Origin: Podarcis cretensis
Lineage: Eukaryota
NCBI GenBank assembly: GCA_951804945.1
Contig: OX638155.1
Span: 75,144,001-75,208,000 of the forward strand
Direction: 5' to 3'
Length of the DNA stretch: 64,000 nucleotides
The notes beneath the pieces are model-generated. The model searched no databases. It worked only from the letters and a program-made list of their open reading frames with translations, and had not been told where the DNA came from. Shown in pieces: positions 1-64,000 of the stretch (the stretch's first letter is position 1; each line of letters opens with the position of its first letter). Both the position numbers and the translations under genes were made by a program.

Positions 1-179
1 TAATACAGAAGCGACAACAAAAACAATTGTAAGGTCTATTTTTAAGAAGTGTAAGAAAAGTTACTCGTCATAACAAATATATTTGGACTGTTGCTTTCTC
101 CCAACACCACCACCTCTGCCTCTTCAAGATCAAGCCCAGTGAAATAGCAAATGTTCCTCCACTTTATACAAATAGCTCA

Positions 180-467
<288 letters not shown>

Positions 468-583
468 TCACTGATTAAACTCATACATTTCATTACAAAC
501 AGACTCAGAAAATTAAACACAACTTACATTACCCTTGTTCTCATTCCCGCAGGTTTTTTTGTGTGAGGTAGGGGAAAAGGAAG

Positions 584-627
<44 letters not shown>

Positions 628-855
628 ATGCATTTCTATGTGTTAATCTATATTTTGTGACTGGGTAGGAGGACGAAGATTGCTTACACTGAAGCCATTG
701 CTCATCATTTACAGAAGCGATGAATGAGTTTTGTTTGCCTTTTTAAAGGCAATCAAATGTAACTTCCCAAACTAAAATTGCTTTTTGTAACAGTGTCATT
801 TGAATTTGGTGAAACATGCAAGTTGAGGACAAGTTTGTTCTGAGATGTACTAAAG

Positions 856-990
856 CAGGCATAGGCAAACTCAGCCCTCCAGATGTTTTGGTACTACAAC
901 TCCCATCATTCCTAGCTAACAGGACCAGTGGTCAGGGATGATGGGAGTTGTAGTCCCAAAATATCTGGAGGGCCGAGTTTGCCTATGCCT
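856..990. mobile_element. Palindromic hAT-type MITE (~135 bp)
   Basis: Long terminal inverted repeats (CAGGCATAGGCAAACTC...GAGTTTGCCTATGCCT). Same family as 8680 and 23312. Confidence 0.85.
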
Positions 991-1073
991 AGGAAGGTTT
1001 TATTATTAAACTGCAGTGCAGTAATCATCTGTATTAAGCAAAGAAAGAAAAACAATATTGTCAGGAATGATAC

Positions 1074-1361
1074 TGAAATATGAAGCTAAGCAAAAGAACA
1101 AAATTAGTTACAACCTCAACACTTTATCCATTACACCACATTACAATTATGAGCACATTCCATGAAGACACTATTGAAATACTTGGGAATTTTTTAATCA
1201 AGAAAAAGGTGTCTCAATTGTTCTAGAGACACCTTTTTCTTGATTAAAAAATTCCCAAGTACAGTATTTCAATAGCCTCTTGATGGAATGTGCTCACAAT
1301 TGTAATGTGGTGTAATGGATAAAGTATCTAATTTTGTCCTGTTGCTTAGCTTCATATTTCA
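1074..1361. repeat. Long imperfect inverted repeat (fold-back), ~140-bp arms, 10-nt spacer
   Basis: Inner arms TACTTGGGAATTTTTTAATCAAGAAAAAGGTGTCTC / GAGACACCTTTTTCTTGATTAAAAAATTCCCAAGTA are exactly complementary; the outer arms carry mismatches and indels. Confidence 0.92.
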
Positions 1362-1711
1362 ATAGTGTGTGGATGGACTATGTTAACAACTGAAATCTAG
1401 TGCAATGGATAAAGTGTTGGGGTTGCCTCCTTTGCTCTTCCAAAGGCTCTCCCAGTTCTCTGGGACAGTTTTTTTTTCCTTTTTGGGGTGGGGTAGGCTG
1501 AAAAGGAAAGGAGGAATCAATAAAACACTAATTTACTTCCATCCATGGGAGTCCTCCACTGAACTGAACAATAGAAGAGAAACAGTTGGATATACCATTT
1601 GGATGAAAGCCAGAGTGATCCATATTCAAATCATCACACAGATCTTAATTTAACCCAATCTGTGTTTCTCAGTCTTATCCTACCCTGAGGCTATTTTGAG
1701 GATACAGTGGA

Positions 1712-1935
1712 GAAAGAAGAAGAAGAATTTGGATTTGATACCCCACTTTATCACTACCCTAAGGAGTCTCAAAGTGGCTAACAATCTCCTTTTCCCTTCC
1801 TCCCCCACAACAAACACTCTGAGAGACTTCAGAGAAGTGTGACTAGCCCAAGGTGAATGTGGAAGAGTGGGGATGCGAACCTGGTTCACCAGATTATGAG
1901 TCCACCGCTCTTAACCACTACACCACACTGGCTGC
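1712..1935 (-). mobile_element. tRNA-derived SINE (Squam3-like), internally deleted
   Basis: Minus-strand head AGCCAGTGTGGTGTAGTGGTTAAGAGCGG..GGTTCGCATCC and a (TTC)n tail; homologous to 47361-47598. Confidence 0.8.
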
Positions 1936-2366
1936 TAACCACATATGGCACTCTGAATGCAGCAAGTCCAACACTAGGAGCCAGTGCAAGTGCATCAGAA
2001 GACTGGGGTAGCCAGTCAATTAAAGCAACTCTGCACACTGTGGCCCCAAAAATTCCTCAATTTAGTTTTGTGCCATCTGAAAAAAGTACTTCCTTTACTC
2101 ATTAATCTTCCAACATCCAGCTTTTCCTCATCTCTTCTGTCAATTATGACTGAATTCTTCTGACTGCATTATATTGTCAAGTGTGAGTTACGTAGTTACC
2201 AAGTTGTATCTCTTTATAATGTATTTATCACCATCACCATTATACTGTGGGGGTTATTATTTTTGTTTGTTACTATGTTCTGTATCTTTATGTTTTTATA
2301 TTGTAAACTGCCCTGTGATTCTTGGATGAAGGGTGTTATAGAAATTTAAGAAATAATAATTATTAT

Positions 2367-2512
2367 CAGTGCTTTCTTGGGGGGGGATGCAGGGGTACGC
2401 ATACCCCTAAACATTTTGTGAATCTAAGTTTGGCCTCATTGAGGGGCAGGATTTCAATATGAGTAGGAAAATGAGAGTACCCCTAAACATTTTTTTTAGA
2501 AAAAAAGCACTG
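2367..2512. mobile_element. hAT MITE (CAGTGCTTT termini)
   Basis: Terminal inverted repeats CAGTGCTTT/AAAGCACTG; a closely similar inverted copy lies at 51206-51364. Confidence 0.8.
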
Positions 2513-3951
2513 ATGATGGTGATGATTTATGTTTGATGACATTATGTTATTATTAATTGGTTTACTTGTAGTTTTGTTTGAATTTGTTGGCATGTCTTAT
2601 AATTGTCTCCAAAATACTGTGATATTTATTTAATGCTTATCGTGAGATGCCGTGGACATGGTGCACCAAAGGGAAAGGACATGTAACTAAAAACTAAACT
2701 AAAGGTAGACTATTACATTTCTACTTTGCCTATTCAGTGTGATAATATTAAAAAGTGCCCCTCTGTCATTAGGACCTTCTGGGTTCTATCCTTTTCATAC
2801 CTAAGTATTTTCTTGACTCTGGCAGCAAATTATATCAGGTTGCTATGCTTAGCAATTTACATTTATCGTGATTTACCTCCACTAGTATACCACTACATTG
2901 ACTGGAATAGATCTGCAGTGGTCAGAGACACTGAAATGAATGGCTTATCTCTGTGGGGAAGGACTTTTTAAATCATTCTGTCAGCTGCCATGCAGAAAGT
3001 GATCTTCAACTTCCAGCTGTTCAGAAAGTGTGTAAGGTCCCTACATTATCAGTCACAGTTATTTATCTTAGGAATGCAGTGATGAATGAAGCTCACTACA
3101 AGACCACAAGGCAAGTATGAACAGTGCATTTTGGTAACCTTTGATTGAATTCCCCATGTATATAAACAAAAAGTGATTCTAGTGAACAACCCCAAATCCT
3201 TGATCTCAAATGTCCTTTTTGTGTCAGAGCAATTCCAGAATAAAGGTTGGCAGTCCACCTGCATGCTAGTTATATGCCAGCCCATCATCAAAAACTTCAA
3301 AAATAGCCTCCCCACATTCATAGTGTGAAAATGGGGCAGCAAAAGCGAGGAGGCTCTTTTGACTCAGCAATACAGTATGTTGAGGGTAAACTGGGAATTA
3401 CAGATACATAAAATTATTACACGAAGCTATAGAATCTAAGGAGGCTGAGTTAATTTATAAGGTCTCTTTATCCAACCCATGGGACTTTCTACAGGTCAAG
3501 CCCCTCACCTGTCCTGCTCTTTGCCCAGTGTGCTTTTGAGTAGCTGGAATGTATTCTCAATGTTGTTTTCCTTGATGGTGGATATACAGGGCGGTCTTTC
3601 AAAAGAGGCCCCATGGAACATGTGTACTCTGTATCCACAGGGCCTCTTTTAAAGGACTCACCCTGTAGAAGGTGTGTAGAAACACTTTGGCTTTTATGCA
3701 GCTTACATTTAGCCTATGGTGCAAAAGTATAAGTTGCATCTATTGTTCCTCTTCATTTTGGCTCTGGATCTACCTGCTATGAGGCCCTCAGGCTGAAAAA
3801 TGGTTTCCTGCCCCATTTTAAGTCAACTTTTGCACTTGGTGTCATTTGTAGTCATCATCCTGCTGAAGAACTTTATGAGAAAATAGAAACTCAAAACTAG
3901 AACGAAAATTATGAAAAATGTGTTGTGGTTATGAAAAATGTAATTCTATAC

Positions 3952-4068
3952 CTTTTCCATGAGTAACATCTACAGTCCATGTGCAATTCAGTGAATTGGG
4001 ATACAATTCAGGATAGCCTGGAGATAAAATAGTCCCACTTGGTCCTCTAACATCTCCGCCGCACAAAG
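3952..4068 (-). CDS. CSMD3: CSMD3 exon (117 nt), first part of CUB domain (ALCGGDVRGPSGTILSPGYPELYPNSLNCTWTVDVTHGK)
   Basis: Lies inside ORF 3929..4147. Acceptor ttcag|CT, donor AAAG|gtatag; phase 1-1. Confidence 0.95.
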
Positions 4069-4634
4069 CTGAAAAGGGTGGGGGGAGAAATGTAGTAGGC
4101 ACATAAACACAGGCAGTCATATTAAAACTAAGCATGTGAAATAGCAAGTTGAAATTCTATTATCTCCGTTTAAACAATAGCCTATATGTGGGAGTGCCAA
4201 CAGTTCCCTTGGGTGACAAATCTCTAATTGTAGCCAATATTTACACAAAGTGCTCTGAAAGGAAACATGATTAATTAATTGTTGAGAAGCTTTGGTAATA
4301 AGTATTAAGAAAATGAATTGCTAATTATACTGGTTGATCTGAGAAAATTCCTAGTTGGGGCGGGGGGATGTTTCCATAATAAGAATGGAAATTATTTATA
4401 TTTCAGAATCACACTGAATACTAAACACCAATATAAGTCTATCTGGGAAAGGGGTATGCAACTGAGGAAGATATATTAAAGAGAGCTGGAAATAGCTTCT
4501 GCATGCTGTGCACATGTGGTTCTTTTGTCCCATATCACTAATCAGTTTTTAAAGTCTCTGAAACAAATTAAAAAGTATAGGTGTGTATCAAAACACACAG
4601 ACAATGACTTACTTACATGGAAGTAAACAATATA

Positions 4635-4898
4635 CAGTGGTACCTCAGGTTAAGTACTTAATTCATTCTGGAGGTCCTGAAACTGTTCTTAACTTTAAGC
4701 ACTACTTTAGCTAATGGGGCCTCCTGCTGCTGCCGTGCTGCCGGAGCCCGATTTCTGTTCTCATCCTGAAGCAAAGTTCTTAACCTGAAGGACTATTTCT
4801 GGGTTAGCGGCGTCTTTAACCTGAAGCATATGTAACCTGAAGCGTATGTAACCTGAAGCGTATGTAACCTGAAGCGTATGTAACTTGAGGTATCACTG
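4635..4898. mobile_element. Tc1/mariner (Tigger-like) MITE with an internal 16-bp tandem repeat
   Basis: TA|CAGTGGTACCTCAGGTTA...TAACTTGAGGTATCACTG|TA; about four copies of TAACCTGAAGCGTATG at 4817-4885. Confidence 0.85.
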
Positions 4899-4989
4899 TA
4901 TCTTTATTCAGTCTAATAGCAGTGCAGGCTTCTGCAGCAAGCACAAAGCCATGGTCAAGATCCCAAGGTACATTAACTAGGGAACCAGA

Positions 4990-5320
4990 GAACTGTAGAA
5001 CTGGAAAGTACCCTAGTTCAAAGACCTCAAAGGAAGGAGAGTCTGAGGCAGTCCGTTCTACTATCGAACAACTCTTACCATTAGAAAGTTCTTCCTGATG
5101 TTTAGTTGGAATCTCTTTCTTGTAACTTGAAACCATTGGTTCGATCATTACCTTCCGGAGCAGGAGGAAACAAGTTTGCTCCATCCTCCATGTGATATTT
5201 GAAGATGGCTATCATATCTCCCATCAGTCTCCTCTTCTCAAGGATAAACATACCCAACTCCCTCAACCGTTCTGCATAAGGTCCTTAATCTTCTGAGTTG
5301 CTTTCCTCTGGTACACCTTT
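4990..5320 (-). mobile_element. CR1 LINE 3' fragment
   Basis: Minus strand reads as the CR1 ORF2 end (RLRELGMF..EKRRLMGDMIAIFKY; KNFL). Confidence 0.7.
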
Positions 5321-6077
5321 TAGCTGCAGTTTGTATCGTATTTTAATATTTGTGGGCTGGATTATGAACACTGGCTAGGATTAGAGGTTGGATCTGCATA
5401 GGTTTTTTATTTTATTTCGTAAGACTATTTGAGAGGGTTTTACCCTTAAAGACAGCTGATAAGTATTTAAAAAAACAAAAACAAACAAATAGTCATCCCC
5501 ACACAAGCATAAGTTTTATGTAACTCATTTCCTAAACTCTCTTATTCTTTCCATGTCAACTTTCCCCCACTCATCTACATCCCCCATCTCACATCACATC
5601 TCTCATCCCATTCTCATGGATTAAAGAATTTCTAATACATCACATCTAACACAAAGCCTATGCAAATGCCCACGCTCCTGCCTTGGAGAACGGACTTTTT
5701 GAAAGAATATCTTCTATGACAGCATTTACTGAAAATATAATTCCCTTTCACCTTAATTGGAATTTGCTTCTCTTGTCCAATTTTTGATATAGATCCTTAG
5801 CTGGCTCCTAAATCCTAGCTCCATTTATTATTTTCAAATAAAGCACAGTAACTGTATTGGTCTATTATATCAAATAGCAGAGACATTAAAATAATTCCAT
5901 ATGTTCGGACCAACCAGTATTCCATAGCGCAAAGGCTTTTGCAATACTGTTTAGTCTGCTTGAACTTTAGAGGTATTACTGCATCTTGTTTTAGGCCAGC
6001 AACACTAATAGCATATGGTCATAATCTAATGACTATGAACTTTTATATAAAGACTGAGAATTTCACCTTGTTTTACA

Positions 6078-6116
<39 letters not shown>

Positions 6117-8679
6117 TTGCTAAGTTATGCAAAATGCCATACCCATTTTTCAAGCACATTGCCAGAATACCATCTGGATGCTCAGTGCACTTATAACTCA
6201 GATCATGTGCATTTTCCTACTAGTGCTGCAGCAAAATATGTTGCAAAATACTAGTGGGGCCATTTGTATATGTGTCCCCTCCCCATCCAAACCAAATAAT
6301 TTGTGCATGTGTAGCAAATCTAAGGATCAGATTTCAACAACTCCTGTTCCAAAAACTCAACGTCTAAAGTTACATTCTAACTGATTCCAAATATAAAATC
6401 CATCTTATCATATAAAAAGGATGGTAAGTGAAATGTGTGTTGGAAATACAGCAAGAAAAGGATACAAATGAACAGAAGCAGGACACAAACAATTGTCAGC
6501 TGCTATCCATTGAACCATGTGCCATTGCACAACTATACAACTTGCAAATGGGTTTAAGAACTTTACTGACTTATATTCATAAATGGCATAATCATTAACC
6601 ATTTAACTGCAGCCTTCACTAGCCTGAAGCCTTACTCCTCTGATGAGAGCTGGCTGATATCATTGTTCTGCTCCTCACCTTGTTAAATTATCAGATTCTG
6701 AATGATCAGCAACACAATGTGTTCGTGTTTATCACAAGCATTCCTTGGGTCAAATGCGCTCAAGCCAGCAATCCATGAGAAGTTTGTTGTGGTGAACCTC
6801 CACTTAGTAACTTGATGCCATATGATGCTCATCAGTGCATCGACATTACTCTCACCCATTGAAATCTACACTATACCCTCCCATTGTGACCTATTTAGCT
6901 GGTAGACACCTTGGTGAATTGAACCAAATCCAAAGGCATTATAGTAGTATGGAGTAGGCAAATAAAAAGCTTATTAGCCAGTTTGGAACATGAATTCAAC
7001 CTCATCCAATTACCAGGTAGTCCAGTGCTGTCAAACTGGGGGGTAGGCAACCTGTTATTGCTGCTTCAAGTTGAGTGAAAACCAAATCCCTGGACCCCTG
7101 CCCACTTTCTACCACCTCTACTACTACCACCACTTGGGGAGAAATTATTTTCTAAAAGTCAATGAGTTTACAAAACCCAGACATTTCCTTCCAAGACTGT
7201 CCTTGACTTGGCAATCCTCCATGCCTTATAGGAAAAACTATACTTGTTCTTAGCCAAAAGGCCGAGAAACATTCTCACTTTATGAAAACTAGTGTCTAAC
7301 TAAAGGAAACAATTGAGTGGAATGGATCCAACTCTTGAGTTCATACAAGGGACAGACCTCTCTCCAGTGGTCAATTCCAAACTAGCCCCAAAACATTACT
7401 CTGGAAGAACCAATAGGGTAAGGGAATTAAAATGAATTCAGCCATGAATCCATAAATGGGCTAGAATAAACATACCCAATCTTGCCTTTAGAGGATATTT
7501 ATTCAGTGAACAATTGCCATTTAGAAGGGGGGGGGGAATAATCTCATTTACTTAATTAATTGCACACTAGTTCAGCATCTCAAGGAAGAAATTTGTCACA
7601 ATATGTAATGTTATTGCACAGCAGAGAAAACTGTTCACAGAGAGCTCCTTAATAGTGTTTATTTTTAGACTATAAGCATGTGGTGCATAAGAAAACATTG
7701 CTTCTATTCTTCGGTAGTGTATTCTACTCAGTAAAGAGATCCTGATACATATCCTAACTACAGTAGCATCGCCATGGACGATTGCAAGTGAGGTATGGAG
7801 AATGGTTTTCTGCAGCTAGAGTAGCAAAGCTTTGAACAGCTGGCTTGACAACTATGTCGCTGAGTTCAACCCTCCCACAACGGCGATCTCTCCAAGGCAG
7901 CCTTCTAACTTACGGAAGAGTGTCAGGGAAGCTACATGTTACTTCTCTGGGATTACATGTAACAGGGGAAACAAATGTTGTTTCAGTGTTGTGTAAGGAA
8001 TTTCCAAATCTGGTTTCCATGTTAGGATAAAACTGAAACAGCACAGAATGAGAAACAGGACCTTTGAAAAGCAAAAAGAGTCAACTGAACTCAGCTTTTT
8101 TTTTTTTAATGTTACAAAGTTTATAACATTGAAATAGAAATGGGGGGAGGGGAGGAATACAAAAATGAAGTGGAAACAAGATTGGAAAAATGAGAAGATT
8201 GGGACTGGAAAACGAAGCAGCAACTGAAGCAGAGGATTTTGCAGTGAAGCCAGGAACATTCACATTGTTAAAGTCACTTTCTGCTTGCAGACCAGCTTTT
8301 AGATCATTGCTGCAACCTAATAAATTATGGCCACAGCACAGCCGTGCTAAAGTCTGAGTATCATATGAGGTATGAATCATTAAGAAACAAATATTGAAGA
8401 CCTGATACCTCAGGGTTCAGGACCAGTTTTTTTATGGGCAGAATAATTAGCCTTGTAGGAGTGTTGGAGTGGATTTTACTACCTGCTAGCCTATGAAGAT
8501 CATTAATTTTATTATTACAAGAGAGCTGTTATCAGGAGAGAGAAGGTGTCCTGATATTTGCTTCTTCAAGAAGAGCTAGGTTTTCTCTTGCCAAGCATTT
8601 CAGCAAAAGAAAAAGTGGAACATTTCATACTTTTACAGCAATTTTTAAAAGTCTATACTGCACTGGATATTTCTTAGAG

Positions 8680-8810
8680 CAGGCATAGGCAAACTCAGCC
8701 CTCCAGATGTTTTGGGACTACAACTCATCCCTGACCACTGGTCCTGTTAGCTAGGGATGATGGGAGTTGTAGTCCCAAAACATCTGGAGGGCCGAGTTTG
8801 CCTATGCCTG
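8680..8810. mobile_element. Palindromic hAT-type MITE
   Basis: Terminal inverted repeats CAGGCATAGGCAAACTC; perfect 8-bp TSD TCTTAGAG. Confidence 0.92.
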
Positions 8811-9635
8811 TCTTAGAGCATGGGGATCAGGAATCTGTAACTGTACCTGACTAGAGTAGATGGGGACTCAACATCAAAATTAGATTACTGCAACACATTG
8901 TACATAGGGCTGCCTCTGAAGACAGTTCAGAAACCTCAGCTGGTGCAGAATTCGGTGGCCAGGTTGCTCACTGGGGCAAGATGTTTGAGCATATTACACC
9001 AATCCTGGCCCAATTCAAAGTGTTGGTTTGACCTATAAAGCCTTAAATGGCTCAGGATTGCAAGAACTCAAAACAAAATTAAAACAAAAACACTTTTCTC
9101 CCCATATAAACATCCCAGGTCCTAGTCTGACACTCTAACCACTGCACCATGCTGGCTCTCTACCTCTTCCCATATAAACAGACCTGGACTCTGCATTTAT
9201 CACCTGAGGCCCTTCTTTTCCATGAGAGGGTTGGTACCTCAAAAGAGGCCTTTTATGCAGTGGCTCCATTTTTGGACTGTTCTCCCCAGGGCAGTTTGGC
9301 TTTCCTTATACACTTTTAGGCACCAGGAGTAAATGTTCCACTTCAATGAGGTCTTGGGCTGATTAATATTCTACAGCCTTTCAAATGTGTAGGGGGAGGC
9401 AGGCTCCTTCAGCAAAATTATTGAGCAGGATAACATATTTTCCTCCAGATGTTGTTGGCCTACAATATTCATCATCCTTTAGTTTATTAACAAGTAAACC
9501 TGGACTCTTTAGTTCATAAACAAGCAGAAGAATCAGGTTTGCAAAAGTAGGACCAGCCTCTCTCCTTCCTTATCACAAAGCTAGCACTGATAAATCTGAA
9601 AGCCGGTGTGATGGACACGCCATAGATGATATTTT

Positions 9636-10001
9636 TGTTGGGATATTGCCAGGGAGACGGAGGCATCAGGCAGGCCCCTAATCATTTCCGGACGATCACC
9701 GGTCTCCCGTGGAGCAGCATCAGTCAATTAGCGACATGAGCCTCAGAGACATTCCAAGACCCGTGCACACCCTGTTAGCAGAGTCTCCACAACGAAAGGA
9801 TGAACAGGACAGCATATTTACAGCTTTACTCAATGTAGATCAGACCAAAGGAAAAACATGACTGCTTGCCTCCGTGTCCAGGAAAACAGCCAGAACAAAA
9901 GCTATATGCAAAACGGAAGTTCCCAGCGAGCTAGAAGTAAACAGGCATGTGACACACAACAGCCTGTTCCCTTTTTAAGGTGGAACGGAAATATCCTAAC
10001 A
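9636..10001 (-). mobile_element. Solo LTR (366 bp), probably Gypsy-type
   Basis: TG...CA ends with an 11/12 terminal inverted repeat (TGTTGGGATATT / AATATCCTAACA) and a perfect 5-bp TSD ATTTT. Strand inferred from TATA-like CATATAG (~9905) and AGTAAA (~9827) on the minus strand. Confidence 0.85.
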
Positions 10002-10030
10002 ATTTTGTGCTAATTTGAACTGATTCTTAC

Positions 10031-10219
10031 CATCACAGGTAGGGAGTGGATGGCTCCACCAGTGGTTCTTTTCACACAGCAAAGGTTCTTCATGGCTGAG
10101 CCTATATCCTGGGTCACACCCAAATGATACCGTTGAGCCAATAGAAAAGTCGTGCCCATAACGACGACCATGAACAGGTATGCCAGGATCCAAACAAGAA
10201 TAGGTGTTTACGGTTACAC
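10031..10219 (-). CDS. CSMD3: CSMD3 exon (189 nt), Sushi domain (VTVNTYSCLDPGIPVHGRRYGHDFSIG...WWSHPLPTCD)
   Basis: Lies inside ORF 9996..10247. Acceptor tccag|GT, donor GATG|gtaaga; phase 1-1. Confidence 0.95.
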
Positions 10220-10482
10220 CTGGAGTGGAAGGGAACAAATGTTCCAAATATTAAATGGAAAAAAAAGGACTGAGAAATATAGTCTAACACGGTCGATTAA
10301 TATATCCATGCATAATGAAACTGGGAGTATTCAGCGGGAAGCAGTAAGGAAAAAAGGGAAAGCTTCTCTAACACGTGTGAATGGTGTTTGTGGAAGTATT
10401 ATGTAAATGAGGCTATGCGAAATGCACGTGTGTTGTGAACAGTGTGAGTGAGAGCATAAATCTGGATATGAAGGGATGGCTA

Positions 10483-10507
10483 GGAGGGAGGGAGGGAGGG
10501 AGGGAGG

Positions 10508-10559
<52 letters not shown>

Positions 10560-10563
10560 AAAG
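10483..10563. repeat. Compound (GGGA)n(GAAA)n microsatellite
   Basis: Directly visible. Other microsatellites: (AT)n ~587-624 and ~6082-6115, (GATT)n ~40645-40684, (TAT)n ~44691-44733, (ATA)n ~46741-46779, (TTG)n ~49629-49668, (CAT)n ~54807-54840, (TATG)n ~62827-62861. Confidence 0.95.
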
Positions 10564-11282
10564 AGCACTATGCTGACATAAAAAACCAACTCATGGAAGC
10601 ACACAAAAGCCACAGACTGCACAAGTGAAGTAATTCAGTTCTGGGAACTGCTTCCTATAAATGTTGCCAATTAATCTCACACCTGTTGAGAATAAATCCA
10701 AATTAAATCATCAACTGTTTTCCATAAAACCTGGGCACTCTGTTTTGATGGGAAGCCCATCACCTACCTAAAGAATTGCCCAAACTTCTAATTATGTAGG
10801 GCTGCTCAATAACTTAACTAGAATATGACATCAGTGAACCAAATCCAATGTCACACTGGTTTCTCAAGTTCTGAGCAACCCATGTTAACTTTCCCTTATA
10901 GCACTATTCATTTAAAAGTCTTAGCAAATTTGGGCCATTTGCAGGTGTTACAAAAGCTATTCCAGAATAATTTGCAATAAAATGCTGGTGAATTTTCATG
11001 AATAGTTTTTTTTAGAAATTCAAACTGATGCAGAAATGAATTTAAGACTGGGGGGGAAATGAGAAACTAAGAGAAACCAAAACTGATCGATGTGTTCTTT
11101 TTCATTAGCACCGATAAATGGGTGCTATGTTAATCCATACAGCTGTTGACAACAGATATACACATAGAGAAAGAAGAAAAATGTATGAAATGTGTGTTCA
11201 TGCAAGCATGCACATACACGAAATAAACAAGTCTGATGCTACAAAATAACCTTAGATACTAAGGAAAGCAAAAGCTACTTAC

Positions 11283-11470
11283 TTTCATAGTGGATTTTGA
11301 ATCCATTGTTAGAACGACTGTTGTCTGTTGTAAACAGAAGGTAAATGAAATTGGTACTACTGAACAGAAATTGGGGGACCTGTGTACCATTGTAAGATCC
11401 TAGAAGTGGTGAGAGAAGATTTGGTCCATCGTGCACTTCCAGAACATCGTAATTGAGTTCTGTCTGGAAT
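11283..11470 (-). CDS. CSMD3: CSMD3 exon (188 nt), second part of CUB domain (FQTELNYDVLEVHDGPNLLSPLLGSYNG...NNGFKIHYE)
   Basis: Lies inside ORF 11275..11487. Acceptor catag|A, donor GAAA|gtaagt; phase 2 to 1. Confidence 0.95.
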
Positions 11471-14400
11471 CTATGTTGGAGAAACACACATAAGATAGAC
11501 GTAAATTATACCTAAGGATCATACAAATGAAACACTGTTAAAATTGATAGGCTACGTATAATATTTAGATGAAGCATGCATTTTGTAATCAAATCCTTAT
11601 TCAAATTAAACTCCCTAAGTGCAAAGAATGTGTGAACCTTGTCCTTTTATTTCCATTGAGTTTTATGATGTTCCATCACACTGTGTCAGTTATCCACAGT
11701 AACTCTGGAGGTGACTCAGATATCAAAGATACCAGCCGTTTTGCACATATGCATCCCTAAATGCCCCGACAAAGGGACTTCTCAGTTTAACTTCTATACT
11801 GACAGGGCTCAGTTGTCAGTTTTACCACTGCTCTTTACAACTATCACAGCAGAGAATGAATAATGCACAAAGCCCTGGGGAGAGGGGAACTAACAATATT
11901 CCTCCCCAATTTATGAAACACCCCATCAGATGCTTTAGTTCAGCTCCTTGTCACTTTCACTTCTATTGTGAATGGGCTTTTCTGAACTTTTTTTTAGAGG
12001 GGTGTGTGTAGGAAAGGAACATGTCAGTTCTACCACTGCTCTATGAGCAAAGGGCTTTCTACATTTCCGAAGTTGTTCAAGATGTTAAACCAGGAAAAGG
12101 TTTATTTATGATTAGTTATTTATTTACAGATTAAACAGATATATCATATGCTCAGCGGTGGAGCAAATGGCCCCTCTTTAAATTGTATCTGAATATACAG
12201 ATTGCTAATTTGCTATTTCTTACAGGTGTGTCCTCAATATTTGTATCATTGTCTCTACCCATGATATTGCAAGGACATTAACTATGCAAAATCATATTTT
12301 ATTACACTGATCTCCCATAGCTCATATAAGGTTTTGCAACCTGAGGTTCCTCTGCTAAGCCTGGTCCCCTGAAGAACTTTTCTTGTACAGTCGCCAAAGC
12401 AGAAGCAAGCAGCATACAAAAGTTAGCCCTAAATTTTTAAAATGTGCACCAAATACTTGCATTTTTCAATCCATCCTCATTTAAGTGACAATAAAAACTT
12501 AGCACATCTTTAATGCAAGGCATCTTTAAGGCAAGGCATATATTCAAAGATGTCACTTCCATTAGAAAGAATTTCTTTTTAAAAAGTCATTCTATTCTTG
12601 GAAGTCCTTCTTATTTTCCTATTTTTTAGATATTGGAAAACATCTGATTCATTATCAAAACCACTGATTATAATAATGTAGCCCAAAGCTCACAATTCTA
12701 AAGATTATGTATTAATTAACACTATAAAGTCTTGATAAAACAATCCCTTCTGACCACTCAATCTTGCTTTTGAACACAATGTATGAGTTTTACTTGGTTT
12801 CAAAAGCAAAAGATTGAACACTGATCATAAATTTACAGGAAACTAGAGCAGCTTGCAGGTCCTAATGCAATTGTGTCTTGAACAACAGAATGGCGGGCTA
12901 TTAATGGCTTTATTTTCAGAATGGAAAATGCTTTTTCCAGTTTAGAAACAAAACTTGGAACACAATAGGCTAACAAAAAGAAAAATGCACTTTGTGATAA
13001 AAGTGCAAACTTGTTATTCACCAAGTGATAATAATAATAATTTATTATTTATACCCCGCCCATCTGGCTGGGTTTCCCCAGCCACTCTGGTTTCCCCAGT
13101 CTGGGTTTCCCCAGCCATCACTGGTTTCCCCAGTGATGCCCAAGTTAACAATGGGAAGCTTCTGTAATATCTCCAAATTCAAAATGGTGGCTTATTTTGT
13201 AACTCTACAGGGTGTGGAGTAGGAAAAAAATGCACCATCTTGAATCACTTGAGTCCAACTCGCTCATCTTACTTTTTAAATAAGACATGTAAGGAACACT
13301 AACCAGGCAGTAGTTAAAATGGCTTGTTTTTCTTAAACATGATTAAGCATTACTTCTAATGATTAAGAAGTGGCTACAAGTTATTTTGTGAAACCATTCT
13401 TTAAAATAGATTTGCAAAGCACGGTTTGAATTTATTATAATTACATGATTATCTGCATTAGGAAAATGCAGTTTCTGAGGGTACAAAATCAATAATATAT
13501 AAAATCATCAACAACAACATCATCCAAACTGTCGATTTCCAGGTGGAAGGCAGGTTTCTCCTAGTGTCACCACATACAGAGCCTCTAGTGCAGAGCTTAA
13601 CCATGGTTTCACTGTATAACTGGAAACATGGTGAAACTGTACATCCGCATTGGACCCACCTAGACATTGTTTTGAAATAATACTAAACCATAGCTTAGCA
13701 TTATATGCATGGTCTTCCTTCCCAAGCTTTCCTCTTGGTCCTCTTGTCTGACCAGAGGGGATAAAAAACACCCATTTCCATTTGAAACCAGCCACAGCTT
13801 TTAGTGGTTTACAACACAGCCATAGTGTCAACCATATATGCATGTTATTAAAAACTGTGCGGCAATATTTTAAGATGATGCTACATCTTTAGAAATCACC
13901 TGATTCCATCCATTTCCCACCTTCTCCCCAAACAAAGCAACATTTTAATTATTATTTTCCACCAAAGGCCACTATCATTGTCATCAAATCAGCAAGGATT
14001 ATCTATCTGAAAGCAAGCTCAGAAGTCTTCCCTCCCCAGCCCCCCGGGGTGGGACAGACATAGGAATACTTGTGTTTGCTCAGTAAAAGGCATACCACTG
14101 TATATTTCTTCTTTCTGGAAGGAATACAACACTGCTACAGAAGAATAACATACTTTTCATGTTTTACTAATATTACCACTCTGCATTACAACTCTGCATA
14201 TAAAAATATATGTCGTTCACATTAAATTAGTGGTCTAGTCAATGCAGTTGCTTTAGATGGGGGCAGCCTCCTTAACATATGTCAGATATTTTTTTTACAA
14301 AAACAGAATGCACTTCCATTATACAAAATAAGCACATATTGATGCAGAAAAATCCCATCTGGTTGCACAAAAATGCAATATAAGAAGTGATCCTGAGATC

Positions 14401-14703
14401 AAGGGTTTGCACAAGTTTCTTGTTCTGTACTTCGAGGAACAGTTCACATTCGATGCAGATTCAATCCTACTGTATAACACACAGTGTCATACTGTTCTGA
14501 ACTTCTTAAGCAGAAACCATTTATCAAAGGAAATAACTACATGAACAATGGGTGCTTCCCAAGCATATATACTCTCTCATATGTCCTAGCTGGACTGACA
14601 ATTTGTTCCTTAGTCTTCTGATGAATGATTATATTTTGATTATGGGACACCATTCTTAAGTTTGAGCAATCTTTTATCATCTTTGAGCAATCTTTATCAT
14701 ATA

Positions 14704-15105
14704 TATTGGCTCCCAGTACGTTTCCGGGCACAGTTCAAAGTGTTGGTGCTGACCTTTAAACCCCAAACAGCCTTGGTCCAGTATACCTGAACGAGCATCT
14801 CCACCCCCATCGTTCTGCCCGGACGCTGAGGTCCAGCGCCAAGGGCCTTCTGGTGGTTCCCTTTCTGCAAGAAGCCAAGTTACAGGGAACCAGGCAGAGG
14901 GCCTTCTCAGTAGTGGCACCTGCCCTGTGGAATGCCCTCCCACCAGATGTCAAAGAGAACAACTACCAGATTTTTAGAAGACATCTCTAGGCAGCTCTAT
15001 TTAGAGAAGCTTTTGATGTTCAATAGACTGTTGTGTTTTAATATTTCATTGGAAGCCACCCAGAGTGGCTGGGAAAAGCCAGCCAGATGGGTGGGATATA
15101 AATAA

Positions 15106-15143
<38 letters not shown>
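14704..15143 (+). mobile_element. L2-clade LINE 3' end with (TAT)n tail
   Basis: WLPV.FR..FKVL-type coding remnant and ...CCCAGAGTGGCTGGGAAA.GCCAGCCAGATGGG..TATAAATAAA tail. Further fragments lie at ~8880-9380, ~18490-18780, ~13030-13090 (-) and ~44690-44790 (-). Confidence 0.75.
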
Positions 15144-18100
15144 CTTCAGGGCATTATGCTAAGTAAATGCCAGTGTGTCATAACAAACAAGCAAAGAACA
15201 TAAGAAAAGCTTGGCTAGGCGAGACCAAAAGCTGATCTAGTTCAGCCTCCATAAGGGCAATAACCTTCTTCCCTCTGTTATTCCCCCATCAAATGGCATT
15301 TGGAGTCATGCTATGGTCATGGCTTTGCACAATCCACTTTCAGAGCTGTTTAAGCTGATGATCATCACAACTTCTTGTGCAAGCGAAACCCACAGTTAAA
15401 CTAAGTGCCCTGCAAAGAAGACCTTCCCTTTCTCTGTCCTGAATCTCCCACAATTAGGTTCACCAGATGACGCATGCTCGAGTATTATGAGAGAAAGAAA
15501 AGCTTAATTCTATCACTTTCGCCACATCATGCATAATATTATGTCTTATTTACTGTTTCCACCCTAAACACCTTTGAAGCGCAGCAACAACAAAAACCAG
15601 ATGAAAGCAAGTGTGGTTGCATCACTGTAGCGGTCCCTTCTAAGTGTGTGTAGAGGATTGAAGTCTGTACCTGGTTTACAGACCACTGAGAGAGAATGAC
15701 TTGTTTTTGCCAAGCTAACTGTGGTAAATTACTAAATGGTTCAGGATTAAAAAGTGAACCCTTTCCTGGAAACAAACAAATCAATGAACAACATAGCTAA
15801 AATGATAGGATCAGATTCAACTAATTAGTCTCACTAATGGAAGTCTCCACAGGGACCACCACTAATACCTGTACAAGGACTTCCCCTAATACGGTTGGGC
15901 TTTCTGCACTCTTCTCTCCCATAGTGCTGCTGACAAAAACCCAAAGTGGCTCTGGTGCAGTCAGGAGAAGCCCCAGAACAACAAAAGGATAGGGAGGGTC
16001 ATTCCATCTGGCAAGCTGAAATGCTTGAGTTGATGGAATGATTGGTCCAGCACTACATTGAATTCCTCCCAGAATAATCAATCAAGGGATGGGTAAAGAC
16101 AAGAAATTTACTACAGACATTACCACACTTGTCCGTCTGGTAAGATTATGCTTACTACTTGGCAGGACTACATAAATAACCCATTCATAAAGTGGTTACA
16201 ACCAAATCATTAACACCTGGTAACTGTTTGAGTGCAATTTGTGAAATTTGTGTGGGAGCTAACTATTCACTAATTATAGAGAAATATAAGGCCCATTTTA
16301 TTTTCTTCTCATGAGTAGGCAATATTCAGTTTCCAAGCAACAGGGAAATATCTGAAGGAAGTCAAGCTATAAGCATATTTGAAATATAAACTGGGAAATA
16401 ACTTAAATTAACGATATGATGTGCAAGGTCTAAGCTCATTAGTGTGGTGCAGTACTTAGCAACGAGATGATTAACTGCTTGCATTTATGCTGTAACAATT
16501 AGTCTTCAACATCACATTAAGATAAAAAGTGCTAATTCTTTTTTTTCTCACTTGCTATTGTTTCCGATCAGACTCTAAGAGGGTTTGCAGCATTCAACAG
16601 ATCTAGTCATTGCTATTGCTGGCATACCAGAGGGAATAAGCATGACCTGGACCTGCAGAGTTTACAAATCTCATTGAGGTTTTGCTCCATGAGCCCTCAT
16701 TTTGAATGATAGATCTGAAAGAGAATCAGAAGTGTGATTCATGCCACCCGAAAGGAGGTTCTGAAAACTAATGAAAATGCAAATCAGCCCTTATTTAGCA
16801 AGCTTTCAGAGCTCAGCTAATCTGGATAATTCAGCCAATTACTTAACATCAGAGACAGTGATAGGCCTACAATAGTTTAGAGCCACTTAATACTAAACAG
16901 ATTAACAAAACAGCTGCCTTAACTGAGTTTCTGGCAAGAGTGGCAGTGTTTGAGAACTGAAGTCTCTAAAGGAAATGATTGGTGTGGAAGATTATTGAGA
17001 ACAGGCTTCCCCAACCTAGTACCCTCCAGATGTCTTGGGCTATGACTCCTATCATCCCTGGGCACTGAAAATGTTGACTGGGGCTGATGGAGTTGTATTT
17101 TGAAACATATAGAGAGAACCAGGTTAAGGAAGGCTGATCAAGAAGGACCTGTGCCTGAGTAGCTAACCTGTACTGTCAGCTCTGTCTCTTTCTTGTAGAA
17201 GGCAAAACAAAGTGATGAGTTAAGAGCTACCAGGAACAAAAAAACTACCATTTAAAACCCTACATGTTAGACACATTATGGGACTCTATTCAAATCATAA
17301 AACTGAAGTTAGATGATGGGAAGATTCGTAGGTAGTACAGAAATATTGTTGTTCAGATGTATAGGTCAGATTATATTGGGAGGTCCAAACACTGATTCAA
17401 TAAGGGTCTCTTCACATACAATACTGACAAATCACAATTTGTGTGAATTTATTTATTCTGAGAGTTCTCTGTTGGACATATTGTGCTCTCCTCAAGGTTA
17501 GGGACTAGAACCTTATACCTGCATATTATTATTATTTACAGCATTTAAAGAAAATTAAGTAAATAAATAAATAAATATAGAAATTCCCTCAGTTAATTCC
17601 TGGAGGCTCACAAAGTATAGGCACTATGCAAGAGAAAAATGGGTACTAAGGACAGAAAGCTAGATTAGAATATAAAAAGTTGATGCATATTTTATAAAAC
17701 ATGGATTGGATCAAGACTTTGTTGATCTTTGTTTCCATTGAAAGAAATGAGAAACAGCAAGTCTCACTGATAAAAGTCTGTTAACTTAGTCTCAATCCCA
17801 ATGTCAAGGTTCCTTCATAAAAGTTGGTCATTGTTTCTTTTTTAGAAATGTATCTTATTTCTGTCACTCTTCCCTTTTGGAGGAGTTGAGGGATGAAATC
17901 TAACGGGAGGAAATATATTTTCTTTTTTAAGGAGGAGAAAGAAATATGGCAGACAGGATGAGAAAGAGACTTCTAAGAGAACTGAAAAAGAACACAGATG
18001 AGAAATCTTAAGATGACAAAAACACAGTATAGAACCATAGCTCAGTGGAAAAGCTTCTGCTTTGCATGTAGAAGGTTCAAGCTTTGGAATCTCCAGTTAT

Positions 18101-20890
18101 GGCTAAAGAGTCACAGCCAGTCAATAGACAGTATGGAATCAGATGGTTCAGTTGCCTGACTTGGTATAAGGCTGCTTCCTTTGTTCCTAATAACAGATAC
18201 AGATAAACACACTCCAGTCTAAAGACAAGTCATCTATATAATCAGCCTCAGCTTCCATTAAGTAGAGTTCTGAAGATGAGAACAACAACAAAATGGGGGC
18301 CCCTTTGACACTGCTTTGCAACATACTATATTGCACTGGCAACTGATATAGTCCTAGTTACAGATTCCTCCTTTTAGTTGAAGCTGACCAGTGTAGCTGC
18401 AGGTGGATTTAGGAGCTAGCTGATGACAGCTGCCAGCTAGACATCGCAACCAAGCAGTCTTTCAATTACACTAAAATGATTCTTGGGATGTTGCTGCCAA
18501 ATTGGTTCCAGGCTCAATTTAAAGTGTTGGTTTAAGCGTCTAACACCTAAAAAGGCTTTGGGGCTTGGTTATCTCACGAACCAGCTGCTCACATACCTGC
18601 CTGCCTGCCAGTTATGGAAAATCAGCAACTAAGGCTCTGATTGTGGTCCTGCCCTTAACTGTGGCACTAAGATTCCTTGATGACACTGAGATTATGACAT
18701 CCCTTCCCCTTGGAGGCCTTGTGGGTTCCTTCTATTTTTAGCTTTTCAGACATCTATTTAATGCTCTTTAGCAGGCCTGTGCAAAGCCTGTCTGAGGCCT
18801 GACTTGGGAGTCTCGCTAGAATAAAGTTATAAACAAAAAATAAAAAAGCAGCCAGTCTCTAGCAGGGACCTCTGTCCAGCTTTGCCTTCTGAGATCCAGG
18901 GCAACCACACCTGTCTGCCACACTTCCTACACATGCCTGCTCTTTAATATCAGGGAAGTTTTCTTTTTTCAAGTTGCTTCTACCCCACATTTGCTGTCAC
19001 GTTCTGTGCTTGGCTTTTAACCTTACACTGCATTCTCTAAATCAGATCTGTGGAAATCCAGACTAACAAATGGAACCATCTTCACTTGGAAGTACATCCT
19101 TGGGCCTTTTCTGTGCTTTGATGTCCACAGGATTGTGTAACCCTGCTGTTTTGTCGAGGGGGTAGAGTTTCAATGAGGTACATTACTAAAGAATTAATAA
19201 AGAAGAAGAAGCTGGTGTATTATTCAGAGACATATTGTTCCTCTTCCAGCTTGAAATATATTATTTTAAAAAACCATTGTTTTCTTCTTATGAAGTAATT
19301 ATGCAAGCATGTCTTAAAAGTTAGGCAGATCAATAATTTACAAGTTTCACAATCTTGATTCCTTAATGCAGCTCTATTTATTCATTTCATTGCCCTGCTT
19401 CTCCACAGCTGTGATCTCATTCTCAAAAATGAATGCCTCTTGCCAAAGGGGCCCATAGATTACCAGCATTTTAGAATTAACATAATTAAAACCAACACAT
19501 TTAAAAATGCTCAAGGAACCCTGCTCAGGGAACAATCAGAGCAGAGAGGCCACAGATTCATCCGGTGTCCTGTTGACTTTCTTCTGTTCAGCTCAGAAGA
19601 GGTGGGGTGAGTTTGGGCGGGTGCATTTCTGGGAGCAGAGGGGCATGGATTAGGCTCCACACATGGCACTGGGCCAACTTTGGATCCAGCAGATCCATTG
19701 CCGCCACTGCTCCACCACCTCAATATCCCATTTGGGAGAGTTTACATTGGCTACTGAGTTTATATTGGCTGCTAAGAAATACCATCAGCATCACGACTGC
19801 CTGTATCTTCAGCGGGCACAGTAAAGGCCCTATTGGTGGTCATCAGACATAATTCATTCATAACAGTGCTCAGCTATTAGCTGAGCTTTTAGTGCTCAGC
19901 TAAAAGTTCTCAAAGGAAAAATTCTGATTGTTTTATCACCCCCCCCCAAAAAAATGGCTAAGTGAAGATACCCAGAGCTTACAGGATTGACAGCTTGGGA
20001 AGTTACGTCCTGTCACTGGGGGGGGGGGGGGTGTTCACGTCTTTGTTATGTGAACATTTACTTTCTGTTTTGCTGCAGCAGGAGAACCATCATGCCGTCG
20101 CTCTCTCCTGGCTGATTTGTTTTGCTGCTGTACAATAAACGCTTCTTAGAATAGAGAAGCTACTGTACATGTGTTTTACTGCATGGCTGAGATTCTTCCA
20201 CAAAGGCACACACTGCACAAGTTTCTCTGCTGTAACCAGGAGAAGCAGGTTGATGCAGGGGAGAGGGCTGGACGCCACAACAGTCCCACTGGTCGCAGCC
20301 TTAACGGACGCTCAACGGAACAGGCTACTACACAGAATGGTCCCCAAATATTCCCTGGCAATTTTTGTATGTGGCAGCCACCATCTCACTACCCTCCCTC
20401 CCAATGTCCCTTCCACCCCCCACATACACACACACACACAATGCCCTGTAACTTACTATGCTGGGTCCAGAACATTGCTGAGGATGCAAAAGGTGGCTAG
20501 AATGACAACACAGCTGCAACTGATGTCTCAGTAAGAATGGCAATTGGTCAGTGGCTATGGGAGTTGTAACCTGAAATATCTATGCTGGGGAAGGCTGCTC
20601 TACCACTATGGTTCTGGGACATATAGTAGTGGTGGGAAAACTGAAATCGAAAGCTGGTGAAGCCTGCTGATAACACCAGTAATACTCTACAACCAACTGA
20701 AGCAATGGCATGAAACAGGCTTACATTCCAATACCCCTCAAAGATTCAAGAGACTCTCAATTAAACAAAAGCAAGGGGGGAAATAGTGCGTGCCAAATGA
20801 AGGTTAGTTTTCTATTTATATGACAGTGGAAACAAAAATCTCCAGTTTATCAGTAAAAAGTGGAAATATAAGGAGAAAAAGCTTTTGTCA

Positions 20891-21067
<177 letters not shown>

Positions 21068-23311
21068 TCAGGCTGAAATTGCCGCAGTTTTCACACAGTT
21101 TTCAGAAATAAAGGATACAACAAATGTGTTTGCACGTCAGTGTATAAAATAGCCCTGTGGCTGTAGGAATATTGGTGGTCCATATCTGGAGCCTTCACAA
21201 GACACAGGCTAAAACACTGAAATAACATATTTATTTGTGCAGCATACAGCCTTAGAGACTACCCTGCAGACCAATAAGTCCTCTGTTCAAATTTCACCTC
21301 TTCTGTTAACCCACTAGATACACTGAGGACCACACTGCATCTTAGATAATGTATAACGGTGATTAAAAGCGACTTCAGGAGGAGGCAAATGAGAGAAATG
21401 AAATGGGGGAGGAGGGGAGGAAGAGAGACTTAACCTTTTCCTAACCTGCTTCATCCAGTGTATAGGTAAGCTATGAAACTCACTTCCACAGTGATGGACA
21501 CCAACCTGGATGGCTTTAAAATAGGATTGGACAAATTCATAGAGAAGCTATCAATGGTTACTAGTCATGATGGATATGCTCTGCCATTGTGGTCAGAAGC
21601 ACCGATGCTTCTGAATGTCAGTGGCTGGAAGCTGCGGGAAGGGAGAATATTTTTGTACTCAAATCCTGCTTGCTGATTTCCCACAGGCATCTGTTTGTGC
21701 TTTATTATGTATTTTGTGTTGGCATTTTGTAGTTTTGTGTTGTGATTTGCCCTGTGATCTTTGGATATGTATTTAATTCTTCATCATCATCATCATCATT
21801 GGCTACTGTGAAAACAGGATGCTGGATTAGAGGGGTCATGGAGTTTGATCCAGCAGCCTTTTCTTGTTTGCATACCATTTATCTGCTCTGAAATAGCCCT
21901 TTGTTGTAGCTTTTCCATTATGGGATTCAAACTGCATGTTTGTGAAAGCAAACACATTTTAAATGCTGCAGAGATAGGAAGCCATTTGTAAGTAGTGGTT
22001 TTGAAAAGGGAAGAATTAGTTCATGGGAAGGTTAATTCTTTTTCCTACTTACTCCATCCATGTTTTCAGTCTCCCCCTCCTGAAGTGGCTTTCATATTCC
22101 AAAAGGAGCAATGAGCTATCATTATACATAAGTAGTGTGCAGTTTGGCCCTCAGATAAACCATTATCTTCCAGCCTCAATGCCTTTCTTCAATACAGAGA
22201 TTGTGATAATGATCTGCTTTGACAGGTCATTATAAAGACTGCTGAGATAATGTATCTAAACTATCTATGAAATGTGTTTCATAGCCCTAGCTTGTGTTAA
22301 TGCCCCTGAAGTGCCATCAGAGACGTAGCAGTTAAAGCATAGGTGAAATTTGTGCCACATACATGGTAAATTTGGTCCATTTATGAACAAGTACAGGTAA
22401 ATACGTATCCTTCTGGAAAGAACTCCGTAACACAGAGCTGAAATTAAATGGATTATTTCCGCTGACTGCATCAGAAATTCTCAATATTCTCAAGGACTGT
22501 AATGTCCAGAAATGTCATAAAATAATTGGAAATTGCTCTATGTAGGATGGAGACTTGTACGACACCAAAAGAGAAGGAATGCATTACCCTAAAGAGAGAG
22601 AGGATTAAAGCTACTACTAAGAACACAGTCTGATTAATGACATGTGTTCTTAATCCAGATGATGCCTCAAAAGAGCATATTGAGGAGGGGGCTAAGCATG
22701 ATTAGCTATTGATAATACTTGCCTTCAAAACTATATAAAATAAAATAAGGGGTACAATTACTGGCATGTTCCAACTATTGGAATCAATATTTTTGATGCT
22801 TGTTTAACTAGCACCACCACCCTAAAAAGTAAAATATCATGGTGGTAAAATATCAAGATGACATAGATGTTAAAATATCAATATGATATCACCAATATTT
22901 AAGATTTTTTTTCTGACAAAGCAAATGTAATGTTTTTCCACACATTTCTTTAAAAACCCTATAATATCATTTACCTGTTATGATAGACAACTGAAAGTTA
23001 ATTCACTTGGAAAAATTTCCAACCCACAAGGAATGCTATCATATGAAAATGTCCATCATGCATTAAGCTTCTTGTACAATGAATGCCTGTAAGCCACACA
23101 TACTATGATAGTAGCACTGAGTGGACTTGAAAAATGTTGCTACAATTGACAACAAAGTATTACATGACAAAAAACTCTTAGCATAAACATTAAATATCTA
23201 TATACCTGAAGGATGCCATCTAATGATGTAAATCATATTTTAAATAAATAGGAGCAAGGGAGAAGCAAGTACAGTAGACATAATTGAGACAAACACACAT
23301 AACGTATAGAC

Positions 23312-23447
23312 CAGGCATTCCCAAATTCGGCCCTCCAGATGTTTTGGGACTACAATTCCCACCATCCCTGACCACTGGTCCTGTTAGCTAGGGATGATGG
23401 GAGTTGTAGTCCCAAAACATCTGGAGGGCCGAGTCTGGGGATGCCTG
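23312..23447. mobile_element. Palindromic hAT-type MITE
   Basis: CAGGCAT...ATGCCTG termini; 8-bp TSD GTATAGAC/ATATAGAC. More decayed relatives lie at ~17000-17135, ~36690-36790 and ~63010-63120. Confidence 0.9.
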
Positions 23448-23503
23448 ATATAGACCATCAACTCAACATATACATAATTAATTATAAATATATGATAAAA
23501 CTA

Positions 23504-23770
<267 letters not shown>

Positions 23771-24863
23771 TCAGATTTCCAGATACATTAGGAAGCCCTA
23801 TTCAGCTCAGACTTTACATGTTCCACTGAACTCCCCCCCCCCCAGTTCCCAGATTAAGGAAAGTCCTTGTCAGTATCTCTTTAGAATGATGATTATATAT
23901 GCCTTTTATAGGTGTTTCAAAGGAATTTACAAATACAACGTAAGGACAGCTCAAAATGGTTTTCAAAACAGTACAAAATAACAACTAAAGATCAGTTTAA
24001 AAACAATTCAAAATGATAACCTTTTCATCCAGATGGAAATTGTCTTAACAAAAATGTTTCCAATTGCTTCTGGAAACTACCAATAGTGGGCACCTGTCAT
24101 ATCAAAAGTATGGAGTAACTGGAACATATGGAATACATACGAAGTTTAGACAAACCCTAAGCATGGCAACTAAAGAAAGGAAGTATTTTGCATTTCTATA
24201 TCATCAAATAAAAATGATATAGATTAAATTTAGAATGATCCTGAGCATATCTAAGTCTCCCTCCTGGTTCTTTCCAGTGAGAGGGAAAATACAATTTAAA
24301 AAAAAGAAATGGAACACAAAAATTGTGTCTCCACCTTAACTTCTGCCCTGTTAGTTTTTGGATATGGCAGTAAAACTGAAGGCAGTTCAGATAGAAATAT
24401 ATATGCAGTGTATACATCATTAACTTAGTATGACTCATTATTCCTATAATTGTTTACAAGTAGGTTAGCATTTTGTGACAGTACATTGTGGTTCGAAACA
24501 CATCCTTTTGATTACTGAAAGAGACTTCAGTAAATGTCTTCTATTAACATTTTTTTTCCTGCTCCTCTGTGCTCAGGTTCATATGATGGAGCACATAATA
24601 GAGAAAGTCACTCGCTGATAAAGTCAAGAGGCTTGCAGGCAGTAACAAGCTGTCTTTGCTAGAGTTCATCCTTTTTTAAACTAGTGACTATTCCTGTTTC
24701 CCCCGAAAAATGCACCATCTTCACCTCTCTTGAGAAGGAAAGAAAGAAAACAATGGTGGGCAGCTTAAGAAAGCTTTTGCAATTGTCTTCAGCCTTGACA
24801 ATTCAAAGTGTCTCTTAGAAAAGTCAGACCACTAGTAAGATAAGGATTTTAATAGGAAATTTG

Positions 24864-27755
24864 GGACAAATGTGGGAAACTTCTGTCATGGCAATTGAAA
24901 AAAAGGCAGAAAATGAACACTGTAACCAGTCTAGAAATGGATGGAAAAATTATCCACAAACCTAATGAGATAAACAATTGCTTTCAAAGCTTTTTTAAGA
25001 AATTGTATGCACAAGGGCCAATTAATGAACAAGAAATAGAGGAATTCATCAGAAAATACGGCTTACCAAAAATTCCAGAACAAAGTAAAAGGACTCTAAA
25101 TGAGGAAATAACAGAACAAGAAATAGAGGGTGCCATCCAAAATATGAAATTGGGAAAATCACCAGGACCAGACGGCCTGACGGCTAAATACTACAAAATG
25201 CTGAAAGAATGCTTGATACAACCATTGAAGGAAGTTTGCAATGAAATTCTGAAGGGGAAAAAGGCACCTGAATCGTGGAAAGAGGCTTTCATCTCACTTA
25301 TACCGAAGACAGAAACTGAGAAGAAACAGGTTAGAAACTACCGCCCTATATCTTTACTCAATGTGGATTACAAAATTTTTGCAGACATTTTGGCAAAAAG
25401 ATTGAAAAGAGTGTTGATAGACGAGATTCATAAGGACCAAACAGGCTTTCTCCCAGGGAGATATATGTCAGACAATGTGAGGAATATTATAGACATTTTG
25501 GAGTTGTTAGATGTTGACATTAACAGGAAAGCAGTTCTGATTTTTGTAGACACGGAGAAAGCCTTTGACAATATCTGTTGGACTTTTATGAAAAAGAATC
25601 TCCAAGGGATGGGGGTAGGTCAAGGTTTTGAAAACGGTATAGGTGCAATATATTCCCAACAAAAGGCCAAGTTAATTGTAAACAATGTGGTAACAGAAGA
25701 AATACCCATAGAAAAAGGTACACGGCAGGGATGCCCAATATCCCCTTTGCTTTTTATATCAGTCCTGGAGGTTTTGTTAAACATGATTAGAAAGGACCAG
25801 TTGGTTAAAGGAGTTCAGGTCGGAGTTAGACATTACAAGTTAAGAGCATTTGCAGATGATCTAGTATTGACCTTGCAACAGCCAGACACTAGTACTAAAA
25901 GAGTATTAGAACTAATTGAAATATTTGGTCGAGTAGCAGGTTTTAAATTGAACAAACAAAAAACGAAAGTGTTGGGAAAAAATTTAACAATGGAAGAAAG
26001 AGAGAGTTTTCAGAATGAAACAGGCCTGGAAATAACAAAAAGGGTAAAATACCTGGGGTTAAACTTAACAACCAAGAATGTGAACCTATTTAAGGATAAT
26101 TATGAAAAAAGTTGGGCAGAGGTAAAGAAGGATCTGGAAACATGGTCAAGGTCGAAACTTTCCTTGTTAGGCCGAATTGCTACTATTAAGATGAATGTAT
26201 TGCCTAGAATGCTGTTTTTATTCCAGACGTTGCAGATTTTGGACAAGATGGACTGTTTCAAGAAGTGGCAGAAAGATATATCAAAATTTGTCTGGCAGGG
26301 CAAAAAGCCCAGAATTAAATTCAAGATCTTAACTGATGCAAAGGATAGAGGGGGGTTTGCCCTGCCGGACTTAAGACTTTATTATGAATCGGCAGCTTTC
26401 TGCTGGTTGAAACACTGGCTACTTCTTGAGAACACTGACATTTTGGACCTGGAAGGGTACGACAATAACTTTGGTTGGCATGCATACTTATGGTATGACA
26501 AGGTAAAGGTGTATAAAAGTTTTAAAAACCATATTGTAAGGAAAGCATTGTATAATGTTTGGATTAGATATAAAGATCTGCTGGAAAGTAAAACCCCCAG
26601 GTGGGTGTCACCAATGGAAGCCAGGGAAGTTAAAAAGCTTAATATGGACTCTAAATGGCCAAAATATCATGAGATTTTAGAATATGATGGTGAAAGGGTG
26701 AAATTTCAGAGTTATGAGAAACTAAAGCCTAAGGTTCGAGATTGGTTGCATTACCATCAGATAAATGAGACATTTAAACAGGACAGGAAAATAGGATTTC
26801 AGAAAGAGAAGTCAAAATTAGAAACAGAACTGTTGGAATCCAATACTAAGAACTTATCAAAAATGTATAACTTGCTGTTGAAATGGAATACACAGGATGA
26901 AACGGTGAAATCAGCAATGATAAAATGGGCACAAGATATTGGTCATGATATTATGTTTGCTGACTGGGAACAGTTATGGACCACCGGTATTAAATTTACT
27001 GCATGTAATGCTTTAAAAGAAAATATTATGAAAATGATCTATCGGTGGTACATGACCCCAGTCAAGCTTGCAAAAATTTACCATTTGCCTAATAATAAGT
27101 GTTGGAAATGTAATGAGACTGAAGGCACTTTCTACCACCTTTGGTGGACCTGCCCAAAGGTTAAAGCTTTCTGGGAAATGATCTATAATGAAATTAAGAA
27201 GGTCCTTAAGTGGACTTTTCCTAAGAAACCAGAGGCTTTCCTCTTGGGCATGGTTGGCCAAGTGGTGTTAAGGAAGGATAGGATTTTCTTTATGTACGCC
27301 ACTACAGCAGCAAGAATTCTACTGGCAAAGTATTGGAAGACGCAAGAACTACCTACTCTGGAAGAATGGCAAACAAAGGTGATTGACTTTATGGGACTGG
27401 CCGAGATGACGGGCAGAATCCGTGACCAGGGGAAAGAGACAGTGGAAGAGGACTGGAAGAAATTTAAAATATATCTTAAAAATAATTGTAAAATTGAGGA
27501 ATGTTAAGATGTCAGGGGGTAAGAGGTAAAGAATTGCAGCAGTAATCACAAAACTAAAGGAATCTTTATGAAAGGGAATTAAGATAATGGACCTAAGGGT
27601 TGCTAAAGAACCATTAAACAAGGATGCAGGGATGGGGAGGTATGGGGAAGTCAAAAGAAAGAAGGGTATGAAATGATGAGTTGGAAATTATATTGTTTTG
27701 TATTGTTTTTGTTATCTGTTTGAAAAACGAATAAAAATCATTTAAAAAAAAAAAA
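24864..27755 (+). mobile_element. 5'-truncated L1-clade LINE (ORF2 fragment, 3' UTR, poly(A))
   Basis: TSD AGGAAATTTG at 24854-24863 and 27756-27765. AATAAA at 27730 followed by an A-tail. ORF2 frame open from the 5' junction. Confidence 0.93.
24865..27507 (+). CDS. L1 ORF2 C-terminal ~880 codons: reverse transcriptase plus CCHC zinc knuckle, no endonuclease domain
   Basis: Motifs KSPGPDG, NYRPISLLNVDYKI, KAFD, GTRQGCPISPLLF, FADD, KYLG and CWKC..HLWWTC. The frame extends upstream of the ORF call (DKCGKLLSWQLKKR). No native start codon, so probably untranslated. Confidence 0.85.
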   Translation, partial: DKCGKLLSWQLKKRQKMNTVTSLEMDGKIIHKPNEINNCFQSFFKKLYAQGPINEQEIEEFIRKYGLPKIPEQSKRTLNEEITEQEIEGAIQNMKLGKSPGPDGLTAKYYKMLKECLIQPLKEVCNEILKGKKAPESWKEAFISLIPKTETEKKQVRNYRPISLLNVDYKIFADILAKRLKRVLIDEIHKDQTGFLPGRYMSDNVRNIIDILELLDVDINRKAVLIFVDTEKAFDNICWTFMKKNLQGMGVGQGFENGIGAIYSQQKAKLIVNNVVTEEIPIEKGTRQGCPISPLLFISVLEVLLNMIRKDQLVKGVQVGVRHYKLRAFADDLVLTLQQPDTSTKRVLELIEIFGRVAGFKLNKQKTKVLGKNLTMEERESFQNETGLEITKRVKYLGLNLTTKNVNLFKDNYEKSWAEVKKDLETWSRSKLSLLGRIATIKMNVLPRMLFLFQTLQILDKMDCFKKWQKDISKFVWQGKKPRIKFKILTDAKDRGGFALPDLRLYYESAAFCWLKHWLLLENTDILDLEGYDNNFGWHAYLWYDKVKVYKSFKNHIVRKALYNVWIRYKDLLESKTPRWVSPMEAREVKKLNMDSKWPKYHEILEYDGERVKFQSYEKLKPKVRDWLHYHQINETFKQDRKIGFQKEKSKLETELLESNTKNLSKMYNLLLKWNTQDETVKSAMIKWAQDIGHDIMFADWEQLWTTGIKFTACNALKENIMKMIYRWYMTPVKLAKIYHLPNNKCWKCNETEGTFYHLWWTCPKVKAFWEMIYNEIKKVLKWTFPKKPEAFLLGMVGQVVLRKDRIFFMYATTAARILLAKYWKTQELPTLEEWQTKVIDFMGLAEMTGRIRDQGKETVEEDWKKFKIYLKNNCKIEEC

Positions 27756-27877
27756 AGGAAATTTGCCATAGACAGAAGAGGCACGTGGGAGGGACTGCAT
27801 TGTATACCATCGTCCACATACTCTGATTCTTCTGGCACCAAGGCAAAGAAATTAATAAGGTAATGTAAAGTTATTGT

Positions 27878-30800
27878 CCCCTTCATGGATCACTGCCTTG
27901 CCGTGGCGAAGGGGCTTGAATAACTCAGAGAAGCTATGAACTATGCCGAGCAGGGCACCCAAGATGAACAGGTCATAGTGGAGAGTTTTGACCAAACGTG
28001 ATCCACCTGGAGGAGGAACCGGCAAGCCACTCCAGTATCCCTGCCAAGAAAACTCCATGGACAAAGACAACAGGCATATAAAAGTTATGACACTGGAAGA
28101 TGAGCCCCTCAGGTCGGAAGGTGTCCAACATGCTACTGGGGAAGAGCGGAGGACAAGTACAAGTAGATCCAGAGCTGATGAAGCGGCTGGGCCAAAGCCG
28201 AAAGCGAAAGGAAAGTCCAATGCTGTAAAGAAAAATATTGCATAGGAACCTGGAATGTAAGAACCATGAACCTGGGTAAGTTGGATGTGGTCAAAAATGA
28301 GATGGCAAGAATAAATATTGACATCCTGGGCATCAGTGAACTAAAATGGACGGGAATGGGCGAATTCAGTTTGGATGACCATCATATCTACTACTGTGGG
28401 CAAGAAACCCGTAAAAGAAATGGAGTGGCCCTCATAGTCAACAAAAGAGTGGGGAAAGCTGTACTGGGATGCAATCCCAAAAATGATAGAATGATCTCGA
28501 TACGAATCCAAGGCAGACCTTTTAACATCACAGTAATCCAAGTTTATGCACCAACTACTGCTGCTGAAGAAACTGAAATTGACAAATTCTATGAAGACTT
28601 ACAAGACCTTATAGAAGTGACACCAAAGAAGGATGTTCTTCTCATTATAGGGCATTGGAATGCTAAAGTAGGGAATAAAGAGATAAAAGGAACAACTGGC
28701 AAGTTTGGCCTTGGAGATCAAAACGAAGCAGGGCAAAGGCTAATAGAGTTCTGTCAAGAGAACAAACTGGTCATCACAAACACGCTTTTCCAACAACACA
28801 AGAGACGACTCTACACGTGGACATCACCAGATGGGCAGCATCGAAATCAGATTGATTATATTCTCTGCAGCCAAAGATGGAGAAGCTCTATACAGTCAGC
28901 AAAAACAAGACCTGGAGCTGACTGTGGCTCAGATCATCAGCTTCTTATAGCAAAATTCAAGCTTAAACTGAAGAAAGTAGGAAAAACCACTGGGCCGGTA
29001 AGATACAATCTGAATCAAATCCCTTATGAATACACAGTGGAAGTGAGGAACAGGTTTAAGGATTTAGATTTGTTGGACAGAGTGCCTGAAGAACTATGGG
29101 TGGAGGCTCGCAACATTATACAGGAGGCAGCAACGAAAACCATCCCAATGAAAAGGAAATGCAAGAAAGCAAAGTGGCTGTCCAACGAGGCCTCACAAAT
29201 AGCAGGGGAGAGAAGGCAAGCAAAATGCGAGGGAGATAGTGAAAGATACAGGAAATTATATGCAGATTTCCAAAAAATAGCAAGGAGAGACAAGAAGGCC
29301 TTCTTAAACGAGCAATGCAAAGAAATAGAGGAAAACAACAGAATGGGAAGAACCAGAGATCTGTTCAAGAAAATTGGAGATATGAAAGGAACATTTCGTA
29401 CAAAGATTACCATAATAAAGGACAAAAGTGGTAAGGACCTAACAGAAGCAGAAGACATCAAGAAGAGGTGGCAAGAATACACAGAGGAATTATACCAGAA
29501 AGATATGGATGGCTCGTATACCCCAGGTAGTGTGGTTGCTGACCTTGAGCCAGACATCCTGGAGAGTGAAGTCAAATGGGCCTTAGAAAGCACTGCAAAT
29601 AACAAGGCCAGTGGAAGTGATGGTATTCCAGCTGAACTATTTAAAATTTTAAAAGATGATGCTGTTATGGTGCTACACTCAATATGCCAGCAAATTTGGA
29701 AAACTCAGCAGTGGCCAGAGGATTGGAGAAGATCAGTCTACATCCCAATCCCAAAGAAGGGCAGTGCCAAAGAATGCTCCAACTACCGCACAATTGCACT
29801 CATTTCACACGCTAGCAAGGTTATGCTTAAAATTCTACAAGGAAGGCTCAAGCAGTATGTGGACCGAGAACTCCCAGAAGTGCAAGCTGGATTTCGAAGG
29901 GGCAGAGGAACCAGAGACCAAATTGCAAACATGCGCTGGATTATGGAGAAAGCTAGAGAGTTCCAGAAAGACATCTACTTCTGCTTCATTGACTATGCAA
30001 AAGCCTTTGACTGTGTCGACCACAGCAAACTATGGCAAGTTCTTAAAGAAATGGGAGTGCCTGATCACCTCATCTGTCTCCTAAGAAATCTCTATGTGGG
30101 ACAAGAAGCTACAGTTAGAACTGGATATGGAACAACTGACTGGTTCAAAATTGGGAAAGGAGTACGGCAAGGCTGCATATTGTCTCCCTGCTTATTTAAC
30201 TTATATGCAGAATTCATCATGCGAAAGGCAGGGCTGGATGAATCCCTAGCCGGAATTAAGATTGCCAGAAGAAATATCAACAACCTCAGATATGCAGATG
30301 ACACAACCTTGATGGCAGAAAGTGAGGAGGAATTAAAGAACCTTTTAATGAGGGTGAAAGAGGAGAGCGCAAAATATGGTCTGAAGCTCAACATCAGAAA
30401 AAACGAAGATCATGGCCACTGGTCCCATCACCTCCTGGCAAATAGAAGGGGAAGAAATGGAGGCAGTGAGAGATTTTACTTTCTTGGGCTCCATGATCAC
30501 TGCAGATGGTGACAGCAGTCACAAAATTGAAAGACGCCTGCTCCTTGGGAGAAAGGCGATGGCAAACCTAGACAGCGTCTTAAAAAGCAGAGACATCACC
30601 TTGCCAACAAAGGTCCGTATAGTTAAAGCCATGGTTTTCCCAGTAGTGATATATGGAAGTGAGAGCTGGACCATCAAGAAGGCTGATCGCCAAAGAATTG
30701 ATGCTTTTGAATTATGGTGCTGGAGGAGACTCTTGAGAGTCCCATGGATTGCAAGAAAATCAAACCTCTCCATTCTGAAGGAAATCAGCCCTGAGTGCTC

Positions 30801-31073
30801 ACTGGAAGGACAGATCGTGAAGCTGAGGCTTCAATACTTTGGCCACCTCATGAGAAGAGAAGACTCCCTGGAAAAGACCCTGATGTTGGGAAAGATGGAG
30901 GGCACAAGGAGAAGGGGACGACAGAGGACAAGATGGTTGGACAGTGTTCTCGAAGCTACAAACATGAGTTTGACCAAACTGCGGGAGGCAGTGGAAGACA
31001 GGAGTGCCTGGCGTACTCTGGTCCATGGGGTCACGAAGAGTCGGACACGACTAAACGACTAAACAACAACAAC
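27878..31073 (+). mobile_element. Near full-length Bov-B (RTE clade) LINE, ~3.2 kb
   Basis: TSD AAAGTTATTGT at 27867-27877 and 31074-31084. (CAA)n tail after ...GGGGTCACGAAGAGTCGGACACGACT. AP endonuclease plus RT ORF with Bov-B-like sequence. Confidence 0.95.
28057..31062 (+). pseudogene. Bov-B endonuclease/RT ORF broken by two frameshifts (~28205 and ~30400)
   Basis: Pieces are ORFs 27988..28245, 28266..30512 and 30412..31062. Motifs GTWNVRT, ILGISE, VYAPT, SDHQLL, GVRQGCILSP and YADD. The start position is inferred. Confidence 0.85.
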
Positions 31074-31597
31074 AAAGTTATTGTTGCATTGGAGTCTAGT
31101 CCAAGGAGAAACAATGTGAGAAAAGTAACCATCACCACACAAAAATGGCCACAATGTAGACTATGCAAAATGTACAAATAAATACATATTAATATATCAA
31201 CTGACTACTGAGTAAAAAGTATGGTTAGATTTGTTTTTTTTTTATGTGGGTGCATAGGAGACTAGATTTGGGAAACAAAGAATTCAGAAAGCAAAGGTCC
31301 ATGAGCTGAGTTTTGTTCACTGAATGGAATATTTAGTATATATTTATATGAGTTATATACCAGCTAATAACCAAGACTCTCTGGGCTGTTTACAGTTAAA
31401 AAAAATACAAAAGAAGAAAAATACAAATATGAAGTCTGAAACAGAATAAACCTAGCAATCACTGAAAACTGAAACAAAAATAATTACAGGGGACATCATT
31501 AATGGATAGACTTTTTAAAAAGCAGTAAAGTATTTTAAAATGGAAAAGCCTGGAAAATTCTTTAAAAAGTCTTGACCCAGTACCAAAACACCCACAA

Positions 31598-32123
31598 TGT
31601 CAGACTGTCAGTTTGCATTTCTTAGTACAGAATGTATTGATCTGATGTGTAGAGATCTTTCCTATTCTACTTAATTCAAGTGGGTTCTGGAAGCTTCTCT
31701 GTGTGAAAGAAACAAGCAGAAGGTTCATGATGTTTGGGTTATTCCTTCAGAGAAGTTGAGCACAGCTGGTTTAAACTAGTTCTGTTATCTCTTTCAGTCA
31801 AGGTCATGTTGACTAAAATAGTAGGACCAGAAAGAGCCTGACCTTCACACTTTCTCTTTCTATCTCTTTTCTGTCTGGTGTAGTGTTCTGTACATAGTAT
31901 GGTTAGTTTAAGGTTTCGACTTCTTATAAGTTATTGTAAGTTTAAGTTAAGTCTGCTGCAACTGGATTTCTTATGGACAGTGCCAATCCTGAATGTATTG
32001 GATTTGTGACCATTATGCTCATTTGCCTTCAGTAGCAGTAAAGCTCTCCTGGATAAAATACAATTGCATCTGGTCTATTTGGGGGGGGGATCCTGAAACG
32101 TGTTTACGTTGCTACTCTGCTAA
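31598..32123 (+). mobile_element. Possible old solo LTR
   Basis: Starts TGTCAG, has a T-rich U3-like body and AGTAAA at ~32037, and ends ...CTGCTAAC. No TSD confirmed. Confidence 0.3.
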
Positions 32124-32163
32124 CTATACATTGGAATCTACTCTGGATCAATATTGAATAGAC

Positions 32164-32409
32164 CAGGGGTAGGCAACCTAAGGCCCGGGGGCCAGATGCG
32201 GCCCAATCGCCTACTCAATTTGGCCCATGGGCAGTCCAGGAATCAGCGTTTTTTTACATGAGTAGAATGTATGCTTTTATTTAAAATGCTCTGGGCTATT
32301 TGTGGGGCATAGGAATTTGTTCATTTTTTTTCCAAAATATAGTCTGGCCCACCACATGGTCTGAGGGATGGTGGACCGGCCCACGGCTGAAAAAGTTTGC
32401 TGACCCCTG
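32164..32409 (-). mobile_element. hAT-Charlie MITE resembling OposCharlie1 (OC1) non-autonomous elements
   Basis: CAGGGGT...ACCCCTG termini; TSD GAATAGAC/GAGTAGAC. The OC1 resemblance is from memory. Confidence 0.8.
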
Positions 32410-34134
32410 GAGTAGACTTTCCATGACACAGACAAGCCTATCTGGGGTGGGGTGTGTGTGGGGATTGCAATAAAAAGGATGCCACCACTGAAAAGGTCCC
32501 CTCCCTAACAGCCACTTGCTGCACCACATTTGACAAAGTGAGTTCTCTGGTCTCACATCATCCTACAGCTCCCTGCATATACACACACAGATCTGCTCTG
32601 GAGCATGGGAGCATGGGAAGTAGTGTAAACCGCTGATGAGAAAGGTCTAACGGGCAAAAAAAAAAAGTTGCCTTGCCCAACTCAATTTGTGTAGGCTCCA
32701 TAGGATTCAAGTTCTTCTGTGAACAGGAGGACACTGCTGAAATCAAGCCAGTGTATTTAAAGAAATATAAATTATTCTGGGTCAGTGTATGTGTGCACTG
32801 TTGGCTCCCTGCAAATTCAGCACAGAAATAAAGGTCATTATATAATCATATCATGTGTCTTCAACCAGGAGCACTGTTGCTTAGGATAAACCAATGTCAC
32901 ACTGTTCCTCATCGTGATCTAGTCACAGTACCATTCGTACATATATACTCCATTAACTAACATATAGACTGATACACCTTGTATTCTGCACTTTCTCTCC
33001 CTTTCATGAAAGCTGTGAATATAAATACAACTGAGTATGCAATCCTGCATAATGCTTAATGCTTACTTATACAAAAGAGGACTCACAACTAGACAAAACT
33101 ACAAAGGACCAGTCTGTTACTCTTCTTAAAAAAAAACATTTCAAATTTCAGAAGATTTTGCTGTATTTTTCAGAAGTAAACAGATTCAAAACATGTATAG
33201 ATGCAAACTTCAATGAAACTTGAGAACAAAGATGGCCTACTGAAAATTAATTTATAAAGTGCCCTGGGAAGAGAAGAACTGTGTCTTAATTTGAGTCTAC
33301 ATTTAGAATCAGATAAACCTGGCAAAACGTGGGAAGCAAAAAGGAGGAGAATTACTAGCGGCAAACAAGCAGTTTTAAATTACAAGCTGCTATGACATAC
33401 GTCACAGCTAATTTAACTTTAATGCTCTTCAATTACACTTTGACAACTTATTAGTGACAGTACTTGCCACCAGTGTCACTTCTGCAAAGGAGTAAACCTA
33501 TATTATAATTAATTGCTTACGCTCAGTTAAAAAACAAACAAAAAAACCACCACTCAACAGTCATATATTCTTTCAGAAAGGCCAATATAGGCAGACAACT
33601 ACCCGGTTTGCCATATTTACAAGGCGCTGAAACCTTAAAATACCAGCTTCATCAGGGACAGATGAAATATCATAACTCTGGAGCGGAAATAACACCCCAA
33701 ACACTAAGCACTTAATAATCTTGCAGCAACTCTGTTTTGTACAATAATCACATTACAGAGAAACAGAGAAGAGCAAATTAAAATAATCAGGAAATATTCA
33801 TTATATGCTTCACCCATAAACTTCATAAACTTATTCCTCTACAGAAAGATCTGGTTCAAGAGTGATGTGAGGCAAGATCCTTGAGCAAACCTCTCCTTTC
33901 AAAGCACAAAAAAGCAAAATGTGCAATCAGTTATTGGGTCGTAACACTGACAGAGTAGAAGAACAGGTTAAAAAATATTGGTCCAAGTATTTCTTTCCCC
34001 ATACTTATGGAACTGTTTTTTGCATCTGACTAGTAACATTTGTGAAAAAAAGCATCTAAATTCTTTTTTAAAAAAACAACCATGTACCATAGAAATGGTT
34101 TGCATCCAAATGTTTATTGTGAATTACAATGCTA

Positions 34135-34488
<354 letters not shown>

Positions 34489-35683
34489 TTAGAAAAAGAT
34501 ATATCAGAAGCTAGTTTAAACAGGCAGTTCCAAATCTACATACCAATCTCATCCTTAAATTTCTGTTATCTGCTCATTTTCTCACTGGAAGAACAAATGA
34601 CCTTGATCATGAAAACAACAAAAAGTCCAGAAGGTTATGCGCTCACCGAGCCACACGGTTATTCCAAAGCGATTGAAGCTATAAAGGACAGTTTTCCCAT
34701 AGCAGATCAATGCTACAGAAGCCTTTGCACTGAATGAGACCCATTCACAACTTCTGCTCATGTCTTGCTTAGCAAGTAATTCTTTAAAATGCCAAGATAA
34801 ACTTTACTTGGGAAGAGACGCAACAAGGCAATTTTTCCTTTTGATAATTCTGATGGATGCACATTAGGATGGCTGTTCCCCCAACCCACCCTGGTACACA
34901 AGCCACACTATTTCTCCCGCATTGGAATACATTTTCAGGCACAAACCCCTTTCCACAGAAGGACAACTGTAGCAAATTCATTATTTTATGTTCTACTATT
35001 TTTTCGATTTGTGAGAATATCTCCCAACAGCAGACCCAAGAGGGAAATGGAGCAGTTATATTATACTGAAATCACAGTAGGTCTCATGAGTTATCCATGT
35101 CCAGCAGGCCTTAATCATTTGGTACTACTTATTTTCCCCTTTAGAGAACTGTTCAAATGAACAATTCCACACTGAGCACATTAACAGTCAAAAGCTCAAT
35201 GTTGCCATGATAATTTGTAGCTTACAAATAAGTATAGGAAATGAAGTAGGACCAAAATAGTTTTCAGCTTTCCTTGTTGGCTCAGACAATATTTCATACA
35301 TAATACTGCTATTTTACTAACCCTAATGTAATTTATAATCATAGTTGAGTGATAATCTTGTGTTTATGTGTATTTTCTTACACACACACACAAATACAAA
35401 CTATACACTATACAATATATTACATAAATGGTGAATTTAGCTCTGCGTAATATTAATACTTGACAGCCAAAATATCTCTCTCTATGATTATGTATGTATT
35501 AAAAGATATTCATGTATAATTCATGGTGTGGGGGAAGGATCTGTAAATAATTTAAATGCCCTTGATTGCAATTCAGCCACTACTATCTTCGTGAAATGTA
35601 ACAGGCTTCTAAAAATTCCTATAAAATAGAGCATAAGAAAGATAAAATGCAAATATAAAGTATGCTTCTTTTGTGTGAAATTA

Positions 35684-36082
<399 letters not shown>

Positions 36083-37607
36083 CTAAGAAGCAAATTAAAT
36101 AGTCAATAGTCATTCCTCCAAGACTAAAAGGGTGGTGGGAAGACTGTGAGGATATAAACTGAAAACTGATATATAAACTAAGAATTGCTAATGAAATTTC
36201 TCTCATTTCTAAATGGTACACCATCAAATATGTGAGAAATAAGTTTCAGTCTTTTATACAAAAAGTAAGATTTAGGCACTCCCAATTCCCAGTATATTTT
36301 TATATACACAATTTTCAAACAATTGTTCATATGGAAAGTACTGTTACATTAATTGAAGCATATTAAATCTATACATAGATAGATATCGGTTTGATTTGGT
36401 CAGGGTCAATTTCAAAAATCTCAGTTTTTCGGTTCAAACGAAGTGCTAACACTGACTTCAAAATACGGTGTCAGGTTTCTCAAGACAAACCACATCACTA
36501 TAGACTGTATCTGTCATGGGCTGTCTTTTCCCCCAAGCACATTCGATGAGTGAGTATGACTAGGCTATTAATAGTGATCTAAGAAAATATAAATTACCCT
36601 TGGCCAAAATATTGTTTAAAATATATTGCACTGTGACTTATTTATTACCCAGTTACTATTATGCACCATTGCTATACAACAGCCTTTGTAAACCTGGTGC
36701 TGTCCAAATGTTTTTGGACTGCAACTTCCATCAACCCAGATGGGAATTATACTCCGAAATATTTGGGGAGCACAGCGTTGTCAAAGGATGGCATAGAATA
36801 TATGTCCAATGCATGACACCCCAATGTTTACTTCCTTGCAACAAACCAATGTCTTTTGTTTGAGTGAGACTTGTTGAAGGATATTTAGTCAGCTTCATGT
36901 CTGAACAAAGAATTTAATCCCCTCCACCAAAAAAAGGTCACTGAAACACTAAAACCAAGTCCACATGATCATGTAAAGTTTATCAGATGAAAAAATGGTT
37001 ACCAGGTATTGCTGCAGAATAAAGTTCTGTCTGTAAGTATGCATTAATATGGCCTGATAATAACCCAAATGGTTGTGATCCAATTTATGTTTAGAACAAC
37101 AAAAACTAAATATATTCAGGGACCAGGGAGATTTCAAATAGTCACATTTCAAGCAGACAATGGGTTAAGCACCTTATCTGCCCTACAAAATCTCCTGGCA
37201 ATTCTCTACTCCTAATATTCTCCTCCCAAAGCTGTTTTATCTTTAAATAAATTAATAAATAAATAAACCAAACAGCATCAGGAGCCTTTTGCATGCATTT
37301 GCATTTTAAACTTGTAGTTTGTGAGCCCCCTAAGCGTCTAAACTTCAATAATCGTTTGAAGCAGAAACCTTTGAATCAAAACAGTTTGAGATCTCACATT
37401 TTTCTCTTTCACTCCTCGTGATCTTCTTAAATCAAAGAACATTAAGTATTAGGAAATCTCTTCACATTACGCCATAAAGAAAAAAGTTGTCAACTTTTCT
37501 TTTTTCCCCTCTGATAGAACCAGCTCCCTTTGAAACATTGGGAAATTGCCCCGCAGTAGGTCAGAGAATGACTGATGTCTAATGTAACTCTCTTTCAAAT
37601 TATTTAT

Positions 37608-38230
37608 ATGGAAAGCTGCCTTATACTGAGCTGGACCACTGGCCCCAGGGCCAGACGAAGGGGGGTGCGGTGGGGGCGGATGGCCCCAGGTGTCTTTGCT
37701 GAGGGGGGTGACATTTGGCTCGCCACCCGCCCGCAACCCCCAAGCCTACCCCGAGCCATCAGGGGAAGGGGGGAGCTGCGCCGCTTTGCCGGCGGCATTA
37801 CCCCCTTCCCTCTTCGTTTTGACAGCTGGGGGAGGCTTGGGAGTCACGGGAGGGCAGCACACTGAATGTCTGCTATCAGTGGCTCGCTCCTCCCCCATGG
37901 GCGGCTCGCTCCACCTCCAACTGCAGGGTGCATGCACCGCTCCATGCACCCGAGCAGCTATCCCAACACCTTGGAGGGCACCCTCTGTGCCCTGCCCCCC
38001 TTGGGAGCATGCCCCACTCCCTTTGGGAGCATGTCCGTCCTGGGCAGCATGGGCATATGCCCCGCCACTGATTGGCCCATCTAGTTCACTACTGTCTACA
38101 CTGACTGACAGCAAGTATCCAGGTATTTCAGGCAGGAGGCTATCTGAACCCTACCTGGAGATTCTGAGGAATGAACCTGGGACCTTCAACATGCAGAGCT
38201 GATGCCCTACCACTGAGTCAAGGCTCCTCC
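37608..38230 (-). mobile_element. tRNA-derived squamate SINE interrupted by the MITE above
   Basis: Head ...GAACCTGGGACCTTC..CATGCAGAGC.GATGCCCTACCACTGAG and tail AAGCTGCCTTATACTGAG. Relatives lie at ~18030-18190 (+) and, split, at 55321-55400 / 56680-56740 (-). Confidence 0.7.
37646..38070. mobile_element. GC-rich hAT-like MITE nested in a SINE
   Basis: CAG...CTG ends with imperfect inverted repeats; TSD ACTGGCCC/ATTGGCCC. The host SINE reads through when the insert is removed. Confidence 0.75.
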
Positions 38231-38332
38231 TGGGTTTAAGTAGCAGCGAAAGACCACAACTTTATTTTATGGCTAAAGTAATTTGAAAAACACACTTTTA
38301 TGAAAAAGCGTGTTCTCCTTCAGGGAGAGCAT

Positions 38333-39156
38333 GTGTTGCGGTGGGGTCTACTGAGCCACCCCCTTTGTTGCTGGGTAAGTTCTCCAGGATGGCCAGGGGG
38401 CATTGATTGGATTGCCGAGTTGCTGGGGGAAAAGTTATGTTGCAATTTTGGTGGGAGGGGTAAAAGGTTTAAATACTCTGCACGTAGCCTTGTACTTTCT
38501 CTTTTGCTGCGTGCAACGGATCACCCGCCCACCCGCCCTAGAATAAGGGGTTCTCGCGTTGACCTTGCTATGCCTGTCATGGGGTCGTCTGCCTTTGAGC
38601 AGGGGCCTGGTAGGAATTTTTCCACCTGGCAAATTGGCTGGCTGGGTGGTTTTTGCCTACTGCGTAGCAAATTGTCACAACTTGTAAGGTTGTGGTTAGG
38701 CATTGGTTATAAATCTGGTGGAGGAGGGGTTAGGATAGGCTGGGCCTGCCCCTCCATGGAGGGGTTAGGATAGGCTGGGCCTGCCCCTCCATGGTTGCTG
38801 CGGAAAGGGAATTCCGTTAAAGGAATCCTGGGGCTTGCCATCTTTTCGTCCAATCCCTGGAATGGGACTAGGGCCGGCAAGCCTTCGGGGAGCAGGCGGG
38901 TGAGGGTTGAGGGTCTGTGTCTCAGCTCCAATTCTTCCCCGACTTGCTTTCCCCCGCACTGTCTTTCGGTGGTGCCCGGAAGTCAGTTCTGTCCCCAGGC
39001 GGGGGGACAGATAGTCTTAACCAATGCCTAAACAACCACTCACAGTTTGTATTTTAATAAAGTTGTGGCCAAAATCATGCCAAAAATCTTAAACAAAAAA
39101 TTACGTGTCCGTTGTGAGTTATTTTGGGGGGTGGATTGGGGACCTCAACACGCAAG
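38333..39156 (+). mobile_element. Unclassified LTR-like structured repeat, copy 1 (TATA, ENE-like hairpin, long-range stem, AATAAA)
   Basis: GC-rich block sharing collinear motifs with 55.9-56.68 kb: CCCACCCGCCC, GCAGGGGCCTGGTAGGAATTTT, TTAGGCATTG, ATTCCGTTAA.GGAAT, CAATGCCTAA, AATAAAGTTGTGGCC. The 5' boundary is approximate and no TSD was seen. Confidence 0.7.
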
Positions 39157-40643
39157 AGATAAATAGAAAACAATTTTTTTTTTTATTCCATGGCACTGTA
39201 TAAAAGCAGGAGTAAAAACTAAACATTTGGCTTTTTTTTTGAAAAGTCATGAAAATGTAGATACTGATCTATAATCTGGTATGCAGATTACAGTACAATC
39301 CTAACCATGTCTACTCAGATATGTCCTACTGAAGTCCTTTTAAAAACCATCAAATTGACTGGTTTTAATAGTATTCTTCTGCAGGTTATAAAGCACAATA
39401 AATAATACTGTAATTATTTGTAACACTGCCATTCTACTAAACCTGTTGTTTGACTTGGAGGCAACTTTCTCCTACATCGCTAAGAAGTATTTGCATAACT
39501 GGAATAACATGTGACAAAACTTAGTTGTATGGTATAGATAGTTTATCCTTGATTCTGATCCATTCCGAAATAGACAATACTGGGATTGATGGATACAGCG
39601 GCACTAATAAATGTTCTCAGTAAAAACAGAACTCTGTAAAAGGCAAATAACAGGGCAAGTTATATCAAAATATTTCAAAATTTAGTGGCATGGGGAAAAT
39701 GGATTTTTATTTTGCCCTTCAACTACTTGTATTAATCTCAGAGGTCATGCATAGTCTGTAGGTGACACACTTAAGCTTCAAGGAAACAGGATGGTCATTT
39801 GCTATACAAATGCGTTTTGACATAATATCACTAGATTCAATCCCTCAAGAAGCAACTTGTCCATCTAGTTCCTTCTGTCTGAAGAAAACAGGTCAGACTG
39901 TGAACATCATTTGGCACTGGTTACAACAGCAATAAAAGGCTTGCTGCAAATCAAAGGGGTGTGGAGAATATGGGGAACTTCCCATCACCAGAATTATAAC
40001 TAAATATCTGTAAATTACAGTTATTATAAAATTATATTTTAAAAGAAACCTCTGTATGTCTTTCAACAGCTGTTGAAGACAACCAGCCATCTGTATCAAT
40101 TAGTAGCCAAAACATGCACCATCATTTGCATAAGAAGACACATCCAGTCTCTTTAATGAGTTTGTTGAGCATCATGACATAGGTTGGATGATGTATATCC
40201 ATGGGTATGGAAGACTGCTTACATGGGTAAATATTTCTTGATAGACCAATAATAAAATGTGGTTTTCAAAATCCTCTATTTCCATATGTTCCACAGGATG
40301 AAGAGTGAGATTTACATAAAGGAGTATGTACAATAACTGAAATAAAGATATGAATTGTAGATTCATCTCTGTTTGCAGCCCAGCGGGTTACTTATTATTA
40401 GTTATGGGCAATCAGCCTACACAATACAAAATTAGGTAACTATTGGTCCTAGTCTGTGCCCTAAGGACTATTGATTGGTCAGTTGTTGCTAATCACAAGG
40501 AAAGTTGGACAAATAAATGGTTGTTGGTTTTGGCAAGCCTAACAGGCTGTGAATTGCTAAAGCCTCTCTCTATGAAGAAAGGAATCCCTGTCCTACAAGA
40601 CTGGGTAGGACCTGGCAACACACATCATGAAGTGATTGCTGGC

Positions 40644-40686
<43 letters not shown>

Positions 40687-40851
40687 ATGCATGTGCAAGC
40701 TTGCAGCTCGTTTGCCAGCAGAGGGTGAAGATGGACTCCAGAGAAACTGGGCAATCTGTTTGTCATGACTGATTGGGAAGGTGGGGGCAGAGAGATTGAG
40801 AGAGAGAAGGGTTTTTTGGTTCCAGACTTTCTTTGGGGAGTGGGTGCAGCC

Positions 40852-40976
40852 CAGTGGCGTAGCGTGGGTTGTCAGCACCCAGGGCAAGGCAAGTAATTTG
40901 CGCCCTCTAACCCTAACCCCCAGATGTTGCGCCCAGTGCGCCCGGCCCCCCCTGCACCCCCCACGCTACGCCACTG
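40852..40976. mobile_element. hAT (Tip100-like) MITE
   Basis: Terminal inverted repeat CAGTGGCGTAGCGTGGG / CCCACGCTACGCCACTG; TSD GTGCAGCC/GTGCAGTC. Confidence 0.88.
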
Positions 40977-42159
40977 GTGCAGTCCCATCTGCCCAAACTA
41001 AGAAACAATGCTTACAATCCACCAAACTAACACATGGCCTTCTGTAACCCACTTATCATCTGTCTTCTTATGTGCTGTCACTGGACACACTGGAAACCAA
41101 ATTCGTAATTAAGCAGAGAATGAAAGATATGGATTCCAGGAGTTATATGGATCAGCTAATGAACCATATATAGCATGAGCTTGATGTCACAATTTTGTTG
41201 GCTCACTTTCTCTAACAACCTATATGACAGTTTTGCCAAAGTTCCCTTAACAACAGTTACTGTAAAGCATTAAAATAGGCCAACGAAACTGATCTTATTT
41301 ACTTATGTATAGTAATTTATCCTAGTTTTCTATCTTACCATATTAATGTGTGAGGCAGGAGGTCTGTATGATGTTTCTAGCTATGAAGCTGTACCAGTGT
41401 GCTGCCTTCTGTTTTCTGTTCCAGTGTAACTATTTGATAGATATTTCCTCATGATTCTCAATTGAGTCTATTTCTGTGAAAGATAGCATCATCACCTAGT
41501 CATTTCTCCGCAAGAAAAGGAATGAAATCCACTTGTGACTGTATCATTTTGATGGAACATCCTCAAGAGATTCCACAGCTAAGGAAGACTGTTTACAACC
41601 CTAACATGGAGACAGCCGCTTGATCTCGCTATGGCTAAGGGCACCTGAGCATCAACCCTATTTAGTTTACAAAGAGAAAGGACTGTTTCTAAAAAGACTA
41701 AAGACAAACTGGCTTTACAGAAAGCCAGAGGAACATATGGAAGAAAAGGAATAAAATAAAAGGATTTTAGCTGGCAGAGCAAACAAGAAAGTAAACAAAA
41801 TAGCCCTTGAAGGGAAAAAACTTGGGAGTTATTTAGACAGCTACCAGACACATCTTGCAAAGGGGGCAGCTTTTGTTACAAGAAATGTTTACTGTGGCGA
41901 GGGAAAAGAATTTAACACAGACAAGGGGAAAAAGGCTGTTTATCAGGAGTCATTTAACCAAGGCCCAAGAACCTAGTTTATTTGATTTATGTTCTAATAC
42001 AAACAAAAACCAAATTACGATATCAAAGTTGGGCTGACCATGGTCTCCATTTTTCAAGACTGTTCATCTTTAGATGAAACAGGGGAAGTGGGTGGTGAAT
42101 CTGAGGCAGGTGAACAAATTCTAATATTTTTGTGTGGCAGGGTACCTTCATATACAAAG

Positions 42160-42507
42160 GTAAAGGTAAAGGGCCCCCTGACCATTAGGTCCAGTCGTGA
42201 CCGACTCTGGGGTTTCGGCGCTCATCCGCTTTATTGGCTGAGGGAGCTGGCGTACAGCTTCCAGGTCATGTGGCCAGCATGACTAAGCTGCTTCTGGCAA
42301 ACCAGAGCAGCGCACAGAAACACCATTTACCTTCCCACCAGAGCGGTACCTATTTATCTACTTGCACTCTGATGTCCAACTCCTAGGTTGGCAGGAGCAG
42401 GGACCGAGCAAAGGGAGCTCACCCCATCACGGGGATTCGAACTGCCGACCTTCTGATCAGCAAGTCCTAGGCTCTGTGGTTTAACCCACAGTGCTACCCG
42501 CGTCCCT
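42160..42507 (-). mobile_element. Sauria SINE (tRNA-derived head, Bov-B-like tail, (ACCTTT)n end)
   Basis: 13-bp TSD TTCATATACAAAG at 42147-42159 and 42508-42520. B-box GTTCGAATCC on the minus strand; tail GAGTCGGTCACGACT. Confidence 0.9.
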
Positions 42508-44688
42508 TTCATATACAAAGTAGCCAAGGTTTATTTGCTTGATTGAAAGCCTTGCCACTGCTTCAAGTGACAGCTTGACTGGCACTACTCTACCTACCAA
42601 CGCTGCAAATTGGACACTTGATGGACATACTGACATGACCATTCATAGTTGGCCTGTATTCCAGACACCAGAGCAAGGGAAGGTCCATGTGTACAACATA
42701 GGAACAAGGGTAGAATGGGACACTCAATGGTTTCCCCCTCCCATTCAACAAATGCATGTCCAACAATGTTTCTATCCATCAGCCTCTTTTAAATGGCAAT
42801 TACTGTTTGACACCCAACAACAACTGTAATCACAATGTCAAGGAAACCACCTACTCTGAGTTTTAATCTACATAAAGGAACCAAAGACACTTATTGGAAT
42901 TTATTTGCTGTATGCACTTCATGCCTGCAGTAAAGATTCTAAGGACTCTGAGTAGGCAGATAGTCTCGCTGGAATCAGTAAAAATACATAGGTTTATGCT
43001 GCAAATCATACCACACTACCACACTGCCATGTTGAATTTATAGATTGCATACAGTGAGTGGAAGTTATACCAAAAGGTAAATAAATTCCAGCATTGCTAG
43101 TTCACAGTTTTTCTCAAGTACTGCTAGAAATAGGGAAGAACTCTGTTCAGTTTCCATACGAATTCACATAATTTGCACTTCCTGAACAGATATGTGAAAC
43201 ACAGATAATCTTCAAAATGTGCACTTCTCTGAATTTTGTGACAGTGTCATCCAATAAAAAAGTGTACCCCCAAAAATACACATATTAGAGAAACGTAAAT
43301 GGACATAGCAGTGAAAATAATATAGAATACACTTCCAAAAATGTGTTTATGAATGTGTCTTAAGATAAATGAACACAGAAATATGTATAAATACTGATGA
43401 AGGCTTTTGCTGTGGTTATGACTTATAAACCCTATATGGCTTAGACTATCTGAAGGACCACATTCTCACATAGGAACCTGTCTGAGCGCTCAGTTCTTCT
43501 GTGGCAGCCCTTCTTTTAAGTCCTCCCACCTTCACAATCACCCTTTGTGTAAAATTAATACTTCTCAATTTAGCTGTATTCATTTTTATCCTCTGTACAA
43601 TCTAGAGAACTCAGATAAAGTTAATAATGCTGATGATTTTGGTTTGATAGTCTGTAGTGAGCATCCATATATTCAGAAATTCCAGTGATAAAGCAACTGT
43701 TCATATGAACCTACATTCCTTCAGGTATTCCGTAACAGTATGCATACAGTATTTCTGCTGCTGAAAAGAACATTTTAAGATCTAAAGATCAGAGAATCAG
43801 AGTTTCTGCACATCACTTCATGCAGTTTAATGTAGTAGAAACCATGGATTCATTGAAAAACTTCACAGGGGAAAATATTAACTTTAAATTTCACCTCACA
43901 TCTGTTCGTAGGAACCAGAAGTGAAGAAAAATGGACTCAAAAGTGAAAAGGACACTTAAAACATATCCTAAATTCTTGAGTGGATATAACGCCCTATAGG
44001 TGTGATTCCTAAGAAAGTTCCAGATGAATAAAATTTCCTCCACCATCTGCCTCTTTTGAAAACAGTCAATTAGTGACTTAATTGACTTGGCACCTTGTAC
44101 AGTGTAGTACACATATGCTATGCCTTATCAAGCGATTCGCTTTTCACTGAGTTATACAAAAGCTGTCTCACAGCTTTGTGACTATTTCATTTTACAAACA
44201 TGTTGCAGTTTGAGAAAAGAAATGATGCCCAAGGGTTAAAGTCTTCTCTGTGCTGGATTATGAACACATTACTTCGGTAGGCCACAATGCACCATACTGG
44301 CATACCAAATGTTATTTATTACTTATTGCTCTCCTTATTGTGGCTTTGTTTTGAAAGCCTGGGGGAGGACTGCAAAGACATCAGGTTGCCTTTAAGGGGA
44401 ATGTGAGAAAGTTATTTGTGATGCAAAAGAAACATAATCTGCCACCCCAATTTGTCTTCTTGTTCACTTTAAAACTTTTCTTTACTCTCTCCTTTTATAT
44501 TCACAGGGTTCCTCTTATTCAAAAACAAATCTTACATGGCCCTAACCTGGAGCTTGAGTTACACTTACATTTCATTTATATCAATAGGATTTCAGTTGTA
44601 ATATAGTTCCATTTTTTTAAAATTGAGCGAAACTCTTCCAGAGTACACCAATGCATTTGTCACCAGGCCAGACACAATTGATATGGTT

Positions 44689-44735
<47 letters not shown>

Positions 44736-44887
44736 TTATTTCTACCTCACCCATTTGGCCGGGTTTTCCCAGCCACTCCAGATGGCTTTAAATATGTAGG
44801 TTTATTAATTGAAATGAAATATATGTTGTAGCTCATACTTAAGCCTTGACTAATTTTCCATATTTTACTTGTTTCACTTTGACCTGG

Positions 44888-45409
44888 TGTCAGGCTTCAG
44901 GAAATCGACTTCCTCCCCTGTGGCTGTAAATAAGCAGATCAAATGAAAGGAAATGCTTACCAGTTAGTTACTTTAATAAACACAGTGAGGGACAAAAGAA
45001 AGTGTCTACCTCGAATGGCAGTGCTCCCAATTAAAGCTCACACCCCCTCCACCCCTATTAATCTACATCACTCCTACGTTTTGTAATCTGACTTTGCATT
45101 TCAGTTGCATTTCAATCTGAGTTTGCATTTCAGTTCTGAGACTTTCTGAGCTCTTCTCGACCTGGGGGAGGGCGGTTGAGGAATGCTGTCCAAAGTCTGA
45201 ATCTGTTAACCCTCTCTCTCCCAGTGTTTCTTCTCCTAGCTGTTCCCTATCCAGCATTTCCCAGATTCTGCCCTCTGAACTATGGAAACCACTATTCCAA
45301 ATCTATACTGTTCTCCTGCTCCTGGGAAGATTCAGGATCAAGATCAGGGGGAGGGGGTGGCTCTCACCATTCTTCCTCAGTGCAGCCCTCCTCAGCATGG
45401 TCCCTGACA
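44888..45409 (-). mobile_element. Solo LTR (522 bp)
   Basis: TGTCAGG...CCTGACA termini; TSD CCTGG/ACTGG (4/5). Minus-strand ATTAAA near 44972 suggests the orientation. Confidence 0.7.
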
Positions 45410-46740
45410 ACTGGTTCTAGAACAAGGGTGCACATACTAGGCACATTCAAGTTCACCCAATCCAACCCCTTCACATGAACAGTACCACTTAAAATGTTTC
45501 CCAGCATGAACAGGGATTATTTTCAGAATGAGGGTCACATTCTCTTCTGTGCAAACTTACAAAGGCCACATGCTACTGAGAAGGAGGTATACACACAAAT
45601 GGATGGAATAATAAATAGAACTTTTGCCTTTCTACTGTAGGCTACTTTCTAGATATGCTCACCATGCCTTTCTGCCTTTAACCCAGGTTACCAGGAAGCA
45701 TGATCAGATTTCAACAACACATTCTTGCCGAGCCAAGGCTCTCAAGGATACACTGAATAAAAACTACAGCATTAAAAAACAATCTGCCCACATAACTGCC
45801 CATGTGCAAGGGCTTCCTATATTTTCTACAAAGTCAACATTTAATAGTTCTCCATATTTATAAAGCATTTCCCTGCTTATAGAAAAGAACAAAGACTTGG
45901 GATTCCTCTGAATATGCAACAGATCAGCTGTAAAGGAGGGGGTGCCTTTTAAAATATTTTGAGGGATCTGAAGCAATATTTCTCATACTCTCTTGACACC
46001 GTTTTCTTCCTCATGAAAATGTGGGTTTTATTAGTAGCTATTTGTAGTTAAATGTAGTTATTTGTATGCAAAACTCTTTACAACTGCCTTTCAAACTCTG
46101 TAAAGCATCATTTGCAATTATGATAATGATGATAAAAAAATAATAGACTAACTACAAAAAAAAACCTTGAAACCCACTGCTAGAGAAATATTCTCCATTA
46201 TGAAATGATTTATCTATTTGACATTCCTTATATTTATAAAATAGAAAGTAACATTTAATGTGTGTAATCTATAACAAAACACTGCAAATCCATCAAATAT
46301 ATGCAGAGTACTATTCCACAACAAAATAACCCCTCATTGTTCCCAGCTAAGAAAAAATATATATTCATACATCAGGGTTCTACATTTAATTGACAGCTTA
46401 CAGAATGTATTTTCCATCTAAATTATTTTATGATCAGGTTAATGACTCCAGTACTACTGTTGTGATGTCCTTTGTCAGCATTTTGGCTAATCTGTTTTAT
46501 TTACATATAAACACACACAGAGGACTGCAACATGGTTTCCTCTCTCGTTAGCATCAGACAGCAAAGAAAGAACAAAGGACAATAAGTCCCACTTCACGGA
46601 ACACAATAACACAAACATCCGAATCCGTCACTTCCCACTCTGTGGAGTCAAAACATATACTGTCATGTGAGAGACAAAAATCCCATGACTGCAATCATGG
46701 AGCAGGAATTCTAACAGGGGGCAGAACAGGGTGGAATGGG

Positions 46741-46779
<39 letters not shown>

Positions 46780-47360
46780 GAAATGGGATGGAAGGAGGGA
46801 GCTTATACGTGCGGCACCATCATGTGCAATGACCCGGAATGCAACCCACTCAAGTAGAGGGTTGCCTGTATTTCAAAACGGAGACAGCAATGGGGGGAGG
46901 AAAAAGCTCTAACATTTCAACACTGTTTTTTCATCATGAATGTGATAATTAAAATACCAATGGGTGACACCCAACATTAGTAATACTCAGAGCAGATACA
47001 ATGAAATCAGTTGACTTCAGTCTATTTATTTCAGCAAGTCTACTTTGAGGCTGAATTCAGACAGCATTTTATACCTTCTTCATGACATTGCTTTACCTGC
47101 TCATTTTTTAAAAAAAAAAAATCATGTGATCTTTCACACAGTGTAAAATAGATTTCTAGAAATATAAGTTTGCTCATTTCCATGTTAATCATTTCAAGAA
47201 GGAAAAAAAAAATCAACTTGCAACACCATTAACATAGAAAATCACAGGAGCCTGGTGTGGACGAAATTTGTGATGGTATACCAGCAGACATTTCTTTCAC
47301 ATCGTGTAAAATTTAGTGTGATGTGGCAGTATATTGATTCCATAATACAACCAAGTAGTG

Positions 47361-47598
47361 GGAGCCAGCATGGTGTAGTGGTTAAGAGCGGTGGACTCGT
47401 AATCTGGAGAACAGGGTTCACTTCCCTGCTCCTCCACATGCAGCTGCTGGGCTAGTCACACTTCTCTGAAGTTCTCTCAGCCTTACTCACCCCACAGAGT
47501 TTGTTGTGGGGGAAGAAGGGAAAGGAGATTGTTAGCCACTTTGAGCTAACAAAGGGGAGTGAAAGGCTGGATATCAAGTCCAAACTCTTCTTCTCTTC
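47361..47598 (+). mobile_element. tRNA-derived SINE (Squam3-like)
   Basis: A-box TGGTGTAGTGG, degenerate B-box and (CTT)n tail; matches 1712-1935. Confidence 0.8.
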
Positions 47599-47599
47599 T

Positions 47600-48160
47600 A
47601 GTGCAGTGTTAAATAGCATGGGGGACAAGATGGAACCCTGCACCAAACAATGTGTATTCTATTTTCTGGAACAACCCTGGATGTAGGAGTAGACGTACAG
47701 TGACTCCAATCCTCAGTTGCTCTATGAGGATACCATGGTAAATGGTACTGAAAGTAGTTGAGAGGTCAAGGAGCAATAGCAGGGCCACACTCCCATCATT
47801 CTCCTGACATATCCCAGGGTGATCAAGGTGACCTGGCCTGAAGCTGGACTGAAATGGATCCAGATTATCCATTTCCTCCAAACATAACTGAAGCTGGGCT
47901 ATCACAGTCTCAAGCACCCTGGCCAAATAAAGGATATTTGACACAAGGGGATAGTTGCTTAACACTTCTGGGTCCATGGAGAGGAAGAGAGGATACACCA
48001 TGGCATCCTTCAAGGCAGATAGTACCCTGCCTTCTAATGAAGCATTCATCACCCCTTGACCCCCTGAGTCAGTCCTCTTGGGCTAGCTCCAAGAAGCCAA
48101 GATGGGCAAGGATCAAGAGGATAGACAGTTGGCCACGCTTCTCCAAATTCAGCTGAACAT
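47600..48160 (-). mobile_element. Decayed L2-clade LINE RT fragment
   Basis: Minus-strand peptides NYPLVSNILYLARVLE, LDPFQSSFRPG, LLLLLDLSTTF and QGSILSPMLFN. Confidence 0.75.
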
Positions 48161-49625
48161 GGTCAGTGCAAATGTTTTAGCATAATATTTCTTAAATGAA
48201 TTTAACACTATAATTGCTAATAATGTTGTTTGTTGTAAGGAACATGGCATATCATTTTGCAACAGAGCTATTACGGATCATTAGACCAATTATCGATACT
48301 AAAGACACACTCTGAATTTTATACCCCTTGCCATACACAAGCCTGAATTCTATAAGAAATAATGAAATTCATTTTGAAGTACCTCAAATAAAGTAGCTCC
48401 AGAAATCACATATTTTGCAGGTTTCTGTGATGTTTTAATAGCCTGTTAAGCCTACTTGTATTTAAGTTTAAGTTAATATCATTTTCATTACCATGTAATA
48501 TCATTTCATCATGTTTATTTCTCCTTTCCCTTGATATGTAAGAAAGCTGTCATACCTCCACGAGTACCCATTAAATCTTCTGGCTATCAAAAAATAAGTG
48601 AGAATTCTGCAATGACTATGATTAGCAATTAAGTAATGTTAAATAGTTTGCAGGTGCTAACTTGCTTATTCATGTTTCTTACGATGCTATATTTAAGATT
48701 CAGAACTGTTCAGTGAGAAGACCCAGAGCATGTCACACTTTGTTTTATGGCAAGTTATTTATTTTCAAACTGAAAATATTGTACCTGCTACATTGCTTTC
48801 TAACTGCATTAAATAGCTGTAGGATGAATAAAGGAACAAGTTATTCCAATTCAACTTTCTAGAACATTAATTAAATAATAAAATTTGTGAATCGTTAAAC
48901 ATCACAAGGAATTCTTTGCAACTGCTGCTGAACTGAGTCTCTCGTCCCTACTAGGAAGATATCCCCAGATTAAATTTGATTGCATCGTCAGGGAATTGGA
49001 TATTTTCAATATCTGCAGCATCTGTTAATCAGCAATTCCAAAACATTTTCTACCACTGGGTTTCTGTTTTACCATTTGTGCTGTGAAATGAACAGTGTTA
49101 GAATCCAGATTATTCCAACATCTGAAACCAAAACTGGGAATGAAAAATGTTTGTGAGATGTATGTGAAGCTAGTGCAGAGGGAATCACTGATCTTACCAC
49201 CTGGTGTATTTATGTTGTATTAGATTTGAATGTTCAGTGAAAATAAATAGTACTGCTATACTCTTCAACAATATTACAGAAGGACCGATTTACCCATTGG
49301 CAGGAATGGTGGATTTGTTCCACTGGTGTGTATGCACTGCACCCAAGTACCTGATGCGCAACTCCTCCCCCTCCCATTAAGCAACACTAACCCATTTGCT
49401 CAGAACCTAGCATAGCAGCTCTGTCCCACCCAGGGACAGGATTGTTGACCAAAAAAAATGTACCCAGAAGTTAACTAGGAAAAATTATCAAAGTTGAAAT
49501 TTAACCAGGTTCAGTCTATTTTCATCACATCAATTGCAGTGTATCAATGTAGCTAATGCTCTTACAGCACTAACAAGTCTCTTTTCCCCTTGGAATTCTT
49601 TAAATAGGTTTTGGTCCACTGCTCT

Positions 49626-49671
<46 letters not shown>

Positions 49672-51205
49672 CTCCTAGCAGTTTGATATATTTGACACCA
49701 GTCCCTTGCATAGGGGTAAAATAGCACATACAAATGATTTTAAATCCTGAAAGAGGTGTAACAAAACACTGTATAGACTAATTAAAATTCCATTAATTTA
49801 TCATGAAGAGTTTTTGGATCATGAATCGTATCTATGTCTTTGCAGAGAGAAAATAGGAGCTGAGAATCACAAGGCCAGGGCCTGCCAAATTCTAGTCTTA
49901 GTACAGCAGTGGGACTGAAGGAGCGTTCAAGCACATCTCTAGCAATCCCTTCTTTACAACTACAAAGAGCTCTCTTCTCTTAAGGAATGATGGAGTGGAG
50001 TGTATTTAATATTGTCCCCCTGATTCACCAACTTGTTTTCAAGACTGGCTGCTCTGAGAGTTGTGTTCCTGACTTAAATTTTGTCACCGGTCATCCATAT
50101 GGCTTTTACACTTTGAGAAAGGATAAATTTCTATACCCATAACCTTCTAGCAACTGAGAGAGAAATATAACCAGGTAGACTGTACAGGATCAATAATTCA
50201 CATAGCCGTTTACAATGAAATCCCTGAAGTCCCTTTCCACTGTTCTCTCAGTGCCTTCACAGAAATGCCATGGAGAAGCAATAGTCTTATTTCAAATAAT
50301 GTTTATCACACTGTTCATGGATCATTCTTTAGGAGAAAACGGTATATGTCATGGCCTGGTATGGAGCTTACTTATCTCACAGCACAAAAGAAATGCTCTC
50401 TGAATTTCTGCACATGCCCTTTACACACCATTCCTTTTCACTCCATTATTAAACCCGCAACAAAAAAGAAAGAAAGAGAAAGAATGAGGGTTGTATCCCA
50501 TGTTATTCATTCAATGAGCAAGCCCACTGGAATTGATAGACCTAACAAACATTGGTCCATTAATTTCAGTGGGTCTACAACAAGTGGAAATTAGCTGGCT
50601 ACAACCTTGAAAATACAATTTTATTAGCTAGGCACCGGTAACTTGCACAAGCATAAGCTAATATACAAAGGCCAAGTGTGGACAACTTCTGACTTGTGGA
50701 AACTATTAGGAAGAACCTTCCAGTTCTCAACACTGGATCTGCAACATGCTGATCTGCACCTTTCATCACCTTCCCAGTCGTAACATGACAGCTCCATTCC
50801 TTAGCCAGTGGGCCATTATTGAATAGGGTACATCCCCTTCAAGGTGGCCATGTTGGGTTAGTGGTCATCACCCTTCAGGTGTCTCAAGACCTGCTCAGTC
50901 TTGATAAAAATAAAATAAAATATCCAATTAGCCCAAGCATGAAACAGTATAGACTGGGTGCCGAAGGTGTCCTAAACAGCTATTCAGAGACCATTCAAAA
51001 ATATCCTAATCATGCCCACAGTTGTAAAATAGATGATCTCTTACTGTTACACAAAAATAAGTGGATAGGTCTAAAAGGATTATGAAGGTGTAACACCACA
51101 GTAAGTCAGATATTATTTGGCAAAATGAATCTGATGACGCTGTGAATATGCTTGTGTATTCATCAACTTACCTTAAGTTCTCTATATTTATGCTTTTGTT
51201 AGCTT

Positions 51206-51364
51206 CAGTGCTTTTTTTTTGTTAAAAAAGATATGTTTAGGGGTGCTCTCATTTTCCTACTCATATTGAAATACTGCTCCTCAATGAGGCCAAACTTAGA
51301 TTCACAAAATGTTTAGGGGCATGCATCCCCCTGCACCCCCCCAGAAAAAAAAAAAAAACCACTG
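51206..51364. mobile_element. hAT MITE, same family as 2367-2512, opposite orientation
   Basis: Perfect 8-bp TSD GTTAGCTT; shared core AAACTTAGATTCACAAAATGTTTAGGGG. Confidence 0.88.
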
Positions 51365-51709
51365 GTTAGCTTTATATTATATTTTTAACACAATCAATTG
51401 TAAGCTGAATGATTGAGTGACTGGATCAATACTAGCTCTGCTTAAACTGCTAAAAGCTATTGACAGTTATTGCAAACAATCTTTGCCTTTGAGAATTCAA
51501 GTAGTTAGCTACCTTTCTTGGAAGGTACATTAAAATACATTAATTGGCATAGTTAGGGCAGGGTCTTCTAGAAAAGGCAATAAATAACATCTTGATAAAG
51601 CTGGAGAGTCTTGTAATTATGATGTCAACTTGCCTTTTGTTTAATTCTGGGCAGGGGGGACAGAGAAAGAAGGTCAAAGGGTTGAACAACTACAGGCAAA
51701 AAAAACAAT

Positions 51710-52240
51710 ATGAACTCTGAACAGATTGGAGAACTGGGCCAAAACTAACCAAATGAATTTAAATAGGAATAACCAGCAACACAAATATAAGATGAGAGAT
51801 GCCTGGTTTTACAAGTAGTACAAGTGAAAAGCATTAGTAGAAAACAAGCTTAACAAAAGTCAACAGTGTGATTCAGCAGCAAAAAAGAGAGAGAATTAAT
51901 GCTATTCTAGGCTGCATCAACAGAAGTATAGTGTCCAGATCAAGAGAAGGTAATAGTCCCACTCTATTCTGCCTTGGTCAGACCACACTGTGGTCAGGTC
52001 TGGGTACCACAATTTGAGAGGGATGTTGGTAAACTGTAATGTGTGCAGAGGAGGGTGACCAAGATGATCAAAGGGCTGGAAATCAAGTCTTCTGTGGAAC
52101 AGTTGGGGTGGTTGGTATGTTGGGTCTGGAAAGGAGGAGACTGAGAAGAGATATGATAGCCATCTTCAAATATCAAAAGGGCTGTCACACTGAAGATGTA
52201 GCAATAATGTTTTTTCCTGATCCAGATGTTGGAACCCTAA
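51710..52240 (+). mobile_element. CR1 LINE ORF2 3' fragment
   Basis: Remnants NAILGCINRSI, PLYSALVRPH and LERRRLRRDMIAIFKY.KG. Confidence 0.8.
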
Positions 52241-52524
52241 CCAAGGAGAGTATGACTATACATTAGGAAGGAGCATTATTATTATTACTTCAGCCATTTG
52301 AGATCACCAGAGTAAAACCTTTTCAGACAACAGTTTTCAGATTCTGACCCATTTCTACGCCTTTCAGACAGAATAGTCAAATTAGAGAAAGCCACTCCCA
52401 ACAACTTTTAATAAGATGCCCTTGAAAATTATGTACACATAATAAAGTACAATTCCACACAAAAAACAAAGCAAAATGGGCCCTCCCAAATTTTCTTTCT
52501 TTAGTATACTCTGGTTTCACCTCA

Positions 52525-52779
<255 letters not shown>

Positions 52780-53154
52780 TCAAATAAAGAGATATTAAAA
52801 AGGCAAGAAAGAGATCTTGATTACAGCACGCTAAGGGACTAGAACATCACAGCATTTCAAAAAGTCATCAGGAGAGATACTACCAATTGAAAATCTTTCA
52901 GCTCTGTACACCTAAGTAACAGCATGATAATAATTTTTATCTAATTCTTGCAATTGACATTTAGGGTTAAAAAGAAAGCTGTTCTGTTTGAAAGGTAAAA
53001 GCTAGTTTTAATGATAAAATTGTAATGTCTGGATTTTTCTCACATTGTTGTAATATTACCCAAGATATTCTCATAATGCTAGAACATATGGACACCCAAT
53101 GAAGCTGAACGTGGCAAGATTCAGCACAGATAAAAGAAAGTACTTTTCCCAAGG

Positions 53155-53408
53155 CAGCAGTGATGGCCACCAACTTGGATGGCTTTAAAAAGGATTGGAT
53201 AAATTCACGGAGGACAAGGCTATTGATGCTGCTAGCCACAATGGCTACGTTCTAGCCCCACAATCAGAGGGTTCTCAAACAAGTTGCTGGAAACTGCACT
53301 TATGTCCTGCTTGCAGGCTTCCACAGACATCTGGTTGGCCACTGTGAGAATGGGATGCTGGATTAGATGAGGCATTGGCCTGTTCCACCAAGTTCTTATG
53401 TTCTTATG
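53155..53408 (+). mobile_element. CR1-type 3' end fragment
   Basis: GTGATGGCCACCAACTTGGATGGCTTTAAAA..GGATTGGATAAATTC...TTCTTATGTTCTTATG tail. Related copies lie at ~21480-21870 (+), ~15195-15540 (-) and ~59955-60290 (-). Confidence 0.7.
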
Positions 53409-53414
53409 AGACTG

Positions 53415-53526
53415 AAGGATGGTGACAACCTTATGAGGGCTATCATCTTGAAGGTGGACAACATACTCAAGGATGGTGACAACCTTATGAGGGCTATCAT
53501 CTTGAAGGTGGACAACATACTCAAGG
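53415..53526. repeat. Perfect 54-bp tandem duplication
   Basis: AAGGATGGTGACAACC...GGACAACATACTC twice, followed by AAGG. Confidence 0.95.
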
Positions 53527-54805
53527 GTAGAAGGTGGAACTGCCCCAGAATGTGGAACTGCCACCATCATGCCAAGTGTGCTCCTCTGGGCTCTGTCCCT
53601 ACCCATTCCTACTAACCATCTTTGCTTGTTCTCACAAAGCCCTTTGATTCAACTCCACTTCTGAAGGCAGCTCACCAAGTCAAACTCTCTTTCCCTCCTC
53701 ACTGCAGCCCTCACTATCCATGAAAACACTCCACTGAACTCCTGGACAATGGGGGTTATGTTATGGGGCAGAGATTGGAGGGGGAAAATTCACATAATCA
53801 GGCATCAGGATCTTACAATAGCCAAACAAGATTGCACCAAAGGTTTCATCAATAGGGCAAGGTTTGCAGAGATATATGAAGGAAATGATTTTGTAAACCC
53901 CTTTGAGGGTTTTTTGTTTTGTTTTGTTGTGTTTTTTTTTACAATCAAGCTGTGTATGAAATAAATAAATAAAAGTCTTCTAGGATGCTGTTCCACCCAC
54001 AAGAAAGAGGGTAGTCTAGCTGAACAGCACAAGACAAATGATATGCAATTTGTTGTTTTGCTTAAACCTCAGATTGAATCCACGATTTTGTTTTTTGTTT
54101 TTTTAAGAAGTCCTATAGTTAAAGGGTTGTTCTGTCAAGATAATGAACACATAGTCAAGCAGCAAACATGATGCCACTGAATCATCTGACTCATACAGGA
54201 ACAGAATTCCTAATAGAGAAATGTTTATTGAACAGCGAATTTTATCTATGATCTGAAATGGCTCTGTGATTCAAACTTCCAGCAAAAACAGATGGAAGGT
54301 TTCTAAATGCATTCCACAGGGCAGGGATGAGGAATCACAGCAGTACCTGCTTTGTTATGGAAATGTGGCTTTTTGATCAATATACCCTCATAATTTTCAT
54401 TCATACCAGTGGGTGTGATGTGACACAACAATTAACATCATTTAGACAACATCGCTGCTGCCGCACCCTTACCACACATGCATACTTCTGTCCCTCCCAC
54501 AATTACTCCATGAAAACAGCAGTTAGGAAAACTGGGGAATAGAATAAGCTGCCATGTGAAGGCTCCACATTGTTCCTTTGTAGCTGTGACTATGCCTTGC
54601 CCGCTCCTGTGACATCAGGCAGCTGTGGCTGCCTAAAACATCCTCACAAGTCAAATGCTTGTTCTGCACTACTACCAGAGGGCCAGGCCAACCACTGAAC
54701 TGTAATGAAAGACAATGCATTCCTAGTGTAGTTAATATCTTAATTCAGACTTCTTTGGTACAATATAAGAAGGAAGAGTTCTGATGTGCCTCTGGGTTTC
54801 TTCCT

Positions 54806-54841
<36 letters not shown>

Positions 54842-55418
54842 GTTGTTGTTGTAGTTTTCATAATGAATTATACCCCACCTTTCTTCAAAGCACAGGTGAC
54901 TTACAACAATAGTAATGGAATACAAAATAAGGTAGTGCCCTGATCTATGGAAGACAGGGGGCTTTGTCACTGTACTGTGGACTTCGTCTATGCTCTCAGT
55001 ACTATGAGCACAACAGAATTAACACAGCTGAAGACTTCCAGAGCTGCAGATAATTATTTGTCTCGACACACTTCCCTGATCATCTTAGATTCTCTTTCAT
55101 ATATTTCACATATTCTGTTTTCAAAATCTTGATACATATTCCCAGGTGGAAACAGTAAAAGCTTCCTGCTCTTATATATTCATAGTAGATCGGTGATTTT
55201 TCATTTAATTAGAGCATCTATTGTGAATTCGCTATTCTGACAGTGCAGGAAACATTTCACAGGTGCAGCATGTTGCGGAGAGATTAATACAGTGCTTCTA
55301 GCACCAGAGCACATGTTTGGAACATGAGAAGCTGCTTCATAGGGAGTCAGAATATTGATCCATCTAGCTCAGTATTGACATTGGATTTCCAGTGGTCTCT
55401 CTCGGTCCAACTTCCAGG

Positions 55419-55898
55419 CAGGACTGTCCCAAGACATTTTGGCACGTGAGGCAAACCACAAAATGGTGCCTCCCGTACCAGGGAAGGAGTGAGTGAAGAT
55501 CTACATCAGGAAAAAGGCTTGGAGGAGACCAGCCGTGCCTCCTGTTTGTCAGTGGCCACTGTAGAGGCAACATGGGGGGGGCTGCTGAGGAGGCATCTGG
55601 TCCGGCTTCTAAGGAGTGTGCCACAGCTGTTGCAGCGGACAGTGGACACAGCTACACAACTGCAAATAAAACCCTTTAAATGTGTTGTAAAGTGCAATAT
55701 ACAACTGTGACACTAGATGGCGAAAGTTAGCTATGCAAAATTCAACATATTTTTCAAAATGTTTTTTTTTATTAAAAAAAGCATTTTTACAGCGTTTTTA
55801 ATATGTGTGTAGATTCCATCAGTGTATTTGTTGGGGGCTGGATCTCCTGCCCCTGTGGATCCTGTCACACTGATTGCCTCATGGGTAAGCCAGCCCTG
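55419..55898. mobile_element. hAT-like MITE
   Basis: CAGGACTG...CAGCCCTG termini; degenerate TSD CTTCCAGG/CTTCCAAA. An internal segment recurs at ~58045-58190. Confidence 0.55.
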
Positions 55899-55929
55899 CT
55901 TCCAAATAGGATCCTTTTCAAGGAGGATC

Positions 55930-56680
55930 CTGCTTGCGCTCGGGACCTTGGGGCCCCATGGCATCCGGAGGCAGGGCCTAGCCCGGCATTGCTAGGGCGG
56001 TCTCTCTATCACCCCAGTTCCAGCACCCAATCAGGTTGTTTCACAAGTTGGGGGAGGAAGAGGGTTTATAAATGGCAGCGAGATGCGTCAGAACCACTCG
56101 CTTTGTGCTGCCGAACACCTACCCACCCGCCCTCTTTGGTTTCTGTGCTTTGGCCTTGCTTGGGACTTCGGTTGGTCGCCTGCTTTGCGGCAGGGGCCTG
56201 GTAGGAATTTTGTCCACTTGGCAGATTGGCACTGGCCATTTGGTTTTCGCCTACCTCCCAGCAATCATCACAACTTTGTAAGGTTTGGCGGTTAGGCATT
56301 GACTTAGTTGTGGTTGGGGGAGGGGAGGTGTGGTCATCACCTGCCTCTCCTTAAAAAAAGGTATTCCGTTAATGGAATCTGGGGGTTCTGGATCTCATCC
56401 GAAGTCCACCTGAGGGGCTAGGGGCATGCCAGGACCACAGGAACCCCGGGCTGAGCTATAGCCGATTTGCATCGATGTAGCTCCCTCGTTTGATTTACCC
56501 TTCCAGACCTCCTGCAGGGCGGGCAGGGGTCAGTTTTAGTTTGTCAATGCCTAAGCCAATACCGCTCAGATTGTGTAATCAATAAAGTTGTGGCCTAAAT
56601 TTTGCCCATTAATTTCAAACTAAAATTTGATTTCTGTCTGAATTTATTTCTGGGGGGTTACCTATGGTCCTCGAAGCACA
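55930..56680 (+). mobile_element. Unclassified LTR-like structured repeat, copy 2
   Basis: Same ordered motif set as 38333-39156, with CCAAT (~56027), TTTATAAAT (56065-56073) and AATAAA (56581). The 5' boundary is uncertain. Confidence 0.7.
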
Positions 56681-58750
56681 AGGACTGAACAGGGGTGGGA
56701 TGTTCTTCATGCAAAGCAGATGTTCCACCACTGAGCTATATTTATTAGCACACATCCGCATGACCAAAATTACCGTGCTGATAGCACCTAATTGCAATAA
56801 CCAATTATACATAATTATTATAGACAATCTTTCTTGGCACAGGAAGGGTCCTTAAGCTTGGTGCTATAGCACAGTCTGTTTCCCTGACTGAAAAGAGCTT
56901 AGATGCCGCAAGACAGCCAGTAATCCCCCTGGGCGAGTGCTTTTCTGACTTCCTTATCATACGAAACATTTATGAAAAGGACACTTTGGGAGGCATAACA
57001 TTTGCTGTATGATTCTTGGCAGCGAAGCAACTTCGGAAGCATTCGATAAGAAAGTTGTTCTTTCTTTAAAGCTGGTTGTTCCATGTGTTTCGTTAATTAC
57101 TAAAGGCAAATGGATCACGAAAGCAGTAACAATCAATGGAGACAGAGGTTTTCTTAAATTATCATCACTTAGCTGGTTGCTTATCACTCTGGTATGAAGT
57201 GTCTTGTCTGTCTGAAGAGACATCAAGTGTGAGAATCTCCCTGGAGGAGGGGGGTCATGGCTGTTTCCTGGATGATGACATATTAGCTTGCTTTCATTGC
57301 CATTTGGCAGATAGCTGGTGTATCAAATTGTATTTTTTTAAAGAACCACTGGGCTAGTCAATGCACTCGCCTGAATCCAAACACATATTAGACAGATATA
57401 TATATAAATGAATAAATATTGCAAAGCAGATTGAAGATGCCAATTTGAACAAGAAATAATTCTTGAGACAATCACGCTCAGGCTGACAGCTGTGTAAATT
57501 GGAAAAGATTTTCAGCAAATTATTAGCACATCTTTGCCCACTACATCGTCTTTATTATAATGTAGTAGTAACTTTACTCTGAAGCTCCTGACAACTTGAA
57601 GTAATGTGATGATAAGATAAAATAATGGAGTGTTCATTTGCATTTGTAACAAAACACTGTAATTTCATCAGTCTTATTTAATGTTTGTCTTGCATCAGAT
57701 GGGTCACTACAAAACATTAGAATCTTAAAGTAGACCAAACATGTGAGGAATGATTCATATTCGGGGGTGAGGGCTGGAGGGGAAATCAGTAAATAGGACA
57801 AAACTGATTCTGAAATGATCAAGTTTACACTATGAATATATATATATGCTTAACTTGATGCATTTTGGGATATGAAATCATAAAAGCAGTTCCATTTGTT
57901 TTTATTATCTGTATTTTAATAATTTGTTTGTATAATGATTTAGTTCTATTACATTTAAATTGCTTTAAAATTCTTTTCTTTATGTGTTTTTAGCTTTTTG
58001 TATTTTATCGATGTTAAGTATTTTTTATGTGCCTTTAGACCCAGGACTCAGCTATACAGCTGCAAATATAACGTTTTAAGATCATTTTAAGTGCACTATA
58101 CAAATGTGACACCAGAGGGCAATGGTGAGCTTATGGTCAATTCAATATATTTTCCAAAACGTATTTTAAAAAAGCATTCTCTCAGATTCTCTAGATTCCA
58201 CCCCAGTCTGGGAAAAAGGTGGGGTGATGGACAATATAATTAATGAGGCAATTCCTTTCCCCATTCAGAATCTGAACCCTTGCAGTGTTTATAAAGAGAA
58301 CTGAAGAAGAAAAAGGGAAACCTTATACGTATACAGAAAACAAAGCCAGCGTGGAAACAGAGTCATTGCTACAAGCATAATGCTAGAATTATATATACAT
58401 ATTGCTATAGTTGTAATATAAATACCAGCAGCATAATATTCGACTTCCATTGTCTTCTTTTAAGAATTTTGATAGAAAATTAGAGGAACTCTTATGTAAT
58501 AAAGTTATGCTTGTCTGTGACTGAAATAAAGTTTGATAGTAATAAAGAAAGGAAGAGGAACAGCTTTAGCCAAATATGCATAGTCATGGTTTCCCCTTTT
58601 AAGCCTTATTGTAAAAGAGGATAAATTCACAATAGACAGAACAGACAGACTAAGCCTGAGCAATAGAAGACTGACCAACTCTCACAACTACTTCAAGAAG
58701 AGGTCATACAATACATTGCTGTATTGATAATTGATTTTAGTGATCTAGAT

Positions 58751-59115
58751 AGGGGCTGGGGAAGCTCCCAGTTCAAGGACGGCATTCCTTCTTGAGCATC
58801 CTTCCAGGAGCTACATGCCAGTGATGGGCGAGGTCAGAGATAGAAAGTGGGAAGGGCCAGAGACAAAACTACATGGAGCAACCGTTGTGACTCTCACATT
58901 TGTACAGTAAGCTACATTTCAGACATGCACACACACAAAACCCTCTCCATTCTCCATTCAGGCAAGCAAGAGATGTTCTCATAGTTCAAGAACACATTTC
59001 AGCCAGACGAAAGCAGTATCAGTGAGGATTGTGGCTTGAGAAGAGGAAGGAAAGTCCTTTAGGGGAAGTTCTGAGGGATACATACAGAGGTCTGGAGGGC
59101 CACATTCTAACCCTG
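58751..59115. mobile_element. Decayed hAT-Charlie MITE
   Basis: AGGGG...CCCTG ends flanked by ATCTAGAT/ATCTAGAC. Confidence 0.55.
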
Positions 59116-60311
59116 ATCTAGACTTTTTCCAGAATATTAGCTAATACTTGCCCCACATGCATTTATCCCTTATAAAATTGTAAAAGATTTCAACAATATC
59201 TAGTTCATAAGCATTTGCACAATTTCCAGTTGGCATACAATGGGTGTATGTGGAAAGGTTAAGGAGGCACACACAGACAAATTTTCATTTGCATTTAGAA
59301 CGGAACAGGACAGAATAAATATGAGTTTCAGCTGCACAAGAAATTCCAGAAATAAATAAACAGACAGACAAAATTCTCAAAACTGTAAGGCATGACTACA
59401 GGAATCAGCCTTTGAAGATAATTTTTGTGTACCACACCCCCACTTTAAAGATAATATAGTTTAGGACATTTCTTTATTTGAAAGTTATAATATAACCTAC
59501 ACTCAACTACAACAGTCAAAAACAAGCCATGCACATTACCAAGCTTGTAAGAAGATTTCTTCAAAAAGCCACAGCGTAAATAACACTTCTAACAACTCCT
59601 CTATCCAGCCCTAGGAACTAAACATAGCAAACACTTGGCATGCTGTGATCAATAGCTCCTTTTCAGCAAATCAGAATCCTTAAAGAAGAAAAAAAATGTT
59701 CTGCATTGTAGCTTATCTTCCCATATCCCACTTCACTAACAGTATCAAATCCCAAATGCTTAAATACAGAAGAGAAAGTTCTATTGGAGTTGGTGGAATT
59801 TAGGATTGTGGTTCGAAACTCTAATTCCATTGCCAAGTGAATGATATGTTTCAATACCACCTGTCATTCATTAACAACTTTATCCTGAAATCTTCTTTGC
59901 CTAAAGCCCAAGATGTCACAGATGTCTGATGTCGCAGATCAGCTAAATGAAATTCATGAGAACATAAGAAGAACCCTGTTAGATCAGACCAAATGTGCAT
60001 TTGGTCCAGCATCCTGTTCCCACGGTTACCAACCAGGTATCTGATGGAAACCCACAAGGAGCACATGAGCAGAACAGCAGTCTCCTCAGCCATGCTCTCC
60101 AGCAACTGGTAACAAAAAAAGGCATATTGCCTACTGTATAGATGTAGTAAATGACCATTATGAGTTACAGTCATGGATAGCCTTATCTTCCACAAACTTG
60201 CTTAGTTCACTTTTAAAGCCACCCAAGTTGGTCATCATCAGTATAACTCAGTAGCCATCACTACAATCTGTGACATCAAATGCCATTGTTTAAGATTATG
60301 CTATGTAAGTA

Positions 60312-60677
60312 CCGTATTTTCCCATGTATAAGATGCCTCCTATTTTGTGGAGACTCAAATTTAAGAAAATGGGACATGGCACAGGGTTGATGAGCTTTTT
60401 TGCGGAGGATTGCCCAGGGTTGTTGAGGTTTTTATGGGGATTGCATTGCAAAATCCGCTTCTCATCTGTTCCCTCACCAGCAGAAGCTGCCAACTGCCCA
60501 CCAAATTGCCACAGCGTCAGCCAATCAACACCCACCATTGACGCAACCAATAGCACGCCCAATAGCCGCTAACAGCCACGGCAGCAACCAATCAAACTAT
60601 CCATGTATAAGACAACCCCCACTTTTTAGCATAATTTTTAAAGAAAAAAACCTAGTCTTATAAATGGAAAAGTGTGG
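60312..60677. mobile_element. Tc1/mariner (pogo/Tigger-like) MITE
   Basis: TA|CCGTATTTTCCCATGTATAAGA...TCTTATAAATGGAAAAGTGTGG|TA imperfect inverted repeats; internal repeat of CCATGTATAAGA. Confidence 0.7.
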
Positions 60678-61287
60678 TACTTCATTTTGCACTTCCTGGA
60701 TCTCCTGAATATTTTGTTTCACTTGATGATCCCTGGTTCTCATACTTTTATCTACTTTCTCCACACCATACAGAAATTTATTCACCTCTTTCATGCTCCC
60801 AGCCCACATCCAAAATCACTTGACTTTTTTAATATATGTGAAGCAGCAAACAGCATGCCAGAGAATCAGCAAAGAAGGGAGATAAAGTATGCATTTTTCT
60901 TTAAGTCACAGGAGAAAAAACCCACCTGATTTTATTTATTTAAAGAAAGCAAAACAAAGCAACTAATATTTTAGAATTTTCTCTTTTTCAAAAAAATGTG
61001 ATCTGGAAAAGGCGGTGCAGAAAAACTAACATGTTCTCCAGACTTTACTCAACACGAAATCCATCACTTTATTAATGCCCCTGGTCTGTGCCATCTTTGC
61101 TCCTTTTCTTCTTGCTATGCACTACAAAAGACGTATCTTAAATTCCATGTGAAATGGCAGGAAGGTAAGTAGAGTAGCTAACACTGGCTTTACAGAAATT
61201 AATTTGATATATTGCAACAAGTGACTCCCTTGTATATAAAAGATGAGCAAAATATTAAACCATTGGGTTGTAAATTAAAGCGACTTA

Positions 61288-61392
<105 letters not shown>

Positions 61393-64000
61393 CTAGCGGG
61401 AAAAATAAAACATGTACTTAAAGCATCTACATTTATATTACTTTATCAGCATGGAATCCACATGTTTTTCAGACTCTCATATTTTATTTATATAAACAAG
61501 TCATTTGTCCAAGAAAGAAAATAACGGAAGTATATGGGGCAATAATTTACCCCTTTCTTGCAATACAATGGAACCCCTAAGGCCAGTTTTCCAATTTAAA
61601 TGCAGAAGTTTTACCTTTTTAATAACCTGAAGTTAAACGAAAGTGTCAGAGTCAAGAATTTTATTACACATCAGTAGTGGAAACTATAACATTTTTTTGT
61701 TTTTAAGCATACTTTGTTTGCAGAAGCTCATGCACGTACAAGCATATCGAGAATTCATACAGATAGATGCAAAAGGGGGGGAGATGTTTATTCTCACTTA
61801 AAAAAAAATGAAATGCAGATATAACAGCTGCAATTATAACCTGTCATTATTCACAGTAAATCAAACAACTGACAGTACTGAATTCAATAGGGTTTACTTC
61901 TATGACAAGAGCCTGAGCTTCACTTCTAAGTTGCATATGCTAGAGGGATAGCATGAGGAAGCCTCAGAGGCATGAGAATGCCAACTTAGAAACACTAGGA
62001 TAGTTTTCTGGTTTTGTTCAGAGACCAGTATTCCTATGAGAGAACCTGGAACACACTTCTAAATTAGAAAGCAAGCTGAGAGACAAACACAAAGTGGGCA
62101 GGTGAGTGAGAATCCTACGAGGAAGAGGAATGAAATCCAAAGGCTTGTAAGTCTCAAAGGACTCCTAAGTAATGTGTAGTTTTAAGTCCATTTTATTCTC
62201 TGCTTTAGTAATAATTGATTTTTTAATACTTGTTTTTTTTTACTGTTGCAAACAGCTTTGGGGGGGGGTTGTCCAGAAAAGTGGTATATAAATATTTTAA
62301 TATTTTTTGTGTGCAGGTGTGTTCGTCTGTTTTAATTAACAGTGTTCTTCTAGTTCTCTTTCCCAGATTTCCCCTCCCATTTGTCCTAATGGGATTGCCA
62401 TACTCGAGATCTCTTTTCTAAGGGCATGCTGAGGGAATATGAAGAATTTGGATCCAGTGGATCCAAAGGCTCCTCCATCCACCCGCAAAACTCATCTGGT
62501 ACCACAATCAGAGCACTCTCCAAGGGCAGAGTCCTCAGGAGCATAAGATTGGTATAATATACATGTCTAGCATCATGCTGCTTCATTACCCAGGCCAAAT
62601 AATTCACAACACTAAATTGTGGCACAAGGAACTCTGGCAGCATTCCTAAAATGATTTTTGAAGTTACAAAACATGATTTTTAATTACCCCCTTGCCTGAA
62701 AATCTAAAAGTAGTCAGTTGTTAAACTGAAAATGAAATGGTTTGCCAACTGTTCAAGCCGTTGGAGGGTATCAATGTTAACTTAGAGACAACTAACAATT
62801 TTGATATAATGCACACAATCTATCTCTGTATGTATGTATGTATGTATGTATGTATGTATGTATTCATATTTATGGACTAGGGCTTTTGTCCTTGTCAAGT
62901 TATGTTACCTACGTTGGGGGAAAGGAACCCACAGATCATTGCTGTAAGACTTTCCACATTGCACATTAATGGAAATCCTAGAGAATAATAATAATAAAAA
63001 ATATCTACAGCAGGGATGGGAACCTGTGGCTCTTTATTTGTGCAGATCACACGGGCCATGCTGGCTGAAGCTGATGGGAGTTGGAGTTCACCAAAATCTG
63101 GAATGTCACAGTTTCCTGAGATACATATTACTACCACTAAATCTTTTCCACATTATCTTCTGGTCTGGTAATGTAGGGGCATAAAAAGCACCTACATTAG
63201 ATTTGAGCTTGGACAAAGCCCCAAACTGATATTAAGGGCAGAAAGGTCATTGTTTCACTCCATACAGAACATTGATGCAAATTGTACGCTGAAATGCGAT
63301 GTCTGAAATAACTGAAAGCTATAAGGCAACCAGGGCCATGGGTTGCAACATACCAAACTAGAGTTTTAAATCATCACAGGGCTTTACAAGTGAACCCAAA
63401 TAAATAATTTTCAATCAGTATTCAGAAAACCAGTAACTTTTCATATTAAGGTTTATTGCGTATCATACACAATCCCGGTTACTTTCTACTCTATACATAC
63501 TTTCACAAAAGTGAGGTTGAGATATTAAATCAGTCTCAGTAGCCGTTTATGTACTCTCTAAACAATAGAACTTATGTAAATAAGCATCACTTTAAACAAA
63601 CAAAAATTAATTAATCACTCAGATTAATTGAAAACCAAGATAGAATCCAAATTGGGAAATCAACAAAAACAAAATGCAAATATATCACCCAACAAACAGA
63701 AAATATGTTCCCCTTTAGTTAAATAAACAAATTTGCATATATAATTTCTATAAAACCAAAGGAATCAATTACTTTTTGTTTTATGAAAGCTGAAATTATT
63801 GTTGGATGTATTGCTTTTATTATTCAGGCTTTCATGGAATATGGTAGTTTGAGACTCTCTAAAAACTTTGCATATATTAACATTTTTAATGTGTCTTCTA
63901 TAAGCCCGAGCCATGAAATTAGAACATTGTTGTTAAACATTTTAAGGCTATTTCTATCTATGCAGAATACAGCACAAAGCTTTTAACTCATCTGAAATTT

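What the first reader, a model, noticed from the sequence alone, without database searches (positions are those of the whole stretch)
38609..38661. ENE-like (poly(A) triple-helix) motif in a lizard interspersed repeat
Seen: on the + strand the RNA reads GGUAGG-AA-UUUUU-CCACCUGGC-[AAAUUGGCUG]-GCUGGGUGG-UUUUU-G-CCUACU. That gives a lower stem GGUAGG/CCUACU, a U5/U5 internal loop, and a 9-bp upper stem (including G-U pairs) closed by CC/GG. The diverged second copy (56200-56255) keeps the architecture, GGUAGG-AA-UUUUGU-CCA...UGG-UUUUCG-CCUACC, while the apical part differs. Established: the KSHV PAN RNA ENE has the same UUUUUCC...GGUUUUU internal-loop layout and clamps the poly(A) tail in U-A.U triples, blocking deadenylation. 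ENEs are known from viruses, MALAT1/NEAT1-type loci and plant and fungal transposons. Inference: this repeat family carries an ENE that stabilises an intronless polyadenylated RNA. I do not know of this being described for a squamate repeat of this kind, but I cannot check the literature.
Basis: partly seen in the sequence, partly recalled or inferred. Interest (0 to 1): 0.8.

Follow-up and report, generated by a model that had tools for sequence, protein, structure and literature searches.

The report
ENE-like hairpin in lizard retroelement repeat
A very abundant, protein-less lizard repeat carries a well-conserved RNA hairpin with two facing runs of five U, the shape that some viral and plant-transposon RNAs use to grip their own poly(A) tail, but no test here shows that it is transcribed or binds the tail.

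Summary
At 38609-38661 (+) the letters fold as described: a 6-bp lower stem, a U5/U5 internal loop and a 9-bp upper stem (-21.6 kcal/mol, z -3.15). A strict descriptor finds it once in the window, against 0.01 expected per shuffle.

It lies in an ~848-nt non-coding, high-copy unit (38308-39155). The unit has a TATA-like box, a conserved AATAAA on the same strand, 7-nt inverted termini and no target duplication, so it looks like an LTR-like or DIRS/Ngaro-like terminal repeat.

Copies A and B match in only ~50% of aligned columns, and the 5' half of the hairpin is their best-conserved block (83-90%). A 330-nt-spanning helix with five two-sided compensatory changes places the predicted poly(A) site beside the hairpin. 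G-U pairs favour the + strand.

Several points weigh against an ENE:
- The hairpin itself shows no two-sided covariation.
- Both U runs are interrupted in copy B.
- AA and G spacers separate the loop from the lower stem.
- A competing fold exists.
- No RNA evidence was obtained.

I put the ENE reading at about 0.4. The scan has flagged this family before on other DNA of this genome.

The parts
38308..39155 (+). Repeat unit, copy A (~848 nt, non-coding, high-copy); termini GCGTGTT...AACACGC, no target-site duplication
   Evidence: Summed contig depth in run X1 jumps from 141 to about 200,000 at 38300 and falls back to 73 after 39155. One head-to-tail joint runs 39155->38308. Termini were read. 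ORFs here have no Pfam match or homologues.
38468..38475 (+). TATA-like box (TTTAAATA); the copy B equivalent is TATAAA at 56067-56072
   Evidence: Read directly; aligned. The transcription start was not determined.
38583..38607 (+). Hairpin 1, immediately 5' of the ENE-like hairpin; when intact it suppresses the competing fold
   Evidence: RNAalifold consensus of A and B has 9 pairs, one changed U-G to C-G.
38609..38661 (+). ENE-like hairpin: lower stem 38609-14/38656-61; spacers AA 38615-16 and G 38655; U5 38617-21 facing U5 38650-54; upper stem 38622-30/38641-49; loop 38631-40
38674..38709 (+). 5' arm of the long-range helix (CACAACUU segment plus GGUUGU-GG-UUAGGCAUUGGUUA segment)
   Evidence: Pairs with 39018-39069. 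Five pairs are changed on both sides yet kept in copy B. The helix is present in the MFE of both full-length models.
38723..38794 (+). 35-nt tandem duplication private to copy A, inside the domain enclosed by the long helix
   Evidence: Tandem Repeats Finder: 2.1 copies, 100% match. Other family copies lack it (joints that skip 43-44 nt).
39018..39069 (+). 3' arm of the long-range helix; overlaps the last two bases of AAUAAA and the following 8 nt
39056..39061 (+). AATAAA poly(A) signal inside a 15-nt block identical in A and B. CA dinucleotides at 39070-71 and 39076-77 are the likely cleavage sites, and GU-rich sequence follows at 39106-39125
   Evidence: Cleavage site inferred, not observed.
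55905..56682 (+). Repeat unit, copy B (diverged subfamily; ends approximate)
   Evidence: blastn and MAFFT against copy A.
56200..56255 (+). Copy B hairpin: GGUAGG/CCUACC, UUUUGU facing UUUUC, upper stem CCA/UGG + 2x2 mismatch + UGGC/GCCA
   Evidence: (pair probability 0.8-0.98 in all contexts).
56268..56303 (+). Copy B long-range helix, 5' arm; it pairs with 56543-56593, which covers most of AAUAAA (56581-86)

Best explanation
The hairpin is a selected cis-acting RNA element of an abundant, non-coding, LTR-like or DIRS/Ngaro-like terminal-repeat unit transcribed on the + strand. Most likely it acts as an ENE-type poly(A) clamp. The proposed sequence of events is as follows. Transcription starts a little downstream of the TATA-like box. 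The RNA is cleaved about 10-16 nt after AAUAAA (39056-61). The long-range helix (38674-38709 with 39018-39069) then folds the 3' end back, so the tail emerges about 1-8 nt from the helix base. The hairpin is attached 12 nt from the other strand of that base. The first adenosines of the tail enter the U5/U5 loop. They form Watson-Crick pairs with one U run and Hoogsteen pairs with the other, giving U.A-U triples stacked between the flanking G-C pairs, and this slows deadenylation and decay of the retroelement RNA. Shown here: the fold, its rarity by chance, its conservation, its strand polarity, the conserved poly(A) signal and the covarying long-range helix. Inferred: transcription, the cleavage site, tail binding and stabilisation.
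For: The fold and its statistics are (z -3.15; 1 hit against 0.01 expected). The unit is a high-copy family: in X1 the summed contig depth over the conserved blocks is 10^3-10^4 times the flanking single-copy depth, with peaks at 38550-38700, 38800-38850 and 39000-39100. Copies A and B match in 50% of columns overall but in 83-90% at 38592-38635, the highest value in the element. The apical part (38631-46) is hypervariable across the family while both flanks are conserved, as expected if only the loop-proximal parts matter. In X1 the G insertion that breaks the 5' U run accounts for 563 of 377,264 depth units. Two G-C pairs abut the U loop on the upper side, and the top of the lower stem is G-C, G-C. 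Three G-U pairs in hairpin A and three in the long helices make the + strand the better-folding strand. The block AATAAAGTTGTGGCC is identical in both copies and lies on the same strand. The long helix has five pairs changed on both sides yet kept. No internal A-rich tract is shared by A and B that could occupy the U runs. For precedent, ENEs are defined as a stem-loop with a U-rich internal loop next to G-C pairs. They are reported in LTR retrotransposons, within LTRs and in stickleback retroviruses (PMC7583470, PMC13541005). The Evade ENE lies upstream of a whole 3' LTR and is functional (PMC12501189).
Against: No run is on record as RNA. The guessed-RNA runs X15-X17 also cover sequence past the poly(A) site, as low-coverage DNA would. 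The hairpin has no two-sided compensatory change: 10 pairs are the same, 3 changed on one side (G-U to Watson-Crick) and 2 are broken in B, which is about what chance predicts for six substitutions. Copy B has UUUUGU and UUUUC, and the G insertion makes up 25-48% of depth in X15 and X17, so a subfamily spread without an intact U5. AA on the 5' side and G on the 3' side separate the U loop from the lower stem, which could displace the A-minor platform. In copy A the hairpin probability falls to 0 with a 5' end at 38500 and to 0.2-0.35 when hairpin 1 is cut. No Rfam family matches either copy at E<=10. The hairpin would also sit about 110 nt from the 5' end of the same RNA, where other roles are plausible.
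Confidence: 0.4

Rival explanations
1. The hairpin is a selected RNA structure of the retroelement with a different job: packaging or dimerisation, nuclear export (CTE-like symmetric internal loop), control of poly(A)-site use between the 5' and 3' repeat copies, or display of single-stranded U runs to a U-binding protein. Candidates for such a protein include upstream-sequence-element factors of the cleavage machinery, hnRNP C or PTB, or an Sm/LSm ring on AAUUUUU.
For: The same conservation, strand polarity and long-range helix fit any cis-acting RNA role. The long helix pairs with part (A) or most (B) of AAUAAA, as a poly(A)-signal occlusion device would. The invariant AA before the 5' U run and the UUUUGU variant resemble Sm-type sites (from my own knowledge, not tested). 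Interrupted U runs in a spreading subfamily are easier to tolerate for protein binding than for five consecutive U.A-U triples. A conserved alternative hairpin that presents AAUUUUU as its loop exists.
Against: Two U5 runs exactly opposite each other and bracketed by G-C pairs are the specific ENE signature and are rare by chance. No known protein-binding element matched in Rfam. None of these roles explains why both strands of the loop are U runs.
Confidence: 0.35
2. The ENE resemblance is a coincidence. The hairpin is a conserved palindromic stretch that hitchhikes in a successful repeat, or is conserved for a DNA-level reason such as a recombinase, integrase or transcription-factor site, and the U runs have no function.
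For: The hairpin shows no two-sided covariation. High conservation of a 45-nt block could equally reflect a DNA-binding site.
Against: No shuffle produced a hit as strong. The block is the best conserved in an element otherwise at about 50% identity. The G-U pattern favours an RNA of the + strand. The neighbouring long helix is clearly selected as a paired structure.
Confidence: 0.2
3. It is a MALAT1-like (tancRNA-type) 3' module, of which many lizard loci are published.
For: Lizard MALAT1-like loci are reported (Zhang et al. 2017, as cited in PMC12941219). The U-rich stem-loop is superficially similar.
Against: No genomically encoded A-rich tract follows the hairpin. ARAGORN finds no tRNA-like structure. 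No mascRNA or other Rfam hit appears. A canonical AATAAA is present instead.
Confidence: 0.02

Closest known systems
KSHV PAN RNA ENE and other single-domain viral ENEs
   Same: A stem-loop with a U-rich internal loop, U runs on both strands, G-C pairs next to the loop, and a position upstream of the poly(A) site of an intronless polyadenylated RNA (definition from PMC7583470, PMC4378190).
   Different: The host is a lizard repeat. AA and G spacers lie between the loop and the lower stem. The hairpin lies about 400 nt upstream in linear distance. It would be brought near the tail by a covarying long-range helix, which I have not seen described for ENEs. Binding is untested.
ENEs of plant and fungal transposable elements (TWIFB1 dENE, Evade/Copia93 ENE), and those reported in stickleback retroviruses
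   Same: An ENE carried by a mobile-element RNA, sometimes embedded in the LTR (PMC13541005) or lying hundreds of nt before the poly(A) site (PMC12501189). The proposed benefit is a longer RNA life and more copies.
   Different: Most plant elements have double domains, whereas this one has a single domain. The element here is non-coding, lacks a target duplication, and is of unresolved class. No squamate or other amniote transposon ENE turned up in the held literature, and the two key papers (Tycowski 2012, 2016) were not readable.
MALAT1 / MEN-beta / lizard tancRNA triple-helix modules
   Same: A U-rich stem-loop used to protect a 3' end in vertebrates.
   Different: Those use a genomically encoded A-rich tract and a tRNA-like RNase P site. 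Neither is present here.
Structured R regions of retroviral LTRs (e.g. the HTLV RxRE that folds the poly(A) signal next to the cleavage site)
   Same: A long, highly structured segment between the transcription start and the poly(A) site, with a long-range helix that changes the spatial relation of 3'-end signals (from my own knowledge).
   Different: Here AAUAAA is already next to the cleavage site, and what is brought close is the U-loop hairpin.

Membership tests
ENE (poly(A)-clamping triple-helix element) | Stem-loop with an internal loop made of U runs on both strands, facing each other | tested here: met
   U5 at 38617-21 faces U5 at 38650-54 and both are open in the MFE and centroid. 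It is unique in the window against 0.01 expected. Copy B has only UUUUGU/UUUUC.
ENE (poly(A)-clamping triple-helix element) | G-C pairs directly adjacent to the U loop, and a G-C-rich lower stem for A-minor contacts | tested here: inconclusive
   On the upper side, C38622-G38649 and C38623-G38648 abut the loop. On the lower side, G-C and G-C top the stem but are separated from the U runs by AA (5') and G (3'). Whether that is tolerated cannot be computed.
ENE (poly(A)-clamping triple-helix element) | Lies in the 3' part of a polyadenylated transcript, on the transcribed strand | tested here: inconclusive
   A conserved AATAAA lies 395 nt (A) or 326 nt (B) downstream on the same strand, and the long helix brings it close. 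No RNA run holds the stretch on record, and contigs cannot show strand or ends.
ENE (poly(A)-clamping triple-helix element) | Stems and U runs conserved across homologues, with covariation in the stems | tested here: inconclusive
   It is the best-conserved block of the element, and its flanks are depth peaks across the family. But 0 pairs changed on both sides, 3 changed on one side and 2 are broken. Only two full copies were available.
ENE (poly(A)-clamping triple-helix element) | Match to a curated ENE covariance model | tested here: inconclusive
   No Rfam 15 family matches at gathering score or at E<=10 in either copy. I could not confirm that Rfam holds an ENE model, and the published models were not available.
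ENE (poly(A)-clamping triple-helix element) | Binds oligo(A) as U.A-U triples and stabilises an RNA in cis | not testable with these tools
   Needs gel shift or melting assays and a reporter decay assay.
MALAT1-like 3' module | Genomic A-rich tract and a tRNA-like structure just downstream of the U-rich stem-loop | tested here: not met
   The sequence after the hairpin is not A-rich. ARAGORN finds nothing. No Rfam hit.
Terminal repeat of an LTR or tyrosine-recombinase (DIRS/Ngaro) retroelement | Repeated unit with its own promoter-like box and poly(A) signal, and short inverted termini | tested here: met
   TATA-like box at 38468-75, AATAAA at 39056-61, termini GCGTGTT/AACACGC containing TGTT..AACA, and a high-copy unit with sharp edges.
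Terminal repeat of an LTR or tyrosine-recombinase (DIRS/Ngaro) retroelement | Target-site duplication (integrase LTR elements) versus none (tyrosine-recombinase elements) | tested here: not met
   No direct repeat flanks 38308 and 39155. That, and one head-to-tail joint, lean towards the tyrosine-recombinase type, but one copy is thin evidence.
Terminal repeat of an LTR or tyrosine-recombinase (DIRS/Ngaro) retroelement | Found flanking an internal coding region in full-length elements | not tested
   No full-length element lies in the window. The LINE ORFs at 24895-31062 are unrelated. The rest of the genome could not be searched.

The most novel reading that the evidence does not exclude
A vertebrate (squamate) retroelement family with a very large number of copies uses a single-domain ENE together with a dedicated long-range 'docking' helix. 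The helix delivers the element's own poly(A) tail to the U loop. This would be an ENE architecture not described so far, and the first ENE in an amniote mobile element. Copies scattered in the genome could lend the same stabiliser to host transcripts that end in them.
Probability: 0.3. Interest if true: 0.7.

Novelty: new member of a known kind. Interest (0 to 1): 0.5.

Why it matters
If the hairpin really clamps the tail, RNA triple-helix stabilisers are part of the toolkit of animal retroelements too, not only of viruses, two vertebrate lncRNAs and plant or fungal transposons. It would help explain how a protein-less repeat reached such copy numbers in a lizard genome. It would also supply a compact natural module (hairpin plus docking helix) for studying how a tail is handed to an ENE. 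If it does not bind the tail, it is still a clearly selected, multi-helix RNA fold of a poorly classified retroelement family, which is of routine interest.

Tried and rejected
- **Rfam.** Gathering thresholds on the whole window, and E<=10 on both copies, gave only noise hits.
- **MALAT1-like module.** There is no tRNA-like structure and no A-rich tract.
- **Protein-coding reading.** The 157-aa ORF across the hairpin (38300-38773) and the neighbouring ORFs have no Pfam family and no word-search homologues. Copies A and B differ by indels here, so I rejected this reading.
- **Minus-strand reading.** The fold is weaker (-14.0 against -21.6 kcal/mol) and G-U pairs become mismatches.
- **Provirus with the LINE ORFs.** The ORFs at 24895-31062 are non-LTR reverse transcriptase and endonuclease. 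No second repeat copy lies near them.
- **More family copies.**
  - Only two copies are in the window.
  - A two-part pattern found nothing in metagenome and genome contigs. A shorter pattern found nothing in viral contigs.
  - That shorter pattern gave 10 metagenome hits that match only the pattern itself, so they are chance.
  - Using the spurious ORF to reach other copies through the protein index also failed.
- **Covariance model or family consensus.** I built none: too few sequences were available, and the element may be retrovirus-like.
- **Expression.** No holder is on record as RNA, and all runs are contigs, so strand, ends and tails could not be read.
- **Key papers.** Tycowski 2012, Tycowski 2016 and Zhang 2017 are not held.

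Full report
**Observation**

On its own the RNA folds into the stated shape, which is both the minimum-energy and the centroid structure:
- a lower stem GGUAGG/CCUACU;
- unpaired AA+UUUUU on the 5' side and UUUUU+G on the 3' side;
- a 9-bp upper stem with two G-U pairs;
- a 10-nt loop.

The energy is -21.6 kcal/mol. Dinucleotide shuffles average -13.5, giving z -3.15, and none of 200 folds as well. The reverse complement folds at only -14.0.

I wrote a strict descriptor requiring:
- a run of at least five T on each side;
- an upper stem of at least 5 bp that starts right at the runs;
- a lower stem of at least 5 bp within two bases of the runs.

It finds exactly one site on both strands of the 64-kb window, this one. 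The expectation is 0.01 per dinucleotide-preserving shuffle, and no shuffle gave a hit of equal stem lengths. That figure is post hoc. A whole genome of this size would still hold hundreds of weaker chance hits, so the motif alone proves nothing.

**What the hairpin sits in**

blastn of the region against the window finds only one relative, around 56200. Contigs of four public runs were laid at 80% likeness.
- The stretch from about 38308 to 39155 is a very high-copy repeat. In the whole-genome-like run X1 the flanks have a summed word depth of 73-141. The unit reaches 2x10^5 to 7.6x10^5. The tool warns that this is not a copy number.
- Depth peaks at 38550-38700, 38800-38850 and 39000-39100. 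Those stretches stay above 80% identity across the family.
- One contig joins 39155 back to 38308 with a single extra base, a head-to-tail junction.
- The unit begins GCGTGTT and ends AACACGC, a 7-nt inverted pair that contains TGTT..AACA. It has no flanking direct repeat.
- It encodes nothing recognisable.
- On the + strand it has a TATA-like box (38468-75; TATAAA at 56067-72 in copy B). It also has an AATAAAGTTGTGGCC block that is identical in both copies (39056, 56581), followed by GU-rich sequence.

These are the features of an LTR-like terminal repeat. The missing target duplication and the head-to-tail joint lean towards a tyrosine-recombinase (DIRS/Ngaro-type) element. Other readers of this scan suggested that for the same family, but I could not test it. 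The large ORFs at 24895-31062 are unrelated LINE genes.

**Conservation**

Copies A and B are very old relatives. A global alignment matches in only 50% of columns, and most of the unit aligns no better than noise. A few islands stand out:
- 38592-38635, at 83-90%, the highest in the element. It covers the 3' end of hairpin 1 and the 5' half of the ENE-like hairpin.
- 38679-38706.
- 38812-38841.
- 39049-39078.

Across the family the apical part of the hairpin (38631-46) is so variable that laid depth collapses from about 3x10^5 to 4.5x10^3. Both sides of it are depth peaks. In X1 the G insertion that breaks the 5' U run, as in copy B, is negligible (563 of 377,264). In the small runs X15 and X17 it makes up 25-48% of depth.

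**Pairing evidence in the hairpin**

Between A and B, 10 of the 15 hairpin pairs are unchanged. Three changed on one side, each from G-U to a Watson-Crick pair. Two upper-stem pairs are broken in B. None changed on both sides. Six substitutions with three compatible outcomes is about what chance gives. The hairpin is therefore conserved but has no covariation support from these two copies.

The U runs themselves are not spared in B, which reads UUUUGU and UUUUC. In B the hairpin is predicted with probability 0.8-0.98 in every context tried. In A it ranges from 0.9-0.99 for 5' ends at 38540-38580 down to 0 for a 5' end at 38500, where 38503-38530 pairs with 38640-38672. It falls to 0.2-0.35 when hairpin 1 is cut, because GCC.GGU.GG then pairs with CC.ACC.GGC and leaves AAUUUUU as a loop. 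With hairpin 1 intact, RNAalifold returns hairpin 1 plus the ENE-like hairpin with open U runs.

**The long-range helix**

Twelve nucleotides after the hairpin, 38674-38709 pairs with 39018-39069. In B, 56268-56303 pairs with 56543-56593. Five pairs are changed on both sides and still pair: G-C to A-U, U-A to C-G (twice), U-A to G-C, and G-C to U-A. For two sequences that is strong evidence of a selected base-paired structure spanning about 330 nt.

The outer segment of the helix (CACAACUU with AAGUUGUG) uses the bases right after AAUAAA. In B it uses most of the hexamer itself. The likely cleavage sites are the CA dinucleotides at 39070-71 and 39076-77, so the tail would emerge 1-8 nt beyond the helix. 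The hairpin hangs from the other strand of the same helix end. G-U pairs in this helix, as in the hairpin, fit only the + strand RNA.

**Interpretation**

The published definition of an ENE is a stem-loop with a U-rich internal loop next to G-C pairs that clamps the poly(A) tail in U.A-U triples (PMC7583470, PMC4378190). ENEs are known:
- in plant and fungal transposons, including inside LTRs;
- in stickleback retroviruses (PMC7583470, PMC13541005);
- in Arabidopsis Evade, where the ENE lies upstream of an entire 3' LTR and raises RNA stability and mobility (PMC12501189).

The lizard hairpin has the loop, the upper G-C pairs, the strand, a conserved poly(A) signal and a structural device that would deliver the tail. 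No conserved internal A-rich tract competes for the U runs. This makes an ENE the single most likely function. I hold it at about 0.4, for these reasons:
- Transcription and tail binding are unshown.
- The AA and G spacers depart from the simple layout.
- A subfamily has interrupted U runs.
- The hairpin lacks covariation.

A different cis-acting RNA role is nearly as likely, for example control of the poly(A) signal, packaging, export or binding of a U-tract protein. A functionless coincidence remains possible. A MALAT1-like module is excluded.

**Limits**

- All runs were contigs and none is on record as RNA, so expression, strand and 3' ends could not be read.
- No further copies could be fetched.
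- Because the unit may be retrovirus-like, and only two copies were at hand, I built no consensus and no covariance model.
- The scan has flagged this family on other pieces of the same genome. One follow-up there reached a similar, untested verdict. I treat those notes as leads only.

Noticed in passing
window 38254-38266 (-): A third exact copy of AATAAAGTTGTGG lies on the opposite strand 42 nt left of copy A (3 matches in the window against 0.22 expected). It may be a fragment of another family member, or of the complementary helix arm.
   Followed up: partly
window 38050-38225 (-), 56690-56745 (-), 18037-18084 (+): tRNA-derived SINE copies flank both repeat units. In run X1 the SINE shows far lower summed depth than the repeat unit, while in the small runs X15-X17 it is the deeper of the two.
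   Followed up: no
window 24895-27507 and 28266-31062 (+): Two adjacent non-LTR retrotransposon ORFs lie here. One has a reverse-transcriptase domain only. The other has endonuclease plus reverse transcriptase and an intact 748-aa frame.
   Followed up: partly
window 38723-38794 (+): A perfect 35-nt tandem duplication lies inside copy A, within the domain enclosed by the long-range helix. It is absent from other family copies.
   Followed up: yes
window 38522-38538 and 56118-56133 (+): A CACCCGCC doublet (CACCC-box-like) is conserved in both copies between the TATA-like box and the hairpins. In copy A it can pair with the 3' strand of the ENE-like upper stem and so compete with the hairpin.
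   Followed up: partly
window 38812-38836 and 56364-56387 (+): A small conserved hairpin AUUCC-GUUAAN-GGAAU lies inside the enclosed domain. It is another conservation island and depth peak of the family.
   Followed up: no
window 844-990, 8680-8810, 23304-23455: These are palindromic MITE-like repeats of about 130 nt with arms 88-98% complementary.
   Followed up: no
window 53411-53518: Two tandem 54-nt units at 98% identity.
   Followed up: no
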